Of a stretch of DNA of 64,000 nucleotides, positions 1-64,000 are shown one piece after another (within the stretch, counting starts at the first letter, position 1; the number at the start of each line of letters is the position of its first letter). The stretch is from positions 15,653-79,652 of the forward strand of contig CAYPFA010000002.1 in the NCBI GenBank assembly GCA_964410025.1. Direction: 5' to 3'. Made by a program: the position numbers and the translations under genes. Source of the DNA: Candidatus Woesearchaeota archaeon. GTDB taxonomy: Archaea; Nanobdellota; Nanobdellia; Pacearchaeales; GW2011-AR1. Under the pieces are notes generated by a model that was not told where the DNA came from, searched no databases, and saw only the letters and a program-made list of their open reading frames with translations.

Positions 1-3000
1 CCCAAAAACATCGACAGCAACATCACTAGATTCCAAAACAGCTGAACCATCACCAACACTTTTTTCCCACAAAACATTCCCATTAAAATCATACTTAGAT
101 ATAATTAATTCAGTATTATAATCTGGTGCCAATCTCTCTATATAACCACCAACAAAAACATTGCCAAAAACATCGACAGCAACATCAGACACCCAACCAC
201 TAGTTGATTTATTCCAAACCTGATTATCTGAAGAATTATATTTAGAAATAGAATAACCATCTACAATATATTGATTTCCAAAATCATCAACATCAATACC
301 ATACGCACCCGATCCAATTTTCCCGAGTGTCCTATAAGAAGATTGCACAAAAACCGTTCCATTTCTATACCAATCGCCAGAATATATAATCTCTTTTCCA
401 TAACCTGAAGTCGCATTAGCATAACAACTCAAATTTTCATTAGTATAATTTTTAATACCCGAACTAGCCAATCTTGCACTCGTTACATTTAACGGCACTT
501 GATAAATCATCCAAACACTCGAATTATTATTAGCCTGCCAAGCCAAATACGGATATTCATTATTAATGTTTGTTAAACCCTGAGTTATATTCCAACTACC
601 AAATGTTAAAATATTTTTCATCTGCGCAGTTGTCTTCGGTTCACCTCTTCCATCATTATCTGATTGCCCAGAAGTTTCAGAATCATAATAAGAATTAGTT
701 ATTGTTCCAGAAGAAGATCCTACTAATCCTCCGGTGTAGGAAGAGCCGACTACTTTCCCTATTGCATAAGAATTTGTAATTGTTCCGCCTCCGGCTTGCC
801 AACCAACAAAACCACCAACATAGTTTGTTCCCGTAACATTCCCAGTTGAATAAGAATTACTTACGGTTCCAGCAGAATAACCAATCAATCCTCCTGTGAT
901 CATACTGCCCCCACTAACCTTTACTCCAGAATAACAATTAGAAACGGCTCCACTAACCTGATAGCCAACCAAGCCACCTGTCCCAACACCAACACCCGTC
1001 ACATTTCCCGTCGAATACGAATTAGAGACTGTTCCTCCAGTCTGGTACCCAACCAAACCACCAACAACATCTGAACCACTTATATTTACATTAATCAATC
1101 CAAGATTAGAAATATCGCCAGAAGACCCTCCAAATAAACCAACATTAAATGTAGACGGCAAATTAATCTTCAAATTTGAAATAGTATTATTCTGACCATT
1201 AAAATTTCCGGAAAACTCATATCCTATCGTAGAGTTTCCAATCGGTACCCAACTATTTCCAATTCCGCTATAATATTGCGTTGCCGACGATAAATTTGCA
1301 GTCAAAATATAATACGCAGATAAATTATTTCTTACAGCATTCAAACTATACCAAGAATCTATTTGATAAGGATCTCCAGCAGTTCCACTTCCTGCTGCGA
1401 AAGTAGTTTCACTAATTGTATAATTCGACCAAGAAGAAACATTAAACTTAATTATTTCCGATGTCCTGTTATGACTTAAAATATTACATCCTGGAGCAAC
1501 ACAAAGAACTCCGTCTTTCAATATTTGAGGATTAACAAATTCAAAACTCGACAAATTCAAAGTTACATTTGCTGAACTGTTCAGGCTCGTAGCAGGAGTA
1601 ACATCCGAATTAACATATGCAAAATCATTTCCTATTTGCACCATCCCCAAAGGCAATACGGAATATCTCGTAGAAAAATTAGTTAAATATTTTAATTCTC
1701 CAAATTCATTAAACAGAACACTTTGTCTAAACAATATATTTCTCGTTGATTCATCAGAAGAATATCCGTCTCCAATATTTATTCCACCACTTAAATTAAC
1801 ACGAGAATATATCAAGGTCACAACGCCACCATATCCGCTTGCTGTGCCCCCCGCTCCTCCATATGCAGCAATTGAAGTTACATTTGAAGATGTTGCAGTT
1901 ATTGCTGCGCCGTTTCCGCCATTACCACCAAAAGATATGCCTCCGTATGCATTTATATCTCCTAACATATTTGAAGAAATTATATTTATTGCTGCGCTAT
2001 TTCCGCCACTAATAGCAAAAGAATTTCCACCATAAGCATTTATATTTCCAGAGATATTTGAAGAATTAATATTTATTATTGCACCACTTCCGGCAGTAGC
2101 ATACTCTGAATTTCCACCATAAGCATTTATATTTCCAGAGATATTTGAAGAATTAATATTTATTATTCCGCCGTTTCCAGCAAGTCCTTCATTAGAACTT
2201 CCGCCATAATTATTAATACTTCCAGTCACATTAGATGAAGTAATATTTATACCTGCGCCATTTCCGCCACTACTGGCAAAAGAATCGCCACCATAAGCAT
2301 CTATCTTTCCAGTTATATTCGAAGAAGAGATATCTATTGTTGCACCATTGCCACTAGCAGGATAAGATCCGCCAATCTCTCCTATTCCTCCATTTGCAAC
2401 AATATCTCCTGTTATATTTGACAAAGAAATATTTATTGCTCCAGCATTTCCGCTAGCAGAACCATACGCCCCCGAGCCCCCTGTTGTATTTATAAAAGCA
2501 ATAGTCGAATTGATCACATTAACAGCTCCGCCATTTTTTCCAGAATTTCCACTACCAACCATCCAATTACCCGCAGCAGTTGTAACGTTTTCTATAATTG
2601 AATTAATAATTCTAACATTTCCGCCAGCAGAACTATCTCCTCCATTAATACCATCTCCTCCCTGAGCAGATACCGACATTATCCTCGAACCACCAATTAC
2701 AACATCTCCTCCTCTTGATATTGCTGGACCATTACCATAATCTCCGTCATCGGAAATTATTGCTGTTATATTTGAATTTACTATCATAATTGCACCGCCT
2801 GAGCCACCTATGCCTCCATCTCCTCCGCTAACATTTATACTTCCAGAAATATTTGAAGAAGTTATATTTATTATTGCGCCATTTCCACCATTGCTATAAA
2901 TAGAATCTCCTCCGTTTGCGCTTATGTTTCCACCCATATTTGAAGAAACCATGTTGATAGATAACCCGCTGCCAGGATTACAATAAGATGATAATGACAA

Positions 3001-6000
3001 TGGAGAAAGAATATTCTCTCCTCCATTCGCATTAATATTTCCAGTTATATTTGACAGAGTAATATTTATTGCAGCGCCATTTCCACCATTACAATTATTT
3101 TCAGAGCTACTACTTGCAGAGACAGAACCTACGGAAGAATTAAAAATACCAATAGGAGAACTGTTCCCGCTACTACCTCCATATCCCCAGCCGGCTCCAC
3201 CATTCGCAATAATATTCCCCACAATAGAGTTGCTCATAGCTATCTGACCACTTGCACCACCGCTATCCAAAGATTCATCCCCAACACCTCCAGGTCCTCC
3301 ACTAGTATAAATCTCATTAATATTTGAAAAACTAATATTCACAAATCCTCCATTTCCCCCATTGCCTCCAATCAGAGTATAACCATCACTAACCGTCTGA
3401 GAACTACTTCCCAAGGCATACACATTCCCATCAATTATTAAATTATTCAAAACTAAATTAGTAAAAGCATCAAAGCCATTTCCTGTACTTAAATTAAAAC
3501 CAACAATAATAAATCCCGGTTCAGAACATGAATCTGAATTTAAAGCTGTGCAATACTGATTTTCCAACCTAGCAGCATTAACATTCCCAGTAATCGTAAA
3601 TCCATTTCCATCAATCGTAACATTATCTCCTCGAACATTACAATCTCCAGTAATATTATTTTGTAAATCATATCTTACAGGACTCCCATAGCTTAAATCA
3701 GAAGAACAATCATACAATAAATAATTTACTTCACCGTCTGTGCCATTGACCTCAAGACCAATTCCTCCAGAAACATTTATCGCCCAACCAGAATTTAGTA
3801 TAGAATAATTTAATGTAATTATCCCGCCAGAGCCACCATCTCCTGAACCCCCTCCTCCATGAACATCTATTAAAGTTGCACTAGATCCATCAAGTAAGTT
3901 AACTTCTCCACCAGAACAACCACCTAAAACTTCTCCTCCCGAATATCCTCCAAAAGAAAGAATATTTTCAACATTTGAATTTCTCAAAGTAACCAAACCC
4001 GCATCACAGCTTCCAAAAGAAGCGCCCATATCACTTACATCAACGAAAGAAGCATTTGAATTAATTAATTCTGCATAACTTGGAATACCCTTGTTGTCAG
4101 CAAAGGGGGCATTAGCACTAATATTTTGAGCACTAGAATTAAACAAATAAACATTCCCTCCTCCCCCTATAAAGACCATATTACCTCTTCCAAAAGTATT
4201 AATATTACCAGATATAATTGAGAAATTAGCTACCACCAAACCCCCGTTTCCTCCTCCCGCCGAATTATACCCCATAAAATCTTGTGAATCAATGCCACCA
4301 TAAGAATTAATCCCACTAACATTTGAAGAAATTAAAGTAACAGCACCACCACTTCCAACAGTATCACCGTATGCAATCCCCCCATAAGAATTAATAAATG
4401 ATACATTCGAATTATTCAGGGTCACGCTTCCCCCATTTCCTGAACCGCCTAAAGGAGCAGCCCCATTGCCTCCAATCAAACTAACATTTCCAATAATTGT
4501 AATATTATTTAAAATAAGTCCACCATAAGCCCCATATCCATTCATTAAAGTACCATCGCCATAATAATCATTTATTGAATTATTCGTCGCATTCACATTT
4601 CCCGTTACTGTAAATCCATTTCCGTTTATTGTAACATCATCAGCTCTAATAATTAAACAATCATTTCCTTCACCAGCAGAAATATCATTCAAAAGATTAT
4701 ATTCTCCTGCACTATTTAGATATCCACAATCAACAATATCAAAAGATGGAGCCTGATTAATCATCCAAACATAATCATTATTCGCAGCCTGCCATGCTAA
4801 ATATGGATAGCTATTAACGTCAGTCACATTAGAACTAATATTCCAACCACCAACATCATAAGTAAAAATATTTTTCATCTGCACAGTTGTCTTCGGTACT
4901 CCTCTTCCATCATTATCTGATTGCCCCGAAGTTTCAGAATTGTAATAAGAATTAGTAATCGTGCCCGAAGATAATCCTACAAGGCCTCCATAGTTAACGT
5001 CTCCATTATATACTATTCCAATTGAATATGAATTAGAAATTGTTCCTGATGCTTGATATCCGACAAGACCACCAACATAATCTGAACCAACATCTACATC
5101 TCCTATTGAATATGAATTAGAAATTGTTCCAGAAGATTGTCCAACAAGACCGCCAACGTAGTCACCATTTCCCTGGACATATCCTGTTGAATATGAATTA
5201 GAAATTATTCCAGAAGATTGTCCAACAAGACCGCCAGTCCAATCTCCATTGCTATAGGCGATTCCAGTTGAATATGAATTAGAAATTGTTCCGCCAACTT
5301 GATACCCAACAAGACCGCCAGTCCAATAATGACCTCTCACTTCTCCAGTTATATATGAATTAGAAATTGTTCCGCCAACTTGATACCCAACAAGACCGCC
5401 AACTATATCTCCATAACTACTAAAAGAAACATTAATCAGCCCAATATTAGAAACATTTCCCGTTATAAAACCAAAAAATCCGACCATATTTTCACCACTT
5501 CTGCTTATATCCGAAATAGTATTATTCTGCCCATCAAAATTACCAGAAAAAGAATAAGACAAGTCTCCCAAAAAACACTCTCCATCCGTTGGTCCACATC
5601 CTCCAATCGGCACCCAACTATCTCCCAAGCCGACATAACCCGCAGTTTCAGAAGATAAATTCGCAGTTAAAATATAATACGCAGTTAAATTATTTCTAGT
5701 CGCATTTAAAGCAGCCCAAGAATCTATTTGATAAGGATCTCCAGCAGTTCCAGATCCATGCATAAGCCACGAATCACAGCCACGTTGAGTTGTAAAGATC
5801 AATCCATTATTTGTATTCACACTGGAATTTAAACACCAAACATCATCATCTAAATTACCACCAGACACTCCACCTAAATTGTTATTTAAACTAGATTCTA
5901 AATAAATCCCTGTCCAATTATTTAAATTCGCACTTATATCAGATAAATTATTATTTGAACTATAATATAAATGGAGACCCACATAGCCATTTGAATTTAC

Positions 6001-9000
6001 AGTTATGTTTGAGAAAACATTACCTATACCCATAATATCTGAAACTCCATCACGCCCATTCTGTTCTGAAACTACATCAGAAAAGATATTCCCAGAATTT
6101 TCACCAATAGTAACGCCATCTATAGTTGAAGAAACATCAATACCAAAATTCAAATTATTAGAAGTAATTATGTTCGTCAAAACATTATTAGTTGAATTAT
6201 ACAAAGAAATACCACGCTCATTCTCGTTCGCAATAATATTGCTAAGATTATTATATTTAGAACTTTCTATATAAATACCCTCCTCCGAATTAGAATTTGC
6301 AGTTACATTATCTAAAACATTACTGTTTGCTGAATATAAATAAATACCATTTACAGAGTTAGAATTTGCAACAACATTTTCAATTTGATTTCCGCTTCCC
6401 AAAACACTCAAGCCAATATCACTATTGGATACATCCACGTTTCTTATTATATTATTCTGCTCGGTTACAATTCCTCCGTAAAATAATCCTGGGAAACCAG
6501 CAACTCCATGAACACTACTATCCTCCAGTATATTATTTGAGCCAAATAAATTTATTCCCGCCTCCACCCCGTAACTAACCGAAATTCTACTTAAGTTATT
6601 ATTATTACCAAAAACAAATATCCCAAAATAATTTGAATTTATAATATTTATATCACTAATCGTACTAAAAGAAGGCCCAGATGTAAGCTCCATTCTTCCA
6701 AAACTAATTGAGCCACCACCAACCAAACTTAAATCTCCGAAACCTTCAATTGTCATGTTTTTTATAGAAACACCACTCAAACCAGAATCAACAATAATCC
6801 CCCAATCACTACCAACAGAATCTCCACTTATTGTAAATCCATTCCCGTCTATTATAACATTATCCGCAGCTATATTAAAACAATTTTCTGTTGTTGTTAT
6901 ACTTTGATTCAATGTGTAAGTTCCTGGGAAGATGATATTCGTGCAATCATAAATTATATAATAAGTATCGGGAACAACAACACTCACACTTACATTTCCT
7001 GTTCTGCCTGGAGCAGCAGTATATATACCCGTAACATTAAAATCATTAAAATCATCCATCCAAGAATTATATGTAGCTGATGTGACAAAGTCTGACGAAT
7101 TTGTTAAAACATAATTAATCGCAGTTGCCCAAATATTAAATTCCGAATCGCTTCGGTTATACATTGGATAACCCCCATGATATCCCGAAAACATGTATGA
7201 TCCAGAAGGATCTGGGTCTAATGGACACTCTGCATCACAAGAAACTGTTAAATTAAGCGGGTATGTTCCATAACTAATATCAAAACTCTGATCACTCAAA
7301 TGCGGCGTTATCCATTCAATATAATCCAACTTCCCATTTCCATCCATATCATACGCATCAAAAGGAACATACTGATTTTCTTCAACCCAGTAAACACTAA
7401 TATTCCCCTCTTCACCTATATTATATATCTCAGAAATATTTGTAAAAGATAAAACATCAGTATAGTTCAATTCATCAGCAGCAGAAATAACAACCTGTTT
7501 TCCATAACTCGTTTCATTCTCAAAAGAAACCGGAGCTTCAGTATAATATTCTATACTATATTCTGTGGAATTCTGATCAATAACCAACTCAACAAAATAC
7601 TGAGAATCTGCAGACGAAGAAACATCTATTTCGCTCACAACTTTACCTGTCATTAAATTTTTAAAGAAATCAGAAATTTTTCCAGAAATTTTCTCAATCA
7701 GTGTAGGCTCTTTTTGTTCAAGTGAAATAACCACATTTCCCGTCAATAAACCACTTGTTTTTACATCAGAATTTTCAATATCACTCACACTAATATTTTC
7801 CGCACTAGCTGGCAGCTGAACAGTAATTTGCTCAGGCACATCAAGAGAAATATTTTGTGTCCATTTTACCTTTTCGCCAACCTTAATCTGCCCTCTTTCT
7901 GTTTTAACATTTATATTTCCCGAAGAAACCATCACATTAAAATCATTACTCTCAACCTGACCCACCGAACCATAGGCAACAATATTAGCTCTTCTAACTC
8001 CTCTAAAGTCTTCCTCGGGTATTAATGTCAAAATATTATTTTCAAAAACCACACTAAAATTATTTAAACTCAATTCATAACTCTCCGCTCCCACAAAATA
8101 TTTACCCAAATCCAAGCTATAATTTTCACCAGATTTAATTCTTATCGTTGGAATTTCTCCCACAAAACTTAAATTAGACAAACTATCATTAACCGCCTTA
8201 TCTATCACTGTTTCATTTTCCAAAGGCGCATTTTCATGAACATAAATTTGCTTTTCTATTTTAGCAAAATCAATTCCCTCATAAACCAATTCGATACTCA
8301 ATAAATTATCACTCACACTCAAATTCAATATATTCAAATCTAAAGCTATTGTCTTCGCAATATCTCCCAAATAATCTTCACCAAATCCACTTTCTTCTTT
8401 TTCATAATTAGTTTTAATAATTACCTTTCCATCCACAACACTTAAACCTAAAACAGCATCAGCAACACTTGCACTTCCCTCAATAATTTCAGCAACACAT
8501 CCTGAATCTAAATTATATTCGAAATCTTTTTCTTTACTAGCCTTTCCATCAACTTTAAAACCAGTAGGAGCAATAACATTTCCAGAAATTAAATTTACAG
8601 ATTCTTCAACAGAAGCTTCGGGAGCAGCACTTCCCTCGACTACCGGAGGAGAGGGAATGTTCTCTGAAGAAGTTTCTGAAACAATGGGAGTTTCAACAAC
8701 TGAAGTTTCTTCAATAACAGGAACAGTAGGGACTTCATTAGCTAAAGTTTCTTCTAAAACTGGAACAACAGGAAATTCCGTATTGAAAGCTTCTTCCACA
8801 TTCTCATTAATATTCCCCTCTGGATTATTTTCCACAACGGGAGTTTCATCAAAGCCAGAACATGTTACAGCTAATTTAAAATCAACCTCAGGATAAGTTA
8901 TTTTTTTACCCGCAACTCCAAAACCCTCTCCTGAATCCGAAAGCGCAATTCCCTCAGCATAAAATTTTCCATTCAAAGATTGTTCATTTATCAAATCTCT

Positions 9001-9237
9001 AAAAATATAATCATTAGAATAATTCCCCAAAGAAACTCTTAAAATAGAATTAACAGGAATCAATTCACCCGCCTTCATAGAAAGCTTAACTACTCCTTCT
9101 AAATTTTCTCCGACAATATAATCCTGTTTTATAGAAAAAATAGCATTACCCGTAGATGAAAAATTGTTACAAACTGCAAGGATTGCAATAACTAAAATGA
9201 TTAAAAAAATAACTCCATAAATATAGTTCTTACTCAT
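1..9237 (-). CDS. giant secreted/cell-surface protein, 3' end beyond window (at least 3079 codons): N-terminal hydrophobic anchor, acidic E/V/T/P linker, EF-hand-like Ca loop, parallel beta-helix repeats, two GLUG-repeat modules, Gly-rich Pmp-like ~29-aa repeats, SBBP-like beta-propeller repeats
   Basis: ATG at 9237-9235 gives MSKNYIYGVIFLIILVIAILAVCNNF. I hand-translated only spot segments (9237-9160, 7380-7321, 5400-5341, 4800-4741, 2109-2020, 560-500, 60-1), all open and in one frame. Continuity between them is inferred because the track lists no minus-strand ORF here, as expected if no stop falls in the window. Motifs read: GGLVGYQVGGTISNSY (GLUG), DMDGNGKLDY, SSNISGNINAYGGNS, DVAVDVFGNVFVGGY. 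Confidence 0.85.
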   Translation of the reverse strand, partial: MSKNYIYGVIFLIILVIAILAVCNNFSSTGNAIFSIKQDYIVGENLEGVVKLSMKAGELIPVNSILRVSLGNYSNDYIFRDLINEQSLNGKFYAEGIALSDSGEGFGVAGKKITYPEVDFKLAVTCSGFDETPVVENNPEGNINENVEEAFNTEFPVVPVLEETLANEVPTVPVIEETSVVETPIVSETSSENIPSPPVVEGSAAPEASVEESVNLISGNVIAPTGFKVDGKASKEKDFEYNLDSGCVAEIIEGSASVADAVLGLSVVDGKVIIKTNYEKEESGFGEDYLGDIAKTIALDLNILNLSVSDNLLSIELVYEGIDFAKIEKQIYVHENAPLENETVIDKAVNDSLSNLSFVGEIPTIRIKSGENYSLDLGKYFVGAESYELSLNNFSVVFENNILTLIPEEDFRGVRRANIVAYGSVGQVESNDFNVMVSSGNINVKTERGQIKVGEKVKWTQNISLDVPEQITVQLPASAENISVSDIENSDVKTSGLLTGNVVISLEQKEPTLIEKISGKISDFFKNLMTGKVVSEIDVSSSADSQYFVELVIDQNSTEYSIEYYTEAPVSFENETSYGKQVVISAADELNYTDVLSFTNISEIYNIGEEGNISVYWVEENQYVPFDAYDMDGNGKLDYIEWITPHLSDQSFDISYGTYPLNLTVSCDAECPLDPDPSGSYMFSGYHGGYPMYNRSDSEFNIWATAINYVLTNSSDFVTSATYNSWMDDFNDFNVTGIYTAAPGRTGNVSVSVVVPDTYYIIYDCTNIIFPGTYTLNQSITTTENCFNIAADNVIIDGNGFTISGDSVGSDWGIIVDSGLSGVSIKNMTIEGFGDLSLVGGGSISFGRMELTSGPSFSTISDINIINSNYFGIFVFGNNNNLSRISVSYGVEAGINLFGSNNILEDSSVHGVAGFPGLFYGGIVTEQNNIIRNVDVSNSDIGLSVLGSGNQIENVVANSNSVNGIYLYSANSNVLDNVTANSNSEEGIYIESSKYNNLSNIIANENERGISLYNSTNNVLTNIITSNNLNFGIDVSSTIDGVTIGENSGNIFSDVVSEQNGRDGVSDIMGIGNVFSNITVNSNGYVGLHLYYSSNNNLSDISANLNNWTGIYLESSLNNNLGGVSGGNLDDDVWCLNSSVNTNNGLIFTTQRGCDSWLMHGSGTAGDPYQIDSWAALNATRNNLTAYYILTANLSSETAGYVGLGDSWVPIGGCGPTDGECFLGDLSYSFSGNFDGQNNTISDISRSGENMVGFFGFITGNVSNIGLINVSFSSYGDIVGGLVGYQVGGTISNSYITGEVRGHYWTGGLVGYQVGGTISNSYSTGIAYSNGDWTGGLVGQSSGIISNSYSTGYVQGNGDYVGGLVGQSSGTISNSYSIGDVDVGSDYVGGLVGYQASGTISNSYSIGIVYNGDVNYGGLVGLSSGTITNSYYNSETSGQSDNDGRGVPKTTVQMKNIFTYDVGGWNISSNVTDVNSYPYLAWQAANNDYVWMINQAPSFDIVDCGYLNSAGEYNLLNDISAGEGNDCLIIRADDVTINGNGFTVTGNVNATNNSINDYYGDGTLMNGYGAYGGLILNNITIIGNVSLIGGNGAAPLGGSGNGGSVTLNNSNVSFINSYGGIAYGDTVGSGGAVTLISSNVSGINSYGGIDSQDFMGYNSAGGGNGGLVVANFSIISGNINTFGRGNMVFIGGGGNVYLFNSSAQNISANAPFADNKGIPSYAELINSNASFVDVSDMGASFGSCDAGLVTLRNSNVENILSFGGYSGGEVLGGCSGGEVNLLDGSSATLIDVHGGGGSGDGGSGGIITLNYSILNSGWAINVSGGIGLEVNGTDGEVNYLLYDCSSDLSYGSPVRYDLQNNITGDCNVRGDNVTIDGNGFTITGNVNAARLENQYCTALNSDSCSEPGFIIVGFNLSTGNGFDAFTNLVLNNLIIDGNVYALGSSSQTVSDGYTLIGGNGGNGGFVNISFSNINEIYTSGGPGGVGDESLDSGGASGQIAMSNSIVGNIIANGGAGWGYGGSSGNSSPIGIFNSSVGSVSASSSSENNCNGGNGAAINITLSNITGNINANGGENILSPLSLSSYCNPGSGLSINMVSSNMGGNISANGGDSIYSNGGNGAIINITSSNISGSINVSGGDGGIGGSGGAIMIVNSNITAIISDDGDYGNGPAISRGGDVVIGGSRIMSVSAQGGDGINGGDSSAGGNVRIINSIIENVTTAAGNWMVGSGNSGKNGGAVNVINSTIAFINTTGGSGAYGSASGNAGAINISLSNITGDIVANGGIGEIGGSYPASGNGATIDISSSNITGKIDAYGGDSFASSGGNGAGINITSSNVTGSINNYGGSSNEGLAGNGGIININSSNISGNINAYGGNSEYATAGSGAIININSSNISGNINAYGGNSFAISGGNSAAINIISSNMLGDINAYGGISFGGNGGNGAAITATSSNVTSIAAYGGAGGTASGYGGVVTLIYSRVNLSGGINIGDGYSSDESTRNILFRQSVLFNEFGELKYLTNFSTRYSVLPLGMVQIGNDFAYVNSDVTPATSLNSSANVTLNLSSFEFVNPQILKDGVLCVAPGCNILSHNRTSEIIKFNVSSWSNYTISETTFAAGSGTAGDPYQIDSWYSLNAVRNNLSAYYILTANLSSATQYYSGIGNSWVPIGNSTIGYEFSGNFNGQNNTISNLKINLPSTFNVGLFGGSSGDISNLGLINVNISGSDVVGGLVGYQTGGTVSNSYSTGNVTGVGVGTGGLVGYQVSGAVSNCYSGVKVSGGSMITGGLIGYSAGTVSNSYSTGNVTGTNYVGGFVGWQAGGGTITNSYAIGKVVGSSYTGGLVGSSSGTITNSYYDSETSGQSDNDGRGEPKTTAQMKNILTFGSWNITQGLTNINNEYPYLAWQANNNSSVWMIYQVPLNVTSARLASSGIKNYTNENLSCYANATSGYGKEIIYSGDWYRNGTVFVQSSYRTLGKIGSGAYGIDVDDFGNQYIVDGYSISKYNSSDNQVWNKSTSGWVSDVAVDVFGNVFVGGYIERLAPDYNTELIISKYDFNGNVLWEKSVGDGSAVLESSDVAVDVFG
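2021..2167 (-). repeat. in-frame 87-nt (29-codon) tandem repeat inside the giant gene
   Basis: The 60 nt at 2021-2080 are identical to 2108-2167. The same ~29-aa Gly/Asn/Ser unit recurs in diverged form from about 1840 to 3100. Confidence 0.9.
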
Positions 9238-9325
9238 CTGCCTCCTCTGCTCTCTTTTCATAAAAAATAATAAACATCAGACTTTATAAACTTTATAGAA
9301 ATAAATACCCCTCAATAAACCCTAA

Positions 9326-10108
9326 TTATATCGGTTGCACATCAATCCAAGCAACCTTCATTGTAAAAACCTGATTTGAATTCTTACTTGTTGGTTGTAT
9401 TTTCGGGCTATATGCCTCAGCCCACTCTACACCCGGAGCCCACATATTAAGATGTAAATGCATTGGACCAGAAGGCACATTAACTTTTTCTCTTCTAACT
9501 ACATTTCCATCTACGTACCAAATAACTTTATCCGGAAACCATTTAATCTCATATGTATGGAAATCATTTATTGTTCCTGAAGAGAAATTAACGAACTTCG
9601 GATGCCCTACGCCCAATGGTTCATTATCATAAATATTTGTATTAACTCCATTAGGCGAATTAGTCAAAAGCTCAAAATCTATTTCATCATGAAGTGTATT
9701 GCTTCCGTTTTTTAAATCATACAAAAAAATTCCACCAACAATTCCTGGCTTAGTTGCAATCATTCTCGCACGAACTTTTATATCCAAACCTGTTTTTATT
9801 GAAAAACTTTTATCACTAACTAAATCCGTACCATAAAAAGAAAAACCAGTTGGATTATAAGATTGCAATGTAATTAGCGCATTACTATTTTGAGAACTAG
9901 GAAGTAAAGAACTTTGCGAACATCTAAATTGCGTTCGACCAAGAAATGTTCCATCATTAGGAGAAACCCAAGTGGGAATATGCCAAATGTCTGAACTCGC
10001 AACATTTCCATTAAAATCGTCATAAAGTCTAACAGCTGCGCTCGCCATAGACGAAAAAAATATCATAGAAAAAATCAACAACACAGCAAATATTTTTTTG
10101 GTTTCCAT
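9326..10108 (-). CDS. secreted glycoside hydrolase family 16 (beta-glucanase/laminarinase-like)
   Basis: Signal peptide METKKIFAVLLIFSMIFFSSMASA; GH16 catalytic signature DEIDFELL (E-x-D-x-E). Confidence 0.8.
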   Translation of the reverse strand: METKKIFAVLLIFSMIFFSSMASAAVRLYDDFNGNVASSDIWHIPTWVSPNDGTFLGRTQFRCSQSSLLPSSQNSNALITLQSYNPTGFSFYGTDLVSDKSFSIKTGLDIKVRARMIATKPGIVGGIFLYDLKNGSNTLHDEIDFELLTNSPNGVNTNIYDNEPLGVGHPKFVNFSSGTINDFHTYEIKWFPDKVIWYVDGNVVRREKVNVPSGPMHLHLNMWAPGVEWAEAYSPKIQPTSKNSNQVFTMKVAWIDVQPI

Positions 10109-10212
10109 TTTAATAAATTATAATTCGGATTAACGCTTTATAATAATTTTCAATAGTTAGAATATATCATATAAATTATAAGAAAAATAAAGAATAGAAA
10201 AATACTTCCGCA

Positions 10213-10309
10213 TTTCATAACTGCGAGCGAGCAGCGAGCTTATAATATAAACAAATTTTTCATGAAAAAATTTGACAATTTCCTAAAGACTCTAGTTGCC
10301 TATTATAAA
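10213..10309 (+). repeat. bipartite-hairpin intergenic element, copy 1 (hairpin 1 degenerate)
   Basis: TTTCATAACTGCGAGCGAGCAGCGAGC, then hairpin 2 CAAATTTTT/AAAAATTTG, then ACAATT...CCTATTATAAA. The 3' end overlaps the stop of the minus gene at 10303. Confidence 0.7.
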
Positions 10310-10563
10310 GAACTATCTACCACTGTCCATCCACCCAATTCACTCTTCTCTAATTCTTCAGCTAACTTTAAAGCAAGCCCGTTAGAAGATTCCAATCTCT
10401 TCGGATTATCCAAAGCATCAGGGAAACAATAAGTAATATACCCTGGAAATAAACTTACATAAAAAGTTACATTATATTTATCATCTCTAACAATTAAGCT
10501 ATCGTCTCCAGCAGAAATATTTTTTAAACCAATATTTTTCGCAACTCCGAAAATATCATTCAC
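10303..10563 (-). CDS. hypothetical protein (86 aa)
   Basis: Track ORF with no recognisable motif. Confidence 0.45.
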   Translation of the reverse strand: MNDIFGVAKNIGLKNISAGDDSLIVRDDKYNVTFYVSLFPGYITYCFPDALDNPKRLESSNGLALKLAEELEKSELGGWTVVDSSL

Positions 10564-10616
10564 TCTTCTATTGGTTTCAACAACCCATTGATCATAACTT
10601 ATTTTTCTTATTATTT

Positions 10617-11675
10617 TTAGTCAACTACTACGTCGTGTAAACCATCTGTATCAACTGAGAAAACAGTTTCATTATCTGGCAAGTTTGGTGAATCTATTAA
10701 TTTTGCTACTCTTGTATCCTTCTTACTTCTTCTCAAATACATTCTGTAAGTTGAAGCATGAGCAACAATATTTCCACCAACAGCCTTTGTCGGATCTCCA
10801 AACATTTGAGCCGGGTCAGCCATTACCTGATTTGTAACATAAACAGCCAAATTATAACTTTCTGCAATTTTCATTAAATTATGTAAATATTTATTTAACT
10901 TCTGCTGTCTATCTGCTAACATTCCCCTTCCGGCAAACTCTGCTCTAAAATGCGCAGTTAAAGAATCGATAACAATTAACTTTATTGGCTCGCCATTCTT
11001 AATAAGCTCTGCAATTTTATCCATCAATAAAATCTGATGATCTGAATTAAATGCTCTAGCAACTAAAATATTTTTCAAAACCTTATCGGAATTTGCATTA
11101 TATCTTGCAGCGAACTGTCTAATTCTTTCCGGTCTAAATGTTCCTTCAGTATCGATAAAAACTGCCTTACCATTTAATCCGCCCTGTTCAATTGGCAACT
11201 GAACATTCACTGTCAAAGACAACGCCAACTGAGTCTTCCCTGAACCAAAAGCTCCGAAAGCCTCAGTAATGGACTTTGTCTCTAACCCTTTTCCACCCAG
11301 AAGATTATCTAAATTCTTACTACCTGTAGTAATATTACCTACCTCTTTTCTTTTTTCTGCGAATTCTAAACCATCCGAAAATCCTAAATTCATCATCGAA
11401 CGAGCAGCTTGAATTGCCTTTCTCGCAACAGCCTCTCCCATTCCAGCCATCTCAGCCAATTCAGAAGGACCCATTACGGCCAATCCCATTAAATCATAAA
11501 TTCCGGCAGCTTCAAGTTTCGCAGCAGCACCAGGACCAATACCAGGAACATCTGTTAATTTTTTGCTTTCAACTTCATCTTCAGAATCTTCCTTCTTGGC
11601 TTTCTTGGCTTTCTTATCTTTCTGCTCATCAGAGCTGACACCCGCGTGTGCCTCATCATCTTTTTTCTCAACCAT
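10617..11675 (-). CDS. radA: DNA repair and recombination protein RadA
   Basis: HhH LTDVPGIGPGAAAKLEAAGI; Walker A GAFGSGKTQ; RecA/Rad51 core; K/E/D-rich N-terminal extension. Confidence 0.95.
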   Translation of the reverse strand: MVEKKDDEAHAGVSSDEQKDKKAKKAKKEDSEDEVESKKLTDVPGIGPGAAAKLEAAGIYDLMGLAVMGPSELAEMAGMGEAVARKAIQAARSMMNLGFSDGLEFAEKRKEVGNITTGSKNLDNLLGGKGLETKSITEAFGAFGSGKTQLALSLTVNVQLPIEQGGLNGKAVFIDTEGTFRPERIRQFAARYNANSDKVLKNILVARAFNSDHQILLMDKIAELIKNGEPIKLIVIDSLTAHFRAEFAGRGMLADRQQKLNKYLHNLMKIAESYNLAVYVTNQVMADPAQMFGDPTKAVGGNIVAHASTYRMYLRRSKKDTRVAKLIDSPNLPDNETVFSVDTDGLHDVVVD

Positions 11676-11832
11676 AAAAAAATTATGCCACGTTTTCTTT
11701 ATAAAGATTTATGTGGTTCAAAATCTATTTTACAGCGTCTCTTTTCGTCGAGAAATATGCTACACAAAAGTAATGATAAAATTAAAACAAACCCAAAAGA
11801 GAAATAATCGTGAAATATATTTTATAAAATAG

Positions 11833-11908
11833 TCACTCGCAACTCCGTGCGAACAGCACGGAAGATTAAATAATTGATTTCATGACAAAAGTGAAATCGA
11901 CAAATGCG
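11833..11908 (+). repeat. bipartite-hairpin intergenic element, copy 2
   Basis: TCACTCGCAACTC; hairpin 1 CCGTGC-GAACA-GCACGG (11845-11861); hairpin 2 TTGATTTCA/TGAAATCGA with one T-G pair. Abuts the stop of the minus gene at 11909. Confidence 0.8.
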
Positions 11909-12367
11909 TCAAAAAAAAGCCCAATTAATTATCAACCATACATCCGTCAATAAAACCAAGACAAAAATAATTTGCTCTATCAAACCACCACTTCGAATTC
12001 CAAAAATTCTAATTTTTAAGTCAACCGGCCAAAATAAACTCACTCCCTGAGTAGTAAAACAATCGACTAACAAATGTAAAACATAACCAAAGAAAAATCC
12101 AACTCCAAAATCCTGACTAATAAAAAATAGAAACAAAGACAAAATAAATCCAAACAACAAACTATGCAACACGCCACGATGAGAAACAAACAATTGAAAC
12201 GGCCTAAGATACCAATGATTACCTGCTTTACTCTTTCGAGAATCTATATCAACCAAAAAAGTCGCAATCAAAAAAGCAATTCCAAATATAATTTTATTAC
12301 CTGGCAAATAATTATATAAAAACAAAAAACAAAAAACAGCAATAGTCAAATGAGTCCGCAATAACAT
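11909..12367 (-). CDS. polytopic membrane protein, possibly DUF457/YdjM-like membrane-bound metal-dependent hydrolase
   Basis: Start moved to the internal ATG (MLLRTHLTIAV...), leaving a 1-nt gap to the upstream stop. His-containing TM segments HSLLFG and HLLVDCF. Confidence 0.5.
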   Translation of the reverse strand: MLLRTHLTIAVFCFLFLYNYLPGNKIIFGIAFLIATFLVDIDSRKSKAGNHWYLRPFQLFVSHRGVLHSLLFGFILSLFLFFISQDFGVGFFFGYVLHLLVDCFTTQGVSLFWPVDLKIRIFGIRSGGLIEQIIFVLVLLTDVWLIINWAFF

Positions 12368-12368
12368 C

Positions 12369-13250
12369 TCACTTTCTCTTCTTGTCTCTTTCTTCAAGTT
12401 TTTTAAGCTCGTCCTTTCTATTATAATTCATCAAGTCTTTCTGTATCAATGGAATTTGTCTATCTATATCTCTAATTAAATCTGCAAAATTCTTTATCCT
12501 AATTCTATAATCTGCTTCCGAAAGCTTGCCAGTCTGAAAATAATCTCTCTGCGCATCCTCCATTAATTTTTTTAACGTCACTCTTCTTAAGGTTAAAGAA
12601 TCTAATTTTCCCTTTAATATCCACTCGGTAATTTTCGTACGATAAAACAAATAAAACAATAAAAGAAGAACGAATGCTACAGATAAAGAAATCCAATTTT
12701 CCTTAAAAAAATCCTTTAAATTTTTAGTAGTTGTTTTATAAGCTAAGGCAAGGGCAGTTTGTTCTGATTTTACTGACGTTATTTCAATATATCCTGTATC
12801 CACCAGGGTTGCAACATTCTCATATCTTTCTCCAACAAGTTCTGCATTAATTTGATTAATAATAACATCAATAGAAGACGTATTCATATTCTTATCCACT
12901 GTTTCATTATAGAAGTTTAAAAACACTCTAAAAACATCATAGGCATTAATTGCCGTACTATGCATTTTCTTTATCTGATCACAATAAACTATGACCTGTG
13001 TAAAATCCACCTTACCCTTTCTCGTCTGAATAATCAACTGAGCAGCATAAAGATCCCCTGCTTTTGAATAATAATCATTAAAACGATTGCTAGAAACATT
13101 ATAATTGGTCAAATCAGAAATAATATATGAAGATTCGTTCAAGCAATTTGCAGCGACCTGCTCCTGTGTTAAATTTCCTTCTGCAAATACAAAACTAGCA
13201 CTAAATGCTAAAAATGCAAAAGCTACAAATAGTATATTCAACCACCTCAT
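12369..13250 (-). CDS. secreted, C-terminally membrane-anchored protein with cytoplasmic coiled-coil tail
   Basis: Signal peptide MRWLNILFVAFAFLAFSASFVFA; TM SLSVAFVLLLLFYLFY; K/E/R-rich C-terminus. Confidence 0.6.
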   Translation of the reverse strand: MRWLNILFVAFAFLAFSASFVFAEGNLTQEQVAANCLNESSYIISDLTNYNVSSNRFNDYYSKAGDLYAAQLIIQTRKGKVDFTQVIVYCDQIKKMHSTAINAYDVFRVFLNFYNETVDKNMNTSSIDVIINQINAELVGERYENVATLVDTGYIEITSVKSEQTALALAYKTTTKNLKDFFKENWISLSVAFVLLLLFYLFYRTKITEWILKGKLDSLTLRRVTLKKLMEDAQRDYFQTGKLSEADYRIRIKNFADLIRDIDRQIPLIQKDLMNYNRKDELKKLEERDKKRK

Positions 13251-13287
13251 AGAGATAACAAAATTTCTTAATTTAAATACATTCCTA

Positions 13288-14232
13288 TTATTTTTTTTCC
13301 AACTGCTGGGCCAACAATTCCGGATCTACCCTCGAGATATCCTGTCCCGAAAGCTCTAAACTATTAAACAAAGCATTTTTCTTTACGACACCCTTAACAA
13401 AAATCTCTGTTCCTAAAAAGTCCGTCTTAAAATCAATGAATGCCATTCCATCTTTTAATTTATCCATGGGAATTAATTTCTCAAGCTGATCTGAAAACAA
13501 AACCACTCTCAAGCTTTCCGTTCCATCATCAATAACAAAATTCAATAATGCTCTTTCTCTCGGAGAAATTTTTCCATGTTCCAAACAAGAAAAGCCATCA
13601 GCCTCAGCATTTGCCTTCTTTCCACACTCAGGACAAACAGAAAAAAATCTTGGAGTAAAAACCTGAACCACCACTCCCCGAACATTAACACCACTACCCT
13701 CCTGCAAACTATCTATCGCCTTCTCGCTATAATTTCTCTCAGTCTTAACTCCCTCAATCGTTTTAGAACTTTTTTTCAATTCTGAAAATCCAGATAAGTG
13801 AATCTCTCCTTCTCTCGTTGAAGCATTTCCAATTTCAATAACATCGCCTTGTTTTATTTCTCCCTTCTCGATTAAATCAATATGATTTGTATCCCACAAA
13901 ACAACTTTTGTATTTCCAGTCTCATCAGCAACGATAAAATTAGCAACCTTGCCCTTTCTACCATTCTTATCAAAACTTCTTACCGGAAAAATATTTATCA
14001 CCTTCGCAGCAAGATTAACTTTTTTCATTCCACCCATTAACTCAGAAATTTTTAACTGCACATTATCAAATCTAACCCCCAATTCAGCCGCAATAATCTG
14101 TGCTGCTCCCTCTTTAGAAATTAACCCAGAAAGCTTTGCTCTTCTCGCCTCAACTCTTTTCTCTATCTCAAATTTATCGACATTAGCAGAACTCGCAATT
14201 CGTTCAATTAATAGCTCATAATTTTCTGGCAT
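13288..14232 (-). CDS. rpa: replication protein A-like ssDNA-binding protein (OB folds plus zinc finger)
   Basis: OB-fold-like blocks and CPECGKK...CLEHGK zinc finger, matching the archaeal RPA architecture. Confidence 0.7.
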   Translation of the reverse strand: MPENYELLIERIASSANVDKFEIEKRVEARRAKLSGLISKEGAAQIIAAELGVRFDNVQLKISELMGGMKKVNLAAKVINIFPVRSFDKNGRKGKVANFIVADETGNTKVVLWDTNHIDLIEKGEIKQGDVIEIGNASTREGEIHLSGFSELKKSSKTIEGVKTERNYSEKAIDSLQEGSGVNVRGVVVQVFTPRFFSVCPECGKKANAEADGFSCLEHGKISPRERALLNFVIDDGTESLRVVLFSDQLEKLIPMDKLKDGMAFIDFKTDFLGTEIFVKGVVKKNALFNSLELSGQDISRVDPELLAQQLEKK

Positions 14233-14408
14233 AAATTAAATCAACATCTGGCATTTTTAAGTATTGTTATAGTAAAAAGACAATTTGAAGACCTGCAAAA
14301 TTGACAAAAACGTTTCTTTTTGTTTAGAGAAATTTTTCTTTTGAGGCTAAAGGTCATCCCTTGCGGATAAAGAAAAAGAACTCATTGTTGTTTAAAAGTA
14401 TATTAAAT

Positions 14409-14627
14409 TTAAAGAGCTCTATACTTACAAGAAACCATCTTTTCTAAATCTATAACAGTATCATCACCACTATGTCCCGTAGGAATATACCTCATTCCCT
14501 CGCAATGATAAGTTCCCGTCTTCCGTCTTTCCTCACAACTACAAATCGCTCTCTCTCCTCTTCTTCCCGATTCAAACAACGCATATTTACAAACCCTTTT
14601 CAGATCTGATTGCTCCATAATAATCAT
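14409..14627 (-). CDS. small Cys-rich hypothetical protein
   Basis: Track ORF with several Cys/His residues; no family recognised. Confidence 0.35.
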   Translation of the reverse strand: MIIMEQSDLKRVCKYALFESGRRGERAICSCEERRKTGTYHCEGMRYIPTGHSGDDTVIDLEKMVSCKYRAL

Positions 14628-14716
14628 AAAACCCTCACCTTTTTAAGAATTTATATAATATAACACTCATTTTTTCACCCCAAAACCTTTATAAACCAAA
14701 ATCTCAAGTCTATGCT

Positions 14717-14863
14717 ATGGTAAAATGTACAAGCTGCGAAAAAGAAACACAAAATTGTGTAAAATTTCATTGCCCAAAATGCAATAAAGATTTATACCGA
14801 TGTGAAAAATGCAGAAACCTCCCAGTAAACTACAAATGTGTTTGCGGATTCGAGGGACCTTAA
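14717..14863 (+). CDS. small zinc-ribbon protein (48 aa), of the type found next to aEF-1beta in archaea
   Basis: Hand-translated MVKCTSCEKETQNCVKFHCPKCNKDLYRCEKCRNLPVNYKCVCGFEGP. Too short for the track. TATA-like CCTTTATAAACC about 25 nt upstream. Confidence 0.7.
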   Translation: MVKCTSCEKETQNCVKFHCPKCNKDLYRCEKCRNLPVNYKCVCGFEGP

Positions 14864-14864
14864 G

Positions 14865-15143
14865 ATGAGCATAGGAACAGCTTTATTTAAAATAAAATTA
14901 ATGCCCGAATCTCCTTCTATAGATTTAGAGAAAATGAAAACAGATGCGAAAACCAGCATTGAATCCTATGGCGGAAAAACAACTAATTTTGAAATAGAAG
15001 ACATTGCATTCGGACTAAAGGCTATTATTATAAGCGTCAGACTAACTGAAGACAAATCTGGAGAAATCATGGAAGCTAATTTAGCAAAAATAGAAGGCGT
15101 TTCCTCGGTCTCCGTTATTGACTACAGAAGAGCAGTTGAATAA
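14865..15143 (+). CDS. ef1b: translation elongation factor aEF-1 beta
   Basis: MSIGTALFKIKLMPESPSIDLEKMK is a typical aEF-1beta N-terminus. Start moved to ATG 14865, 1 nt after the zinc-ribbon stop. Confidence 0.85.
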   Translation: MSIGTALFKIKLMPESPSIDLEKMKTDAKTSIESYGGKTTNFEIEDIAFGLKAIIISVRLTEDKSGEIMEANLAKIEGVSSVSVIDYRRAVE

Positions 15144-15235
15144 ATAAAATAGTTTTAAATTCTCACAATACAATTTTTCATTTTATAAAATAATAATTCT
15201 GAATTCTCTAAACTTTATTAAAAAACCCATCAGCC

Positions 15236-15314
15236 ACTACGTAGTCACTCCAAACTCACGCAACGGAGTTGCGTGCATAATCAAAACAATTTGACGAAGT
15301 TAAGTTGACAACTC
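15236..15314 (+). repeat. bipartite-hairpin intergenic element, copy 3 (three-hairpin subtype)
   Basis: Extra palindrome ACTACGTAGT (15236-15245); CCAAACT; hairpin 1 CACGCAAC-GGA-GTTGCGTG (15257-15275); hairpin 2 CAATTT/AAGTTG; GACAACTC. Confidence 0.75.
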
Positions 15315-15389
15315 TGTCAAAACACTGGTCATATGATTAACTAAAAGATAATTCACAACCTTTAAAATCTTCAGATTCTTATTTCATTT

Positions 15390-16070
15390 ATGTTAAACGA
15401 TGAACAAACGCAAAATATTAAGCTACAACTTCTCAAGCAACTAGAAAATTTTCCAGAAGATCAAAGAAAAATGATGAAACACAAAATTATTTCTATGGGT
15501 AATGAGGAAATGGAACAATTTGTTCAAGAAAACAAACTAGACCACCTAGAAGAAAACGATGATAAGGAAGAAGAAAAGCCCTCTTGTATTTTTTGCGCCA
15601 TAGCAGAAAATAAACTAAAATCCTATAAAATAAGTGAAAACGAACACTACGTGGCCATACTAGAACTAAATCCTCTAAGTAAAGGAGACGTTCTTATAAT
15701 ACCAAAAAAACACACCACACTTGCAGAAATAAAAGAAGATTCCCTGGATTTTGCAAAAAAGGTTTCAGAAATTCTTATGAAAAAATTAAACCCAAAAGAA
15801 ATTAAATTATCTAAAAATGAAATTATGACTCACGCCATTATAGAAATTATTCCAATCTATGGAAATGAAACAGAAAGAAAAAAAGTCACAGAAGAAGAGC
15901 TTGCAAAACTTCAGCAAGAACTATCTGGAGAAAAAAAAGAAAAAGAGGAAGCGCCTGTAGGTGTCAGCACCGAGGAGCAGAAAAAAATACCAGAAATTCC
16001 CCTCCCACCAAAAGAACCAGAAAAAAAACAAGAATTACCAAAAATACCTCTTAGATTAAAGTGGATTTAA
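15390..16070 (+). CDS. HIT-superfamily-like protein with degenerate histidine triad and K/E/P-rich tail
   Basis: CIFCAI...YVAILELNPLSKGDVLIIPKKH is HIT-like, but the triad position reads THAIIEIIP instead of HxHxHxx. Confidence 0.6.
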   Translation: MLNDEQTQNIKLQLLKQLENFPEDQRKMMKHKIISMGNEEMEQFVQENKLDHLEENDDKEEEKPSCIFCAIAENKLKSYKISENEHYVAILELNPLSKGDVLIIPKKHTTLAEIKEDSLDFAKKVSEILMKKLNPKEIKLSKNEIMTHAIIEIIPIYGNETERKKVTEEELAKLQQELSGEKKEKEEAPVGVSTEEQKKIPEIPLPPKEPEKKQELPKIPLRLKWI

Positions 16071-16094
16071 TATATTTTGAAAAACAAATAGCAT

Positions 16095-16180
16095 TAAGTT
16101 AACTACTAACTTACATATATCAAAACAAATTTGACAATTTCCAAAAAATTAATCACTCGTCTAAAAATATTCTTATGTTA
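16095..16180 (+). repeat. bipartite-hairpin intergenic element, copy 4 (AT-rich hairpin 1, truncated hairpin 2)
   Basis: TAAGTTA-ACTAC-TAACTTA (16095-16113); CAAAACAAATTTGACAATTTCC...TTATGTTAAAAG. The 3' end overlaps the stop of the minus gene at 16173. Confidence 0.6.
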
Positions 16181-16955
16181 AAAGATAATCGCCCTTTAGA
16201 GTTTTTTCCTTATGTACCACAAAACCCTCGCCCTTTTTAATCTCTATCTCCACAATTCTTCTATCAATATTAGCTCCTCTTAACTTTATAACCTCTAATG
16301 CTCTTTTTCTTGCTCCGCCCTTGTAAAATACATTGTAAATTGCAATAATTCCATCAGATAAGAATGAAACAGCCTCGCCCTTTTCAACAAAAGTTACTCC
16401 AACGTGTGAAGGATTTGATACCTCTCTAATTAAAAATGAAGTCATATTATGTGCTTCTAAATATCTAAATAACTGTTCCATATAAATTCTGAAACGAGAT
16501 TCTTCTCCAGAAAACGCAGACGAAATAGAGGATAAAGAATCAATAAGAACAACATCTGCCTTAAATTCTCCAGGAATTAAAACTGGCTGTACATCAATCA
16601 ATAATTCTTTTTTAGCCTCGGATAAAAGAGCTTCTACGCTTCTAGCAATATCTAAAGCATTAAATCTTTTAACATATAACAATCCCTTTTTCTCATACTC
16701 TTTTACATTCGCACCAAAAGATTCCATGTGATGCTTTAATCTATATTCTGGCTCCTCAAAGCTCATGTATAAAACCTTTTTTCCCTTGTCACACATTTTC
16801 TTTGCAACTTCAAGACAAAAAATAGTTTTTCCACTTCCTGGACCACCCTCAACTAAAACAGAACTACCTTTAGGAATACCATCACCAATCAAATCATCAA
16901 AACCTCTAATATTTGTCTTAATAAATTCCTGCTTAAACTCTTTTTCTTCTCTCAT
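16173..16955 (-). CDS. KaiC/RecA-superfamily ATPase (possible ArlH/FlaH-like component)
   Basis: Walker A GGPGSGKT; KaiC-like single-domain size; sits next to the prepilin peptidase. Confidence 0.75.
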   Translation of the reverse strand: MREEKEFKQEFIKTNIRGFDDLIGDGIPKGSSVLVEGGPGSGKTIFCLEVAKKMCDKGKKVLYMSFEEPEYRLKHHMESFGANVKEYEKKGLLYVKRFNALDIARSVEALLSEAKKELLIDVQPVLIPGEFKADVVLIDSLSSISSAFSGEESRFRIYMEQLFRYLEAHNMTSFLIREVSNPSHVGVTFVEKGEAVSFLSDGIIAIYNVFYKGGARKRALEVIKLRGANIDRRIVEIEIKKGEGFVVHKEKTLKGDYLLT

Positions 16956-17002
16956 ATCACCATCTCTTAATTACTACTATGAATTGGTATTTAAAAACCT
17001 TA

Positions 17003-17797
17003 CTAAAAAAAATAAGAAAATAATTTATTCCTAAAAGCATAAAAAATAAATGCAATTAAAAAAGAAAGAGCATAAGGAATACCATCTTTTATTATACACC
17101 TCAAATTTTTCTTTCTTAAAAAATCCACCTGATCAGAATTTAATCTCTTTCCAGATTTAAAAATAATTTTTCCCACCCTTAAGTCCCTAGTTAAAATATC
17201 TTCTTCCCACAAATCTCTTGTAGAAAGCTCAAAATTCATCACATTCTTATCTAAAGATAAAGTTATACTGAAAAGAATAATAATAAATAAAATAAAAACA
17301 GCGAATAAAATAAAAAAATAATCAAAAAAACCTAACACTAGAAAAATAAAAGCCAATATAAAAAAACCAATTGAATATTTTTTAGACAATATCTGTAAAA
17401 AATATTTTTTAACTTTTGAAAAGTTTTTAATAAAGAAGAATAAAGAATAGACAACACCATAAATACTTCCTGATAACAAAAGTAAAAAAATAAATATTCC
17501 AAAATTAAAAAAAGATGATACAAAATTAAAACTATAAAAAAATGGAGAAAGCGCAAATAACAATTTAGAATCCCCGCCTGAGAATACTCTCCCCTTGGTG
17601 AACAAAAAGGAAATTCCTGCCGTCAAAAAAATAAAAAAACCCAAACTAGCAATATTATATTCTCTAAATAATAAAATAACTAAAATTCCCGAAAACAACA
17701 AAAATAAATTTAACCAATCATCTATTTCTCGTCTTTTAAAATCCTGAAACACAGCTAAAACCAATCCGACTAGACAAACAATAAAAATAAAATTCAT
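17003..17797 (-). CDS. A24-family type IV prepilin/preflagellin peptidase (PibD/FlaK-like)
   Basis: Two Asp motifs, KRREIDDW and GGDSKLLFAL, in a polytopic membrane protein. Confidence 0.75.
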   Translation of the reverse strand: MNFIFIVCLVGLVLAVFQDFKRREIDDWLNLFLLFSGILVILLFREYNIASLGFFIFLTAGISFLFTKGRVFSGGDSKLLFALSPFFYSFNFVSSFFNFGIFIFLLLLSGSIYGVVYSLFFFIKNFSKVKKYFLQILSKKYSIGFFILAFIFLVLGFFDYFFILFAVFILFIIILFSITLSLDKNVMNFELSTRDLWEEDILTRDLRVGKIIFKSGKRLNSDQVDFLRKKNLRCIIKDGIPYALSFLIAFIFYAFRNKLFSYFF

Positions 17798-17858
17798 TTT
17801 TTACCAAACTGACTATATTTATTTGTAAAAACAGAATGACTTAACATAATTAAGGCTA

Positions 17859-17984
17859 TCATTTTTTATCCTGCTCAGAAATATTCATAGAACGAAATCT
17901 TCCACCTCGCTTAAAAGCACGAAGCTGCCTCTTCTTTCTATCATCTTTCTTATTTTTTCTTTTTTCCGGATATCCGTAGTCCAT
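17859..17984 (-). CDS. possible small basic protein (41 aa)
   Basis: AGGAGG (rc of 17991-17996) lies 6 nt before the ATG. Hand-translated MDYGYPEKRKNKKDDRKKRQLRAFKRGGRFRSMNISEQDKK. Too short for the track. Confidence 0.35.
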   Translation of the reverse strand: MDYGYPEKRKNKKDDRKKRQLRAFKRGGRFRSMNISEQDKK

Positions 17985-17993
17985 TTTTTGCCT

Positions 17994-18178
17994 CCTGTTT
18001 TATATTTAATTGCAAAAATTGCTGAATCGAAGTTCTGCCCTTTTGCCTTCTGCCGAGCTGACACCCTTGTGGTGCCTGTTTTATATTTAATTGCAAAAAT
18101 TGCTGAATCGAAGTTCTGCCCTTTTGCCTTCTGCCGAGCTGACACCCTTGTGGTGCCTGTTTTATATTTATTTGCAAA
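17994..18178. repeat. 81-bp tandem direct repeat, about 2.3 copies
   Basis: Copies at 17994-18074 and 18075-18155, partial copy 18156-18178. The unit has a GC-rich core, CTGCCCTTTTGCCTTCTGCCGAGCTGACACCCTTGTGGTG. Confidence 0.95.
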
Positions 18179-18216
18179 ATAATAGAACCGCTATTACTCT
18201 ACTGTTTATTATCTTA

Positions 18217-20391
18217 TTAACTGAATCCCTTTAAAACCGTTGCACCTAGCAAAGACAGCCCTAAAATTGCGAGGAAAGATACAATTAAATAAAGAGATAT
18301 TCCCACTTTTAAATTCTCACCAATTTCAGCAGTTGTTTGCAAATCATCCTTTCCAGATTTAATTGTAACCAATGTAGCAGTTAATATAAATATTATTTCA
18401 ACTAAATATAACCCCACCGAAACCTGTATCCAATAAGGAGGAATCATTCCAGTTATCTTAAAAAAAGAAGTTAAAATTCCACCAACACCACCGCCAATAT
18501 TTGCAGCACCCCCTGCCCCAACACTAACCACCTTAGATAAACTAGCCAATATTGAGGTAATCATTCCAGATAAACCGACGATAATTCCCGAAAGCAATGG
18601 TGCTAAAAATGTCATATTAGACTTCATATCAGAAATAATATCTGCCAACAAATCTGTCAATCTGTCGTCAATTTTCCTAATATTTTTTACATAATCCGAA
18701 ATAGACATTAAGCTTCTTGCTGCCACTTGCAAACCTTTCTTGGAAGATTCAACTAAAATTTTCATAGATGTTTCAATTAAATGTGAAGGATAAAAAATCA
18801 AAGCTCCTCTTTTTGGATTAAATAATGCCTGCTCCACCGACATTCCCAACTGCTGTATATTCTGATTAACCAATCTGAAAAATCCTTCCGTAGAAGTTCC
18901 CTTCGTAGATTCTATAACTTTCGCAAAAGCAATTTCTGGAGGATTCCCGTCGCCCAATCTATTTCCCAATTGAAAAAGTGAAGATGTAAATTCTGCCTCC
19001 ACTTCTTTATATTTATCTCTTTCAACTAAAAGTTCTTTTGTTCTTATAGAATTTGCAATTATAAAAATCAGAGCAATCCCCAATGGCACAAGAAGTGAAA
19101 GCAAAAGTGAAAGCGTTCCCATTGGACCATAAACTATTTTATCCTGAATAGTAATGCCAAAAGCACCTGTATTTTCTCCCAAAAATCCTAAACCCAACTG
19201 ACCAAAAGTTGGATCCAAAGGAGCATTAGGAAACAAACTTCTCAAAGGCGTGAATGCCCATATTAACGGAAAAAGTCCCATCAAAATTAATGGAAATGCA
19301 ATCAAAGAAGATGTAACATATGGTTTCAAACTTGCATATTTATAATATAATGGATTCTTAGACAACATAGAAGCTTCACCATATCCACCCGGTCTTTCTA
19401 AAACAATTTTTCCCGTCATAAAAATTACAAAACAGGGAACAAGCAAATTAAAAATAACAAATAGATCATACCACTTCAACCCCTCACCCAACATTGTAGA
19501 CGCCAAAGGCAAAATAGCCAAAGATAACGTTGGCAAAACAATTCCTAACATATATAAATTTGTCAAGGGTGCTTTTACATTATGCGTATATTTTAACATC
19601 TTATCATAAACACCATCTAAAATAACTTGCAAAGATTTTTCTAAAAAAGCAACTCTTCTAGATTCCGATGGCTCAAATAAACTGGATTCAATTAAATGGA
19701 ATGCCTCAATAAACTCTAAAGAATAATCTCTCCATGTTTCCAAATAATTATCCATACTTTCTTTAACATTAGAAAACCTTCCAACTTCTACATCCCAAAA
19801 TATTTTCTTAAAATCCGATGCCAACGGTTCATCCAAATGTTCTCCGGCGAATGCTATTGCCTTTTCAAAATTACTCGTATGTTTCATATAAATTACAATA
19901 TACAAAATAGCCGGAACCATCTGAGCGCTCGCCTTCAATCTCCATTCAGTTGCAAGCGTCTTTGGAAAATTAAATGTATAATAATAAATAAACAAAGAAA
20001 GTAAGACTAGGAGTCCCAAAAGTAAAAGTGGAAATTTGTCCATAGACCCGCCCCATACAACCAACCACAAAGAAGTAATTAAAAGAAAACCTAATAAAAA
20101 AACTAATAAAAAAGATATAATAGAAAACCCCGCGGCCTCGGAAGGAGTTATGTTCAAATGTGCTATTGATATATTTTTTTGCAAATCTACACTATCTTTT
20201 TTTGACGCATTTATCCTTACTAGGTTACCAACAGTTTTACACATGGATTCATACTTACTAAAAACCGGAGTCATTTCCTGCCTAAATGTTTGATAAGATT
20301 TACTATAACCCGAAGATTGCTCACTCTGCATTTCCCCCTCTATCTTCGCACCATACTTTTTCATAATATCTTCTGTCGTTGGTTTTTCCAT
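18217..20391 (-). CDS. large polytopic membrane protein, putative FlaJ/TadC/PilC-like platform protein
   Basis: 724 aa with many TM segments and soluble loops. Assigned mainly from its position between the prepilin peptidase and the secretion ATPase. Confidence 0.45.
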   Translation of the reverse strand: MEKPTTEDIMKKYGAKIEGEMQSEQSSGYSKSYQTFRQEMTPVFSKYESMCKTVGNLVRINASKKDSVDLQKNISIAHLNITPSEAAGFSIISFLLVFLLGFLLITSLWLVVWGGSMDKFPLLLLGLLVLLSLFIYYYTFNFPKTLATEWRLKASAQMVPAILYIVIYMKHTSNFEKAIAFAGEHLDEPLASDFKKIFWDVEVGRFSNVKESMDNYLETWRDYSLEFIEAFHLIESSLFEPSESRRVAFLEKSLQVILDGVYDKMLKYTHNVKAPLTNLYMLGIVLPTLSLAILPLASTMLGEGLKWYDLFVIFNLLVPCFVIFMTGKIVLERPGGYGEASMLSKNPLYYKYASLKPYVTSSLIAFPLILMGLFPLIWAFTPLRSLFPNAPLDPTFGQLGLGFLGENTGAFGITIQDKIVYGPMGTLSLLLSLLVPLGIALIFIIANSIRTKELLVERDKYKEVEAEFTSSLFQLGNRLGDGNPPEIAFAKVIESTKGTSTEGFFRLVNQNIQQLGMSVEQALFNPKRGALIFYPSHLIETSMKILVESSKKGLQVAARSLMSISDYVKNIRKIDDRLTDLLADIISDMKSNMTFLAPLLSGIIVGLSGMITSILASLSKVVSVGAGGAANIGGGVGGILTSFFKITGMIPPYWIQVSVGLYLVEIIFILTATLVTIKSGKDDLQTTAEIGENLKVGISLYLIVSFLAILGLSLLGATVLKGFS

Positions 20392-20429
20392 TTTTATAAC
20401 ATATAAAATGGAAATATGAAAATTTCCAT
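20385..20429. promoter_or_regulatory. TTTCCAT / ATGGAAA / TTTCCAT repeat set at the 5' end of the platform gene
   Basis: Inverted repeat ATGGAAAT-N6-ATTTCCAT at 20408-20429, plus TTTCCAT at 20385-20391 overlapping the start codon. Confidence 0.4.
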
Positions 20430-20448
20430 CTCAATGAAATTTACTTTT

Positions 20449-20622
20449 TCAGTCATCTTTCACCCCTTCTTTTTGCAACTTCTCATAAACAGCTAAATCA
20501 ATAAACTGTTTCTTATTAACATATTTTAATTTATTGCTTTTTTTATTAATAAACTCTTCTACATCTTTCAAAATACCAGAATCTATCCTTACAACGCTAT
20601 CACCAGCCATTACTTTTACCAT
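20449..20622 (-). CDS. small ribbon-helix-helix-like (CopG/Arc type) protein, 57 aa
   Basis: Hand-translated MVKVMAGDSVVRIDSGILKDVEEFINKKSNKLKYVNKKQFIDLAVYEKLQKEGVKDD, a strand-helix-helix pattern. Too short for the track. Confidence 0.45.
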   Translation of the reverse strand: MVKVMAGDSVVRIDSGILKDVEEFINKKSNKLKYVNKKQFIDLAVYEKLQKEGVKDD

Positions 20623-20740
20623 CTTTATGATACTATATGTAACATTTTGTTACTTTATAAGGTTTTCTCGCAAGAGTTTAAATTGAAATATTCACAAACA
20701 TTATCCCATAAGGTTTAAACAAATAAAAAGGAGTATAGTA

Positions 20741-20836
20741 CCTCACAACTCCGCGTCAATGACGCGGAAGTTAAAATAAACAATTGCGAAGCAATTGACA
20801 ATTCACAATAAAAAAATGCGTATCCTGTTATATACA
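20741..20836 (+). repeat. bipartite-hairpin intergenic element, copy 5
   Basis: CCTCACAACT; hairpin 1 CCGCGTC-AAT-GACGCGG (20751-20767); hairpin 2 CAATTGC-GAA-GCAATTG (20781-20797); ACAATTC...CCTGTTATATA. Confidence 0.8.
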
Positions 20837-21040
20837 TCGACAAATCACCTAAACAAACCAATCTTTCTATTATGAAATTAACAATTTCTTAAAATCAGTA
20901 TATAATCAGAGAATTTAATGCCCGAGAGCCCCAGTTTTACCCAGAGCAAAGCTTCTCGAGCGGTACATAATTATGCAACAAATTCACCCTATTTAAAGCT
21001 AATTATTTGACAGAAAGCCAAATAACAAAAAAACAAGATA

Positions 21041-21151
21041 CTCACAACTCCGTGCGGGCAGCACGGAAATAATCAAATTGATTTCGCTGCAAAAAATCGC
21101 AAAAGTGAAATCAATAATTTGCCAAAAACAACGCTCTCTTCCTATTATAAA
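21041..21151 (+). repeat. bipartite-hairpin intergenic element, copy 6
   Basis: CTCACAACT; hairpin 1 CCGTGC-GGGCA-GCACGG (21050-21066); hairpin 2 TTGATTTC/GAAATCAA (21078-21114); TCTTCCTATTATAAAA. The stop of the minus gene is at 21158. Confidence 0.85.
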
Positions 21152-21157
21152 AACCAC

Positions 21158-23455
21158 TCACAATCCAGTCCGTTTAACGTTCTTATCTAACCATTTCTTC
21201 CACTCCGGGAAAACCCTATCACCCATAGGCAAACCAATTTCCATTCCGATCTTTTCCGAAGCTCTATGAAACGCATCATTTGCCAAAACAGTAAATTCTG
21301 CCTCAAGTAAATTATTATCTCCTGTCTTTTTCGCCATAGAAACAATTTCTTCTTTTATCTTTTGTCTCAGTGTAATATTGTCCCACACCGCATCCCAATT
21401 TCCTGCCCACCCCTTAACATTCGCCGCAATACTTTTAATCATTTCAGCGTCGCCATTTATCAAATCGTCCGTAGGCATAAGCTTATCGGCCTCCACATCA
21501 TACTTCATTAAATCCGAAAATCCTCCTTCAGCCAATGGGTCTTTCGTCCAATGTTTTCTAACTTCTGCAATTTCTAAAACTCTTCTAGAGGATTTTAAAC
21601 CATCAGGAGAACGAACTGGATTTGCCACTACAATGCAATCAGTCGCTTTGAAAGAAGTTACAGGAACACCCAAATCGTTTACAACTCTATCAAAAACAGC
21701 ATATGGAGACGAACCGTGAATTGTACCTGCAACCACATTTGCCAACGCACCAACTCTCATCGCTTCATAAAGTGCCTTCGCCTCTTCACTTCTAATTTCA
21801 CCCAAAATCAACGATGAATCTCCAAGTCTCAGCGAAGCTCTAATTCCCTCTTCCGCAGAAACTTCCGTTGTCTCTCCCGTCAAAGCACTTCTAACCTTCA
21901 TGGATAAAATATTATAATCTAATTTTCTCATCGCATCAATAGGAAGTTCCTGTGTATCTTCAACCGTAATAACCCTATATCTCGGCATAATCTCTAACAT
22001 TAAGGCGCCAAGCAATGAAGTCTTACCCGATGAACGAGTTCCTGCGACAATCATTGTTCTCGCACCATCAATTAAAAAACTCATTAGTCCTGCTCCAAGT
22101 CCATCAATCATTTTATTTTTCATAAACAACGGCAAAGTCCAAGGCTTATCCCTATGTCTTCTTAATGAATACGCAAGTCCTCCGATAGAAAGTGGTTGTT
22201 GAATTATAGCAACTCTCGCACTAAATGTAGACAAATTCAAACTCGTATCTAAAACGGGATTCGCCTCGTCCAAAGCACGACCAGAAATCATTCTAAACTT
22301 TGCAGCCCACGATTCCACATCCTCCTGAGAAACAACAATATTAGAAGAACATTCGTCATAATCATTATGTCTTACAAAAATCGGTGAAAGCGCAACCGGA
22401 GAATTAACCGCAATGTCTTGCAGCTTATCATCCTGCAACAAAACTTCCAAAATTCCAAAACCAACCGTATATCTAACAAGAATAGTCGCGAGTCTAGTCA
22501 CATCATTATAAGTTAAACTAATATTCTTGCTATTAGCCAGGTCCTGCAGAAGATCTCTAGCTACATTAAAAAATACCTGCCTAGTTCTCTCCACATCACT
22601 AAATTCCTTTTCCGTCGGACGATGTTCAATTAAAACATTTCTTGCAAGATTTAAAAGCATATGATGTTCCTCTCTCAAAGAATATTCTGGTGGAGACAAA
22701 TGATACATTAATTTTGCCTTAGCTTGTTCTCTAAAAATAGTAACCGTACTTTTATCATTTCCCGTCGCAATTTCATACTGATCCACAATTTCAGAACCCT
22801 CTGGAATCCTAGAAATCATTCTAGTAAATGTAAAATTTGGCATTACATCTGCTCTAAAAATTTTTGAATAAACATCCTTTGTTTCCGAATGCCCTTGTTC
22901 TGCAAATTCCACATACTTCTTAACTAAATCTAACTTATCAAAATAAGAAACAATTTTTTCAAGCGTCCAAATATAATTTTTATTATTTATACCATTTGAT
23001 CCAGCTACTCTCTGTTCCACTAAAACAGCCTTCAACGTCCTATAAGCCGCAAGGGGATCATATTTTAACAAACTATTAATAATATAACTAAGTGTATTAA
23101 ATGCTAAATTAAAATCCTCCACAAAGGAAAGTTTTTCTTTGGATAAAATTTTTTCTTGCTTCATTAAAAAATTATAAAGCGAAGCCACTTCTACCAACAT
23201 CTGAACCTGCGAAAAACTATAAGAATAGTTTCTCTGTTGCACAAGCACTACTCGCGTTATATTGGAATTTTCAGAAAGCGCATCAATCGTTCGAGCCATA
23301 ACTTGAGGAGAATCAGCAAGAGAAGGAACCGAAGCATCTCCCAAATAATTAATATACATAACGTTCTCACCAGACTCGCTAATTATCTCATAAGAGTACA
23401 ACTTTGTATCAGCTCTAAACATCATTTTCTTTTTTAAGTGGAAATGCACGAACAT
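21158..23455 (-). CDS. type II/IV secretion-family ATPase (FlaI/PilB/GspE-like) with N- and C-terminal extensions
   Basis: Walker A GTRSSGKTS; Asp box ITVEDTQEL; 765 aa. Confidence 0.85.
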   Translation of the reverse strand: MFVHFHLKKKMMFRADTKLYSYEIISESGENVMYINYLGDASVPSLADSPQVMARTIDALSENSNITRVVLVQQRNYSYSFSQVQMLVEVASLYNFLMKQEKILSKEKLSFVEDFNLAFNTLSYIINSLLKYDPLAAYRTLKAVLVEQRVAGSNGINNKNYIWTLEKIVSYFDKLDLVKKYVEFAEQGHSETKDVYSKIFRADVMPNFTFTRMISRIPEGSEIVDQYEIATGNDKSTVTIFREQAKAKLMYHLSPPEYSLREEHHMLLNLARNVLIEHRPTEKEFSDVERTRQVFFNVARDLLQDLANSKNISLTYNDVTRLATILVRYTVGFGILEVLLQDDKLQDIAVNSPVALSPIFVRHNDYDECSSNIVVSQEDVESWAAKFRMISGRALDEANPVLDTSLNLSTFSARVAIIQQPLSIGGLAYSLRRHRDKPWTLPLFMKNKMIDGLGAGLMSFLIDGARTMIVAGTRSSGKTSLLGALMLEIMPRYRVITVEDTQELPIDAMRKLDYNILSMKVRSALTGETTEVSAEEGIRASLRLGDSSLILGEIRSEEAKALYEAMRVGALANVVAGTIHGSSPYAVFDRVVNDLGVPVTSFKATDCIVVANPVRSPDGLKSSRRVLEIAEVRKHWTKDPLAEGGFSDLMKYDVEADKLMPTDDLINGDAEMIKSIAANVKGWAGNWDAVWDNITLRQKIKEEIVSMAKKTGDNNLLEAEFTVLANDAFHRASEKIGMEIGLPMGDRVFPEWKKWLDKNVKRTGL

Positions 23456-23719
23456 AACTCACGCAATCTTTTCACCTAAAAAATTAAGAATTTCTATCTA
23501 TTAAAAGATTTGTATAATTACTTTTCAAAAAGCAACTCTTATAAATACACGAAACATGAAATATTAAACAGAGGTCGTTGCGTCAACTTAAATTGCTAAA
23601 CCTCGACAAAGTCGATAAATAAGATAACATGAAATAAACTATCTTAAGCAATTTAAACTATAGATTTGCGAAGCAAGTAAATAGGAAGGTTGTTAGCAAG
23701 GAAACTTTGTGTCCTTACA

Positions 23720-24223
23720 ATGGCCGAACAACAACAAGATAATCAACTACAATTTCTTCTTTCTGATTTAGGAACAAGAATAAGAGATCTAGAAGAAAGA
23801 TCTGGCTCAATGAAAGAGAGAATTCTACTTATAGGAACAAATCTTCTAGAAACAAAAGAGGAAGTTCAACAAAAAGTTCTTCAAATAGAAAAACAAAACA
23901 ATCAACTCATATCGGAAATTAAAAAAATGAATTCAACAATAAATATGATTTCTTCTGAATTAAATAACTTTGTAAGAAAAGATGAAATTGTTTTAATAGA
24001 AAGAATGCTAAAAGATTTCCAACCACTAGAATTTGTTCGAAAAAAAGATTTAGAAGAAATGACACAAAATAAAATCAACCAAGAAACAGCAAGAGAAGAG
24101 AAGAAATCTGGCATGATTAAACCTTGGAATTCCGACGAGGGAACTAGAAGCCCCATCGAACCAAACGTCATTATACGAAACGAAAATCAAACACAAAAGA
24201 ATAAAAACCAGGAAAACAAATAA
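23720..24223 (+). CDS. coiled-coil protein, unknown function
   Basis: Start moved to ATG 23720 (MAEQQQDNQLQF...), since the track start is TTG. Heptad-like, E/K/Q/L-rich. Confidence 0.55.
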   Translation: MAEQQQDNQLQFLLSDLGTRIRDLEERSGSMKERILLIGTNLLETKEEVQQKVLQIEKQNNQLISEIKKMNSTINMISSELNNFVRKDEIVLIERMLKDFQPLEFVRKKDLEEMTQNKINQETAREEKKSGMIKPWNSDEGTRSPIEPNVIIRNENQTQKNKNQENK

Positions 24224-24228
24224 TTAAC

Positions 24229-24846
24229 ATGGGAATACTAGAGAGAGTGATAGAAATGCAACAACAGGGAATGCCTGATGGTGAAATTATTAATTCTTTA
24301 AGAAATGAAGGTATTCAACCAAAAGAAATCAACGATTCTATTGCTCAGGCAAGAATAAAAATGGCAGTTTCTCAAGAAGCTTCAGCGCCAGAAGGGTATC
24401 AAGAAAGCGCGCCTCAACAATACATAGAACCATTACCAGAACAAGAAGCTTTGCAACAAAATTATCCACAATATTCCGAAGCACCACAAGCCTATTCTAA
24501 CCAAGGAGCCTACCTAGAACAGGGCGGCATGAGTGTTGAAACAATATCTGAAATAGTAGATAGAATTGTTTCGGAAAAAATCAGAGAAATAAACTCAAAA
24601 ATAAAATCCGTTTCAGATTTTAAAACAAAAACAGAAGAAGAAATAAATGAAATAAAAGACAGGGTAAAAAGAATAGAACTTTCCATGGACAATCTACAAA
24701 GAGCGGTAATCTCTAAGGTTGGCGAAGTTGGACAATCAAATGTACTTGTTCATAAAGATCTAGATAACCTACACAATACTGTTTCCAAGCTAATGAATCC
24801 TCTAATAGATAATTATAATGAAATGAAGAAACTTAATTCTAAATAA
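24229..24846 (+). CDS. hypothetical protein: small N-terminal helical domain, Q/P/E-rich linker, C-terminal coiled coil
   Basis: Track ORF starting 5 nt after the previous stop. Confidence 0.6.
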   Translation: MGILERVIEMQQQGMPDGEIINSLRNEGIQPKEINDSIAQARIKMAVSQEASAPEGYQESAPQQYIEPLPEQEALQQNYPQYSEAPQAYSNQGAYLEQGGMSVETISEIVDRIVSEKIREINSKIKSVSDFKTKTEEEINEIKDRVKRIELSMDNLQRAVISKVGEVGQSNVLVHKDLDNLHNTVSKLMNPLIDNYNEMKKLNSK

Positions 24847-24930
24847 AAATTAATTTACCCTTCGTAGAAACAACCATCAAATGCTTTTAATAAAAATTTA
24901 ATTCTAATCAAAAGAATTGAAGAGCGTTTA

Positions 24931-25029
24931 TTCACAACTCTGTGCGAGCAGCACGGAAATAATCAAAACAAATTTTTCACAAAAAATTTGACAATTAACT
25001 TAAAAAAATACTCGTATTCTTGTTAAAAC
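24931..25029 (+). repeat. bipartite-hairpin intergenic element, copy 7
   Basis: TTCACAACT; hairpin 1 CTGTGC-GAGCA-GCACGG (24940-24956, one T-G pair); hairpin 2 CAAATTTTT/AAAAATTTG (24969-24990); ACAATT...CTTGTTAAAA. The minus gene stop is at 25031. Confidence 0.85.
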
Positions 25030-25030
25030 C

Positions 25031-25522
25031 TTATTCTCCAGGCACAACGCCGCCCTTTGTTAAAACCACAGAAACAATTGCAGCAACTACGATAAGCGCA
25101 ACCATTCCAAACCAAGACTGATCAAACCAAGATTGCACAACATCCCAACTCAGTGCCCAATTAAAAACATAACTTGATGAGAATATAAATACAATAACCA
25201 AAATAGCAAGAATAATCCATGCCACTGCCTTATTTTCAGAAACTATTTTTATAGCATCTTTTCCAGTAAACGCCAAAACTGTCATAATTAAAAATAAACA
25301 TATAAAAAAAACAGCAAACCAAGAAACATTTATTCTAACAAAATCCACAAGTCTAACGTTAACAATAAAAAAAGTAGCGATAATAAATGATAAAAACAAG
25401 GATACTAGATTATTATCTCCTAACAATTTAGTTTTCTGTAATAAAGCATAAATTAAGATAAATACAAATAAAAAAGAAATTATAGGCATAACTGTCAAAA
25501 AAGGAGAAAGAGAAATCACCAT
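25031..25522 (-). CDS. membrane protein, LQKTK-motif paralog A
   Basis: N-terminal TM ending ...FILIYALLQKTKLLGD; about 5 TM segments. Confidence 0.65.
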   Translation of the reverse strand: MVISLSPFLTVMPIISFLFVFILIYALLQKTKLLGDNNLVSLFLSFIIATFFIVNVRLVDFVRINVSWFAVFFICLFLIMTVLAFTGKDAIKIVSENKAVAWIILAILVIVFIFSSSYVFNWALSWDVVQSWFDQSWFGMVALIVVAAIVSVVLTKGGVVPGE

Positions 25523-26038
25523 TTATTTTGCAATCCAATAGATTATTCCACCAAGAGCAAGAAGTAAAACTATTCCTCCAAAATAATCAGAGAAGAAAGA
25601 AACAAAATTCATTCCAATACCGCCTCCAAACATCTCTCCCCAATTAGACCATGCCCAAATAACTACTCCAATTCCTAAAACCCAACCGATCCAACTTACA
25701 GAGCCTGGATATTTTCCCTCTTTATCCGGCTGTATAAAAAATCCTAAAAAAATCATCAAAACCAAAAATATTGCCAAAGCAACTCCGAATCTAGGAAAAA
25801 TTGTTGCAAAAAAAGTTGTAACAAAACTATTCAATAATGCCAAAAAACCAACACAAATTGCGATAACAGCATTTATTCCCTTTGCGTTACCAGCTCCAGT
25901 AGTGCCGCTAGCTTCAAACAATTTTGTCTTCTGTAAAATTGCAAAAACCATTGCGAAAATAATTAAAAATGGAAATACATAATCAAATACGCCCATGCCT
26001 TGCAACTGATTCAGCGCCACACCTATATTAAAAACCAT
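25523..26038 (-). CDS. membrane protein, LQKTK-motif paralog B
   Basis: PFLIIFAMVFAILQKTKLF. Start moved to the internal ATG (MVFNIGV...), which sits about 25 nt from a palindromic TATA-like box. Its stop abuts the start of paralog A. Confidence 0.6.
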   Translation of the reverse strand: MVFNIGVALNQLQGMGVFDYVFPFLIIFAMVFAILQKTKLFEASGTTGAGNAKGINAVIAICVGFLALLNSFVTTFFATIFPRFGVALAIFLVLMIFLGFFIQPDKEGKYPGSVSWIGWVLGIGVVIWAWSNWGEMFGGGIGMNFVSFFSDYFGGIVLLLALGGIIYWIAK

Positions 26039-26086
26039 AATCAAATAATATGAAAGGTATTTAAATATCTTTTGATTCCAATAAAT

Positions 26087-26344
26087 ATGCAAATACTAAA
26101 AACAAAAAAATCTTTTAAAAAGGAATTTAGACGACAAATTCGTCTTGCGATCACAGCGGGAATTGGATTTACCATTGCCTACGCATGGAGAGAATCCATA
26201 TTCAACACATTTGAAAATTTTATTTCTAGATTTTTTGATTTAACCAAAGGCCATTATGATACTCAAATATATACTGCTCTAACAATAACCATCTTCGGAG
26301 TAGCTCTAATATTTCTAACATCTAAAATCCTAAAAGAAAACTAA
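26087..26344 (+). CDS. small two-TM membrane protein
   Basis: MQILKTKKSFKKEFRRQIRLAITAGIGFTIAYAWRESI.... ATG 26087 preferred over the track TTG start. Confidence 0.5.
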   Translation: MQILKTKKSFKKEFRRQIRLAITAGIGFTIAYAWRESIFNTFENFISRFFDLTKGHYDTQIYTALTITIFGVALIFLTSKILKEN

Positions 26345-26415
26345 TTTTAAAGTATAATCTATAAAATAATAACAAACAATTTCTGACATACATAATAAAA
26401 TAAAAAACATTCACC

Positions 26416-26557
26416 AATCACAACTCCTCGTCACAAAGTTCGTGACTCCCAACTCACGCAACGAAGTTGCGTATATAATATAATTGATTTTTCGAAAACA
26501 AAATTCAAAAGAAAAATCAACAATTCTCAACAAAAAACTCTTCCTCCTAGTATAAAA
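26416..26557 (+). repeat. bipartite-hairpin intergenic element, copy 8 (three-hairpin subtype)
   Basis: AATCACAACTCC; extra hairpin GTCAC/GTGAC (26430-26446); CCCAACT; hairpin 1 ACGCAAC-GAA-GTTGCGT (26456-26472); hairpin 2 TTGATTTTT/AAAAATCAA (26484-26520); CAATTCTCAACAAAAAACTCTTCCTCCTAGTATAAAA. Confidence 0.85.
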
Positions 26558-26570
26558 CTAAAAACAAAGT

Positions 26571-27056
26571 TTAAGAACCAGACTTACTACCGCCGAATGC
26601 AACCCACATCGCAACTCCAATTGCCGCAATAATTAATATATTACCTATAACATTCTCGCCACTAAGCCAATCTTTAATACTTCCCCATGTACCCGTTACG
26701 TTTAAAACCAATACTACAACGAAAATAATAGCTAAAATTAAAATCATATTTTTTGTCCAGCCAGGAATAACAAAACCCTTTTCTTTATCGCTTCCTGCTG
26801 CAAATCCATATAATAAGAAAAATACCAACAAAACCACAAGCGCAACCGCAAGCCATGGCATCATATTAATAATATAATTTCTAGGAGTGGGTGTTCCTAC
26901 CAAAATTAAACCAATTGCTAAAGAAACTAATGCATCAATCTGAGATTTACCCTCACCAAGAATTTTTGTCTTTTGTAAAACTGCAAAAACTAGTACAAAA
27001 ACAAGTAAGAATGGCAATATTCCCTCTGTGAAAATTGTATTGGTAAATAAATTCAT
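26571..27056 (-). CDS. membrane protein, LQKTK-motif paralog C
   Basis: ILPFLLVFVLVFAVLQKTKILGEG; about 5 TM segments. Confidence 0.65.
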   Translation of the reverse strand: MNLFTNTIFTEGILPFLLVFVLVFAVLQKTKILGEGKSQIDALVSLAIGLILVGTPTPRNYIINMMPWLAVALVVLLVFFLLYGFAAGSDKEKGFVIPGWTKNMILILAIIFVVVLVLNVTGTWGSIKDWLSGENVIGNILIIAAIGVAMWVAFGGSKSGS

Positions 27057-27057
27057 T

Positions 27058-27348
27058 TTATTGATCGTTTCCAGTCATATCCATCTCGTCGTCATCTTCT
27101 TTCAACGGAACTGCGTTCTTGCTAATAATCAAAACATCTCCAACAGCTTTCAAAAATTGCTGAGGAACAATAACTCCTCTTGCTCCACCAAGAACTGAAC
27201 TCATTCCAGAATCTCGAGAAACAACAATTCTCCAACCATCGATTTTGTTATCAACAAGGTTAACTTCTTCCACCATTCCAAAAAGATCGCCGGAATCTGT
27301 AAAAACCTTCTTGCCAACCATTTCACTCAACTTTTTTATTTTTAACAT
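27058..27348 (-). CDS. PRC-barrel domain protein
   Basis: VGKKVFTDSGDLFGMVEEVNLVDNKIDGWRIVV. Its stop lies 1 nt from the start of paralog C. Confidence 0.7.
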   Translation of the reverse strand: MLKIKKLSEMVGKKVFTDSGDLFGMVEEVNLVDNKIDGWRIVVSRDSGMSSVLGGARGVIVPQQFLKAVGDVLIISKNAVPLKEDDDEMDMTGNDQ

Positions 27349-27450
27349 AACCTAAAGACAAAAGTCCCCTTTAAATATATTTCTATGTTATAAAATACTG
27401 GATTCGAGCATAAACATTAAATTTATAAAAAACAAATAACATCTAAATAT

Positions 27451-28086
27451 ATGGAAACGCAAAAATTTCTTAAAGAAGCAAGTATAATATTTATTGCAAC
27501 TTTAGTAATTGCACTATCTTTCACCTATCCTACAAGAAATTTTTCCACTCTATTAATATTTTTTACATCCTTTTTAATAATAATAACTGCTAACTTTGCA
27601 GCTAAAAAGTTTTTTGCCTACAATCTTGAAACAAATGTAGATCTAAATTTGTGGTCGATAAATCACTTCGGACTTGCAAAAAGCGCACACTTCAATAAAC
27701 CCTTACCAATGTTATGGCTACCAATTTTAACATCCCTAATTAGTCTTGGAAAATTTATTTGGATTCCTATTATTGAATTTGACGTTTCTCCAAGACCTGA
27801 AAGAATCTCCAGAAGACATGGTCTTTATAGATATACAGAAGTAACCGAATGGCATCTTGCATTAATTGCGGCTGCCGGAATTTTCATAAACATTGTTTTA
27901 GCAATTATCGCCTACTTCGCAGGATTTGAACAATTCACAAAATTAAGCGTTATGTTTGCATTCTGGAATCTACTTCCAGTAAGTAGACTAGACGGTTCAA
28001 AAATATTCTTCGGAAGTAAAAACCTTTGGTTTGCATTGGTTCTAATCGTCGGAGCATTCCTTATCTGGGGCCTAAGTATAAATTAA
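27451..28086 (+). CDS. M50 (site-2 protease)-like membrane protein lacking the HExxH motif
   Basis: The conserved NLLPVSRLDG motif is present. No HExxH occurs anywhere in the 211 aa. Confidence 0.55.
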   Translation: METQKFLKEASIIFIATLVIALSFTYPTRNFSTLLIFFTSFLIIITANFAAKKFFAYNLETNVDLNLWSINHFGLAKSAHFNKPLPMLWLPILTSLISLGKFIWIPIIEFDVSPRPERISRRHGLYRYTEVTEWHLALIAAAGIFINIVLAIIAYFAGFEQFTKLSVMFAFWNLLPVSRLDGSKIFFGSKNLWFALVLIVGAFLIWGLSIN

Positions 28087-28169
28087 AATAAAGGAAAAAT
28101 AAACGATTTCCTAAAAATCTCGGCCACCTACCCCAAAACTCTTTAAACTAATTCAAGCTTTTCTATTTT

Positions 28170-29717
28170 ATGCAACCAATAAAACTAACTCCTCGTGAAT
28201 ATCAAAAGGCAATTCTAGAATCCTGTAAAAAAGAATCCTGCATAGTCATTCTCCCAACCGGAACCGGAAAAACTCTTGTCGCGCTTATGCTCGCTTATGA
28301 AAAATTTATAGAAAATCCTTTAAAAAAAGTTTTATTCCTCGCGCCAACTCGTCCTCTAATCGAACAACACATTTCTTATTTTAACAAAAATCTTCCAGAA
28401 GGTTTTGCTCAAATAGATTTATTCACAGGAAAAACACCCGCACCCCAAAGAAAAAAAATATGGCAAACGGCTGAATTTATTTTTTCAACCCCCCAATGTA
28501 TTGGCAACGATCTAAAGCACAATTTATATGACTTATCCGACGTTTGTCTAATTATTTTTGACGAATGCCATAGATGCCTAAAAAATTATGCATATAACTT
28601 CGTAGCACAAAAATACAAAGAACAAGCCCTAAAGCCCTTAGTGCTTGGACTAACAGCCTCTCCAGGAAGCGACAGGAAAACAATTCAAAAAGTCTGCGAT
28701 AATCTTGGAGTTTCTAAAGTAGAAATAAGAACCCGAGACTCCGAAGACGTAAAACCCTACCTACAAGAACTTGATTTTGAAAAAGTTGACATAGAATTCC
28801 CCATTGAGTTTGAGGAAATTCGACAACTGATGCGAGATGTTTATAACGACAAAATAGACGAATTAAAATCAAAAAAATTATTATTTGGGCCAGCATCAAA
28901 AACCGCTCTATTTGAATTACAAAAAAGAATGTTCGCCAATTTAAGCGGCGAAGAAAAAAATCCGCTTTATTATTCGGGAATTTCAATTTGCTCTCAGGCA
29001 ATAAAAATCAGCCACTCAATCGAACTTTTAGAAACCCAAACACTTGCTTCTTTTACAAATTATCTAAAAGAACTTTTCAAACAAGCTGCCGAAAAAAAAT
29101 CGCGAGGTGTTCAATCGTTGGTTCACGATTTAAGATTCGCGAAGGCATACACTCTCGCAACAACTCTAGACCTGGAGCATCCAAAGCTTGCGAAACTAAA
29201 AGAAATTATCGATGGTGCTATAATCGATAACGAAAAGGCAAAAATAATCGTCTTTGTACAATTTAGAGAAACCGCAGTAAAAATTTCACACGAACTTTCA
29301 AAAAACGAAAAAATAAAGGTAGGAATATTTGTCGGTCAGGCAAAGAAAGAACATGAGGGTGGAAAGTCCTCTACTGGATTAAAACAAAATGAGCAGAAAG
29401 AAATGATAAAAAAATTCTCAGCTGGAGAGATAAATGTTTTATGTGCAACCTCTATCGCCGAAGAAGGCCTAGATATTCCAGAAGTTAATGAAGTTATTTT
29501 TTATGAACCAGTTCCCTCAGCAATTAGAAAGATTCAGAGAGCAGGAAGAACCGCAAGATTATTCCCTGGAAAATTAAAAATCCTCGTCACCAGAAATACA
29601 AGAGACCAAATATATCATTACGCTTCACAGGCAAAAGAAAAAAGAATGCATCAGGCAATTCAAGATATGAAAGACGAAAAAGAAGAAGAAAGTCAAGGAC
29701 AAAAAAAATTATTTTAA
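28170..29717 (+). CDS. hef: Hef/FANCM-type SF2 helicase (helicase part only)
   Basis: LPTGTGKT, FDECH, QRAGRTAR; 515 aa with no nuclease domain. Confidence 0.75.
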   Translation: MQPIKLTPREYQKAILESCKKESCIVILPTGTGKTLVALMLAYEKFIENPLKKVLFLAPTRPLIEQHISYFNKNLPEGFAQIDLFTGKTPAPQRKKIWQTAEFIFSTPQCIGNDLKHNLYDLSDVCLIIFDECHRCLKNYAYNFVAQKYKEQALKPLVLGLTASPGSDRKTIQKVCDNLGVSKVEIRTRDSEDVKPYLQELDFEKVDIEFPIEFEEIRQLMRDVYNDKIDELKSKKLLFGPASKTALFELQKRMFANLSGEEKNPLYYSGISICSQAIKISHSIELLETQTLASFTNYLKELFKQAAEKKSRGVQSLVHDLRFAKAYTLATTLDLEHPKLAKLKEIIDGAIIDNEKAKIIVFVQFRETAVKISHELSKNEKIKVGIFVGQAKKEHEGGKSSTGLKQNEQKEMIKKFSAGEINVLCATSIAEEGLDIPEVNEVIFYEPVPSAIRKIQRAGRTARLFPGKLKILVTRNTRDQIYHYASQAKEKRMHQAIQDMKDEKEEESQGQKKLF

Positions 29718-29767
29718 AAAAAATAAAAGAAGAATAAATAATTTATGATTCTCAAAACGCGACATGG

Positions 29768-29880
29768 TCACTCACAACCCCGTGCGAGTAGCACGGAAAT
29801 AATCAAATTGATTTCACAGAACAAAAGTCAAAAGTGAAATCAACAACTTCCAACAAAAAAACTTTCCTCCTGGTATAAAT
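29768..29880 (+). repeat. bipartite-hairpin intergenic element, copy 9
   Basis: TCACTCACAACC; hairpin 1 CCGTGC-GAGTA-GCACGG (29780-29796); hairpin 2 TTGATTTCAC/GTGAAATCAA (29808-29843); CAACTTCCAACAAAAAAACTTTCCTCCTGGTATAAAT. Confidence 0.9.
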
Positions 29881-29908
29881 AAAAAAAATAAAAATAAAAT
29901 TTGTTTTA

Positions 29909-30139
29909 TTACTTTTTCTTAACAACAACTGTATTCCCCTCTTTTCTAAAGGATAAAATTACAGCAACTATCGCCAAAAAAATCACAGCAATTTGCTGGC
30001 CAACACTTCCTAAAATTAACAAAGAATATTCTCCTGCCAATAAAAATAGGTTTGGAATAACAGCTATAGTTTCAAGGACAACGAGAATCAAAGCAATCAC
30101 ACTCAGCCACTTTGCCCATTTAATCGCACTCATATACAC
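29909..30139 (-). CDS. small membrane protein (76 aa)
   Basis: Two to three hydrophobic segments. Preferred over the overlapping plus-strand ORF 29901-30176. Confidence 0.45.
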   Translation of the reverse strand: MYMSAIKWAKWLSVIALILVVLETIAVIPNLFLLAGEYSLLILGSVGQQIAVIFLAIVAVILSFRKEGNTVVVKKK

Positions 30140-30253
30140 ACCTCCATTAAAACTACCAAATTATTATTCTTTTTAAATTCTCTCAATCTATCTTATTCAA
30201 AGCATATATTCAACCACAACGTTCTTTATAAAAGATTTAATCAACGAAAGAAC

Positions 30254-31303
30254 ATGGCTACGGACGTTATTACTGGAGGACAGGGCGGTGATGAGGGTAA
30301 GGGAAAAATATGCGCATACCTCGCCAAAGAAAAAAAATATTCTATATGTATTCGAGTTCCTTCGCCTCAGGCTGGCCATTCAATTCATTACAACGGAAAA
30401 AGAATAGGTCTCGCGCTACTTTCATGCGGAGTAGTTAATCCTTCTTCGAGAATCTTCATCGGCGCAGGCGGACTAATATCACTTGAAAAATTAGCATCTG
30501 AACTCTCACAACTACCAGGATTACTAGAAGATGCAAGACTCGGAATCGACTACCGTGCAACAATCGTAACCCCAGAGCACAAAGAAAAAGAAAAATCCAA
30601 CGAATATTTAATGAAAAATGTGGGAAGCGTAGGAACGGGAGTAAGCCAGTGTAGAATAGAAAAAATACTAAGAGATCCAAATTTAAAATTTGCAAGAGAC
30701 ATCCCAGAACTAAAGCCATTCTTAGTAGATACAAAAAAAGAAATTTTTGAAGCGCTAGAAAGAGGAGAACATATATTATTGGAAGGAGATCATGGAGCAA
30801 AATTAGATTTAATTCACGGCGAATATCCCATGGTAACCACAAGAGCTGTTAATGCTGCCGGATTTTTATCCGAAGCGGGAATTGGTCCGAAATCAGTCGG
30901 AGATATATACATTGTTCTAAAACCATACACTACTAGAGTCGCTGCAGGTCCAATGCAAGGAGAAATTTTTGATGAAAAAATTTTAGAGTGGGGACATAAT
31001 GTTGGCGGAGAAACTGGAACAGTAAGTAAAAGACTAAGAAGAATGAGCAATTTTGAATGGGAAAATGTTCAAGAAGTAATACGAATGAACTCTGCAACAA
31101 AACTCGTCTTCACTCACATGGATGCACCCGAGTACGTTTGGAATGCACTTGGATACAAAGGCGATATGGATTTCCTCGCAAACGTAGATAAAAAATTATG
31201 CCAAAAATGGCCCTTTCCACAAATATCACTTCTATCATATGGTCCAGAAGAAAAACACGTAATTACTTATACTGAATATCTAGACGGATTTCTAAAAAAA
31301 TAA
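30254..31303 (+). CDS. purA: adenylosuccinate synthetase (short archaeal form)
   Basis: GGQGGDEGKGKI P-loop signature; 349 aa. Confidence 0.8.
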   Translation: MATDVITGGQGGDEGKGKICAYLAKEKKYSICIRVPSPQAGHSIHYNGKRIGLALLSCGVVNPSSRIFIGAGGLISLEKLASELSQLPGLLEDARLGIDYRATIVTPEHKEKEKSNEYLMKNVGSVGTGVSQCRIEKILRDPNLKFARDIPELKPFLVDTKKEIFEALERGEHILLEGDHGAKLDLIHGEYPMVTTRAVNAAGFLSEAGIGPKSVGDIYIVLKPYTTRVAAGPMQGEIFDEKILEWGHNVGGETGTVSKRLRRMSNFEWENVQEVIRMNSATKLVFTHMDAPEYVWNALGYKGDMDFLANVDKKLCQKWPFPQISLLSYGPEEKHVITYTEYLDGFLKK

Positions 31304-31304
31304 A

Positions 31305-32663
31305 ATGACAAAAAAAGTTGTTATAGTTGGCGCAGGACCTGCAGGATTATTTGCAGCTAAACAATTGGCAGGCAAATTAGATGTAGTTATTTATGACAAA
31401 GGCAAAGAAGCTGACCAAAGATCTTGTCCAAAAAACACCAACAAAAGAGGCGAATGTGTTCATTGTAAACCCTGTCAAGTAACGCATGGAATTGGTGGAG
31501 CTGGACTCACAACTGATGGAAAATTAATGTATGACATTAGAATTGGAGATAATTTAAATGAAATCACCACTCCAGTAAAAAATCAACAAGTAATGGATAT
31601 TGTAGAAATGGGTTTCGCTGAATATGGAGTTAAAACTGCCGTAGGAGATTTGGAAAAAATAGAACGTTTACAAAAAAAAGCATTACAAAACCGAGTAGAC
31701 TTTATCTACCCCAGACAAGCACATATTGGCTCAAATAATTTACCCACATTAATTCAAAAATTTAAACAAGATCTAGAAATTAAGGGAGTTGAATTCAGAA
31801 CATCTACAGAAATTAATGCACTTGAAGAAATTTGCAAGAATGGCGACATTGTATTGCTTGCACCCGGGAGAGTCGGAGGGGGAGAAGATTGGTTAGAAAA
31901 TATTCTAAGAAAAAAAGGTGTTCAAATTGACTATCGCCCTGTAGACATTGGAACACGAATAGAAACTGATAGCATTGTTACAAAAGATATTACTGATATA
32001 ACCAGAGATATGAAATTTTATATGACCACTGATAAATATCAAACAAGGGTAAGAACTTTCTGCACTTGCCCGAATGGATTTGTAGCACAAGAAACCTATA
32101 ATGGATTTGTAACAGTAAATGGACACGCCGAATCTCTAGAAACTGGAAAACAATCTCAAAACACAAACTTTTCACTCTTAGTTACAGTACCATTAACTCA
32201 ACCACAATCCAACTCCAATGAAAATGCTAGAAAACTCGGAGAATACATTTATAATTTGGGCGGAGGAAAAATAATCGCACAAAGATATGGAGACTTAAAA
32301 AGAAACAGAAGAAGCAAGGAAGACAAACAATCTCAATATTTTCTTCAACCAACACTTAAAGATTTTACCTGGGGAAGTTTGTATTTTTTACCAGAAATTT
32401 ACCATTCCGGAATTCATGAAGGAATACAAAGACTCGACGGAATTATGCCCGGACTTGCCAATGATTCAACCATTCTCTATGTTCCAGAAATAAAATTCCA
32501 CGGATTAAAAATTCCCACAAATGATCACCTTAGAGTAATTAGTAAAGACAATCATCCTGTTTATGTTGCGGGAGACGGCTCTGGTTTTTCAAGAGGAATT
32601 GTTGGTGCCGCAGCCTGTGGAGTTTTAGCTGCCGAAGGCATAATGCAAGAATTGAATTTGTAA
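31305..32663 (+). CDS. FAD-dependent oxidoreductase (COG2509-like uncharacterised dehydrogenase)
   Basis: VVIVGAGPAGLFAA dinucleotide-binding motif; C-terminal AGDGSGFSRGI. Confidence 0.7.
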   Translation: MTKKVVIVGAGPAGLFAAKQLAGKLDVVIYDKGKEADQRSCPKNTNKRGECVHCKPCQVTHGIGGAGLTTDGKLMYDIRIGDNLNEITTPVKNQQVMDIVEMGFAEYGVKTAVGDLEKIERLQKKALQNRVDFIYPRQAHIGSNNLPTLIQKFKQDLEIKGVEFRTSTEINALEEICKNGDIVLLAPGRVGGGEDWLENILRKKGVQIDYRPVDIGTRIETDSIVTKDITDITRDMKFYMTTDKYQTRVRTFCTCPNGFVAQETYNGFVTVNGHAESLETGKQSQNTNFSLLVTVPLTQPQSNSNENARKLGEYIYNLGGGKIIAQRYGDLKRNRRSKEDKQSQYFLQPTLKDFTWGSLYFLPEIYHSGIHEGIQRLDGIMPGLANDSTILYVPEIKFHGLKIPTNDHLRVISKDNHPVYVAGDGSGFSRGIVGAAACGVLAAEGIMQELNL

Positions 32664-32756
32664 AAATAAAACAACAAATAAACAATTTCTAATAAAAAAA
32701 CCTTCATCCTATAATCTCCAAAAGCAAAAATATTTATCTTAAACAAAGTTCATCAT

Positions 32757-32860
32757 CACTCACAACTCGAGTGCGAAGCACTCGTATAACATAATTGATT
32801 TTTCGAAAACAAAATTCAAAAGAAAAATCAATAATTCTCTAAAAACTCCGGTCGCCCAAT
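32757..32860 (+). repeat. bipartite-hairpin intergenic element, copy 10
   Basis: TCACTCACAACT; hairpin 1 CGAGTGC-GAA-GCACTCG (32768-32784); hairpin 2 TTGATTTTT/AAAAATCAA (32795-32831) with the same loop as copy 8; ends in ATATTTAAAAA about 32 nt before ATG 32891. Confidence 0.9.
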
Positions 32861-32890
32861 ATTTAAAAACATCTATCCCCTAGACATTTT

Positions 32891-33577
32891 ATGCCCAAAC
32901 CCATTGAAAATATTTTTTCAACAAAACCGGAACCTCTGCCAGGGCCACCAAATAAATTTCCAATTATCATCGATACTCGTGAAAAACAATCCCTAGTTTT
33001 TTCCTTTCTCGTTGGCAAAAATGCAAACGCCAAATTTGAAAAATTAGATATTGGAGACTATTTAATTGGAGAAACTATCATAGAAAGAAAGACTTCTTCC
33101 GATTTTCAATCAAGCATCTTAGATAAACGACTCCTAAATCAGCTTACCGAAATGAAAAAATACCCTCATCAACTTCTCATAATAGAAAAATATCAAAATT
33201 TATTTTTAGACACAAAAATTCATGAAAATGCAATCCGGGGAATGATATATGCCATATTATTTGATTTTCAAATTCCAATTATATTCACAGAAAATGAAGA
33301 AGACACCGCAAAAAACCTAATTTCAATCGCAAAAAGACTAGAAAAAGAAAAAAAAGATCTTTCTCTAAGATTCAAAAAAACAGAAATGACTTTCGAAGAG
33401 CAAAAGCAATTTATTTTAGAAGGATTTCCGGGAGTTGGACCAACAACATCCAAAAAACTACTTGAAAAATATAAAACACTCAATAAAATATTTTCTCAAA
33501 CACAAAAAGAATTAGAAAAAATAGGGTCCATAGACGAAAAAAAAGCAGAAAATTTTAAAAAATTATTGGAAAAATAA
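32891..33577 (+). CDS. xpf: ERCC4/XPF-type structure-specific nuclease with C-terminal (HhH)2
   Basis: IIIDTREKQS, GDYLIGETIIERKTSSDF, GFPGVGPTTSKKLLEKY. Confidence 0.85.
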   Translation: MPKPIENIFSTKPEPLPGPPNKFPIIIDTREKQSLVFSFLVGKNANAKFEKLDIGDYLIGETIIERKTSSDFQSSILDKRLLNQLTEMKKYPHQLLIIEKYQNLFLDTKIHENAIRGMIYAILFDFQIPIIFTENEEDTAKNLISIAKRLEKEKKDLSLRFKKTEMTFEEQKQFILEGFPGVGPTTSKKLLEKYKTLNKIFSQTQKELEKIGSIDEKKAENFKKLLEK

Positions 33578-34768
33578 TTAAGGACTTAAAACTGCAGACG
33601 CAAATCCATCTAGTTTAGAAATCTTTCTAACTTCTTCCAAGCCAACAGCTCTTACGTTTTTTTCATACTCATAATATTTCTCTGCAGAAAAATTAACCTC
33701 TTCAGCAACTAATTCATTTGCGCTCTCTTCACTAGCCTCAGCACCAATTCTAAAATTTCCAATCAATTGCTCTTTAGCATCATCTAATTCTTGTTGAGTA
33801 ATCTCTCCCATTTTTTTAAATTCCTCTATGCAAACCTGTTTTGCCTGCTCTAGATTTTTCTTATCACAGCCAAGATAAATCATTAAATAGCCAAACTCTT
33901 TTCCACTATCAACATCTGATTTAACCGCATAAACCAAACCTCTTTTTTCTCTAACTTCGGAAAATAATTTGCTAGACATACCCTCTCCCAATATTGCATT
34001 AAAAACATCAACTGCATATCTTTCCTTCTCGCTAAACGGCACATGTATTCCTATAGCCATGTTTGCCTGCTCTATTCCTGGTCTTTTTTCAGAAAAATCC
34101 TTTACCTGTGTTTCAGGCTTTTCTAATTTTACCTTAACCCTAATTCTACTTCCACAAAATTTTTCAGCCAATTCTACAATTTCATCCGTAGAATTATTTC
34201 CAACCACACAGAGTATAGAATTACCTGGAGAATACATTTCATCATGCTTTTTCAAAAGAAAATCTCGATCAAATCCAAGCACATTTTTTTCAGAACCAGC
34301 TATGGATAATCCAAATGGTTTTTTATAAAGCAACTCCTTCAATTTAGTCAACACAAACATCCTCGGATGATCCTTATACATCTTAATTTCCTCACATACA
34401 ACCTTAGCCTCTTTTTTTATTTCATCTTCAGAAAAAACCGAATTAAAATACATATCAAACAAAACTTCCATTGCTTTACCCAAATGCTCCGAAGGAAGCT
34501 TTACATGAAAATTAGTAACCTCTTCACCGGTATATGCGTTAAGAATTCCTCCAAGTTTTTCAACATCAGAAGAAATCTGTTTCGCATTTCTTTTTTTGGT
34601 GCCCTTAAAACACATATGTTCTAAAAAATGAGCAATACCTTTTTCTTTTTCAGATTCATAAGCAGATCCAAACCTCGAAGCCAACATAACCGTTGTAACA
34701 GCTAGCTCTCTTTTTTCATGCAAAATGATTAATCCATTTTTTAACTTCACTCTTTTAAACTCTACCAT
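33578..34768 (-). CDS. M16-family (pitrilysin/insulinase-like) zinc peptidase
   Basis: HFLEHMCFKGT (HxxEH). Confidence 0.85.
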   Translation of the reverse strand: MVEFKRVKLKNGLIILHEKRELAVTTVMLASRFGSAYESEKEKGIAHFLEHMCFKGTKKRNAKQISSDVEKLGGILNAYTGEEVTNFHVKLPSEHLGKAMEVLFDMYFNSVFSEDEIKKEAKVVCEEIKMYKDHPRMFVLTKLKELLYKKPFGLSIAGSEKNVLGFDRDFLLKKHDEMYSPGNSILCVVGNNSTDEIVELAEKFCGSRIRVKVKLEKPETQVKDFSEKRPGIEQANMAIGIHVPFSEKERYAVDVFNAILGEGMSSKLFSEVREKRGLVYAVKSDVDSGKEFGYLMIYLGCDKKNLEQAKQVCIEEFKKMGEITQQELDDAKEQLIGNFRIGAEASEESANELVAEEVNFSAEKYYEYEKNVRAVGLEEVRKISKLDGFASAVLSP

Positions 34769-34832
34769 TCTTAGAAAACGAAAAAGTCTTTTTTATACCT
34801 TATGTTTTATAAAACATTTACAAATTAAAAAA

Positions 34833-35582
34833 TTATAACAATTGCCTATTTTTTCTAGCTCTAAAAACCATTTCGTTTCCAACTAAAAACTCTTCAACCT
34901 TAAAATTATCCTCTAAAAAATACCTAAGCCAATTTCTACTTGCCTCAAATTTAGTCTTACCAGAAATACTTTTCATTGGCATAGTTATCACAATCAAATC
35001 CTTTTCTCCCAATGTTTCATTTATCGCTAATAATAACTTCTTAGAAGAATTTTTTTCAAACCCCTCTAACGCATCCAGCACCTGCAATAATAAAATAACA
35101 CGCGGAGAATGCTGCGATATTATAATCTGTTTCATCTTTTCACTATTAAAAACATCTTCACAAATAGCTTTCGCATTAAACTCGTTTTCTTTAAAATATT
35201 CATTCATATTTCCAACCACCTGGCCAACTGCTTCAACGCCAATATAACTAACGCTTCCTAAAACCTCTTCCAAATACTTATAAGAAAACCCATTCACGCC
35301 ACATCCAATATCAACAACTGACTCAAACTCGTTTGTTCCATCAAAAATATTCTGATAAAAACTAGAATAACCTCTATCTTTGGAAGAAATATGACTTCTC
35401 AAAACCTCTTCATTTTTAATTTTTAAAACCTTATTCGTTAAAAAAACACCAAAATATTTTCTTAGCAAAGCACGAGAAGCCTTCACGTCTCCTTTCGCAA
35501 TCTTTGCCACTCTTTCCACAACCGAATCTGGAAGCTTAGAAAACTCGCCTTTCTTTTTTATTTCTAAAATTATTTCATTCAT
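34833..35582 (-). CDS. class I SAM-dependent methyltransferase
   Basis: Motif I VVDIGCGVNGFS. Overlaps the upstream dph6-like gene by 8 nt. Confidence 0.6.
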   Translation of the reverse strand: MNEIILEIKKKGEFSKLPDSVVERVAKIAKGDVKASRALLRKYFGVFLTNKVLKIKNEEVLRSHISSKDRGYSSFYQNIFDGTNEFESVVDIGCGVNGFSYKYLEEVLGSVSYIGVEAVGQVVGNMNEYFKENEFNAKAICEDVFNSEKMKQIIISQHSPRVILLLQVLDALEGFEKNSSKKLLLAINETLGEKDLIVITMPMKSISGKTKFEASRNWLRYFLEDNFKVEEFLVGNEMVFRARKNRQLL

Positions 35583-36240
35583 TTAAAACCATTCTCCACG
35601 CATTTCCTTCTCCATTTATTTTAAACTTCGGCAAATCTAATTTTTTATTAAACAATGGACAATTAACAACCAAACTTTCAAACTCTCCGCCCTCTCCAGC
35701 CGGATGTATTTTATACTTTTCATTTAATTTTTTAAGCTCTTCAATAAATTTTAAATCTATCTTTCTTCCAATCCAAGATTTGTCCAAAGGATACGCAGCA
35801 ACACTAACAATAATGGCTTCAAATTTATTTTCAATCAACTCCTCTAATAAACTAAACTGCTTTTTCTGCCAAAGTGGATTAACACATTTTATTTTTAACT
35901 CATCACAAATTTTTTGAATTCTATCTGCCTGATACACGCTCCCCACGGCTCCAGTAATTATTCCTTCAATTTTATATTTCTTAACAGCCTCCCTAATAAT
36001 TCTTTTTAAATCAACAAGCTCTATTTCTTTTTCTCCTTTTGTTGTTCCTAGAACCATAGGCAAACCCATAAGCTCTGCTTGCCTTTTAGTCAATTCAATC
36101 GCAGGAGTATGAAACATATAACTGTCTTCATTTTCACTAAAAACAGAAATCAAACAAACTAATTCATTCCCTTTTTGTTTTTCCAAATATGCAGCATAGG
36201 TAGAATCCTTACCGCCAGAAAATAAAACTCCCAATTTCAT
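35575..36240 (-). CDS. dph6: diphthine-ammonia ligase (Dph6/MJ0570-like PP-loop ATPase)
   Basis: MKLGVLFSGGKDSTYA PP-loop; 221 aa. Confidence 0.8.
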   Translation of the reverse strand: MKLGVLFSGGKDSTYAAYLEKQKGNELVCLISVFSENEDSYMFHTPAIELTKRQAELMGLPMVLGTTKGEKEIELVDLKRIIREAVKKYKIEGIITGAVGSVYQADRIQKICDELKIKCVNPLWQKKQFSLLEELIENKFEAIIVSVAAYPLDKSWIGRKIDLKFIEELKKLNEKYKIHPAGEGGEFESLVVNCPLFNKKLDLPKFKINGEGNAWRMVLNE

Positions 36241-36290
36241 AATATAAATAATAAAATCAAGTTTAAAAATATCGCTTTCCTATTAATTTT

Positions 36291-37205
36291 ATGCCAGCAA
36301 ACGCTTCCCCTGAATTTTCACACGCTGAAAAGAAATTTGATATAGCTAAAAACGATGATGAAAAAATTCTCGCACTTGAGGAAATGATCAAAACCATGCC
36401 TCAACATAAATCTGCCGAATCTCTACGTTCAAATCTAAGAACTCGTTATAAAAAACTTAAAGAAAAAATGGAGACCAAGGGCAAGAAGTCTGGTGGTGGG
36501 GCAAAACCAACAATCAGAAAAGAAGAAATCCAGGCAGTAATTTGTGGATTTCCAAACACAGGAAAATCCTATTTATTCAAAAGCCTAACCGGGCAAAATA
36601 CCTTCATTTCAGATATCGCCTTCTCCACTTATCAACCGACTCCTGCAATGATGAACTTCGAAAACACTCAAACTCAAATAATAGATATGCCTCCATTTCC
36701 CAACGAAGATAAAAGTTTAATTAATAATGCAGACACTTTATTAATAACAATAAATGAACTTCCGCAAATTCAAGAATCGGAAAAATATTTACAGAGAAGC
36801 CTAGCTAAAAAAATTTATATCTTCACAAAAATAGACCTATTAAGTGAAGTAGAAAAAAGAAGACTAGATGCAAATCTAAAATCAAAATACAAAAACATAG
36901 ATTATGTATTATTCTCCAATGTTAATCATACGGGTGAAGAGCTTAAACATCTGAAACAAAAAATATTCGCAACATTCCCAGTTATTAGAGTGTTTACCAA
37001 AGAACCAAAAAAAGAATCGGGTGGAATACCTATGATAATGGAAATAGGTTCAACAACCTCCGATGTTGCAGAAAAAATATTAAAAGGCATGTCAAAAAAA
37101 CTTAAAAAAACAAAAATTTGGGGACCTTCTTCAAAATTTCCAGGTCAACTAGTAGGCAAAGACCACGTTTTAAAAGACAAAGACACTGTTGAGTTTCAGA
37201 CATAA
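36291..37205 (+). CDS. DRG/Obg-family GTP-binding protein with C-terminal TGS domain
   Basis: G1 motif GFPNTGKS; C-terminal TGS-like GQLVGKDHVLKDKDTVEF. Confidence 0.7.
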   Translation: MPANASPEFSHAEKKFDIAKNDDEKILALEEMIKTMPQHKSAESLRSNLRTRYKKLKEKMETKGKKSGGGAKPTIRKEEIQAVICGFPNTGKSYLFKSLTGQNTFISDIAFSTYQPTPAMMNFENTQTQIIDMPPFPNEDKSLINNADTLLITINELPQIQESEKYLQRSLAKKIYIFTKIDLLSEVEKRRLDANLKSKYKNIDYVLFSNVNHTGEELKHLKQKIFATFPVIRVFTKEPKKESGGIPMIMEIGSTTSDVAEKILKGMSKKLKKTKIWGPSSKFPGQLVGKDHVLKDKDTVEFQT

Positions 37206-37483
37206 TGAAAAAAGAACAACTCTTTCTAATTCTCTCATTCATCGGCATAATCATTCTTCTACTTCTTCTAAATTTCCAAAAACCAATTCTAACAGGAAAA
37301 ATTTCCTCAATAAAAATAGAAAATGATGCAACAAAAATTTACCTGGAAAACAAGCCAGAAATAATTTATATCTCAAATAAAACAAAACTAAACTTACAAA
37401 TAAACGATCAAATAAAAGCCTACGGTAAATCTTCCAAATTTCAAAACAAAACCTTTATTTTTGCAGACAAAATTACAAAATGA
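37205..37483 (+). CDS. small N-terminally anchored protein (92 aa)
   Basis: One N-terminal TM segment. ATG overlaps the previous stop. Confidence 0.5.
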   Translation: MKKEQLFLILSFIGIIILLLLLNFQKPILTGKISSIKIENDATKIYLENKPEIIYISNKTKLNLQINDQIKAYGKSSKFQNKTFIFADKITK

Positions 37484-37540
37484 AATATAAATTAGCAAAT
37501 TCAAATAAAAAATACTATATCAAAATAAGGATGCATAAGT

Positions 37541-37616
37541 GCACTCACAACTCCATGCCAAGCACGGAAGTTAAAAGAAACAAATTGAGAAGCAATTTGA
37601 CAATTCTCTTAAACTA
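37541..37616 (+). repeat. bipartite-hairpin intergenic element, copy 11
   Basis: GCACTCACAACT; hairpin 1 CCATGC-CAA-GCACGG (37553-37567, one mismatch); hairpin 2 CAAATTG-AGAAG-CAATTTG (37581-37599); ACAATTCTCTTAAACT about 25 nt before ATG 37638. Confidence 0.8.
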
Positions 37617-37637
37617 CTGGTTGCCACTTGCAAAAAG

Positions 37638-38822
37638 ATGCTAACCATTATCCTCGCCATCACACTCGGAATCATCTTGGGAATAATTACAGGTTTAATT
37701 CCCGGACTTCACACAAACCTAATTTCCGCATTGACAATTACAATACTTCCATTCCTTTTACTTTATTTTTCACCATTCTCACTTGCAATCTTTATAGTCT
37801 CACTTTCTATAACAAACCTATTTATTGAATTTATTCCTTCAACCTATTTAGGCGCACCAGATGAAGACACGGCACTTTCAGTTTTACCAGGACATGAACT
37901 CCTATTAAAAGGAAAAGCCCATTTCGCAATTTTCCTCTCATCACTCGGAAGTCTAATTGGATTATTTATGGCAATTATTTTAGCACCTCTTTTATTTATT
38001 TCACTCAACACAATTTACCCATTTTTCGAAACAATGATGCCCTGGCTTTTAGTTTGGATTTGCATTCTTCTTCTATTGGACTCAAAACAACTCGCCCTTT
38101 CTCTAATTATTTTTATTCTTTCTGGGTTTTTAGGAATTGCCTCTCTAAACCTAACAATTAACCAACCACTTCTTCCACTCCTAACCGGGTTATTTGGAAT
38201 TTCTAGTATAATTTATTCCATCTCTCAAAAAACAAATATTCCTAATCAAGACACAACCCTTGATTTTATCGATAAAAAAACTTTCACAAAACCAATTCTA
38301 ATCAGCGCACTAATTTCCCCCATCTGCTCTTTTCTTCCCGGACTCGGAAGTTCCCAAGCAACCATAATTGGATCAAAAATTTCAAACCTAAAAAGAGAAC
38401 AATTTCTAATTTTAAATAGTACAATAAGTCCTATTCTAATGTCCTTGTCTTTTGTGACAGTTTTTCTAATAAATAAATCAAGAACAGGTTCAGCAAGCGC
38501 CATTTCAGAAATGATTCAACTTTCAAAAAATCAAATCTGGATTATCCTTGCACTTACAATAATCGTCGGACTTATTGTATTTTTTATCACACTTAAAATT
38601 TCAAAATCCATTGCAAATAAAATTCAAAACATAAATTATGAAAAGCTTTCATGGACCATTCTAATTTTCCTAATAATTATGACGGCAGTTATCTCTGGAC
38701 ACCTGGGGCTTTTAGTTTTAATAATATCTACATTTCTCGGACTTTCCTGCCAATATTACGGAATAAGAAAAGGTTTACTGATGGGTTGCTTGTTAATTCC
38801 GACTATTATTATATATTTATAA
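37638..38822 (+). CDS. TctA/DUF112-family polytopic membrane protein
   Basis: GLIPGLH and LPGLGSSQATI motifs; about 10 TM segments. Confidence 0.55.
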   Translation: MLTIILAITLGIILGIITGLIPGLHTNLISALTITILPFLLLYFSPFSLAIFIVSLSITNLFIEFIPSTYLGAPDEDTALSVLPGHELLLKGKAHFAIFLSSLGSLIGLFMAIILAPLLFISLNTIYPFFETMMPWLLVWICILLLLDSKQLALSLIIFILSGFLGIASLNLTINQPLLPLLTGLFGISSIIYSISQKTNIPNQDTTLDFIDKKTFTKPILISALISPICSFLPGLGSSQATIIGSKISNLKREQFLILNSTISPILMSLSFVTVFLINKSRTGSASAISEMIQLSKNQIWIILALTIIVGLIVFFITLKISKSIANKIQNINYEKLSWTILIFLIIMTAVISGHLGLLVLIISTFLGLSCQYYGIRKGLLMGCLLIPTIIIYL

Positions 38823-38867
38823 AAAATCATTCTAAATTTTTAATAGACTTATCTGTCAGATTTGAGA

Positions 38868-38967
38868 CACTCATAACTCCGTGCGAGCAGCACGGAAATA
38901 ATCAAAACAAATTTTTCATCAGAAAAATTTGACAATTCCCAACAAAAAACATTTCTTCCTGTTATAT
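38868..38967 (+). repeat. bipartite-hairpin intergenic element, copy 12
   Basis: CACTCATAACT; hairpin 1 CCGTGC-GAGCA-GCACGG (38879-38895); hairpin 2 CAAATTTTT/AAAAATTTG (38908-38931); ACAATTCCCAACAAAAAACATTTCTTCCTGTTATAT. The dnaE stop is at 38974. Confidence 0.9.
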
Positions 38968-38973
38968 CCACTC

Positions 38974-41900
38974 TTAAAACTCCAGCGGTCTACAAATTCC
39001 AATCTTCTTTGCAATAAATGCATCTCCGTATTCTTTATCTTTTACAAAAGTTCCCAATATTCTAAGCCCCATTCCTTCCTTAATTTCTTTATTACCAATT
39101 GTCTCCTTAAAAATTTTAGGAAAAACAGTGATCTTTAACTCTCCCTCTTTATTATAAATATTCATAAACGCCATTTCATCCGCCCCCTTTGTCATAATTT
39201 TACTATATCTTTTCACGAGTCCAAAAACATCTGTCTCTTTATCTTCCGCCAATTGACCATAAGGCATAAAAAATTTGGATTTTGATTCGGCATAAACATC
39301 AACAGGATGACCAGAAACACAAACTCCCAATAATTCTTGCTCGACCGCAAGTCTATGCTTAAGCGGCATCTGCGGCAAATCAGGATATTTCATCACACTA
39401 GCAATTCCTCCAAATAAATTCATTTGCTTATCTTTTTTCTGACTTTCTTTCTCAACTTTTTCATAGACAGCCAAAAGACTCGACCTATTTACTCCCAACT
39501 CATCAAAGCATCCCACTGAAATTAAATTATGACAAACTCTCTTATTTACCTTTGATAAATCCACCTTATTGATAAAATCCTGATAATTTTTATACGGTCT
39601 ATTTTCAATAATACTCTTAAGCGCCTCATCTCCAACATTTTTAATTCCCTTAAGACCTACACGAATAACTTTTTCGCCATCGATTTTTTCTACATTAAAA
39701 CTTTCCTGAGAACTATTAATATCTGGTGGCAAAATACTTATTCCTTCCTCTCTAGCTGCATTCAAATAAAAAGATAATTTATCTGGATCACCCACCGAAG
39801 AAGAAATTGTTGCCGCATAAAACTCAACTGGATAATGCATTTTCAAATATGCGGTTCTATATGAAATTAAAGCATAGGCCGCCGCATGACTTTTATTAAA
39901 AGAATATGAAGCGAATTTCACAATATCATCCCACAATTTATCTATATCTCTCTCTTGCATTCCAGAAACACTCAAACACCCATCCTTAAATTTTTTCTCC
40001 ATCTGCATCATTAGATCAAGTTTCTTCTTACCTATCGCTTTTCTTAAAGTATCCGACTCTCCACGAGTAAAGCCCGCCAAAACTCTAGATAACTGCATAA
40101 CTTGTTCCTGATAAACCATAATTCCATAGGTTGGTTCTAAAACTTCTCTAGCTTTTTCATGCGGATATTCAACACTCTCTCTTCCGTGTTTTCTATTCGC
40201 ATAAACTTCTAAATATTGCATCGGTCCCGGTCTATAAAGTGCCACAAGTGCAATAATGTCATCAAAGCAAGTTGGCTGAATTAACGACAAAGTTTTTCTC
40301 ATCCCCTCGCTTTCAATTTGAAAAACCCCAATGCTTTTTGAACGCCTCAGCATCTCATAAACATCGTCATCATCTCGAGGAATATTTTCCAGCCACTCAT
40401 CTGTTTTGCCAATCTGATCCAAAACTTTCTTAATAATATTTAAAGTTTCAAGTCCTAAAAAATCAAACTTCACTAGTCCATAAGTTTCAATATCTGGCCC
40501 TTCAATTTGCGTAACAACATCTCCGTCTCTCAAATATGTTGGAATATATTCCGTAATTGGTTTTTGCCCCCAAACAACTCCGCAAGCATGAACTCCCTTA
40601 TGACGAACACAACCCTCAAGTCTTCGCGCCGCCTTAAATATTTCAGAATATTTTTCCTCAAACTCTCTAAGTTGCCTAGCTTCTTCACTCAAATTCCCCT
40701 TCTGGTCTTTTGAATCAATCGAACCCTGAATAGAATCCTCTAAGACAAGTTTAGTGATTGCATTAGCCTCATCAAACGGAACCTTAAACACTCGCATAAC
40801 ATCTTTTAAAACAGCCTTCGCTCCCATCGTTCCAAAAGTTCCAATCATTGCAACTTTATCTTCACCATATTTCTTTCTAACATAATCAAGCACAATATCC
40901 TTATTTCCAAAATCAATATCAAAATCTGGCAGAGAAACTCTATCTGGATTCAAAAATCTCTCAAACAAAAGTCCTAAACTCAACGGTTCCAACTGTGTGA
41001 TTCCTAAACAGTATGCTACAATAGAACCTGCACCAGACCCCCTACCTGGTCCAACCTGACAGAATTTTTTCGCATGCGCAATAAAATCAGCTACAATTAA
41101 AAAATATGCCTCAAAACCCATCTTCTCAATAACTGAAAGTTCAAAATCCATTCTCTCAGAAGCTTCTTTATAATTTGTTTTTCCGCCATAATTCTTTTCC
41201 AGCCCCTCCGTGCACCACTTTCTTAAATATTCTTTGTGAGTCATTCCATCCGGCGCAACAAAATCTGGAAAAATAGATGTGCCCATTTTTAACTCCACAT
41301 TGCATCTGTCCGCAATCTCTTTTGTCACGTCAATATATTCTGGATTTTCTGGAAACAAATTTCTAACCTCCTCTTCCGACATAACATGATATCCTTCACC
41401 ACTGAAAGTCATTCTATTTGGATCACTCATTAAGGCATTTGTTTGAATAGCTAACATAATTTCATGAGCATGTGCATCTTCTTTTTTCAAATAATGACTA
41501 TCTGTAGTAGCAACAATTTTTAAACCATATTCCTTTGCAAATCTCTGATAAACCTCTCTGACAACAACCTCTTCTTTTATTTTATGATTTTGAACCTCTA
41601 AATAAAAATTCTCCTTACCAAATATATCTAAATATTCTTCCAATATTTTTCTTGCACTCGCCTCATCGCCAGCCATAATAGATCTAGAAACATCATTGGC
41701 AATACACGCACTCATGCAAATAATCCCCTCAGAATATTTTCGCAAAGTTTTCCTATCAATTCTCGCTCTATAATAAAATCCATCACTATTAGCAATTGAA
41801 ACAAGCTTTACCAAATTTTGATAACCAGCCAAATCTTTTGCCAACAAAACCAAGTGATAATCTTTGCCTTTTTGTCTACTCAGCATATCCTCAGTAATAT

Positions 41901-42102
41901 AAGCCTCAAAACCAAAAATTAATTTTATGCCAGCCTTTTTTGCCGCCTGATATTTCTTAATAATCGCACCCATGTTTCCATGATCAGTCACGGCAACCGC
42001 ATCCATACCCAATTTTTTCACGTGCTCAAAAAGCTCATCTACCTTTGTCGCTCCATCCAGAAGGCTATATTCTGTGTGTAAATGTAGATGTGTAAATGCC
42101 AT
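38974..42102 (-). CDS. dnaE: bacterial-type family C DNA polymerase, DNA polymerase III alpha subunit (DnaE)
   Basis: PHP domain HLHLHTEYSLLDGA; GPGRGSGAGSIVAYCLGIT; catalytic PDFDIDF; C-terminal OB-fold-like region; 1042 aa, uninterrupted. Confidence 0.9.
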   Translation of the reverse strand: MAFTHLHLHTEYSLLDGATKVDELFEHVKKLGMDAVAVTDHGNMGAIIKKYQAAKKAGIKLIFGFEAYITEDMLSRQKGKDYHLVLLAKDLAGYQNLVKLVSIANSDGFYYRARIDRKTLRKYSEGIICMSACIANDVSRSIMAGDEASARKILEEYLDIFGKENFYLEVQNHKIKEEVVVREVYQRFAKEYGLKIVATTDSHYLKKEDAHAHEIMLAIQTNALMSDPNRMTFSGEGYHVMSEEEVRNLFPENPEYIDVTKEIADRCNVELKMGTSIFPDFVAPDGMTHKEYLRKWCTEGLEKNYGGKTNYKEASERMDFELSVIEKMGFEAYFLIVADFIAHAKKFCQVGPGRGSGAGSIVAYCLGITQLEPLSLGLLFERFLNPDRVSLPDFDIDFGNKDIVLDYVRKKYGEDKVAMIGTFGTMGAKAVLKDVMRVFKVPFDEANAITKLVLEDSIQGSIDSKDQKGNLSEEARQLREFEEKYSEIFKAARRLEGCVRHKGVHACGVVWGQKPITEYIPTYLRDGDVVTQIEGPDIETYGLVKFDFLGLETLNIIKKVLDQIGKTDEWLENIPRDDDDVYEMLRRSKSIGVFQIESEGMRKTLSLIQPTCFDDIIALVALYRPGPMQYLEVYANRKHGRESVEYPHEKAREVLEPTYGIMVYQEQVMQLSRVLAGFTRGESDTLRKAIGKKKLDLMMQMEKKFKDGCLSVSGMQERDIDKLWDDIVKFASYSFNKSHAAAYALISYRTAYLKMHYPVEFYAATISSSVGDPDKLSFYLNAAREEGISILPPDINSSQESFNVEKIDGEKVIRVGLKGIKNVGDEALKSIIENRPYKNYQDFINKVDLSKVNKRVCHNLISVGCFDELGVNRSSLLAVYEKVEKESQKKDKQMNLFGGIASVMKYPDLPQMPLKHRLAVEQELLGVCVSGHPVDVYAESKSKFFMPYGQLAEDKETDVFGLVKRYSKIMTKGADEMAFMNIYNKEGELKITVFPKIFKETIGNKEIKEGMGLRILGTFVKDKEYGDAFIAKKIGICRPLEF

Positions 42103-42162
42103 GCCTCACTCCATCTCTTCCTGTTTATAATTATATCTTATCATCTAAGGGTGGTTAATTTT

Positions 42163-45100
42163 TCAAAATTCTCCGAGTCCGGTTTGTTTCATAGTCTCTT
42201 TCCCAAAAATACTCTCGATATATAATTTTGCCAAATTAAGTGATTGTATTGTATAATCAGGAATATGATATTTATCTGCCAACATTATTGCATGTTCTAA
42301 ATATTTTTTTATACTTCCTTCTGAAATTGTAAAAATAATTTTTCCTCCACACTTATAGCAAACCCCAGCTAAAGGTGGTCTCCTAAATTTTTGATTACAA
42401 CTAGAACATCTAAATTGTTGATGTGAAAACTTTCTCAAATTACCTCTAATGTCTCGGATAAAATGTCTCTCAATAATCAATCTTGCCACATCCGACGCAT
42501 CCACCGCTCTAATTTTTTCACACAAATCCATTTGTTGCTCCACCTTTTCTCTCATCGTGGGAAGAATTTTATAAGCAGAATTAAAAACACCTGCATTAAA
42601 ATTTCCCGTATCATGAGTAAATCCCATATTAACAAAAGTATCCTTCCCTTCTTTTAAAAGAGTTTTAACCGTAGTAATTTTTACCTCAGACGAATGCTTT
42701 CTCTGCTCGGCCAACTCATACACAGATAAAGGATATCTTGAACAAGTTTCAAAATCTAAAATCTGATCATCAACCTCTCCAGCCCTAATATGCGCGTTCA
42801 AGACAAGCGGCGCATCCTGAGTTCCTCCACGATGAGAAGGTAAAAACTTTCTAGAAAAATTAATCAGAACGTCCATTAACATCATAATTGCAGCCTCGTC
42901 TCCATCACAATCTCTCCTCATTGCCGCATGCATAAATGGACTAGCAACCAAACCCTGTAATTTACAAAAACCTATTATTCTCCCCACAACTCCCGCACAA
43001 TTATGCGGAGCCATACAAACCACCATCTGCCCCACCAAATCCTCTTTTGTTTTAAGATTATAAAATCTCGGAAGACCATAGGCCTTTTCTAATAATTCAT
43101 CAATAAAATTAGCTATATTAAAGAAAACATCATCAGCTCTTTCGTCTTTCGTATCTGGGCAACAAGGTAAAACAATATCATGCGGCATTAAAACTAAAAG
43201 CTGATCAGAACTAACCAGCTCCTTTCCATAAATATCTTCATCATATCCTAAATTTTTTAATTTTTCAACACTCACGCCAATCTCAATTGGCTTAAAATGA
43301 GTAAGTGGTATTTCTGTTGCATCATATCTTATCGTCCCATCTTTATTAACACAAAGATTATATTTAGCCCTTAAAATTCCCTTAATGGGATCTTCAAAAT
43401 CATGTCCCTCGCAGTTAGTTCCCCTAACTCCCTTAATTAAATTCGGTATTTCTCCAGAAGAATAATTTATTCGCTTAACTGAATTATTAAAAATATCTAA
43501 AATTTCAACCTTTCTATTTGAATAACCCCTACATTTCCCATGGACAATACACTCTTCATGCTCCTTATTTTCATTACACCTAACACAATAATATTTTTTT
43601 ACTGTCTCCTTGCCACAAGTTTCACAATTTTTTAAAATAGTTTCTTTCTTGCACTCATTACAGAAAAAAAGAGGAAATTCTGATTTTACATTTCCAATCC
43701 TCACTGCCTCATTTAAACTTCTAAATCTTCCGCCCTGCTCTCCAACGGGAAACAAAACATTTGGACTTCCAGTAAGTTTTCTAAGTTTTGCTTTTTCAGG
43801 CCTTCCCATTCTTGCACCAATAAAATCTCCTGCCTTATCCTTAATTAAATAACCTGAAAGAACATTAACAATTTCTAAAACATTTTTACCTTCATATTTT
43901 TCATCAATAATTTTTTTTATCTGCTCTTTAAAATTAAGGTTCTTATCTAATCCTAAGTTCATTAAAAAAAACTCTCCATTATCTATAACAACATTATCTA
44001 AAACGACCTCGTGTTCTACCCCTAATATTTCTAAAGTCCTCTTACTTTCTGCAAATTTTTCCCTAACGTGTTTGGAATATGGCAAAACTAAACTCCCCGT
44101 CCATTCAGCATTTTGTAGCCAATCTAAAAGAGGGGCAAAATTTTCTCTTGAAATCTGCGTCCAATAAAATATATAACTAGGATGCATAGGCACACTATAT
44201 TTTTTAGAAAAATCTTTAGCCTGATCAAAAGATATATTATATTCATCAACAGCAACCTCTTCCTTGATGGCTTCTATTTTTTTCTGGAGATCCAACTGCC
44301 ACCACTCTTCAACATAACCCGGCCGAGGCAACTCTGCATTTCTATTTATAACATCTCCAAGTGGAAACAAAATATCACCTAAATAAATTACCTCTTCAAT
44401 ATCTTTGTAAATTTTTCTAGCCTGCTCTGGATTTTGAATTTTTTTAACATTTCCATTTTTAAATCTAACAATTGGCCCATCAATTTTATCACAAGAGGTT
44501 AAGATACATCCCTTTGTGGGCTTTTCAATTTTTAATTGATTTCCACTAGATAAAAAATTATTTGAAATAAACATGGTTGCTGGATGTATAGATGTCGCAG
44601 AAAAACCCGCAACACGAGAACGCCCATATCTAAATCTAAAACTTCCCGAACGAGATGGGTGCCCAAAAATTGGTCGCCCCGCAACCAAATCTTTAATATA
44701 TGTAGCAGTAGTATCTTTAGTTCCTTTTTCTCGTTTTTTATGAAGTTCTATATAGCCATCCAAAAAACTCCAATCCGATAAAACAAAACCCTTAGATTTT
44801 ACAACCCTAATCATTCTAGAAATTTTAGCTGCCTTTTGAGCCAAGCCTTCCGCAAAAACCAAACACATACCTCCTCTAATAAAATTTGTTTCTATTCTTG
44901 GTAAGTCTTTAAAATTAGATACCTCTTTGTCTTCCGAAGGCTCACCAGAAATTTGAACAGGAATTGCCCTAGCTAAATAAATTAATTCTTCTTCCGTTGG
45001 TAAATACTGTAAATTATTAATTCTTTCATGATAATCTATAATCTCTGTAACAAATCTCTTAACTTCTTTTTCCGTAGGATCATATTTTGCAAAACCAAAC

Positions 45101-45621
45101 AACTCTCTTAAATAATCAGCAATAACTACAGAAAAAGCAGCACCAGTTCCACCTGCGCTTCTAACTGGCCCAGAATAATTAATAGCAAAATAATCTTTTC
45201 CGTCCTCTGTCTTATTTAATTTTATACCAGTAAATCCCTCTATTGGGGAAGAAACAACACCTAGCGTCATATATGCAAAGCCCACTCTTATTCCGGCATC
45301 AATAGCTTGGATTAAGGATTCAAACTTACAATATCTCTCTTTCGCAATCTCCTCGGCAATTTTCAAAGCAACACAAGGATCCAACTGGCCAAATTCTATT
45401 TCTAAATCTAAAATTCTTCTTGAAATCTTTTTTCCAATATCATCACCCATTTGAGGATAAATTGTAGAAATCAAACCAACCACCTTCTCAGCCAAAGACA
45501 TTGCAAGAGGAATTTCCACCTTCCCAACAGGATCAAAACCTTTTTTTCGAGCCATTTCTGCTACAATATATTCTTTTCTAACACCTAAAACAATTTCATC
45601 AAAATATTTTTCAGTTTCCAT
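42163..45621 (-). CDS. dp2: DNA polymerase D (Pol II) large subunit DP2
   Basis: 1152 aa; Cys clusters CNECKKETILKNCETCGKE and CSSCNQKFRRPPLAGVCYKCGG; CMAPHNCAGVVGRIIGF; no intein-sized insertion apparent from its length. Confidence 0.9.
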   Translation of the reverse strand: METEKYFDEIVLGVRKEYIVAEMARKKGFDPVGKVEIPLAMSLAEKVVGLISTIYPQMGDDIGKKISRRILDLEIEFGQLDPCVALKIAEEIAKERYCKFESLIQAIDAGIRVGFAYMTLGVVSSPIEGFTGIKLNKTEDGKDYFAINYSGPVRSAGGTGAAFSVVIADYLRELFGFAKYDPTEKEVKRFVTEIIDYHERINNLQYLPTEEELIYLARAIPVQISGEPSEDKEVSNFKDLPRIETNFIRGGMCLVFAEGLAQKAAKISRMIRVVKSKGFVLSDWSFLDGYIELHKKREKGTKDTTATYIKDLVAGRPIFGHPSRSGSFRFRYGRSRVAGFSATSIHPATMFISNNFLSSGNQLKIEKPTKGCILTSCDKIDGPIVRFKNGNVKKIQNPEQARKIYKDIEEVIYLGDILFPLGDVINRNAELPRPGYVEEWWQLDLQKKIEAIKEEVAVDEYNISFDQAKDFSKKYSVPMHPSYIFYWTQISRENFAPLLDWLQNAEWTGSLVLPYSKHVREKFAESKRTLEILGVEHEVVLDNVVIDNGEFFLMNLGLDKNLNFKEQIKKIIDEKYEGKNVLEIVNVLSGYLIKDKAGDFIGARMGRPEKAKLRKLTGSPNVLFPVGEQGGRFRSLNEAVRIGNVKSEFPLFFCNECKKETILKNCETCGKETVKKYYCVRCNENKEHEECIVHGKCRGYSNRKVEILDIFNNSVKRINYSSGEIPNLIKGVRGTNCEGHDFEDPIKGILRAKYNLCVNKDGTIRYDATEIPLTHFKPIEIGVSVEKLKNLGYDEDIYGKELVSSDQLLVLMPHDIVLPCCPDTKDERADDVFFNIANFIDELLEKAYGLPRFYNLKTKEDLVGQMVVCMAPHNCAGVVGRIIGFCKLQGLVASPFMHAAMRRDCDGDEAAIMMLMDVLINFSRKFLPSHRGGTQDAPLVLNAHIRAGEVDDQILDFETCSRYPLSVYELAEQRKHSSEVKITTVKTLLKEGKDTFVNMGFTHDTGNFNAGVFNSAYKILPTMREKVEQQMDLCEKIRAVDASDVARLIIERHFIRDIRGNLRKFSHQQFRCSSCNQKFRRPPLAGVCYKCGGKIIFTISEGSIKKYLEHAIMLADKYHIPDYTIQSLNLAKLYIESIFGKETMKQTGLGEF

Positions 45622-47173
45622 TATTACTCTCCTTTTTTTTATTACTAAAATCCATTATTTTTACTTCTCTAGTTTTTAAGTTAAAAATAGGAACTTTACA
45701 TGGATCTGGATTATTTCCTACTTTTTCCTCAAAGGGTGTAATTGACTGCCAGCAAGAACTAGCTATAAGTAAAATATTATTATAAACAGAAACCTCTGGT
45801 CTATGTAAATCACCAGTAGCCACAATATCTGGAATAATATCAATAACTAATGGGTCATTCTCACTAGGGACATAATCACAACTTCCATGAATAGGTGCAA
45901 GATGTCGTCTTTTAAGCAATTCTTTAACGATGGTAGTTGGAGAATTATGCCCAAAATTTATTCTAATATCACTCATTTCTTCAATAATACCATGAAAACT
46001 TGCACCATGATACATTAATATTTTAAAACCACCCTCAATTTCCACAGTACATGGATTAGTAGCTAAAAAAACATTTTCCATTTTATGTAATTCTGGCGCC
46101 CAATTTATACCAATTGCCGGCTGTGGCTCACCAACCCAAACAGCATCATGCTGCCCTGGAGAAATAATTATTTTAACATCTTTTCTTATAAGATTAAGTA
46201 AATCTGAAAGTTTTTTATATTGCTTTGTTGTTTCTAATATATTTAAAAGCCTCTCCTGATCTGGGAAAATACCAATTCCATCAACATTATCTCCAACTAA
46301 AAAAAGATATTTAACTTTTTTAGCAATATTTTTTTGTTCTTCATCGCCATCCTCTCCATTAAGCCATTTGATAAATTTTAAAAAACTATCTTCTAAAAAC
46401 ATTTTTGAACCAATATGAATATCTGAAGTAAAGGCCACTAAAACCTCTTTGTCGTATTTTCTCTTTTCTATTAAAAATGCATCTGGAAAAAACACCTCAT
46501 TTGCGAACAACATCTCTTTTGTTCCAGAAACACTAAAGGCAACAATATCATCAGGAAGAATGTCTTTGCATTTTTCATATAAATCTTCTCTATTTGCATT
46601 AATAAGAACCCTAGTTCTTCCTGTCATATCTTCCACCTCAAACATAAGATTTTTATTTTTTGTTGTTCTTTTATCAGCTATAGAAACAATAATTTGCTGA
46701 GCATCTCTTTCACCTGTCAATCTTCTTAATGATTTTAAATTTCCTAAATTTTTGGTTTGTAAAATATTTTTTAACTTCTCATATCTACTCCTATAGTGTT
46801 TAACAAAATCCTGAACTTCTATTTTTTTAGGAGAAATTATACTAGAAGATAATATTTTTATATCACTATTACTTAAATTTACTCGAGAACCAAAAGAAAC
46901 ATCTTCCATTCCCACAATACATCCTATATTTTTAAAAAATAAACCTAGTTGCTCTTGTTTATTATCTTTAATTAGACTTTTTTTTATTTCCTCAATATAA
47001 TTATTAAAAATAACTTTTGTAATAACTCTCTCTTTTATTTTTAAACTCAATAAGATATTAATTATTTTTTTAAAAAAATCCTCATCTAAACTAGAAAGCG
47101 CCTCAAGAATGTCTTTATCTAATAAAAACCCATTCTGCATACATAACTTTAATATTTGTTTTTTAATTTCCAT
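45611..47173 (-). CDS. dp1: DNA polymerase D small subunit DP1 (exonuclease)
   Basis: Metallophosphoesterase motifs FTSDIHIGS, VGDNVDG, PGQHD. Overlaps dp2 by 11 nt. Confidence 0.9.
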   Translation of the reverse strand: MEIKKQILKLCMQNGFLLDKDILEALSSLDEDFFKKIINILLSLKIKERVITKVIFNNYIEEIKKSLIKDNKQEQLGLFFKNIGCIVGMEDVSFGSRVNLSNSDIKILSSSIISPKKIEVQDFVKHYRSRYEKLKNILQTKNLGNLKSLRRLTGERDAQQIIVSIADKRTTKNKNLMFEVEDMTGRTRVLINANREDLYEKCKDILPDDIVAFSVSGTKEMLFANEVFFPDAFLIEKRKYDKEVLVAFTSDIHIGSKMFLEDSFLKFIKWLNGEDGDEEQKNIAKKVKYLFLVGDNVDGIGIFPDQERLLNILETTKQYKKLSDLLNLIRKDVKIIISPGQHDAVWVGEPQPAIGINWAPELHKMENVFLATNPCTVEIEGGFKILMYHGASFHGIIEEMSDIRINFGHNSPTTIVKELLKRRHLAPIHGSCDYVPSENDPLVIDIIPDIVATGDLHRPEVSVYNNILLIASSCWQSITPFEEKVGNNPDPCKVPIFNLKTREVKIMDFSNKKKESNNGN

Positions 47174-47222
47174 GTCTTATCACTCCGAACCCTGTTTAAA
47201 ACAGTTTAATTGTCTAAGTGAA

Positions 47223-48443
47223 TTACAATCCTAACGATTCAACTAAAATTGCCTCTACTTTCTCCAAAATATTTGAAGGAATAGAAAGCTTAACTTCCCT
47301 TGTTCTTCCGTGCCTCCCTTTTGAGATAACTCTCGCATTTATTAGCCCAAGCATATCTATTTCACCAATAATATCTGAAACTCTCCTTTGGGTAAGAAAT
47401 TCTATTTTTATCTTATTACAAACATCTTGATAATAATTATAAATATCTCCTGTAAAAAAATTATTTGATTCATTTCCGTCTTTTCCTTCCTTCTTTGTTA
47501 ATTGTAATATAGAATATAAAACCACTTGAAATTGTGTCGGTTCGGTTTCAACTATGTCTAATATTTTATCTTTTTCCATTTTCTGATTAGCCTGATCAAT
47601 ATAAATCTCATCTATTCTTAATTTTCCATCTCTTTCAGCAAGTTCACCTGCTATCCTAAGTAAATCTAAAGCTCTTCTTGCATCACCATGTTCTCTAGCT
47701 GCAAAAGCTGCACATTTTGAAATAACGGCCTCATCGACAGCATTTTCTTTAAATGCCTGCTTACACCTCTCATTTAAAATATCTTTTAACTGTACTGCAT
47801 TATATGGTGGAAATATCACTTCTTCTTCTCCAAGAGAACTTTTTACACGCGGATCTATATTTTCTAAAAAAGTAACATCATTAGAAATCCCTATAATTGA
47901 TATTTGGGCCTTACTTAACTCAGAATTTAACCTCGTAAGAGAATATAAAAAACTATCATCTATTTTTTTAACAGCTTGATCAATTTCATCAAATATAATA
48001 ACAACTAATTGTTTTTTAGAATCTATTAAATCAATAAATATTGAATAAACCTTATCGGTTGGAAGACCTGTTGCTGGAACACTTCCTCCAAGTTCTGCAA
48101 TTAATGCTGCTAAAATCCTATATTCCGTATCGGCAATTTTTCTTAATTTACAATTAATATATTCTATTCTTATATCCACACCTATTTCTTTAGCTCTTTT
48201 AAGCAACTCTTCCCTAACATATTGAACTGAAAGTGTTTTTCCAGTACCTGTTTTACCATAAACAAAAAGATTACTAGTTCTTTCTCCTCTTAAAATAGGA
48301 GCCATCATTGAAGCTACTTGCTCAATTTGTTTATCTCTATGGGGAATAGATTGAGGTGTATAATTTGTTTGTAAAACACTCTTATCTTTAAATAAAGAAT
48401 TTTTAATAGCTGAATCAAATATATGTGAAATTTGTGTTCCCAT
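47223..48443 (-). CDS. cdc6: Orc1/Cdc6 replication initiator
   Basis: Walker A GKTGTGKT; Walker B IIFDEID; C-terminal winged-helix-like region. Confidence 0.9.
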   Translation of the reverse strand: MGTQISHIFDSAIKNSLFKDKSVLQTNYTPQSIPHRDKQIEQVASMMAPILRGERTSNLFVYGKTGTGKTLSVQYVREELLKRAKEIGVDIRIEYINCKLRKIADTEYRILAALIAELGGSVPATGLPTDKVYSIFIDLIDSKKQLVVIIFDEIDQAVKKIDDSFLYSLTRLNSELSKAQISIIGISNDVTFLENIDPRVKSSLGEEEVIFPPYNAVQLKDILNERCKQAFKENAVDEAVISKCAAFAAREHGDARRALDLLRIAGELAERDGKLRIDEIYIDQANQKMEKDKILDIVETEPTQFQVVLYSILQLTKKEGKDGNESNNFFTGDIYNYYQDVCNKIKIEFLTQRRVSDIIGEIDMLGLINARVISKGRHGRTREVKLSIPSNILEKVEAILVESLGL

Positions 48444-48934
48444 TTTTTAAACCTCTAAAACAAGAAATGAATAAAGACTATTTAAATATTCATATATCGG
48501 AAAACATATATCTATCACCTCTATTTCCTTTAGAAAAATTATTTTAAATTATCTTTATTTAATTAATTAATAATTATTTTTACCGATGATAATCATTATT
48601 AAACACAAACACTCCCTCACACCTCTATTTCCTTTCCAGAAGAAATAGAGTTAAATAAAAAAATTTATTATACTATATACTATAATGTATATAATATAAT
48701 ATATATAATATAATATATAAAAGCTTATAAATAAAAAATAAACATTTTTGATTTTCTTTTTTGCTTTATAAATCTTATTCCATTTGAAATTAAGGGGTGA
48801 GTGTTTATAAAAAATACATCAAATATGTATTTTAAGTTGACTTTTTTAGAGAAAATTTTAATTAAATTATAAAAATAAGATATATTATACACGACTATAC
48901 AAAGGTTTATAAATAAATTTACAATATTTTTATC
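48444..48934. other. candidate replication origin (oriC): repeated ORB-like boxes flanking an AT-only unwinding region
   Basis: CACCTCTATTTCCTTT at 48516-48531 and 48620-48635; dyad CTCTATTTC/GAAATAGAG at 48623-48650 containing TTCCAGAAGAAA; AAACACTC at 48607 with inverted GAGTGTTT at about 48799; (TA)-rich tract about 48650-48790. Lies directly upstream of orc1/cdc6. Confidence 0.6.
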
Positions 48935-49189
48935 ATGGACAAAAGACCCTTCAAAAGTTTATTGGGAAAGCAAGTGGTGACAAAAGAAGGTAAGAGGCTA
49001 GGAATAGCTAAAGACTTAACTTTTGAAACAAAAACAGGAGAATTAATTCACTTGGTCATACGAGATTTAACTCCATACACAGCGAATCTTTCTTTGGAAA
49101 GAACAAAAGATAAAGAGGCATTACTTCCTTTTAATTCTTTAATAGCTGTTGGAGATTTTATAGTCGTTTCAGAAGAAGACCTAGTTTAA
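48935..49189 (+). CDS. PRC-barrel domain protein
   Basis: LLGKQVVTKEGKRLGIAKDLTFETKTGELIHLVI. Confidence 0.65.
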   Translation: MDKRPFKSLLGKQVVTKEGKRLGIAKDLTFETKTGELIHLVIRDLTPYTANLSLERTKDKEALLPFNSLIAVGDFIVVSEEDLV

Positions 49190-49223
49190 TTCTACAAAAG
49201 TTTTAAATCATCAAACTAATAAA

Positions 49224-49643
49224 ATGGCAAGAGAAATAAAGTTAGCAGGATTCAAGTACACTAAACTTAGTGCTGAACGAGTTGAAGATTTTAAAGGAGA
49301 CTTAAAAATAACTCCAAATATTAATATTTCAAATATTGATAAACCTAAATCTTCCATAAAACAAGATTCTTTAGTTGTTGATTTTATTTTTGGCGTTGAT
49401 TATAATGGTTTAGGAAAAATAGAATTGTTTGGAAAAATGTATCTAATTGTTGATTCTAAAACAGTTAAAGAAGTTATTGATGGTTGGAATTTAAAAAAAC
49501 TAGATAATGAAATTAATATGGTAATTTTAAATATAATTATGCAAAAGGCATCACTTAAGGCTTTAGAATTAGAAGAAGAGTTAAATCTTCCTCCCCATAT
49601 TCAATTACCAAGACTTCAATTAGAAAAACAAGAAAAAAATTAA
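49224..49643 (+). CDS. hypothetical protein (139 aa)
   Basis: Track ORF; no motif recognised. Confidence 0.5.
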   Translation: MAREIKLAGFKYTKLSAERVEDFKGDLKITPNINISNIDKPKSSIKQDSLVVDFIFGVDYNGLGKIELFGKMYLIVDSKTVKEVIDGWNLKKLDNEINMVILNIIMQKASLKALELEEELNLPPHIQLPRLQLEKQEKN

Positions 49644-49689
49644 TTTTTAATAAACAGTTTTATAAATTCATTTCTAATATATTTTTTAG

Positions 49690-49713
49690 GCCCACATAAC
49701 ACAATAGTACTCG
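49690..49713 (+). pseudogene. tRNA-Ser 5' fragment (positions about 1-24)
   Basis: GCCCACATAACACAATAGTACT compared with GCCCACATGGCACAATGGTACT in the intact gene. Confidence 0.6.
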
Positions 49714-49735
49714 CGAATAATTTGGTTTAAGAAAT

Positions 49736-49816
49736 GCCCACATGGCACAATGGTACTGCAATGGTCTCGAACACCATACCTTTACTGGTTTCCCAGTTCG
49801 ATTCTGGGTGTGGGCG
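49736..49816 (+). tRNA. tRNA-Ser (anticodon CGA)
   Basis: Hand-folded: acceptor GCCCACA/TGTGGGC plus G73; D stem GCA/TGC with GG loop; anticodon stem ATGGT/ACCAT with loop CTCGAAC; long variable arm; T arm CCCAG-TTCGATT-CTGGG. Confidence 0.85.
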
Positions 49817-49848
49817 TTAAGTAAAAAAATTAAACCAAATTATGAGTA

Positions 49849-49901
49849 GGTCTCGAAAACCGTGCCCTAACAGGTCTCCAGGTTTAATTCCTAGTATGAA
49901 C
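49849..49901 (+). pseudogene. degenerate tRNA-Ser 3' fragment (anticodon loop to 3' end)
   Basis: GGTCTCGAAAACC...CCAGGTTTAATTCCTAG aligns to the 3' two-thirds of the tRNA, but the acceptor strand is destroyed. Confidence 0.5.
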
Positions 49902-49980
49902 ATTTTACTTGGCTTTTAAGATAAAACCAACTAATTAATGAAAGGCAAACAAAACGTAGTTTCAAAACAAATCACAAGCA

Positions 49981-50034
49981 GGTCTCGAACACCATGCCTT
50001 TACTTTTTTCCCAGTTCGATTCTGGATCTGGGCG
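49981..50034 (+). pseudogene. tRNA-Ser 3' fragment, 49/54 identical to positions 49763-49816
   Basis: GGTCTCGAACACCATGCCTTTACTTTTTTCCCAGTTCGATTCTGGATCTGGGCG. The five mismatches break the variable-arm, T-stem and acceptor pairing. Confidence 0.75.
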
Positions 50035-50050
50035 TTTTTAATTATCTAAA

Positions 50051-50785
50051 TTAGATCTTTCCGAAATTATAAACTTTCCCATCATCCGCAACCAAAACAA
50101 CCTTCATACCTTTTTCATAAATTTCTAAATCTTTTATAATATCACTTCCTTCAATTAAAGGGAAAAAACTAGGCGCAAAAATCACATTTTTACCATATTC
50201 ACTAGATTTACCATATAAAAAGCACTTATATTTTTCTTCTTTAATGCTTTTTTTATCTTTCAGTAGGTAAGCTGGATGAAAATGACCTAAAACAACTAAT
50301 TTTGTTTTTTCATTTTTTATTTTTTCGTAATTTTTCTTTACACTTTGTGAATCTCCATGTAAAAAAATTATTCCCTGTTCACTAAGGCCATCTAAAAGCA
50401 CAACGTTTGGATGGTTTTTGATTATAGGTTCTAGTATGTTATCATGGTTTCCTTTGGTAATTATAATTTTACCATCTTTAATTAAATATTTATTAAAAAA
50501 TAAAACTAATTCTTCAAAATCTTGCAGCTCTTGTTTTAAAATTCCTCCAAGTTGATGCTTTATATCCCCTAAAAGTATTATTCTTTCAACTCTTCCTATT
50601 TTGGTAAAAATTCTCTCAAAAATCTCTTTTGTTTGATTTAATTGATCTCTTATAACACTAATACCTCTTTCATTTAAGCTTTGCTCGTAGCCCAAATGTA
50701 GATCTCCAGCTATTAAAGTGTTTTTTATCTTCCAAAATAAACACCTATCAATCACTTCAAACTCAAAAATATTTATTTTACTCAT
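50051..50785 (-). CDS. metallophosphoesterase (Lhr-associated MPE type)
   Basis: GDLHLG, GDIKH, GNHDN, LHGD, GHFHP. Start is coupled to the Lhr stop by a 4-nt overlap. Confidence 0.8.
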   Translation of the reverse strand: MSKINIFEFEVIDRCLFWKIKNTLIAGDLHLGYEQSLNERGISVIRDQLNQTKEIFERIFTKIGRVERIILLGDIKHQLGGILKQELQDFEELVLFFNKYLIKDGKIIITKGNHDNILEPIIKNHPNVVLLDGLSEQGIIFLHGDSQSVKKNYEKIKNEKTKLVVLGHFHPAYLLKDKKSIKEEKYKCFLYGKSSEYGKNVIFAPSFFPLIEGSDIIKDLEIYEKGMKVVLVADDGKVYNFGKI

Positions 50786-53370
50786 TTTTCCAACTCACTC
50801 CAAACTCTCTTAATAAAAGAATTTTTGTCTTCAATTTTAATTAAATCAGAATGGCTCTGTAAAACCAGATTTATAGCAAAAGGGCTCATTATTTTGGTGT
50901 TTTTCATCTCAATTTTTATCTCACTCCTTTGTATTTTTTTTAAAATTTCTTCTGCATTTATTACATCCATTAAGTCTTCCATAACCTCACGCCTAGCCTC
51001 TTTTAAAATTGGAAAGTCTTTGGTCGTTTTTAAGACAGCGGCCATTAAAAAATGACTAGACATTTGCTGCCTGCCCACAGACTTTGTGTTTCCCTTATAA
51101 TTTCTTAAAATCATTAGTCCTCTGGTAGCACAATGTCTAAATCTTCTTTTTAAAATCTCAGTTTTATCAATAGCTTCATCCAAAACCTTTCTCAAGTTTT
51201 CAGGTTCGAGTAATTTAAAGCCTTTTACTATTTTTTCAAGCTCAATTTCTTTTCCTGCAATAAAAAACCCATTATCACTCACTCCAACCTCAACATCCCT
51301 TCTTCTTGCGGCAGCCACAACATAAGCACAGGCCCGAGAAAGAGCGTCATTTATCCTTCTTCCAAATAAACTATGAAAAAGCACGTATTTTTTGCCATCA
51401 GATATATATTCTTCGACCAATATTTTTTTATCCGTAGGAATTATTGAAGATTTAAACTGTTTTTCAAAGTATTTATAGATTACAGATGATGTTTTTTCGC
51501 CAGAGTATACATAGTTTGAGATAAACTCTTTAATTTCATCCGGAGATTTTTTTGCTCTGAATTTTTCATCAATTAATCTTCTAAATTTACCAATAGCAAG
51601 CGCTGTGGTGAAACTTAATGGCAACATTTCTGAAAACCAGGAGGGAATAGTAGGCGTCCTATCTGATGCAACAACATAAACTTTCATTCCTTTTGAATAT
51701 AAAAACTGATATTTTTTGCCACCAAGTACAAATACATCACCTTTTTTTAATTTTTCAAGAAAAATCTCGTCAATTTTACCAATATTATTTCCAGCCCTAT
51801 CAACCACGTTTGCAAAACTTTCATCTGGAATAGTACCAATGTTTGTCATATAAATCACTCTAGCCATCTTCCCCTTTTTTCCAATTTCATTTGTTTCGGG
51901 ATCAAACCATATTTTTGAATATAAATTTCTAGCATTAAGTTCGTATTCTCCAGAAAGATAAGAAATTACCGAGAAAAAATCCTCTTTTGTTAGATTTCTA
52001 TAGCAATAACTTTTTTTTATTAATTCAAAAGCTTCATTTACTTTCCAATTTTTGTAAATTGCCATGCCATATATCTGTTGTGCCAACACATCTAAACAGT
52101 TTTCAGGTATATGTACATCATCAATTATTTTTTCTTTAGAGTTTTTTAGTATGACTGCACACTCAACCAGGTCATCAAAGTCAGAAACTATAAATTTTCC
52201 TCTTGCGGTTTCATGTAATTGGTGTCCAGCTCTTCCAATTCTTTGCATTGCTCGCGAAACAGCCTTTGGCGAACCCAATAAAATCACTAAATCTATATAA
52301 CCAATGTCAATACCAAGCTCTAAAGATGTTGAACTTACAACAACCTTTAGCTTTCCATCCCTTAAACTCTGTTCAATGTCTAATCTATGTTCTTTTGAGA
52401 GTGAAGAATGATGTGCTCCAATGTTTTCAATGTATTTTTTTGGAAATTTTTCTTTCAAATTATGTACAACTCGTTCTGTTGCAGCACGAGTGTTGGTAAA
52501 AATTAATATTGTTCTATTTTTTTGCACCAAATCATCAATCATTTCATATAGTTTAGTGTTTAATTCAATAGTATTAGTGTTTAAAAAATCATTTATAGGG
52601 CTTAGTACCTCTAAATCAAGTTTTTTTACCATCTCAACCTCTGCAATTAAACAATCTCTGTCTACACCAACCAAGTAGTTTGCAACTTTTTCCAATGGAG
52701 ACACCGTAGCTGATAACCCAATTCTTACAATTGGCATCACAGAAATATCACAAATTCTCTCAATTGTGATGTTTAAGTGCACTCCTCTTTTATTTTCTGC
52801 CAAAGAATGTATCTCATCAATGATTAAAAACTCTAAACGTGTAAATTTTTCAACAAATTTTGGAGATGCAATCATAATTGCTGCACTTTCGGGTGTTGTT
52901 ATTAAGATATGAGGTGATTTTTTTAACATTCTTGCTTTTTCTTTTGCCTCTGTATCTCCAGTTCTCAATCCAACTTCAATTTTTTGCAATTTAATACCTT
53001 TTTTTTGAGCCAACTCTTCAATTTCTTTCAATGGTTGTACTAAATTGGTGTAAATATCTGCATTTAATGCCTTAAGTGGTGAACAGTACAGTGCGTAAAT
53101 CCGGTTTTCAAGCTCATCTTTCCTTGCAAGGCCCACCAAGTAGTTTAAAATACTTAAAAATGCTGTTAATGTTTTCGTTCCCCCAGTTGGAGCAGATATT
53201 AAGATATTTTTTCTTTCAAAAATAGGTAAAACACCATATCTTTGAGTAAGTGAAAAGTTAGGAAATCTAGAAAAAAACCACTCTCTAACTAAGAGGTCCA
53301 AACTAGCCGAGATATTTTTTTCATCTCTTGCGTTTGTTTTAATATATTCAGTTTTTTCCATTTTTAACAC
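50782..53370 (-). CDS. lhr: Lhr-like DEAD/DEAH-box helicase with DEAD/H-associated C-terminal region
   Basis: APTGGTKT, DEIH, SSTSLELGIDIG, QRIGRAGH; 862 aa. Confidence 0.85.
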   Translation of the reverse strand: MLKMEKTEYIKTNARDEKNISASLDLLVREWFFSRFPNFSLTQRYGVLPIFERKNILISAPTGGTKTLTAFLSILNYLVGLARKDELENRIYALYCSPLKALNADIYTNLVQPLKEIEELAQKKGIKLQKIEVGLRTGDTEAKEKARMLKKSPHILITTPESAAIMIASPKFVEKFTRLEFLIIDEIHSLAENKRGVHLNITIERICDISVMPIVRIGLSATVSPLEKVANYLVGVDRDCLIAEVEMVKKLDLEVLSPINDFLNTNTIELNTKLYEMIDDLVQKNRTILIFTNTRAATERVVHNLKEKFPKKYIENIGAHHSSLSKEHRLDIEQSLRDGKLKVVVSSTSLELGIDIGYIDLVILLGSPKAVSRAMQRIGRAGHQLHETARGKFIVSDFDDLVECAVILKNSKEKIIDDVHIPENCLDVLAQQIYGMAIYKNWKVNEAFELIKKSYCYRNLTKEDFFSVISYLSGEYELNARNLYSKIWFDPETNEIGKKGKMARVIYMTNIGTIPDESFANVVDRAGNNIGKIDEIFLEKLKKGDVFVLGGKKYQFLYSKGMKVYVVASDRTPTIPSWFSEMLPLSFTTALAIGKFRRLIDEKFRAKKSPDEIKEFISNYVYSGEKTSSVIYKYFEKQFKSSIIPTDKKILVEEYISDGKKYVLFHSLFGRRINDALSRACAYVVAAARRRDVEVGVSDNGFFIAGKEIELEKIVKGFKLLEPENLRKVLDEAIDKTEILKRRFRHCATRGLMILRNYKGNTKSVGRQQMSSHFLMAAVLKTTKDFPILKEARREVMEDLMDVINAEEILKKIQRSEIKIEMKNTKIMSPFAINLVLQSHSDLIKIEDKNSFIKRVWSELEK

Positions 53371-53466
53371 CTAAGAATTCAATTAAATAAATACCTACGA
53401 ATATTTAAATATTGCTATATTTTTAGAAACCGATTAACTTTTAAAGCCCTATTCATAATTAATTAT

Positions 53467-53778
53467 ATGCCAAGAATATCAAAAGAAAAACAAGAAAAAA
53501 TTCAAGAGCAAGTTTTATTTTTTCTCTATTCAATTTTTCCAAAACAAGTTTTTACGGCAGATATAGCAAAAGAAATTGCAAGAGATGAGGAATTTATTAA
53601 GGTTTTGATGTTAGAATTAGAAAAAAATAGCCTAGTTGTTAAGGTAACAAAGAATTCTGAAGGTGTTAATTATGAACGAAGACTCCGTTGGAGAATTTCA
53701 AATAATGCCTATGAAATTTATAATCAACATCAAAATAAATCTTCTCAATTGGAAATACAAGAAAAACTTGAAGGATAA
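53467..53778 (+). CDS. small winged-helix-like DNA-binding protein
   Basis: FTADIAKEIARDEEFIKVLMLELEKNSLVVKV... has an HTH-plus-wing pattern. Confidence 0.5.
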   Translation: MPRISKEKQEKIQEQVLFFLYSIFPKQVFTADIAKEIARDEEFIKVLMLELEKNSLVVKVTKNSEGVNYERRLRWRISNNAYEIYNQHQNKSSQLEIQEKLEG

Positions 53779-53845
53779 AAGAATAACTCTGAAGTATATC
53801 TTAGAGAATAAATAACATTAAAAAGAAACAGGGACTTAATTTTTT

Positions 53846-54520
53846 ATGGATCCAATTAAAGAAGCTTTTCAGAAAATAAAAGAAGAAATGTTGGAAATTA
53901 GAAAAGAAATTTCCGCTTTAAAACAAGAAATTTCTTTAAAGCCAAACTTATCAGACTTAGGTGGTTCTTCGGCAAATCCGTCAATTATTCCAACACAAAC
54001 CCATCATCCAACAGACACTCCCGCACAAACTCCGGCAGTTCCACAGGAAATAGGGGGGTTAAAACAATCAAGTTTCATAATCTCCACAGGAAATAGGGGG
54101 GGTCCAACAAACACATCCACAGACAGTCAAACAAACCAACAAACCAGCAATTTCAACATTTCTCCTCGAGAAACACTATTAGATAGGTCCATAAACCTTC
54201 ACGAAACTCTCTCTAGTGTAGATAATATTAAGCGAGAATTAAGGCTTAAGTTTAAGAGATTAACTACTCAAGAAATGCTCGTTTTTTCAACCCTCTATAG
54301 TTTAGAATCTCAGGGTTTTCAGGAAATTACCTATAAAATCCTTGCAAACAATCTTAATCTCAGCGAATCTTCAATTAGAGATTATATATCTAAAATCTCA
54401 GCCAAAGGAATACCCGTTTCCAAGACTAGGTTGAATAATAAACTTATAGTATTGAATATCTCTCAAGATCTGCAAAAAATAGCTTCCCTAGCCACCATAA
54501 TGCGTTTGAGAGAGCTTTAA
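53846..54520 (+). CDS. coiled-coil / P,T,Q-rich linker / C-terminal HTH protein
   Basis: N-terminal heptads; C-terminal LTTQEMLVFSTLYSLESQGFQEITYKILANNLNLSESSIRDYISKI. Contains the duplicated poly-G 18-mer. Confidence 0.6.
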   Translation: MDPIKEAFQKIKEEMLEIRKEISALKQEISLKPNLSDLGGSSANPSIIPTQTHHPTDTPAQTPAVPQEIGGLKQSSFIISTGNRGGPTNTSTDSQTNQQTSNFNISPRETLLDRSINLHETLSSVDNIKRELRLKFKRLTTQEMLVFSTLYSLESQGFQEITYKILANNLNLSESSIRDYISKISAKGIPVSKTRLNNKLIVLNISQDLQKIASLATIMRLREL

Positions 54521-54819
54521 TTTTATAAGTAAATATCATGTTTTTACGCTTTAAAATATAAGTCATTCGGCTAAACGAATAGTTATTACAATCCTCTCTT
54601 TTTGACCTTGAATCCAACATATTCAAGCCAGTCAATTATTTTTTCTTTGATTTTTAACGTTGTTTTTGAGTTTTATCAGTAGATTTTTAATCTAAACTCA
54701 CTTTTGCGCCAAAAATAATTTTTTTAAGTTATTATAAAAACTCTCACTTAAATCCTTTGTATTGTTATATTCACAAACTCTCCTTTTTTTTCTCACTTTT
54801 CCAGTAAATTTTATGCTTT

Positions 54820-55422
54820 TCATTGTTCTACCTGTTTTCTTCTTTGTAGTTTAACTCTCACTTTTCCATTTTTGAGCATAATTTGCTTCATTTCTTCAGG
54901 AATATACAATCTTTTCTTGCCATTTGCCTCTCTAGCCTCCATTATTAATCCTTCACTCTTCTGCCTTATGGTATTAATCTGTCCCCTAACGGTGCTTTTA
55001 TCTTTTCCTAATAAAACAGCTAAATCTTCATAGCTTAGTTTTTGATCAGAGTTTGCAAGCGCCCAAATTACAGCTCGCTCCATAAGTGATAAATTGTCTA
55101 AAATAGTTGTTTGAACAGCCGTTTGCACGCCTTCTTGAACACTTACAACACTTGTTTGTTTATTAGAATTTGCCTGCGGTTGTTTGGACAGCTTAGAACC
55201 AAACAGTGAAATAAAATTTTTCATCTCTTCCATTTCACTCTGTACTTCAAAAAGTTGTTTCTTTACATCATCTATTTCAGTGTCTTGGACATGTTCTTTA
55301 GCGTCGAAATGCTTTATCCATTGACTAACTTTACCAAAATCTTGTTTCACAGAATCAAAAGACTTTTGTATTTCAAGCCTCATTTGTTCATTCTCATCTC
55401 TTTTTTTAAACCAACCAAACAT
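54820..55422 (-). CDS. coiled-coil / Q,T-rich linker / C-terminal HTH protein (same architecture as 53846-54520)
   Basis: LSLMERAVIWALANSDQKLSYEDLAVLLGKDKSTVRGQINTIRQK. Confidence 0.6.
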   Translation of the reverse strand: MFGWFKKRDENEQMRLEIQKSFDSVKQDFGKVSQWIKHFDAKEHVQDTEIDDVKKQLFEVQSEMEEMKNFISLFGSKLSKQPQANSNKQTSVVSVQEGVQTAVQTTILDNLSLMERAVIWALANSDQKLSYEDLAVLLGKDKSTVRGQINTIRQKSEGLIMEAREANGKKRLYIPEEMKQIMLKNGKVRVKLQRRKQVEQ

Positions 55423-55803
55423 CTTAATATTGTTTAAACAACCATCTTTATAAACCTTTCGTTTTTTTATCGTTTTTACATCTAAAATAGGTTAAAAATA
55501 GACAAATTTAGCTGTTGTTTAAAACAAAAACATTATATTTTATACTCGATAAAACACATTAAATCTTGTTTATAACTAAACAACTGATAAACATCAATTT
55601 AAACAGTCAATTCTGTCAAACAACACCCATATAATACATAAAAATGAGTCAAAAAAGCACATATTTTATAAACAGCTGTTTGGAGTTGTTTGCTTGTTTG
55701 TTAAACAATGAAGATCTATTAACTAACACCTGTTTAAACAGGTGTTTATCGTCGGTAAATTTTAATTAAAAACATTTATAAACAACAACCAACTGAATAA
55801 AAT
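55423..55803. promoter_or_regulatory. palindrome-rich control region (TGTTTAAACA-type sites)
   Basis: TGTTTAAACA at 55431-55440; 20-nt perfect palindrome ACACCTGTTTAAACAGGTGT at 55726-55745; AAACAGCTGTTT at 55670-55681; further TGTTTA/TAAACA half-sites throughout. Confidence 0.6.
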
Positions 55804-56106
55804 ATGGGTGTGATGCGTAATATTTCAATATCTTTAGGTTGTTCTTTGGCTTATTTTTTCTCATCTTTTTTCGTAAACATAATTCCATGTCAAATGGCGC
55901 CAAATGTTCCAAATCCGATTTATTCATGGGCACTTTGCAATATAAATCCAGACCAAATTTCATCTTTCGGGATACAGAAGCTTTACTTTGGCATAACCAC
56001 AAAGTTAGCTGAAACATACTTTATTTCGTTAGTTTTGATTTTCGCAATATTTATGATAATTTTATCTCTATTTTTTAGAAAATCAAAAAAAATAAAAGAT
56101 GAGTGA
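55804..56106 (+). CDS. doubtful hypothetical ORF with C-terminal TM
   Basis: Track ORF. A competing minus-strand ORF (55766-56017) covers the same DNA. Confidence 0.25.
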   Translation: MGVMRNISISLGCSLAYFFSSFFVNIIPCQMAPNVPNPIYSWALCNINPDQISSFGIQKLYFGITTKLAETYFISLVLIFAIFMIILSLFFRKSKKIKDE

Positions 56107-56117
56107 AAGGAGGTTTA

Positions 56118-56327
56118 ATGGCAAAAATACAGGAAAAAAGCAAGTTTAATTTTTCAGCTTTCCTTGCGTGGATGGTTGGAATCTTAGTATCTTTAGCAGT
56201 AGGTTCCGGAATGATCGATAAGATACTTACAATTCCATTTGTTCCAAATATAATAACAGCTATCGCAGGTTGGATTGTAGTAATCGGCGCAATAATTTCA
56301 GTAATCGCTGCAATTTTTAACAGATAA
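56118..56327 (+). CDS. small two-TM membrane protein (69 aa)
   Basis: GGAGGT lies 5 nt upstream of ATG 56118. MAKIQEKSKFNFSAFLAWMVGILVSLAVG.... Confidence 0.6.
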   Translation: MAKIQEKSKFNFSAFLAWMVGILVSLAVGSGMIDKILTIPFVPNIITAIAGWIVVIGAIISVIAAIFNR

Positions 56328-56539
56328 ACAATCAATCATTTTATTTTTTATTTTTATTTTTAAGTAAAAAGAATTATAGTTTGCATCCAGTGTATTTTTA
56401 GCCGCAGGCTGTTAATTAAGTCGTATGCAAAGGTAACCTTAGTGCATAAAACCGCGGTAACTGAAAAATCTGTGAGCGCGAAGGCAAAATATAGCATAAT
56501 CACATAAATATTTATAAACAAAACTCATAATAAAATCAA

Positions 56540-56935
56540 ATGAACAAAATAACCATTTCAGGATTTGCCCAAGGCGGAGGATCTTTTTATTTAGAATATA
56601 AAGATAGGCAAAACAGTGAAATCATAAGAGTATTTAGGTTGGAAGATACAGAATCATCGCCAGTTTGGTGTTCAGTCGATACAAAATTTTCAAACGGACA
56701 AAGAGAACATTTTTCTGAAGAAATGCCATTCCCAAGAAGAAATCCATTCTTACCAAGAGCACTTTATCTTCAACCTCTCGAATATCTTGCGGCAAGAGAA
56801 TATGCAGAAACAATTGTTAAAACCAATCCTGGAGAATTTAAAGTTGATGACGAAATAGAGAAAAGGTTTGAATATGATATAAAGAAATCATTGCTTTCTG
56901 AGTTAAATGGGATAATTAAACAAAAAAAGAATTAA
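56540..56935 (+). CDS. hypothetical protein, gene 1 of the four-gene operon
   Basis: Track ORF; no motif recognised. Confidence 0.6.
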   Translation: MNKITISGFAQGGGSFYLEYKDRQNSEIIRVFRLEDTESSPVWCSVDTKFSNGQREHFSEEMPFPRRNPFLPRALYLQPLEYLAAREYAETIVKTNPGEFKVDDEIEKRFEYDIKKSLLSELNGIIKQKKN

Positions 56936-56936
56936 C

Positions 56937-57281
56937 ATGACAAAACCAAAACCATCACTTGAAGTTGAGAAAAGATCAGACGGATATCTTTTTACAGAAG
57001 TTAGACCAACCTATGAAGTTTATCATGGAAGAGTTCACTGTTTATCAAATAATATTCAATATGCAATAGTTTTTGACCAAGAAATTCCTTCTGCCGGAAT
57101 GGGCCCACCATTTACTAAGCCACAGCTCTTAAAGGCTGGAGACTATCCAATGATAGGTAGACATTATTTTTTAGAACATTTTATGGAAATCGAAGTAATA
57201 AGTCAGGCTAAAAAACTAGCAAAAGAAAAAGGATTAGTATTAAAGTTGGCACAAAGCCAACCTAAGTGCACAAAAAAATAA
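56937..57281 (+). CDS. hypothetical protein, gene 2 of the four-gene operon
   Basis: 1-nt spacer to gene 1. Ends ...LAQSQPKCTKK. Confidence 0.6.
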   Translation: MTKPKPSLEVEKRSDGYLFTEVRPTYEVYHGRVHCLSNNIQYAIVFDQEIPSAGMGPPFTKPQLLKAGDYPMIGRHYFLEHFMEIEVISQAKKLAKEKGLVLKLAQSQPKCTKK

Positions 57282-57282
57282 A

Positions 57283-57786
57283 ATGGAACCCAAAAAACTA
57301 ATCTTCGGACCACCATATCCATCAATCTTATTTACGGGAGAAAAGACAAAAACCTTTAGGGTTACTGGTGGCAATAGATATCAAATTGGCGATTTGGTTT
57401 CACTTTGCACGCCAGAAAAAGAAGAATTTGCTCAAGCTGCAATATTTAGCAAAACCCGAAAAAGATTTTATGACTTAACCACATCAGACTGGAAGGGCCA
57501 CGAAACATTCGCATCAGAACGAGAAATGTATATAATTTACTCCAATTGGCAAGGATTTCCGGTCGGCGGAGCAACACCGCTCGATATTATTGAATACAAA
57601 GACTTTAGAATCACAAATCCAGATTTAATCAGTCGTCTTAAACAAGGCATTTACGCTACAGATGATACCAAAGGTAACCTTGGTGCAAAGATTTTAGATT
57701 TCCAAAAAGCCTTGGCAGAAAAAGAACAAAAACAAAGGCAAGAAGATTATAAAAAAATCGCACATATAGCAGATCATCTAAAATAA
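57283..57786 (+). CDS. ASCH (PUA-like) domain protein, gene 3 of the four-gene operon
   Basis: ILFTGEKTKTFRV resembles the ASCH GxKxxExR block. Size and beta-rich pattern fit. Confidence 0.5.
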   Translation: MEPKKLIFGPPYPSILFTGEKTKTFRVTGGNRYQIGDLVSLCTPEKEEFAQAAIFSKTRKRFYDLTTSDWKGHETFASEREMYIIYSNWQGFPVGGATPLDIIEYKDFRITNPDLISRLKQGIYATDDTKGNLGAKILDFQKALAEKEQKQRQEDYKKIAHIADHLK

Positions 57787-57787
57787 A

Positions 57788-58126
57788 ATGGTAGAACAAA
57801 AAATTTATTTCTGTAAATATTTAGGTTATAATATCACTGGCATTGCCGCACGAAATTGTAACTATTCCAATCTAGATGGCTACACCTGCAGGCATTCTGG
57901 CGAAGATTGTGTTGCAAAAGAGGGATTAATCGCATTTCAGCAAAAATTAGAACAAAGTCAACCTAAGTGCATAGATTCAATAATTGATGAAACTTTGCGC
58001 CAATTAGAGTGGTTACATGAAATAGGATCAAATCTTCCCAAATCTGTCATTCACACAGCGCAGGGAGGAATTGCTATAAAAATTCCAAATTATACTGCAC
58101 CAGATGATTGGCGCCCTAAAAAATAG
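57788..58126 (+). CDS. Cys-rich hypothetical protein, gene 4 of the four-gene operon
   Basis: Six Cys in the first 42 aa. Contains ...LEQSQPKCIDS. Confidence 0.6.
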   Translation: MVEQKIYFCKYLGYNITGIAARNCNYSNLDGYTCRHSGEDCVAKEGLIAFQQKLEQSQPKCIDSIIDETLRQLEWLHEIGSNLPKSVIHTAQGGIAIKIPNYTAPDDWRPKK

Positions 58127-58152
58127 AATTTTAATTCAAAATCACTCCAAAG

Positions 58153-58178
58153 GTTCGCACAAGATACATTGTGCGAAC
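58153..58178 (+). terminator. 9-bp perfect hairpin downstream of the operon
   Basis: GTTCGCACA-AGATACAT-TGTGCGAAC, 27 nt after the stop at 58126. Confidence 0.35.
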
Positions 58179-58287
58179 TCAATTTCAAACCCTTAAAGCA
58201 CGATTTTTTATCCTTTTCATGGTTTTGGAAAATTACAAGAAACACCCATGATAAGTCATCCATGCACTAACCCACCAAAGTATAAAA

Positions 58288-58437
58288 TTACCTCTTTCTA
58301 AAACTTAAACAGAAAAATAAAGCCGTACTTCCAGCCCATAAAATATTAAAGAAGTCCCTATCCAAAAAGCTATAAAGTAATAAAAGTCCCAAAACACCAA
58401 GTGGCCAATTTTTTTGAAATTGTTTGCCCTTAATCAT
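58288..58437 (-). CDS. possible small membrane protein (49 aa)
   Basis: Hand-translated MIKGKQFQKNWPLGVLGLLLLYSFLDRDFFNILWAGSTALFFCLSFRKR. Too short for the track. Confidence 0.25.
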   Translation of the reverse strand: MIKGKQFQKNWPLGVLGLLLLYSFLDRDFFNILWAGSTALFFCLSFRKR

Positions 58438-58460
58438 AATTAAACCAGGCTTTTTAGGCT

Positions 58461-58520
58461 TTTAAACCTTTGGCCGCAGGCCGTTAGATCAAATTTTTAA
58501 ACCTTTGGCCGCAGGCCGTT
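58461..58520. repeat. 25-nt perfect direct repeat x2 (period 35) containing GCCGCAGGCCGTT
   Basis: TTTAAACCTTTGGCCGCAGGCCGTT at 58461-58485 and 58496-58520. A related GCCGCAGGCTGTT is at 56401-56413. Confidence 0.9.
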
Positions 58521-58521
58521 C

Positions 58522-59154
58522 TTAAACCTTACCGACAAAACCAATGACTGTTTTCCCAGAATCCACATGCTGTCCCTTGTGTGCAATTAAAACCACATTT
58601 TTTTTGGGCAAAATAATGCTTACTTGCGAACCAAAGTTAATTCTTCCGATTCGGTCACTTCTCTGAAGTTTTTGTCCAGGTCTAACCCAATTTTCTATCC
58701 TTCTAACAAAAAACCCCGCAATTTGAATAATCTTAAACTTTCCAATTTTCGGATTTTCAAACAATGTCTCGGTTTTTTCATTTAATGCCAAACTCTTAAA
58801 ACTATTACTAAACCTAAACTTTCCATCCACATGCTTCACTCCTAAAACCTTTCCATCAACAGAAGCCCTTTGGATATGTACATCCATCGGACTCATAAAA
58901 ATAGACACTAAATAGCAAGAATCCGCCACATCCTTTGCGCTTGTTTTAATTTTCCCAAACCAGCCCTTTTTTATTTCCATATCATTTTTTTGGTTTATTT
59001 CTAGGATTTCAATAATTTTTCCAGAAGCAGGTGAGACAATATAATTCTCTTTTTGAATTTCTACCCTAGGATCTCTAAGAAACCAAACTCTCCAAAAAAC
59101 AAGAAAACAAGCCACAATTACTATTAAATATAATAAAATAATAAATGATATCAT
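58522..59154 (-). CDS. psd: phosphatidylserine (archaetidylserine) decarboxylase proenzyme, short form
   Basis: N-terminal TM; FGSQV self-cleavage-type G-S motif near the C-terminus; 210 aa. Confidence 0.7.
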   Translation of the reverse strand: MISFIILLYLIVIVACFLVFWRVWFLRDPRVEIQKENYIVSPASGKIIEILEINQKNDMEIKKGWFGKIKTSAKDVADSCYLVSIFMSPMDVHIQRASVDGKVLGVKHVDGKFRFSNSFKSLALNEKTETLFENPKIGKFKIIQIAGFFVRRIENWVRPGQKLQRSDRIGRINFGSQVSIILPKKNVVLIAHKGQHVDSGKTVIGFVGKV

Positions 59155-59243
59155 CCCTAGTCTCCTCCTTTTAACACTAACCCCTCTTTTTTTATAAAAA
59201 AATAAAAATAAATAAATATTGTTTGCAAAACTAAATCAGATTG

Positions 59244-59426
59244 TTAAAATCTGTTTGGTCTTGGCATTTTGCTGAAACATTCTCTGCAATAGACTGGTTT
59301 TCCCTCTGTTGGTTTGAAAGGTACTTCGCATTCTTTATTACATTTTGAACATGTAGCTTTGTGCATTTCTCTTGGTCCATCGAAATCTCTTCTAGGTCCT
59401 CTGCTGAATCCGCCGTTAAATCCCAT
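59244..59426 (-). CDS. small CxxC...CxxC zinc-ribbon protein with RG-rich N-terminus
   Basis: CSKCNKECEVPFKPTEGKPVYCRECF. Confidence 0.7.
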   Translation of the reverse strand: MGFNGGFSRGPRRDFDGPREMHKATCSKCNKECEVPFKPTEGKPVYCRECFSKMPRPNRF

Positions 59427-59535
59427 TGTTGTATTTTTATATCCTCCGTGTGTATTTAATTAATCTGAGAAGTCTTAATTGCTTAATCTAACTCAAATAC
59501 ATAATTTTACATAAAATTGAGGTTATAAACCTATG

Positions 59536-60111
59536 CTATTTAAAATAAACTCTCTTTATTACAATATTTTCAGTCGGCCAATCAGACATTCCGCCCCTTA
59601 TTCCAGTTTTAACAATGCCAATTTTTTCAACAACTTCCATGCCAGAAATCACTTTTCCAAAAACAGCATAGCCAGGATTTCCAGGAGTATAATCTAAGAA
59701 ATCATTATCAATTAAATTTATAAAAAATTGTCCAGTTGCAGAATCCGGCACATTAGTTCTAGCCATTGCAATTGTTCCTTTATCATTTTTCAACCCATTA
59801 TTTGATTCCAGTTTTATCGGAGCATTCGTTTGTTTCTGTTGTCCACTTTGTGTAAACCCGCCACCCTGAATCATAAATCCAGCCATCACTCTATGAAAAA
59901 CCGTTCCGTCATAAAAATTAGATTTAATATAATTTTCAAAATTTGCTACAGTTATCGGAGCCTTTTCTGAATTAAGTTCTACTTCTATATTTCCTACCGA
60001 AGTTTCAATTACTACAATTTGTCGTTTATCCATTGTTGTTATTAAAAATCCCACAATAATCAGCGCCAAAATAAAAATTCCGGAACCAATCATAATGAAT
60101 TTCTTCTTCAT
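59536..60111 (-). CDS. ppi: cyclophilin-type peptidyl-prolyl isomerase, membrane-anchored or secreted
   Basis: FHRVMAGFMIQGGG; N-terminal TM. Confidence 0.9.
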   Translation of the reverse strand: MKKKFIMIGSGIFILALIIVGFLITTMDKRQIVVIETSVGNIEVELNSEKAPITVANFENYIKSNFYDGTVFHRVMAGFMIQGGGFTQSGQQKQTNAPIKLESNNGLKNDKGTIAMARTNVPDSATGQFFINLIDNDFLDYTPGNPGYAVFGKVISGMEVVEKIGIVKTGIRGGMSDWPTENIVIKRVYFK

Positions 60112-60218
60112 AAAATATAATATAAAAAAAGCTTTTTAATTCTTTCTAAACTCTACTAGAGAATAATGTTCCATAGTGTTTTCCAAATATATTTAAACCA
60201 AGGTTCGTACAATCTGGT

Positions 60219-60722
60219 ATGAAAAAAGTGGTTGTTAGTGATTTAATGCAAAAAAATTATTCTTATTTTTTATCAGAACCAGAGGGTAAAAATTTTGATA
60301 CAGAATTTAAACCCGAATTAACGCCAAAAAAAATGCTTGAACTTGGGATTTTCGGTGGCAAATATATGACAGATTGCAAAAAAGAATTTCCGAAGGATTG
60401 GTTTGTAAAAGCAAAATTTTGTCACGAATTTCATGACGCAAACTTAAATTTTTTTAAAGTAAATGCATCGCAACCTCTTTCCGTTTGGCGAAAAAAAAGT
60501 TGGATTTTTTCAGAAGATCCACGTGGTTGGTTTCAATGGTATTGTAGATATTTTTTAGGTCGAAGGATTCCAGAGATGGATTTAATTCAAATAAAAAGAT
60601 GGAAAGCAATCAAACGACACATTTCACAGATTAAAAAAAATTGTTCAAAAGGAGATTTAAATTGTCGTCCCAAACAACGTCAAGCAGTTCTTCATTGGGC
60701 ATACGATTCGAGGAAACTATGA
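60219..60722 (+). CDS. conserved-looking hypothetical protein (167 aa)
   Basis: GIFGGKYM and GWFQWYCRYFLGRR blocks. Its stop overlaps the xerA-like ATG (ATGA). Confidence 0.6.
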   Translation: MKKVVVSDLMQKNYSYFLSEPEGKNFDTEFKPELTPKKMLELGIFGGKYMTDCKKEFPKDWFVKAKFCHEFHDANLNFFKVNASQPLSVWRKKSWIFSEDPRGWFQWYCRYFLGRRIPEMDLIQIKRWKAIKRHISQIKKNCSKGDLNCRPKQRQAVLHWAYDSRKL

Positions 60723-61552
60723 CGCCGGAAGAATTTCTTAAAAAACTTGAAATAGAATTAAAGATTTCCAAAAATTCCCCATATACTCTTAGAAATTATA
60801 TTGATGCAAACAAACAGCTGTTTGAACACTCAAACAAACAACCAGAAGAAATGAGTATTGACAATGTCAAGCATTTTATGGCAGAAAAACTTTCAGATAA
60901 GTCTTCTTCATCAATTATTCTTTTTTTGGCAGCACTCAAATATGCATACACCAATATTCTCAAAACCGACGTGACTCTTGGCATTAAACGTCCAAGAAAA
61001 GAAAAAAGAATTCCCACTGTTTTAACAAAAGAAGAAGTAAAAAAGCTGTTTGCTATTTTAATAAACAACAAGTCACGTCTAATGGTTTCTCTGCTTTATG
61101 CCTGTGGTTTTCGAGTTTCCGAACTAACAAAACTAAAAGTTAATGATTTAAATTTTGATGAAATGTCTGGTTCTGTTAAGCAGGCTAAGGGCAAAAAAGA
61201 TAGAGGGTTTAATATTCCAGCTTTTCTACTAGAGGATCTAAAATCTCAAGTTGATGAACAAAAAAAATTAAACCAAGAATTTCTTTTCTCAAATCCAACA
61301 ACTGGAGCTAGAATGAGCTCGGCAAATTTAGAAAAAATAGTTAGAAAGGCAGCCAAAAGAGCGGGAATTCAAAAAGACGTTCACTGTCATACACTAAGGC
61401 ATTCTTTTGCGACACATTTGCTCGAAAACAACGTGGACATAAGAAAAATACAAGAACTTTTGGGCCACGCAGATTTAAGCACAACGCAAATTTATACACA
61501 TGTTTCAAGGGAAGAATTGAAAAAAATAAAATCTCCTATTGATTTGCTTTAA
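60719..61552 (+). CDS. xerA: tyrosine recombinase, XerA/XerC/D-like
   Basis: MTPEEFLKKLE... start preferred over the track start 60641. R (GFRVSEL), HTLRHSFATHLL, LGHADLSTTQIYTHV. Confidence 0.85.
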   Translation: MTPEEFLKKLEIELKISKNSPYTLRNYIDANKQLFEHSNKQPEEMSIDNVKHFMAEKLSDKSSSSIILFLAALKYAYTNILKTDVTLGIKRPRKEKRIPTVLTKEEVKKLFAILINNKSRLMVSLLYACGFRVSELTKLKVNDLNFDEMSGSVKQAKGKKDRGFNIPAFLLEDLKSQVDEQKKLNQEFLFSNPTTGARMSSANLEKIVRKAAKRAGIQKDVHCHTLRHSFATHLLENNVDIRKIQELLGHADLSTTQIYTHVSREELKKIKSPIDLL

Positions 61553-61922
61553 TTATATAAAATATAACCAGCCCAAGTATTACTATTCCAATTATAACTA
61601 ACCATATAAATAATTTTTCCAGACTATTTGTCTGAGTTTTAATAGAAAGTATTTCCTCTCTTTGCGCCCTACCTAGCGTACTTAAGTCGTCTCCCCATTC
61701 TCTTCTTTTTAATACACCTATTATAAAAAATAAAAAACCTATGACAATCAAAAACCACATCTTGAATAAAAAACCCAAAACAACCCATGCAATTCCAACC
61801 AAAAACATCATATAAAAATCAAATGTTTTTCTTTTAATCTTATAATTCAAAAAACCAAATGCAACAGCCAGCATGAGTGCTACTATAAAAATAATTATTA
61901 ATAAAAAACTAGTTTGTAGCAT
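61536..61922 (-). CDS. membrane protein (4 TM)
   Basis: Track ORF with hydrophobic segments. Confidence 0.55.
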   Translation of the reverse strand: MLQTSFLLIIIFIVALMLAVAFGFLNYKIKRKTFDFYMMFLVGIAWVVLGFLFKMWFLIVIGFLFFIIGVLKRREWGDDLSTLGRAQREEILSIKTQTNSLEKLFIWLVIIGIVILGLVIFYIIKANQ

Positions 61923-61965
61923 AGAGAATTAACTGCAAGGAAATTTATAAATGTTCTTTATTCAT

Positions 61966-63396
61966 CTAAGCGTGATATTTGCCATCCATGATATTTACCA
62001 ATTGTGCTTGGCCATTTGAATAAAAGAGCAAATGTGTATGCATCCAGTTTGAAGCACCTTCGTTATATCCCAAATCAAGCTTTGAAGAAGTTCCAACTTT
62101 CCATGCGTCTCTGAAAATTCCAGGATGGTGTGAGTGTCCAGTCACTGATTTACCATAAACCCTAGCTTGAGTTCTTATTCCCATGTTTTTACTTCCACCG
62201 GGACCTTGATCTCCATGAACTGCAAACTGCCATCCTCTTTTTTTAAAGTCCTCATCTCGTCGTAAAAATCTCACTCCTTCAATATTTCCATAGGTTCTTT
62301 GTATACCGAGCTTCAGTGCACCACCGGCTAATTCTTCTATTGGATTTTCAATTAAGTCAGCAGATAATTTGTATAACAAGGAAAGATTTTTTCCATTAGA
62401 TTTTCTAAAGTCTGCTTTTTGTAAATATCTATCTAAAAATGTATCATGATTTGATCTAACAATTACTATTTCTGAACCAGTGGGTAGATTTTTTTTAAGC
62501 CGTGAAAGCATTTCTCCACAACGGTATAATTCTTTTCCAAGTAAGTCATATCCTTCATTTGCCGCTCTTGCTCTTTTAATTTCATTTTCTTGTTCATGCG
62601 GATTTACAGACAATCCACTAAATAAATCATGAATAACGACATATCCAGGATTAAATTCTCTCATCATTTTTAACGTTGCTTTCAAAACTTCTGGATCCGT
62701 TTCTCCAGAGTGAAGATCTCCTAATACCATAAGTTCTATATTTTCTTTTTTAGGAGCAGTAATTCCATCATATCTTTTTCCTAGGTCATAAAAAACACCC
62801 TTATTATTTGCAGCCAACTGTCTAAAGTGATATCGGTGATCATCAACAACCTCCACAAGAACTGCGGCAAAATCATGATCAAGATATGCATGCGTTCCCC
62901 AGTTATTATTTTTATAACTAGGCATAGTCATAGCTCCAGTAGACATAAGTATTTTTGGTAAACTTTGTTTAGAATTTGGTTCCGGGCTCATCATCATTTT
63001 TGGCGAAGCAATAATTGCAGATTTATCTACCTTCACATGTCGATCCCAACTTGTTAGTGGAATCATTTGTTGTGCCTTTACCGGATAATTTACAGCATAT
63101 AATGATTGATTTAATTTTCTTTTTTCTGCCATACCAACCTCGCTCATTTCATCATCAAAAATTATTTCTGTTTTTTCATGATTCATGGCCCAATCTCTAA
63201 TGCTATTTTGTATTTTATCTTCCTCGTCCCTATCTTCCCCTCTTTTTGAAGTTGTTTGCCTCCCATTTGTAGGCATAATCCATAAATTTCCGTCTCTTTC
63301 TTTCCTTAATGTCTCCAGACCGTTTAGAAAATTCTCATTGGGGTTAGCACCACGCTGCGCCGTCGTGATTATATATGTTTTACCTCTCCCCTTCAT
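61966..63396 (-). CDS. calcineurin-like metallophosphoesterase with a ~220-aa N-terminal domain of unknown function
   Basis: LGDLHSGE, VIHDLFSG, RSNHD, VHGD, GHSHHPG. Confidence 0.7.
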   Translation of the reverse strand: MKGRGKTYIITTAQRGANPNENFLNGLETLRKERDGNLWIMPTNGRQTTSKRGEDRDEEDKIQNSIRDWAMNHEKTEIIFDDEMSEVGMAEKRKLNQSLYAVNYPVKAQQMIPLTSWDRHVKVDKSAIIASPKMMMSPEPNSKQSLPKILMSTGAMTMPSYKNNNWGTHAYLDHDFAAVLVEVVDDHRYHFRQLAANNKGVFYDLGKRYDGITAPKKENIELMVLGDLHSGETDPEVLKATLKMMREFNPGYVVIHDLFSGLSVNPHEQENEIKRARAANEGYDLLGKELYRCGEMLSRLKKNLPTGSEIVIVRSNHDTFLDRYLQKADFRKSNGKNLSLLYKLSADLIENPIEELAGGALKLGIQRTYGNIEGVRFLRRDEDFKKRGWQFAVHGDQGPGGSKNMGIRTQARVYGKSVTGHSHHPGIFRDAWKVGTSSKLDLGYNEGASNWMHTHLLFYSNGQAQLVNIMDGKYHA

Positions 63397-63498
63397 GTAT
63401 TTAAGAAGGGTATCTTGTTTAAAAATGTTTATGTCCTGTAGAATATAGATTATGACTCAACATATATATTTATAAAATTAAAAAATGTTCTATAGGCA

Positions 63499-63936
63499 AT
63501 GGTAACTAGAAAATGCGATAGGCCACAATCCAGAAAACTTTTTAATACGCATATGAGGCTTACGCCATTTCTTGATGAGAATAATTCTAGATTTTTAGTT
63601 TACTGTTCCTGCGCAAGACATCCGGGTTTTTTAAGAACAATGAAAAGACTCGAAGATCATCCCTATTGCAAACCAACCGAGTGCGCTCATCATAAAAAAT
63701 TATCCATAGAAAATAGTCATGAATATGATATTGATTTAATTAATACTAATTTGAAAAATCAGGAACACGGAATTCATCCAACCTATAAATTTCATCCTCA
63801 AAGAGATGACAAAGGCAAGCCTTTCTTTTGGGTTCTTGATAGGGGAAATTTTATTTATTTACTTTATCAAAACAAACAATCTCTTTTTGAACAACTGGAT
63901 AGAGATCATTTTCAACTCTATTTCACTAACCCCTAA
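63499..63936 (+). CDS. hypothetical Cys/His-rich protein
   Basis: Track ORF. Confidence 0.45.
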   Translation: MVTRKCDRPQSRKLFNTHMRLTPFLDENNSRFLVYCSCARHPGFLRTMKRLEDHPYCKPTECAHHKKLSIENSHEYDIDLINTNLKNQEHGIHPTYKFHPQRDDKGKPFFWVLDRGNFIYLLYQNKQSLFEQLDRDHFQLYFTNP

Positions 63937-63966
63937 TTTTTTAAACTCCCTTTTATAATAATATTT

Positions 63967-64000
63967 ATGGTTTGTGAGAAATGCGGCTATATCGATAAAA
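63967..64000 (+). CDS. start of a possible zinc-ribbon ORF, truncated by the window end
   Basis: ATG GTT TGT GAG AAA TGC GGC... (MVCEKCGYIDK). Confidence 0.25.
   Translation, partial: MVCEKCGYIDK

Follow-up and report, generated by a model that had tools for sequence, protein, structure and literature searches.

The stoperators of cluster A mycobacteriophages (L5 gp71, Bxb1 gp69) are asymmetric 13-bp sites that occur in many copies over the whole phage genome, at or near gene boundaries and in one orientation; one copy is the true promoter operator, and the repressor that recognises them is an HTH protein (PMC3029335, PMC9283540). In the shufflons of IncI plasmids, 19-bp sfx repeats lie inside an ORF at the junction of an N-terminal part and exchangeable C-terminal segments, the recombinase Rci is encoded at the far end, and inverted repeats produce inversions within a single clone (PMC5430464). 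Integrons (attI/attC and IntI), known also from archaea (Ghaly et al. 2022, PMC9668308), are one-way arrays of small orphan genes with a repeated site, a Xer-related tyrosine recombinase and a content that varies strongly between relatives; their attC sites are imperfect inverted repeats of variable sequence that fold into hairpins. IMEX and pdif modules are exploiters of Xer/dif sites. In SCC islands, short direct repeats (15-18 bp, at the 3′ end of rlmH) part tandem blocks at one site, in frame with the host gene, and the serine recombinases are those of ccrA and ccrB. Ter/Tus sites are asymmetric, oriented, about 23 bp long and placed in both orientations around the terminus, with TerB in the control region of tus. 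To our knowledge, almost nothing is known about cis-regulatory or recombination signals of the mostly uncultivated DPANN archaea.

Many DPANN archaea keep the motif reported here, always in one orientation and within an array of small genes that changes fast. As judged by the literature searched, in which it was found on neither strand, it is a previously undescribed DNA signal. It was originally predicted in a stretch of 64,000 nucleotides from a Candidatus Woesearchaeota archaeon, which we call the window. Four plus-strand copies were recovered there with the predicted coordinates and sequences, 15 of 19 positions being invariant, and the predicted readings hold (QSQPKC for copies 2 and 4, KGNLGA for copy 3, none for copy 1; Table 1). 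The similarity of copies 2 and 4 extends over 29 nt. Copy 1 is intergenic, with the ATG of ORF1 at 56540, and leader copies of other loci lie at a comparable distance ahead of the first array gene. After copy 2, the stop codon of ORF2 follows three codons further on and the ATG of ORF3 12 nt downstream. Copy 3 separates the ASCH-like domain of ORF3 from a 32-aa tail and is followed by the ATG of ORF4 at 100 nt, and copy 4 separates the Cys-rich domain of ORF4 from a 51-aa tail and is followed by the dif-like site at 181 nt. The spacings of the copies (824, 417 and 284 nt) are irregular and the DNA between them is protein-coding, which excludes a CRISPR or other regular repeat array. No further copy with up to three mismatches was found on either strand of the 64 kb, and the degenerate 19-mer had no match in 100 dinucleotide-preserving shuffles of the window. 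The original prediction was borne out both in frequency and in orthologs, as the motif does not recur elsewhere in the window and other genomes have it in their orthologous arrays.

Table 1. Features of the motif locus, in positions of the window
Feature	Position	Strand	Remarks
Two further conserved HTH genes (clusters 3 and 1)	53467-53778, 53846-54520	+	Syntenic with the array in most loci
Regulator gene "cluster 0"	54820-55422	-	Divergent from the array; 1542 homologue clusters
Divergent control region	55423-55803		Many TGTTTAAACA / AAACAGCTGTTT palindromic boxes
Box AGCCGCAGGCTGTTAATT	56395-56413	+	Ends 19 nt before copy 1
Motif copy 1 (CAAAGGTAACCTTAGTGCA)	56428-56446	+	Non-coding leader; ATG of ORF1 93 nt downstream
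TATA-like box TTTATAAA	56511-56518	+	21 nt ahead of the ATG of ORF1; leaderless-type layout
Four abutting small ORFs	56540-58126	+	56540-56935, 56937-57281, 57283-57786, 57788-58126; no family assignment
Motif copy 2 (CAAAGCCAACCTAAGTGCA)	57252-57270	+	In ORF2 (56937-57281), read QSQPKC
Motif copy 3 (CAAAGGTAACCTTGGTGCA)	57669-57687	+	In ORF3 (57283-57786), read KGNLGA
Motif copy 4 (CAAAGTCAACCTAAGTGCA)	57953-57971	+	In ORF4 (57788-58126), read QSQPKC
dif-like site GTTCGCACAA-gataca-TTGTGCGAAC	58153-58178		Perfect 10-6-10 inverted repeat, closes the array
dif half-site, left arm only	60203-60212	+	Overlaps the start of ORF 60219-60722
xerA	60641-61552	+	Downstream of the dif half-site; NF040815 XerA_Arch 221.2 bits against a cut-off of 220

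About 46 DPANN genomes (Woese-, Pace- and Nanoarchaeota) each carry, at a single locus, a tighter form of the motif, TAA-CAAAGCTAACCTAAGTGCA-(C/A)A, which is nearly exclusive to DPANN. These loci hold two to five copies apiece on a single strand at spacings of 200-550 nt, and 120 of the 122 copies detected in 46 loci with up to three mismatches lie on the strand of the array genes. A genome-wide common motif was rejected, since the loose pattern gave scattered single bacterial matches, many of them codons of enolase (NKGNLGANA). According to the sequence logo, conserved positions are confined to -3 to +20, and the motif consists of two direct 10-mers, C[AT]AAGnnnAC and CTAAGTGCAC, one helical turn apart. 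At least 12 contiguous bases (AACCTAAGTGCA) are near-invariant across orders, at 91-100% each, and the consensus form holds TAA stop codons in two of three frames.

The near-palindrome AAGGTAACCTT, to which the original prediction had drawn attention, proved meaningful, as a fully palindromic CTAAGGTNACCTTAG is found in first copies elsewhere and on a virus-like contig; this palindromic form is also written CTAAGGTGACCTTAG. Many first copies are near-palindromes (CTAAGnTAACCTTAG), and in some of these loci an inverted partial copy follows about 12 nt further on; the usual internal form deviates from the palindrome in a fixed, non-random manner. On the virus-like contig, two perfectly palindromic copies stand ahead of a TATA box of archaeal type and of the start codon (ATG) of a recombinase gene. 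IMG/VR contained the motif as single, isolated copies and never as an array. A phage or virus origin was rejected on this result and on the array proteins, for which PHROGs, PADLOC, Pfam and NCBIfam were blank apart from a weak ASCH match of ORF3.

Constraint at the DNA level is strongly supported. Copies elsewhere are non-coding or are read in two frames, as QSQPKC or KANLSA, within homologous proteins; at the place where ORF3 of the window reads KGNLGA, the homologous ASCH protein L147_6739 reads QSQPKC. Synonymous change is absent from the motif, with 60 of 60 codon pairs identical as compared with 120 of 200 in the adjacent conserved tail. The constraint is assigned to DNA because codons of the motif show no synonymous change while neighbouring conserved codons vary. 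Hence, a function at the level of nucleic acid rather than protein homology, as had been suggested from the window, is upheld by about 46 genomes.

The address of the array is conserved: it lies between the cluster-0 regulator gene and the dif-like site. The array of the window was recovered in identical form in 11 contigs from several lake metagenomes. The TATA-like box TTTATAAA probably serves as a promoter element, and beside the leader copies of other loci there is a corresponding box (aaatccTTAAAAA), about 24 nt upstream of the ATG. Further upstream, the box AGCCGCAGGCTGTTAATT is related to palindromic boxes that precede first copies in other loci. Boxes of the divergent control region are conserved in the compact loci L240, L247, L251, L267 and L249, directly ahead of the first motif copy, and first copies lie 10-20 nt past the set of palindromic boxes in this region.

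The cluster-0 protein comprises a long N-terminal helix (coiled-coil), a disordered linker and a confidently predicted C-terminal MarR-like winged helix, with a nearly invariant recognition helix (KSTIRGQINTIRQK). When loci were picked solely by homology to cluster 0, the motif was present in 19 of 27, on the same side and strand, with 37 copies on the array strand versus one on the other, and no copies were found in 64 kb across the other side of the gene. The wHTH genes are syntenic with the array in 34-40 loci. Distances from the motif to the next ATG range from 1 to >130 nt, mostly 46-128 nt for internal copies, and this variability indicates that the motif is not a promoter element of fixed position. 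Co-variation between motif variants and the recognition helix of cluster 0 was not seen, because the helix is nearly invariant.

We tentatively favour an oriented, operator- or stoperator-like site to which a wHTH protein of the locus binds, recombination between copies being a side effect. According to this model, the motif would be a double-stranded DNA site whose copies all face one way along a small operon that evolves fast, and a conserved winged-helix protein from positions 53467-55422 of the window would bind it. The first copy, in the divergent control region, would be the operator, and internal copies near the 3′ ends of genes would act as further operators or polar roadblocks, comparable with the stoperators of cluster A mycobacteriophages. 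Since 19-24 nt are identical at every gene boundary, the copies could double as homology anchors, and recombination at these anchors may have reshuffled N-terminal domains and C-terminal tails between genomes. The data show DNA-level constraint, a uniform orientation, one locus per genome, linkage with the regulator gene and with dif/xerA, and shuffling of modules; protein binding, the identity of the binder and an effect on transcription we infer. The binder is likely encoded next to the array, by the wHTH genes, and not inside the cassette.

Several observations speak for a binding site. The copies are asymmetric and in one orientation, and an HTH regulator is present at the locus with the first copy in its divergent control region. 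The motif is a linear sequence element without structure, antisense copy or Rfam match, and it lacks the dyad symmetry that a classical recombinase core requires, nor are dif-like arms enriched in the arrays. Against a binding site, transcription-factor sites are not usually near-invariant across orders, as AACCTAAGTGCA is, the distance to the ATG varies, and motif and cluster-0 helix do not co-vary; moreover, downstream recombinase genes and fast gene turnover would be explained directly by a dedicated recombination site. The likeness to stoperators rests on sequence layout, namely asymmetric copies at or near gene boundaries in one orientation, and both binding and polarity are candidate properties here. 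Unlike the 13-bp stoperators, which are scattered throughout a phage genome, the motif spans 19-24 bp, is restricted to a single chromosomal locus next to dif and in most cases is read in frame inside ORFs.

A dedicated site-specific recombination site, of the cassette or att kind and used by XerA or, in some genomes, by a serine recombinase pair encoded at the distal end of the array, is the main alternative, possible though doubtful. The motif would then mark module boundaries for insertion, deletion and swap, in an archaeal analogue of an integron, shufflon or SCC array beside dif. At the protein level, the motif lies exactly at the junction of independently assorting N-terminal domains and C-terminal tails, which shuffle among genomes: L089 has the arrangement Y-m-tailC..X-m-tailB versus Y-m-tailB in L151, three different tails occur with module B6, and tail B is found after four different partners. 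In L279, a module homologous to the Cys-rich domain of ORF4 has an in-frame motif copy on both sides, and a near-identical copy-2-type junction stands ahead of a serine recombinase gene. Relatives with 94% identical XerA differ almost wholly in array content. Furthermore, the array abuts dif, and, of 40 loci with sufficient sequence, about 30 have xerA or a serine recombinase pair downstream and co-oriented with the array, often 130-350 nt beyond the last copy. Three loci fetched by recombinase homology alone (L282, L283 and L284) have the motif directly upstream of serine recombinase genes.

However, the motif has no dyad symmetry, second arm or hairpin potential, and dif arm-like sequences are not enriched in arrays (0.72/kb inside versus 0.66/kb outside), on which ground dif-like scars of XerA-mediated insertion were also rejected. 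Besides the motif, the junction between a tail and the next ORF also forms a module boundary. The motif variant GTGAA travels with the upstream module, hence any exchange point would lie beside, not inside, the conserved core. In the window genome there is no catalytic serine recombinase near the array, and elsewhere no motif copy lies beyond the recombinase genes, which are thus not flanked like an integrated element. Rearranged, deletion or excision forms were absent from the 11 contigs and from the assembled contigs of four public runs, which rare forms would escape; contigs of these runs gave only cross-matches from motif copies of other organisms. Taken together, the identical array in 11 contigs and the lack of rearranged forms in four runs indicate that rearrangement is not frequent. 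Pairwise identities along this AT-rich DNA were too noisy for DNA-level homology breakpoints at the motif to add to the protein-level evidence.

In layout the motif resembles sfx of the R64 shufflon, in that both are in-ORF 19-bp repeats between an N-terminal part and exchangeable C-terminal segments with a recombinase at the far end. Copies of the motif are all direct, however, and each module has its own start codon; identity with sfx was rejected in the absence of inverted copies and of heterogeneity in the 11 contigs and the contigs of the four runs. With integrons the array shares small orphan genes in one direction, a repeated site, a Xer-related tyrosine recombinase and strongly variable content, but the motif is a conserved linear sequence without a fold, unlike attC. 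Identity with attC was rejected on folding z-scores of about 0, the lack of conservation outside -3 to +20 and of inverted copies, and an integron integrase was rejected on the score of the tyrosine recombinase (215.5 versus a cut-off of 265) and its place, since the gene follows the array and is co-oriented with it rather than divergent. The likeness to SCC islands lies in short direct repeats that part tandem blocks in frame with a gene, with a serine recombinase pair in some. In contrast to SCC, the blocks are 0.2-0.8 kb long and represent gene parts rather than whole elements, and the recombinase pair is absent from most arrays and not repeat-flanked on both sides. An unrecognised gene-cassette system of Woese-, Pace- and Nanoarchaeota beside dif, in which XerA or an associated serine recombinase pair would use the translated 19-24-nt direct repeat as the exchange point for inserting, deleting and recombining domains, tails and entire small genes, we regard as rather unlikely; if true, it would be a functional analogue of integrons and shufflons with a linear, unstructured, translated site.

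As in the exploiters of Xer/dif, a bona fide dif-like site adjoins the array and xerA is near; in haloarchaea, too, the xerA operon is preceded by a dif-like site (PMC11840125). The dif-like site at 58153-58178 is the sole match without mismatch in the window, and homologous sites lie 35-400 nt past the last motif copy in about 32 loci. The motif itself was rejected as a dif site, having no second arm and not being an 11-6-11 inverted repeat. Its only similarity to the local dif arm is to the inner part of that arm and involves the last 6 nt of the motif with the next two bases (GCACAA).

This setting leaves room for a polar architectural element that serves dif and not gene expression, a one-sided fork or SMC roadblock or a tethering site bound by the coiled-coil wHTH protein, with Ter/Tus, RTP, matS/MatP and XDS as models, which we consider improbable. 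In accordance with it, the site is asymmetric and about 23 bp long, all copies point toward dif, the control region of the candidate binder's gene contains the first copy, and the cluster-0 protein joins a long helix to a winged helix and has an N-terminus (MFGWFKK...) that may be a membrane-targeting helix. In Thermococcus, sequences around dif direct chromosome-domain boundaries via a DNA-binding protein (PMC11840125). Set against Ter sites, the copies are asymmetric and oriented but occur on one side of dif only, and an architectural role would leave the spacing of one copy per gene unexplained. In addition, GC skew shows no flip at the site, and only about 9.5 kb separates it from a probable oriC beside cdc6, so it is not obviously a terminus.

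An action of the motif in RNA, be it in processing, as the target of an RNA-binding protein, or as a translational coupling or recoding signal on a polycistronic transcript, is very improbable. Such a role would suit the constant position on the sense strand of the array genes, near ORF ends and ahead of abutting stop-start junctions (TAAAATG), the stop codons in two of three frames of the consensus, and the presence of ORF3 with its weak match to ASCH, a PUA-like domain. However, most arrays have no ASCH genes, and cleavage at the motif would sever ORFs from their conserved tails. Because the TATA box of the first gene comes after the first copy, that copy is probably not part of the gene's transcript. 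A search for RNA runs containing the region gave none. Folding z-scores were about 0 for 76-78 copies in three placements of the folded segment around them, with no excess folding energy, and Rfam gave no match, whether with the gathering threshold or with E as high as 1; hence, a structured non-coding RNA was rejected. No complementary or antisense copy was found nearby even when G:U pairs were allowed, and with neither such a copy, structure nor an Rfam match the suggested small-RNA target is not supported.

Finally, chance or a by-product of shared peptides can be dismissed with near certainty. Copies 2 and 4 do encode one hexapeptide within their wider similarity, but the shuffles gave no match, some copies are non-coding and the others are read in either of two frames, the consensus carries in-frame TAA in two frames, and codons of the motif show no synonymous variation.

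The analysis defines a near-invariant element with a conserved address and candidate binders, around which small orphan genes are hypervariable, and as a by-product locates the probable dif site of this lineage. It offers a testable handle on gene control or gene exchange in DPANN archaea. Should the motif prove to be a recombination site, the cassette system would be of a new kind; as an operator, it would be an unusually conserved, partly coding-embedded site that also shapes protein modularity.

The four copies of the 19-nt motif reported from the sequence were all recovered on the plus strand; 15 of the 19 positions do not vary. Copy 1 is intergenic, copies 2 and 4 are translated as QSQPKC and copy 3 as KGNLGA. 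Their recurrence exceeds chance: the degenerate 19-mer had no match in 100 dinucleotide-preserving shuffles, no further copy with ≤3 mismatches was found on either strand of the 64-kb window, and a tighter pattern marks one locus per genome in Woese-, Pace- and Nanoarchaeota-type archaea. The ORFs of this array are abutting, with junctions of a stop codon, 1–2 bases and ATG, and none could be assigned to a family except for a weak ASCH match of ORF3. Other genes of the window encode Cdc6/Orc1, Lhr, archaeal ribosomal proteins and XerA. The host is a DPANN-type archaeon from lake metagenomes, and 11 contigs drawn from several samples carry this same array.

Features of the motif array and its surroundings (window positions)
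Feature	Position	Description
cdc6/orc1	47223-48443	minus strand
AT-rich gap	48444-48934	490 nt, adjoining cdc6/orc1; repeats CACCTCTATTTCCTTT at 48511 and 48615, inverted copy at 48633-48650
Two HTH genes	53467-53778, 53846-54520	
Cluster-0 wHTH gene	54820-55422	minus strand
Control region	55423-55803	upstream of wHTH gene; dense TGTTTAAACA / AAACAGCTGTTT palindromic boxes
Two predicted membrane-protein genes	55804-56327	100 and 74 aa; between control region and copy 1
Sequence related to TTTTAAACCTTTGGCCGCAGGCCGTT	56388-56413	just before copy 1
Motif copy 1	56428-56446	
BRE/TATA-like box	56511-56518	TTTATAAA
ORF1	56540-56935	
ORF2	56937-57281	contains copy 2
Motif copy 2	57252-57270	
ORF3	57283-57786	contains copy 3
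Motif copy 3	57669-57687	
ORF4	57788-58126	contains copy 4
Motif copy 4	57953-57971	
dif-like site	58153-58178	perfect 10-6-10 inverted repeat GTTCGCACAA-gataca-TTGTGCGAAC
Tandem 26-nt repeat TTTTAAACCTTTGGCCGCAGGCCGTT	58460-58520	two copies 35 nt apart, just past psd stop
Left-arm-only dif half-site	60203-60228	GTTCGTACAA; overlaps start codon of 167-aa ORF before xerA
xerA	60641-61552	

When one genome per prokaryotic species was scanned, a loose pattern matched mostly at isolated positions in unrelated bacteria, many of them in the conserved enolase segment DGT-NK-NLGANA (codons NKGNLGANA), a codon-level coincidence (loci L001-L120, e.g. L006, L008, L015, L016) unrelated to the archaeal element. 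The archaeal matches shared a tighter form, CAAAGNNAACCTAAGTGCA, which identified 60 stretches, 46 of them from Woese-, Pace- and Nanoarchaeota-type genomes with one locus each. Orthologous arrays of other genomes keep the motif, as the original prediction required. These loci hold 122 copies (≤3 mismatches), 2–5 per locus at spacings of 200–550 nt, and 120 of them share the strand of their neighbours. A sequence logo built from 107 copies is conserved from -3 to +20, TAA-CAAAGCTAACCTAAGTGCA-(C/A)A, with 91–100% at each position of AACCTAAGTGCA and no conserved position outside this range. IMG/VR viral contigs contained single copies only.

Roughly half of the copies lie in non-coding DNA. Translation passes through the others in either of two frames: a variable pair of CC, TC or CA gives QSQPKC, and CT gives KANLSA. 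The consensus places TAA codons in the other two frames. Frames differ even between homologous proteins, ASCH-like ORF3 of the window reading KGNLGA and its counterpart L147_6739 reading QSQPKC. Among five loci with the same C-terminal tail, same-residue codon pairs were identical in 60/60 cases for the six motif codons, whereas only 120/200 were identical for the 32 conserved tail codons that follow. Hence, selection acts on the tail at the protein level and on the motif additionally at the nucleotide level, and the proposed nucleic-acid-level function is strongly supported by the two frames, the non-coding copies and this codon comparison. As a structured element the motif was rejected, folding energies around 76–78 copies being no different from those of shuffles, and Rfam gave no match to it. 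The suggested role as a small-RNA target, or as a target of an antisense or guide RNA encoded nearby, likewise found no support, as the loci contain no complementary sequence even with G:U pairs allowed.

The array always lies on one side of a divergent gene of ~205 aa (cluster 0 of our ORF clustering), which two more HTH genes precede. This family, comprising 1542 sequence clusters, is a predicted transcriptional regulator in some annotation sources; in its predicted structure, a disordered linker joins a long N-terminal helix to a MarR-like winged helix modelled with confidence, and recognition helices of the conserved wHTH genes are nearly invariant. In an independent test on 27 metagenome loci picked solely by cluster-0 homology and reaching ≥1.1 kb on the relevant side, the motif was present in 19, with 37 copies along the array strand and one opposite, and 64 kb on the other side of the gene contained no copy. 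In compact loci, the first copy lies ~200 nt from the regulator start codon and 10–20 nt past 3–5 palindromic boxes (AAACAGCTGTTTAAA), and is often near-palindromic itself (CTAAGnTAACCTTAGTGCA). The window has the same layout, with boxes at 55423-55803 and another 19 nt before copy 1. Kept across loci directly before the first copy, the dense box set upstream of the wHTH gene is probably a second operator type. The two membrane-protein genes are retained by close relatives, with 67–80% identity in L277, and are missing from compact loci.

The next ATG mostly follows the motif by 46–128 nt (mode ~95–100), and a fixed-distance promoter element was rejected given a full range from 1 to >130 nt. 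Non-coding heads carry a BRE/TATA-like box, aaatccTTAAAAA, 50–70 nt downstream of the motif and ~21–25 nt before the ATG, and this latter spacing suggests leaderless transcripts.

About 35–400 nt past the last copy, ~32 loci contain NTTCG[CT]A[CT]AA-N6-TT[GA]T[GA]CGAAN. The window site is the sole match without mismatches in the 64 kb. Its architecture is that reported for archaeal dif (PMC2958812), and XerA of this lineage probably acts on this chromosomal site. It also resembles E. coli dif (GGTGCGCATAA-TGTATA-TTATGTTAAAT). In most loci xerA lies downstream, and the window protein reaches the XerA_Arch cut-off and falls below that for integron integrases. The left-arm half-site, separated in the window from the full site by psd, a zinc-finger gene and a PPIase gene, recurs in L137, L142, L162, L277 and L250/L251; XerA might regulate its own gene there, or the half-site might be a hybrid scar. 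Arrays show no enrichment of dif-like arms, and the motif was rejected as a dif-like site itself. The AT-rich gap coincides with a change in GC-skew slope and is a possible oriC.

Some 11 loci instead carry a serine recombinase gene pair 130–340 nt past the last copy, with no dif seen nearby, and a same-orientation recombinase gene is downstream in ~30/40 loci with enough sequence. In L282 and L283, picked solely by serine-recombinase homology, the motif is just upstream of, or inside the start of, the recombinase gene. The virus-like contig L284 (BPJI01000003.1), picked in the same way and binned as Parcubacteria, has archaeal-type TATA boxes and leaderless spacing; probably the binning is wrong or the element crosses lineages. 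Two perfectly palindromic copies there, CTAAGGT[GC]ACCTTAGTGCA (3865-3921, 38 nt apart), precede a small serine recombinase gene by 55–93 nt, with an HTH-ending gene on the other side. A ~45-nt conserved element, TAAGGTTAT...TAAGGGAACCCTTA, with a short inverted repeat around a central AA, occurs upstream of serine recombinase operons (L279 9380-9425; also L282, L283) and may be the recombinase's own site.

Within the array genes, the motif separates N-terminal domains from short C-terminal tails, and the two assort independently among genomes. L089 reads Y-m-tailC...X-m-tailB (m, motif) and L151 Y-m-tailB; N-domain B6 occurs with three different tails, one tail is found behind four different partners, and in L279 the Cys-rich module of window ORF4 lies between two in-frame copies within a single ORF. 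Module boundaries also occur at tail/next-ORF junctions, and the GTGAA variant moves with the upstream module; thus, the motif is one seam among several, not the sole one. L277 shares 94% identity with the window in XerA and 70% in the regulator, and has a single distant homologue (27%) for the four ORFs. Array content turns over fast, and is nevertheless stable within the population.

We tentatively favour an oriented protein-binding site, because the motif is a linear dsDNA element whose two direct 10-mers are spaced by one helical turn, control regions contain palindromic relatives of it, it is tied to the conserved wHTH genes and it recurs at gene ends, oriented with transcription. Cluster A mycobacteriophages likewise have asymmetric stoperators at gene ends along transcription (PMC3029335, PMC9283540). 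The main rival is a dedicated recombination site for XerA or serine recombinases. It would account for the linkage to recombinase genes, the location next to dif, the extreme conservation and the turnover of cassettes. However, the motif has no dyad or second arm, extra seams exist besides it and population contigs showed no rearranged forms, and we regard this as rather unlikely. An architectural or roadblock element for dif is improbable, since copies occur on one side only and number one per gene, and a probable oriC by cdc6 is just ~9.5 kb off. Action at the RNA level has no support and is still less probable.

Operators, stoperators and recombination repeats are known kinds of element; the searchable literature describes neither the motif sequence itself nor its reach across sampled Woese-, Pace- and Nanoarchaeota-type DPANN genomes, its partial translation in two frames or its constant position between a regulator gene and dif/xerA. 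Under the favoured binding-site reading, identical 19–24-nt stretches at every gene boundary would provide homology anchors, and hence would lead to module shuffling.
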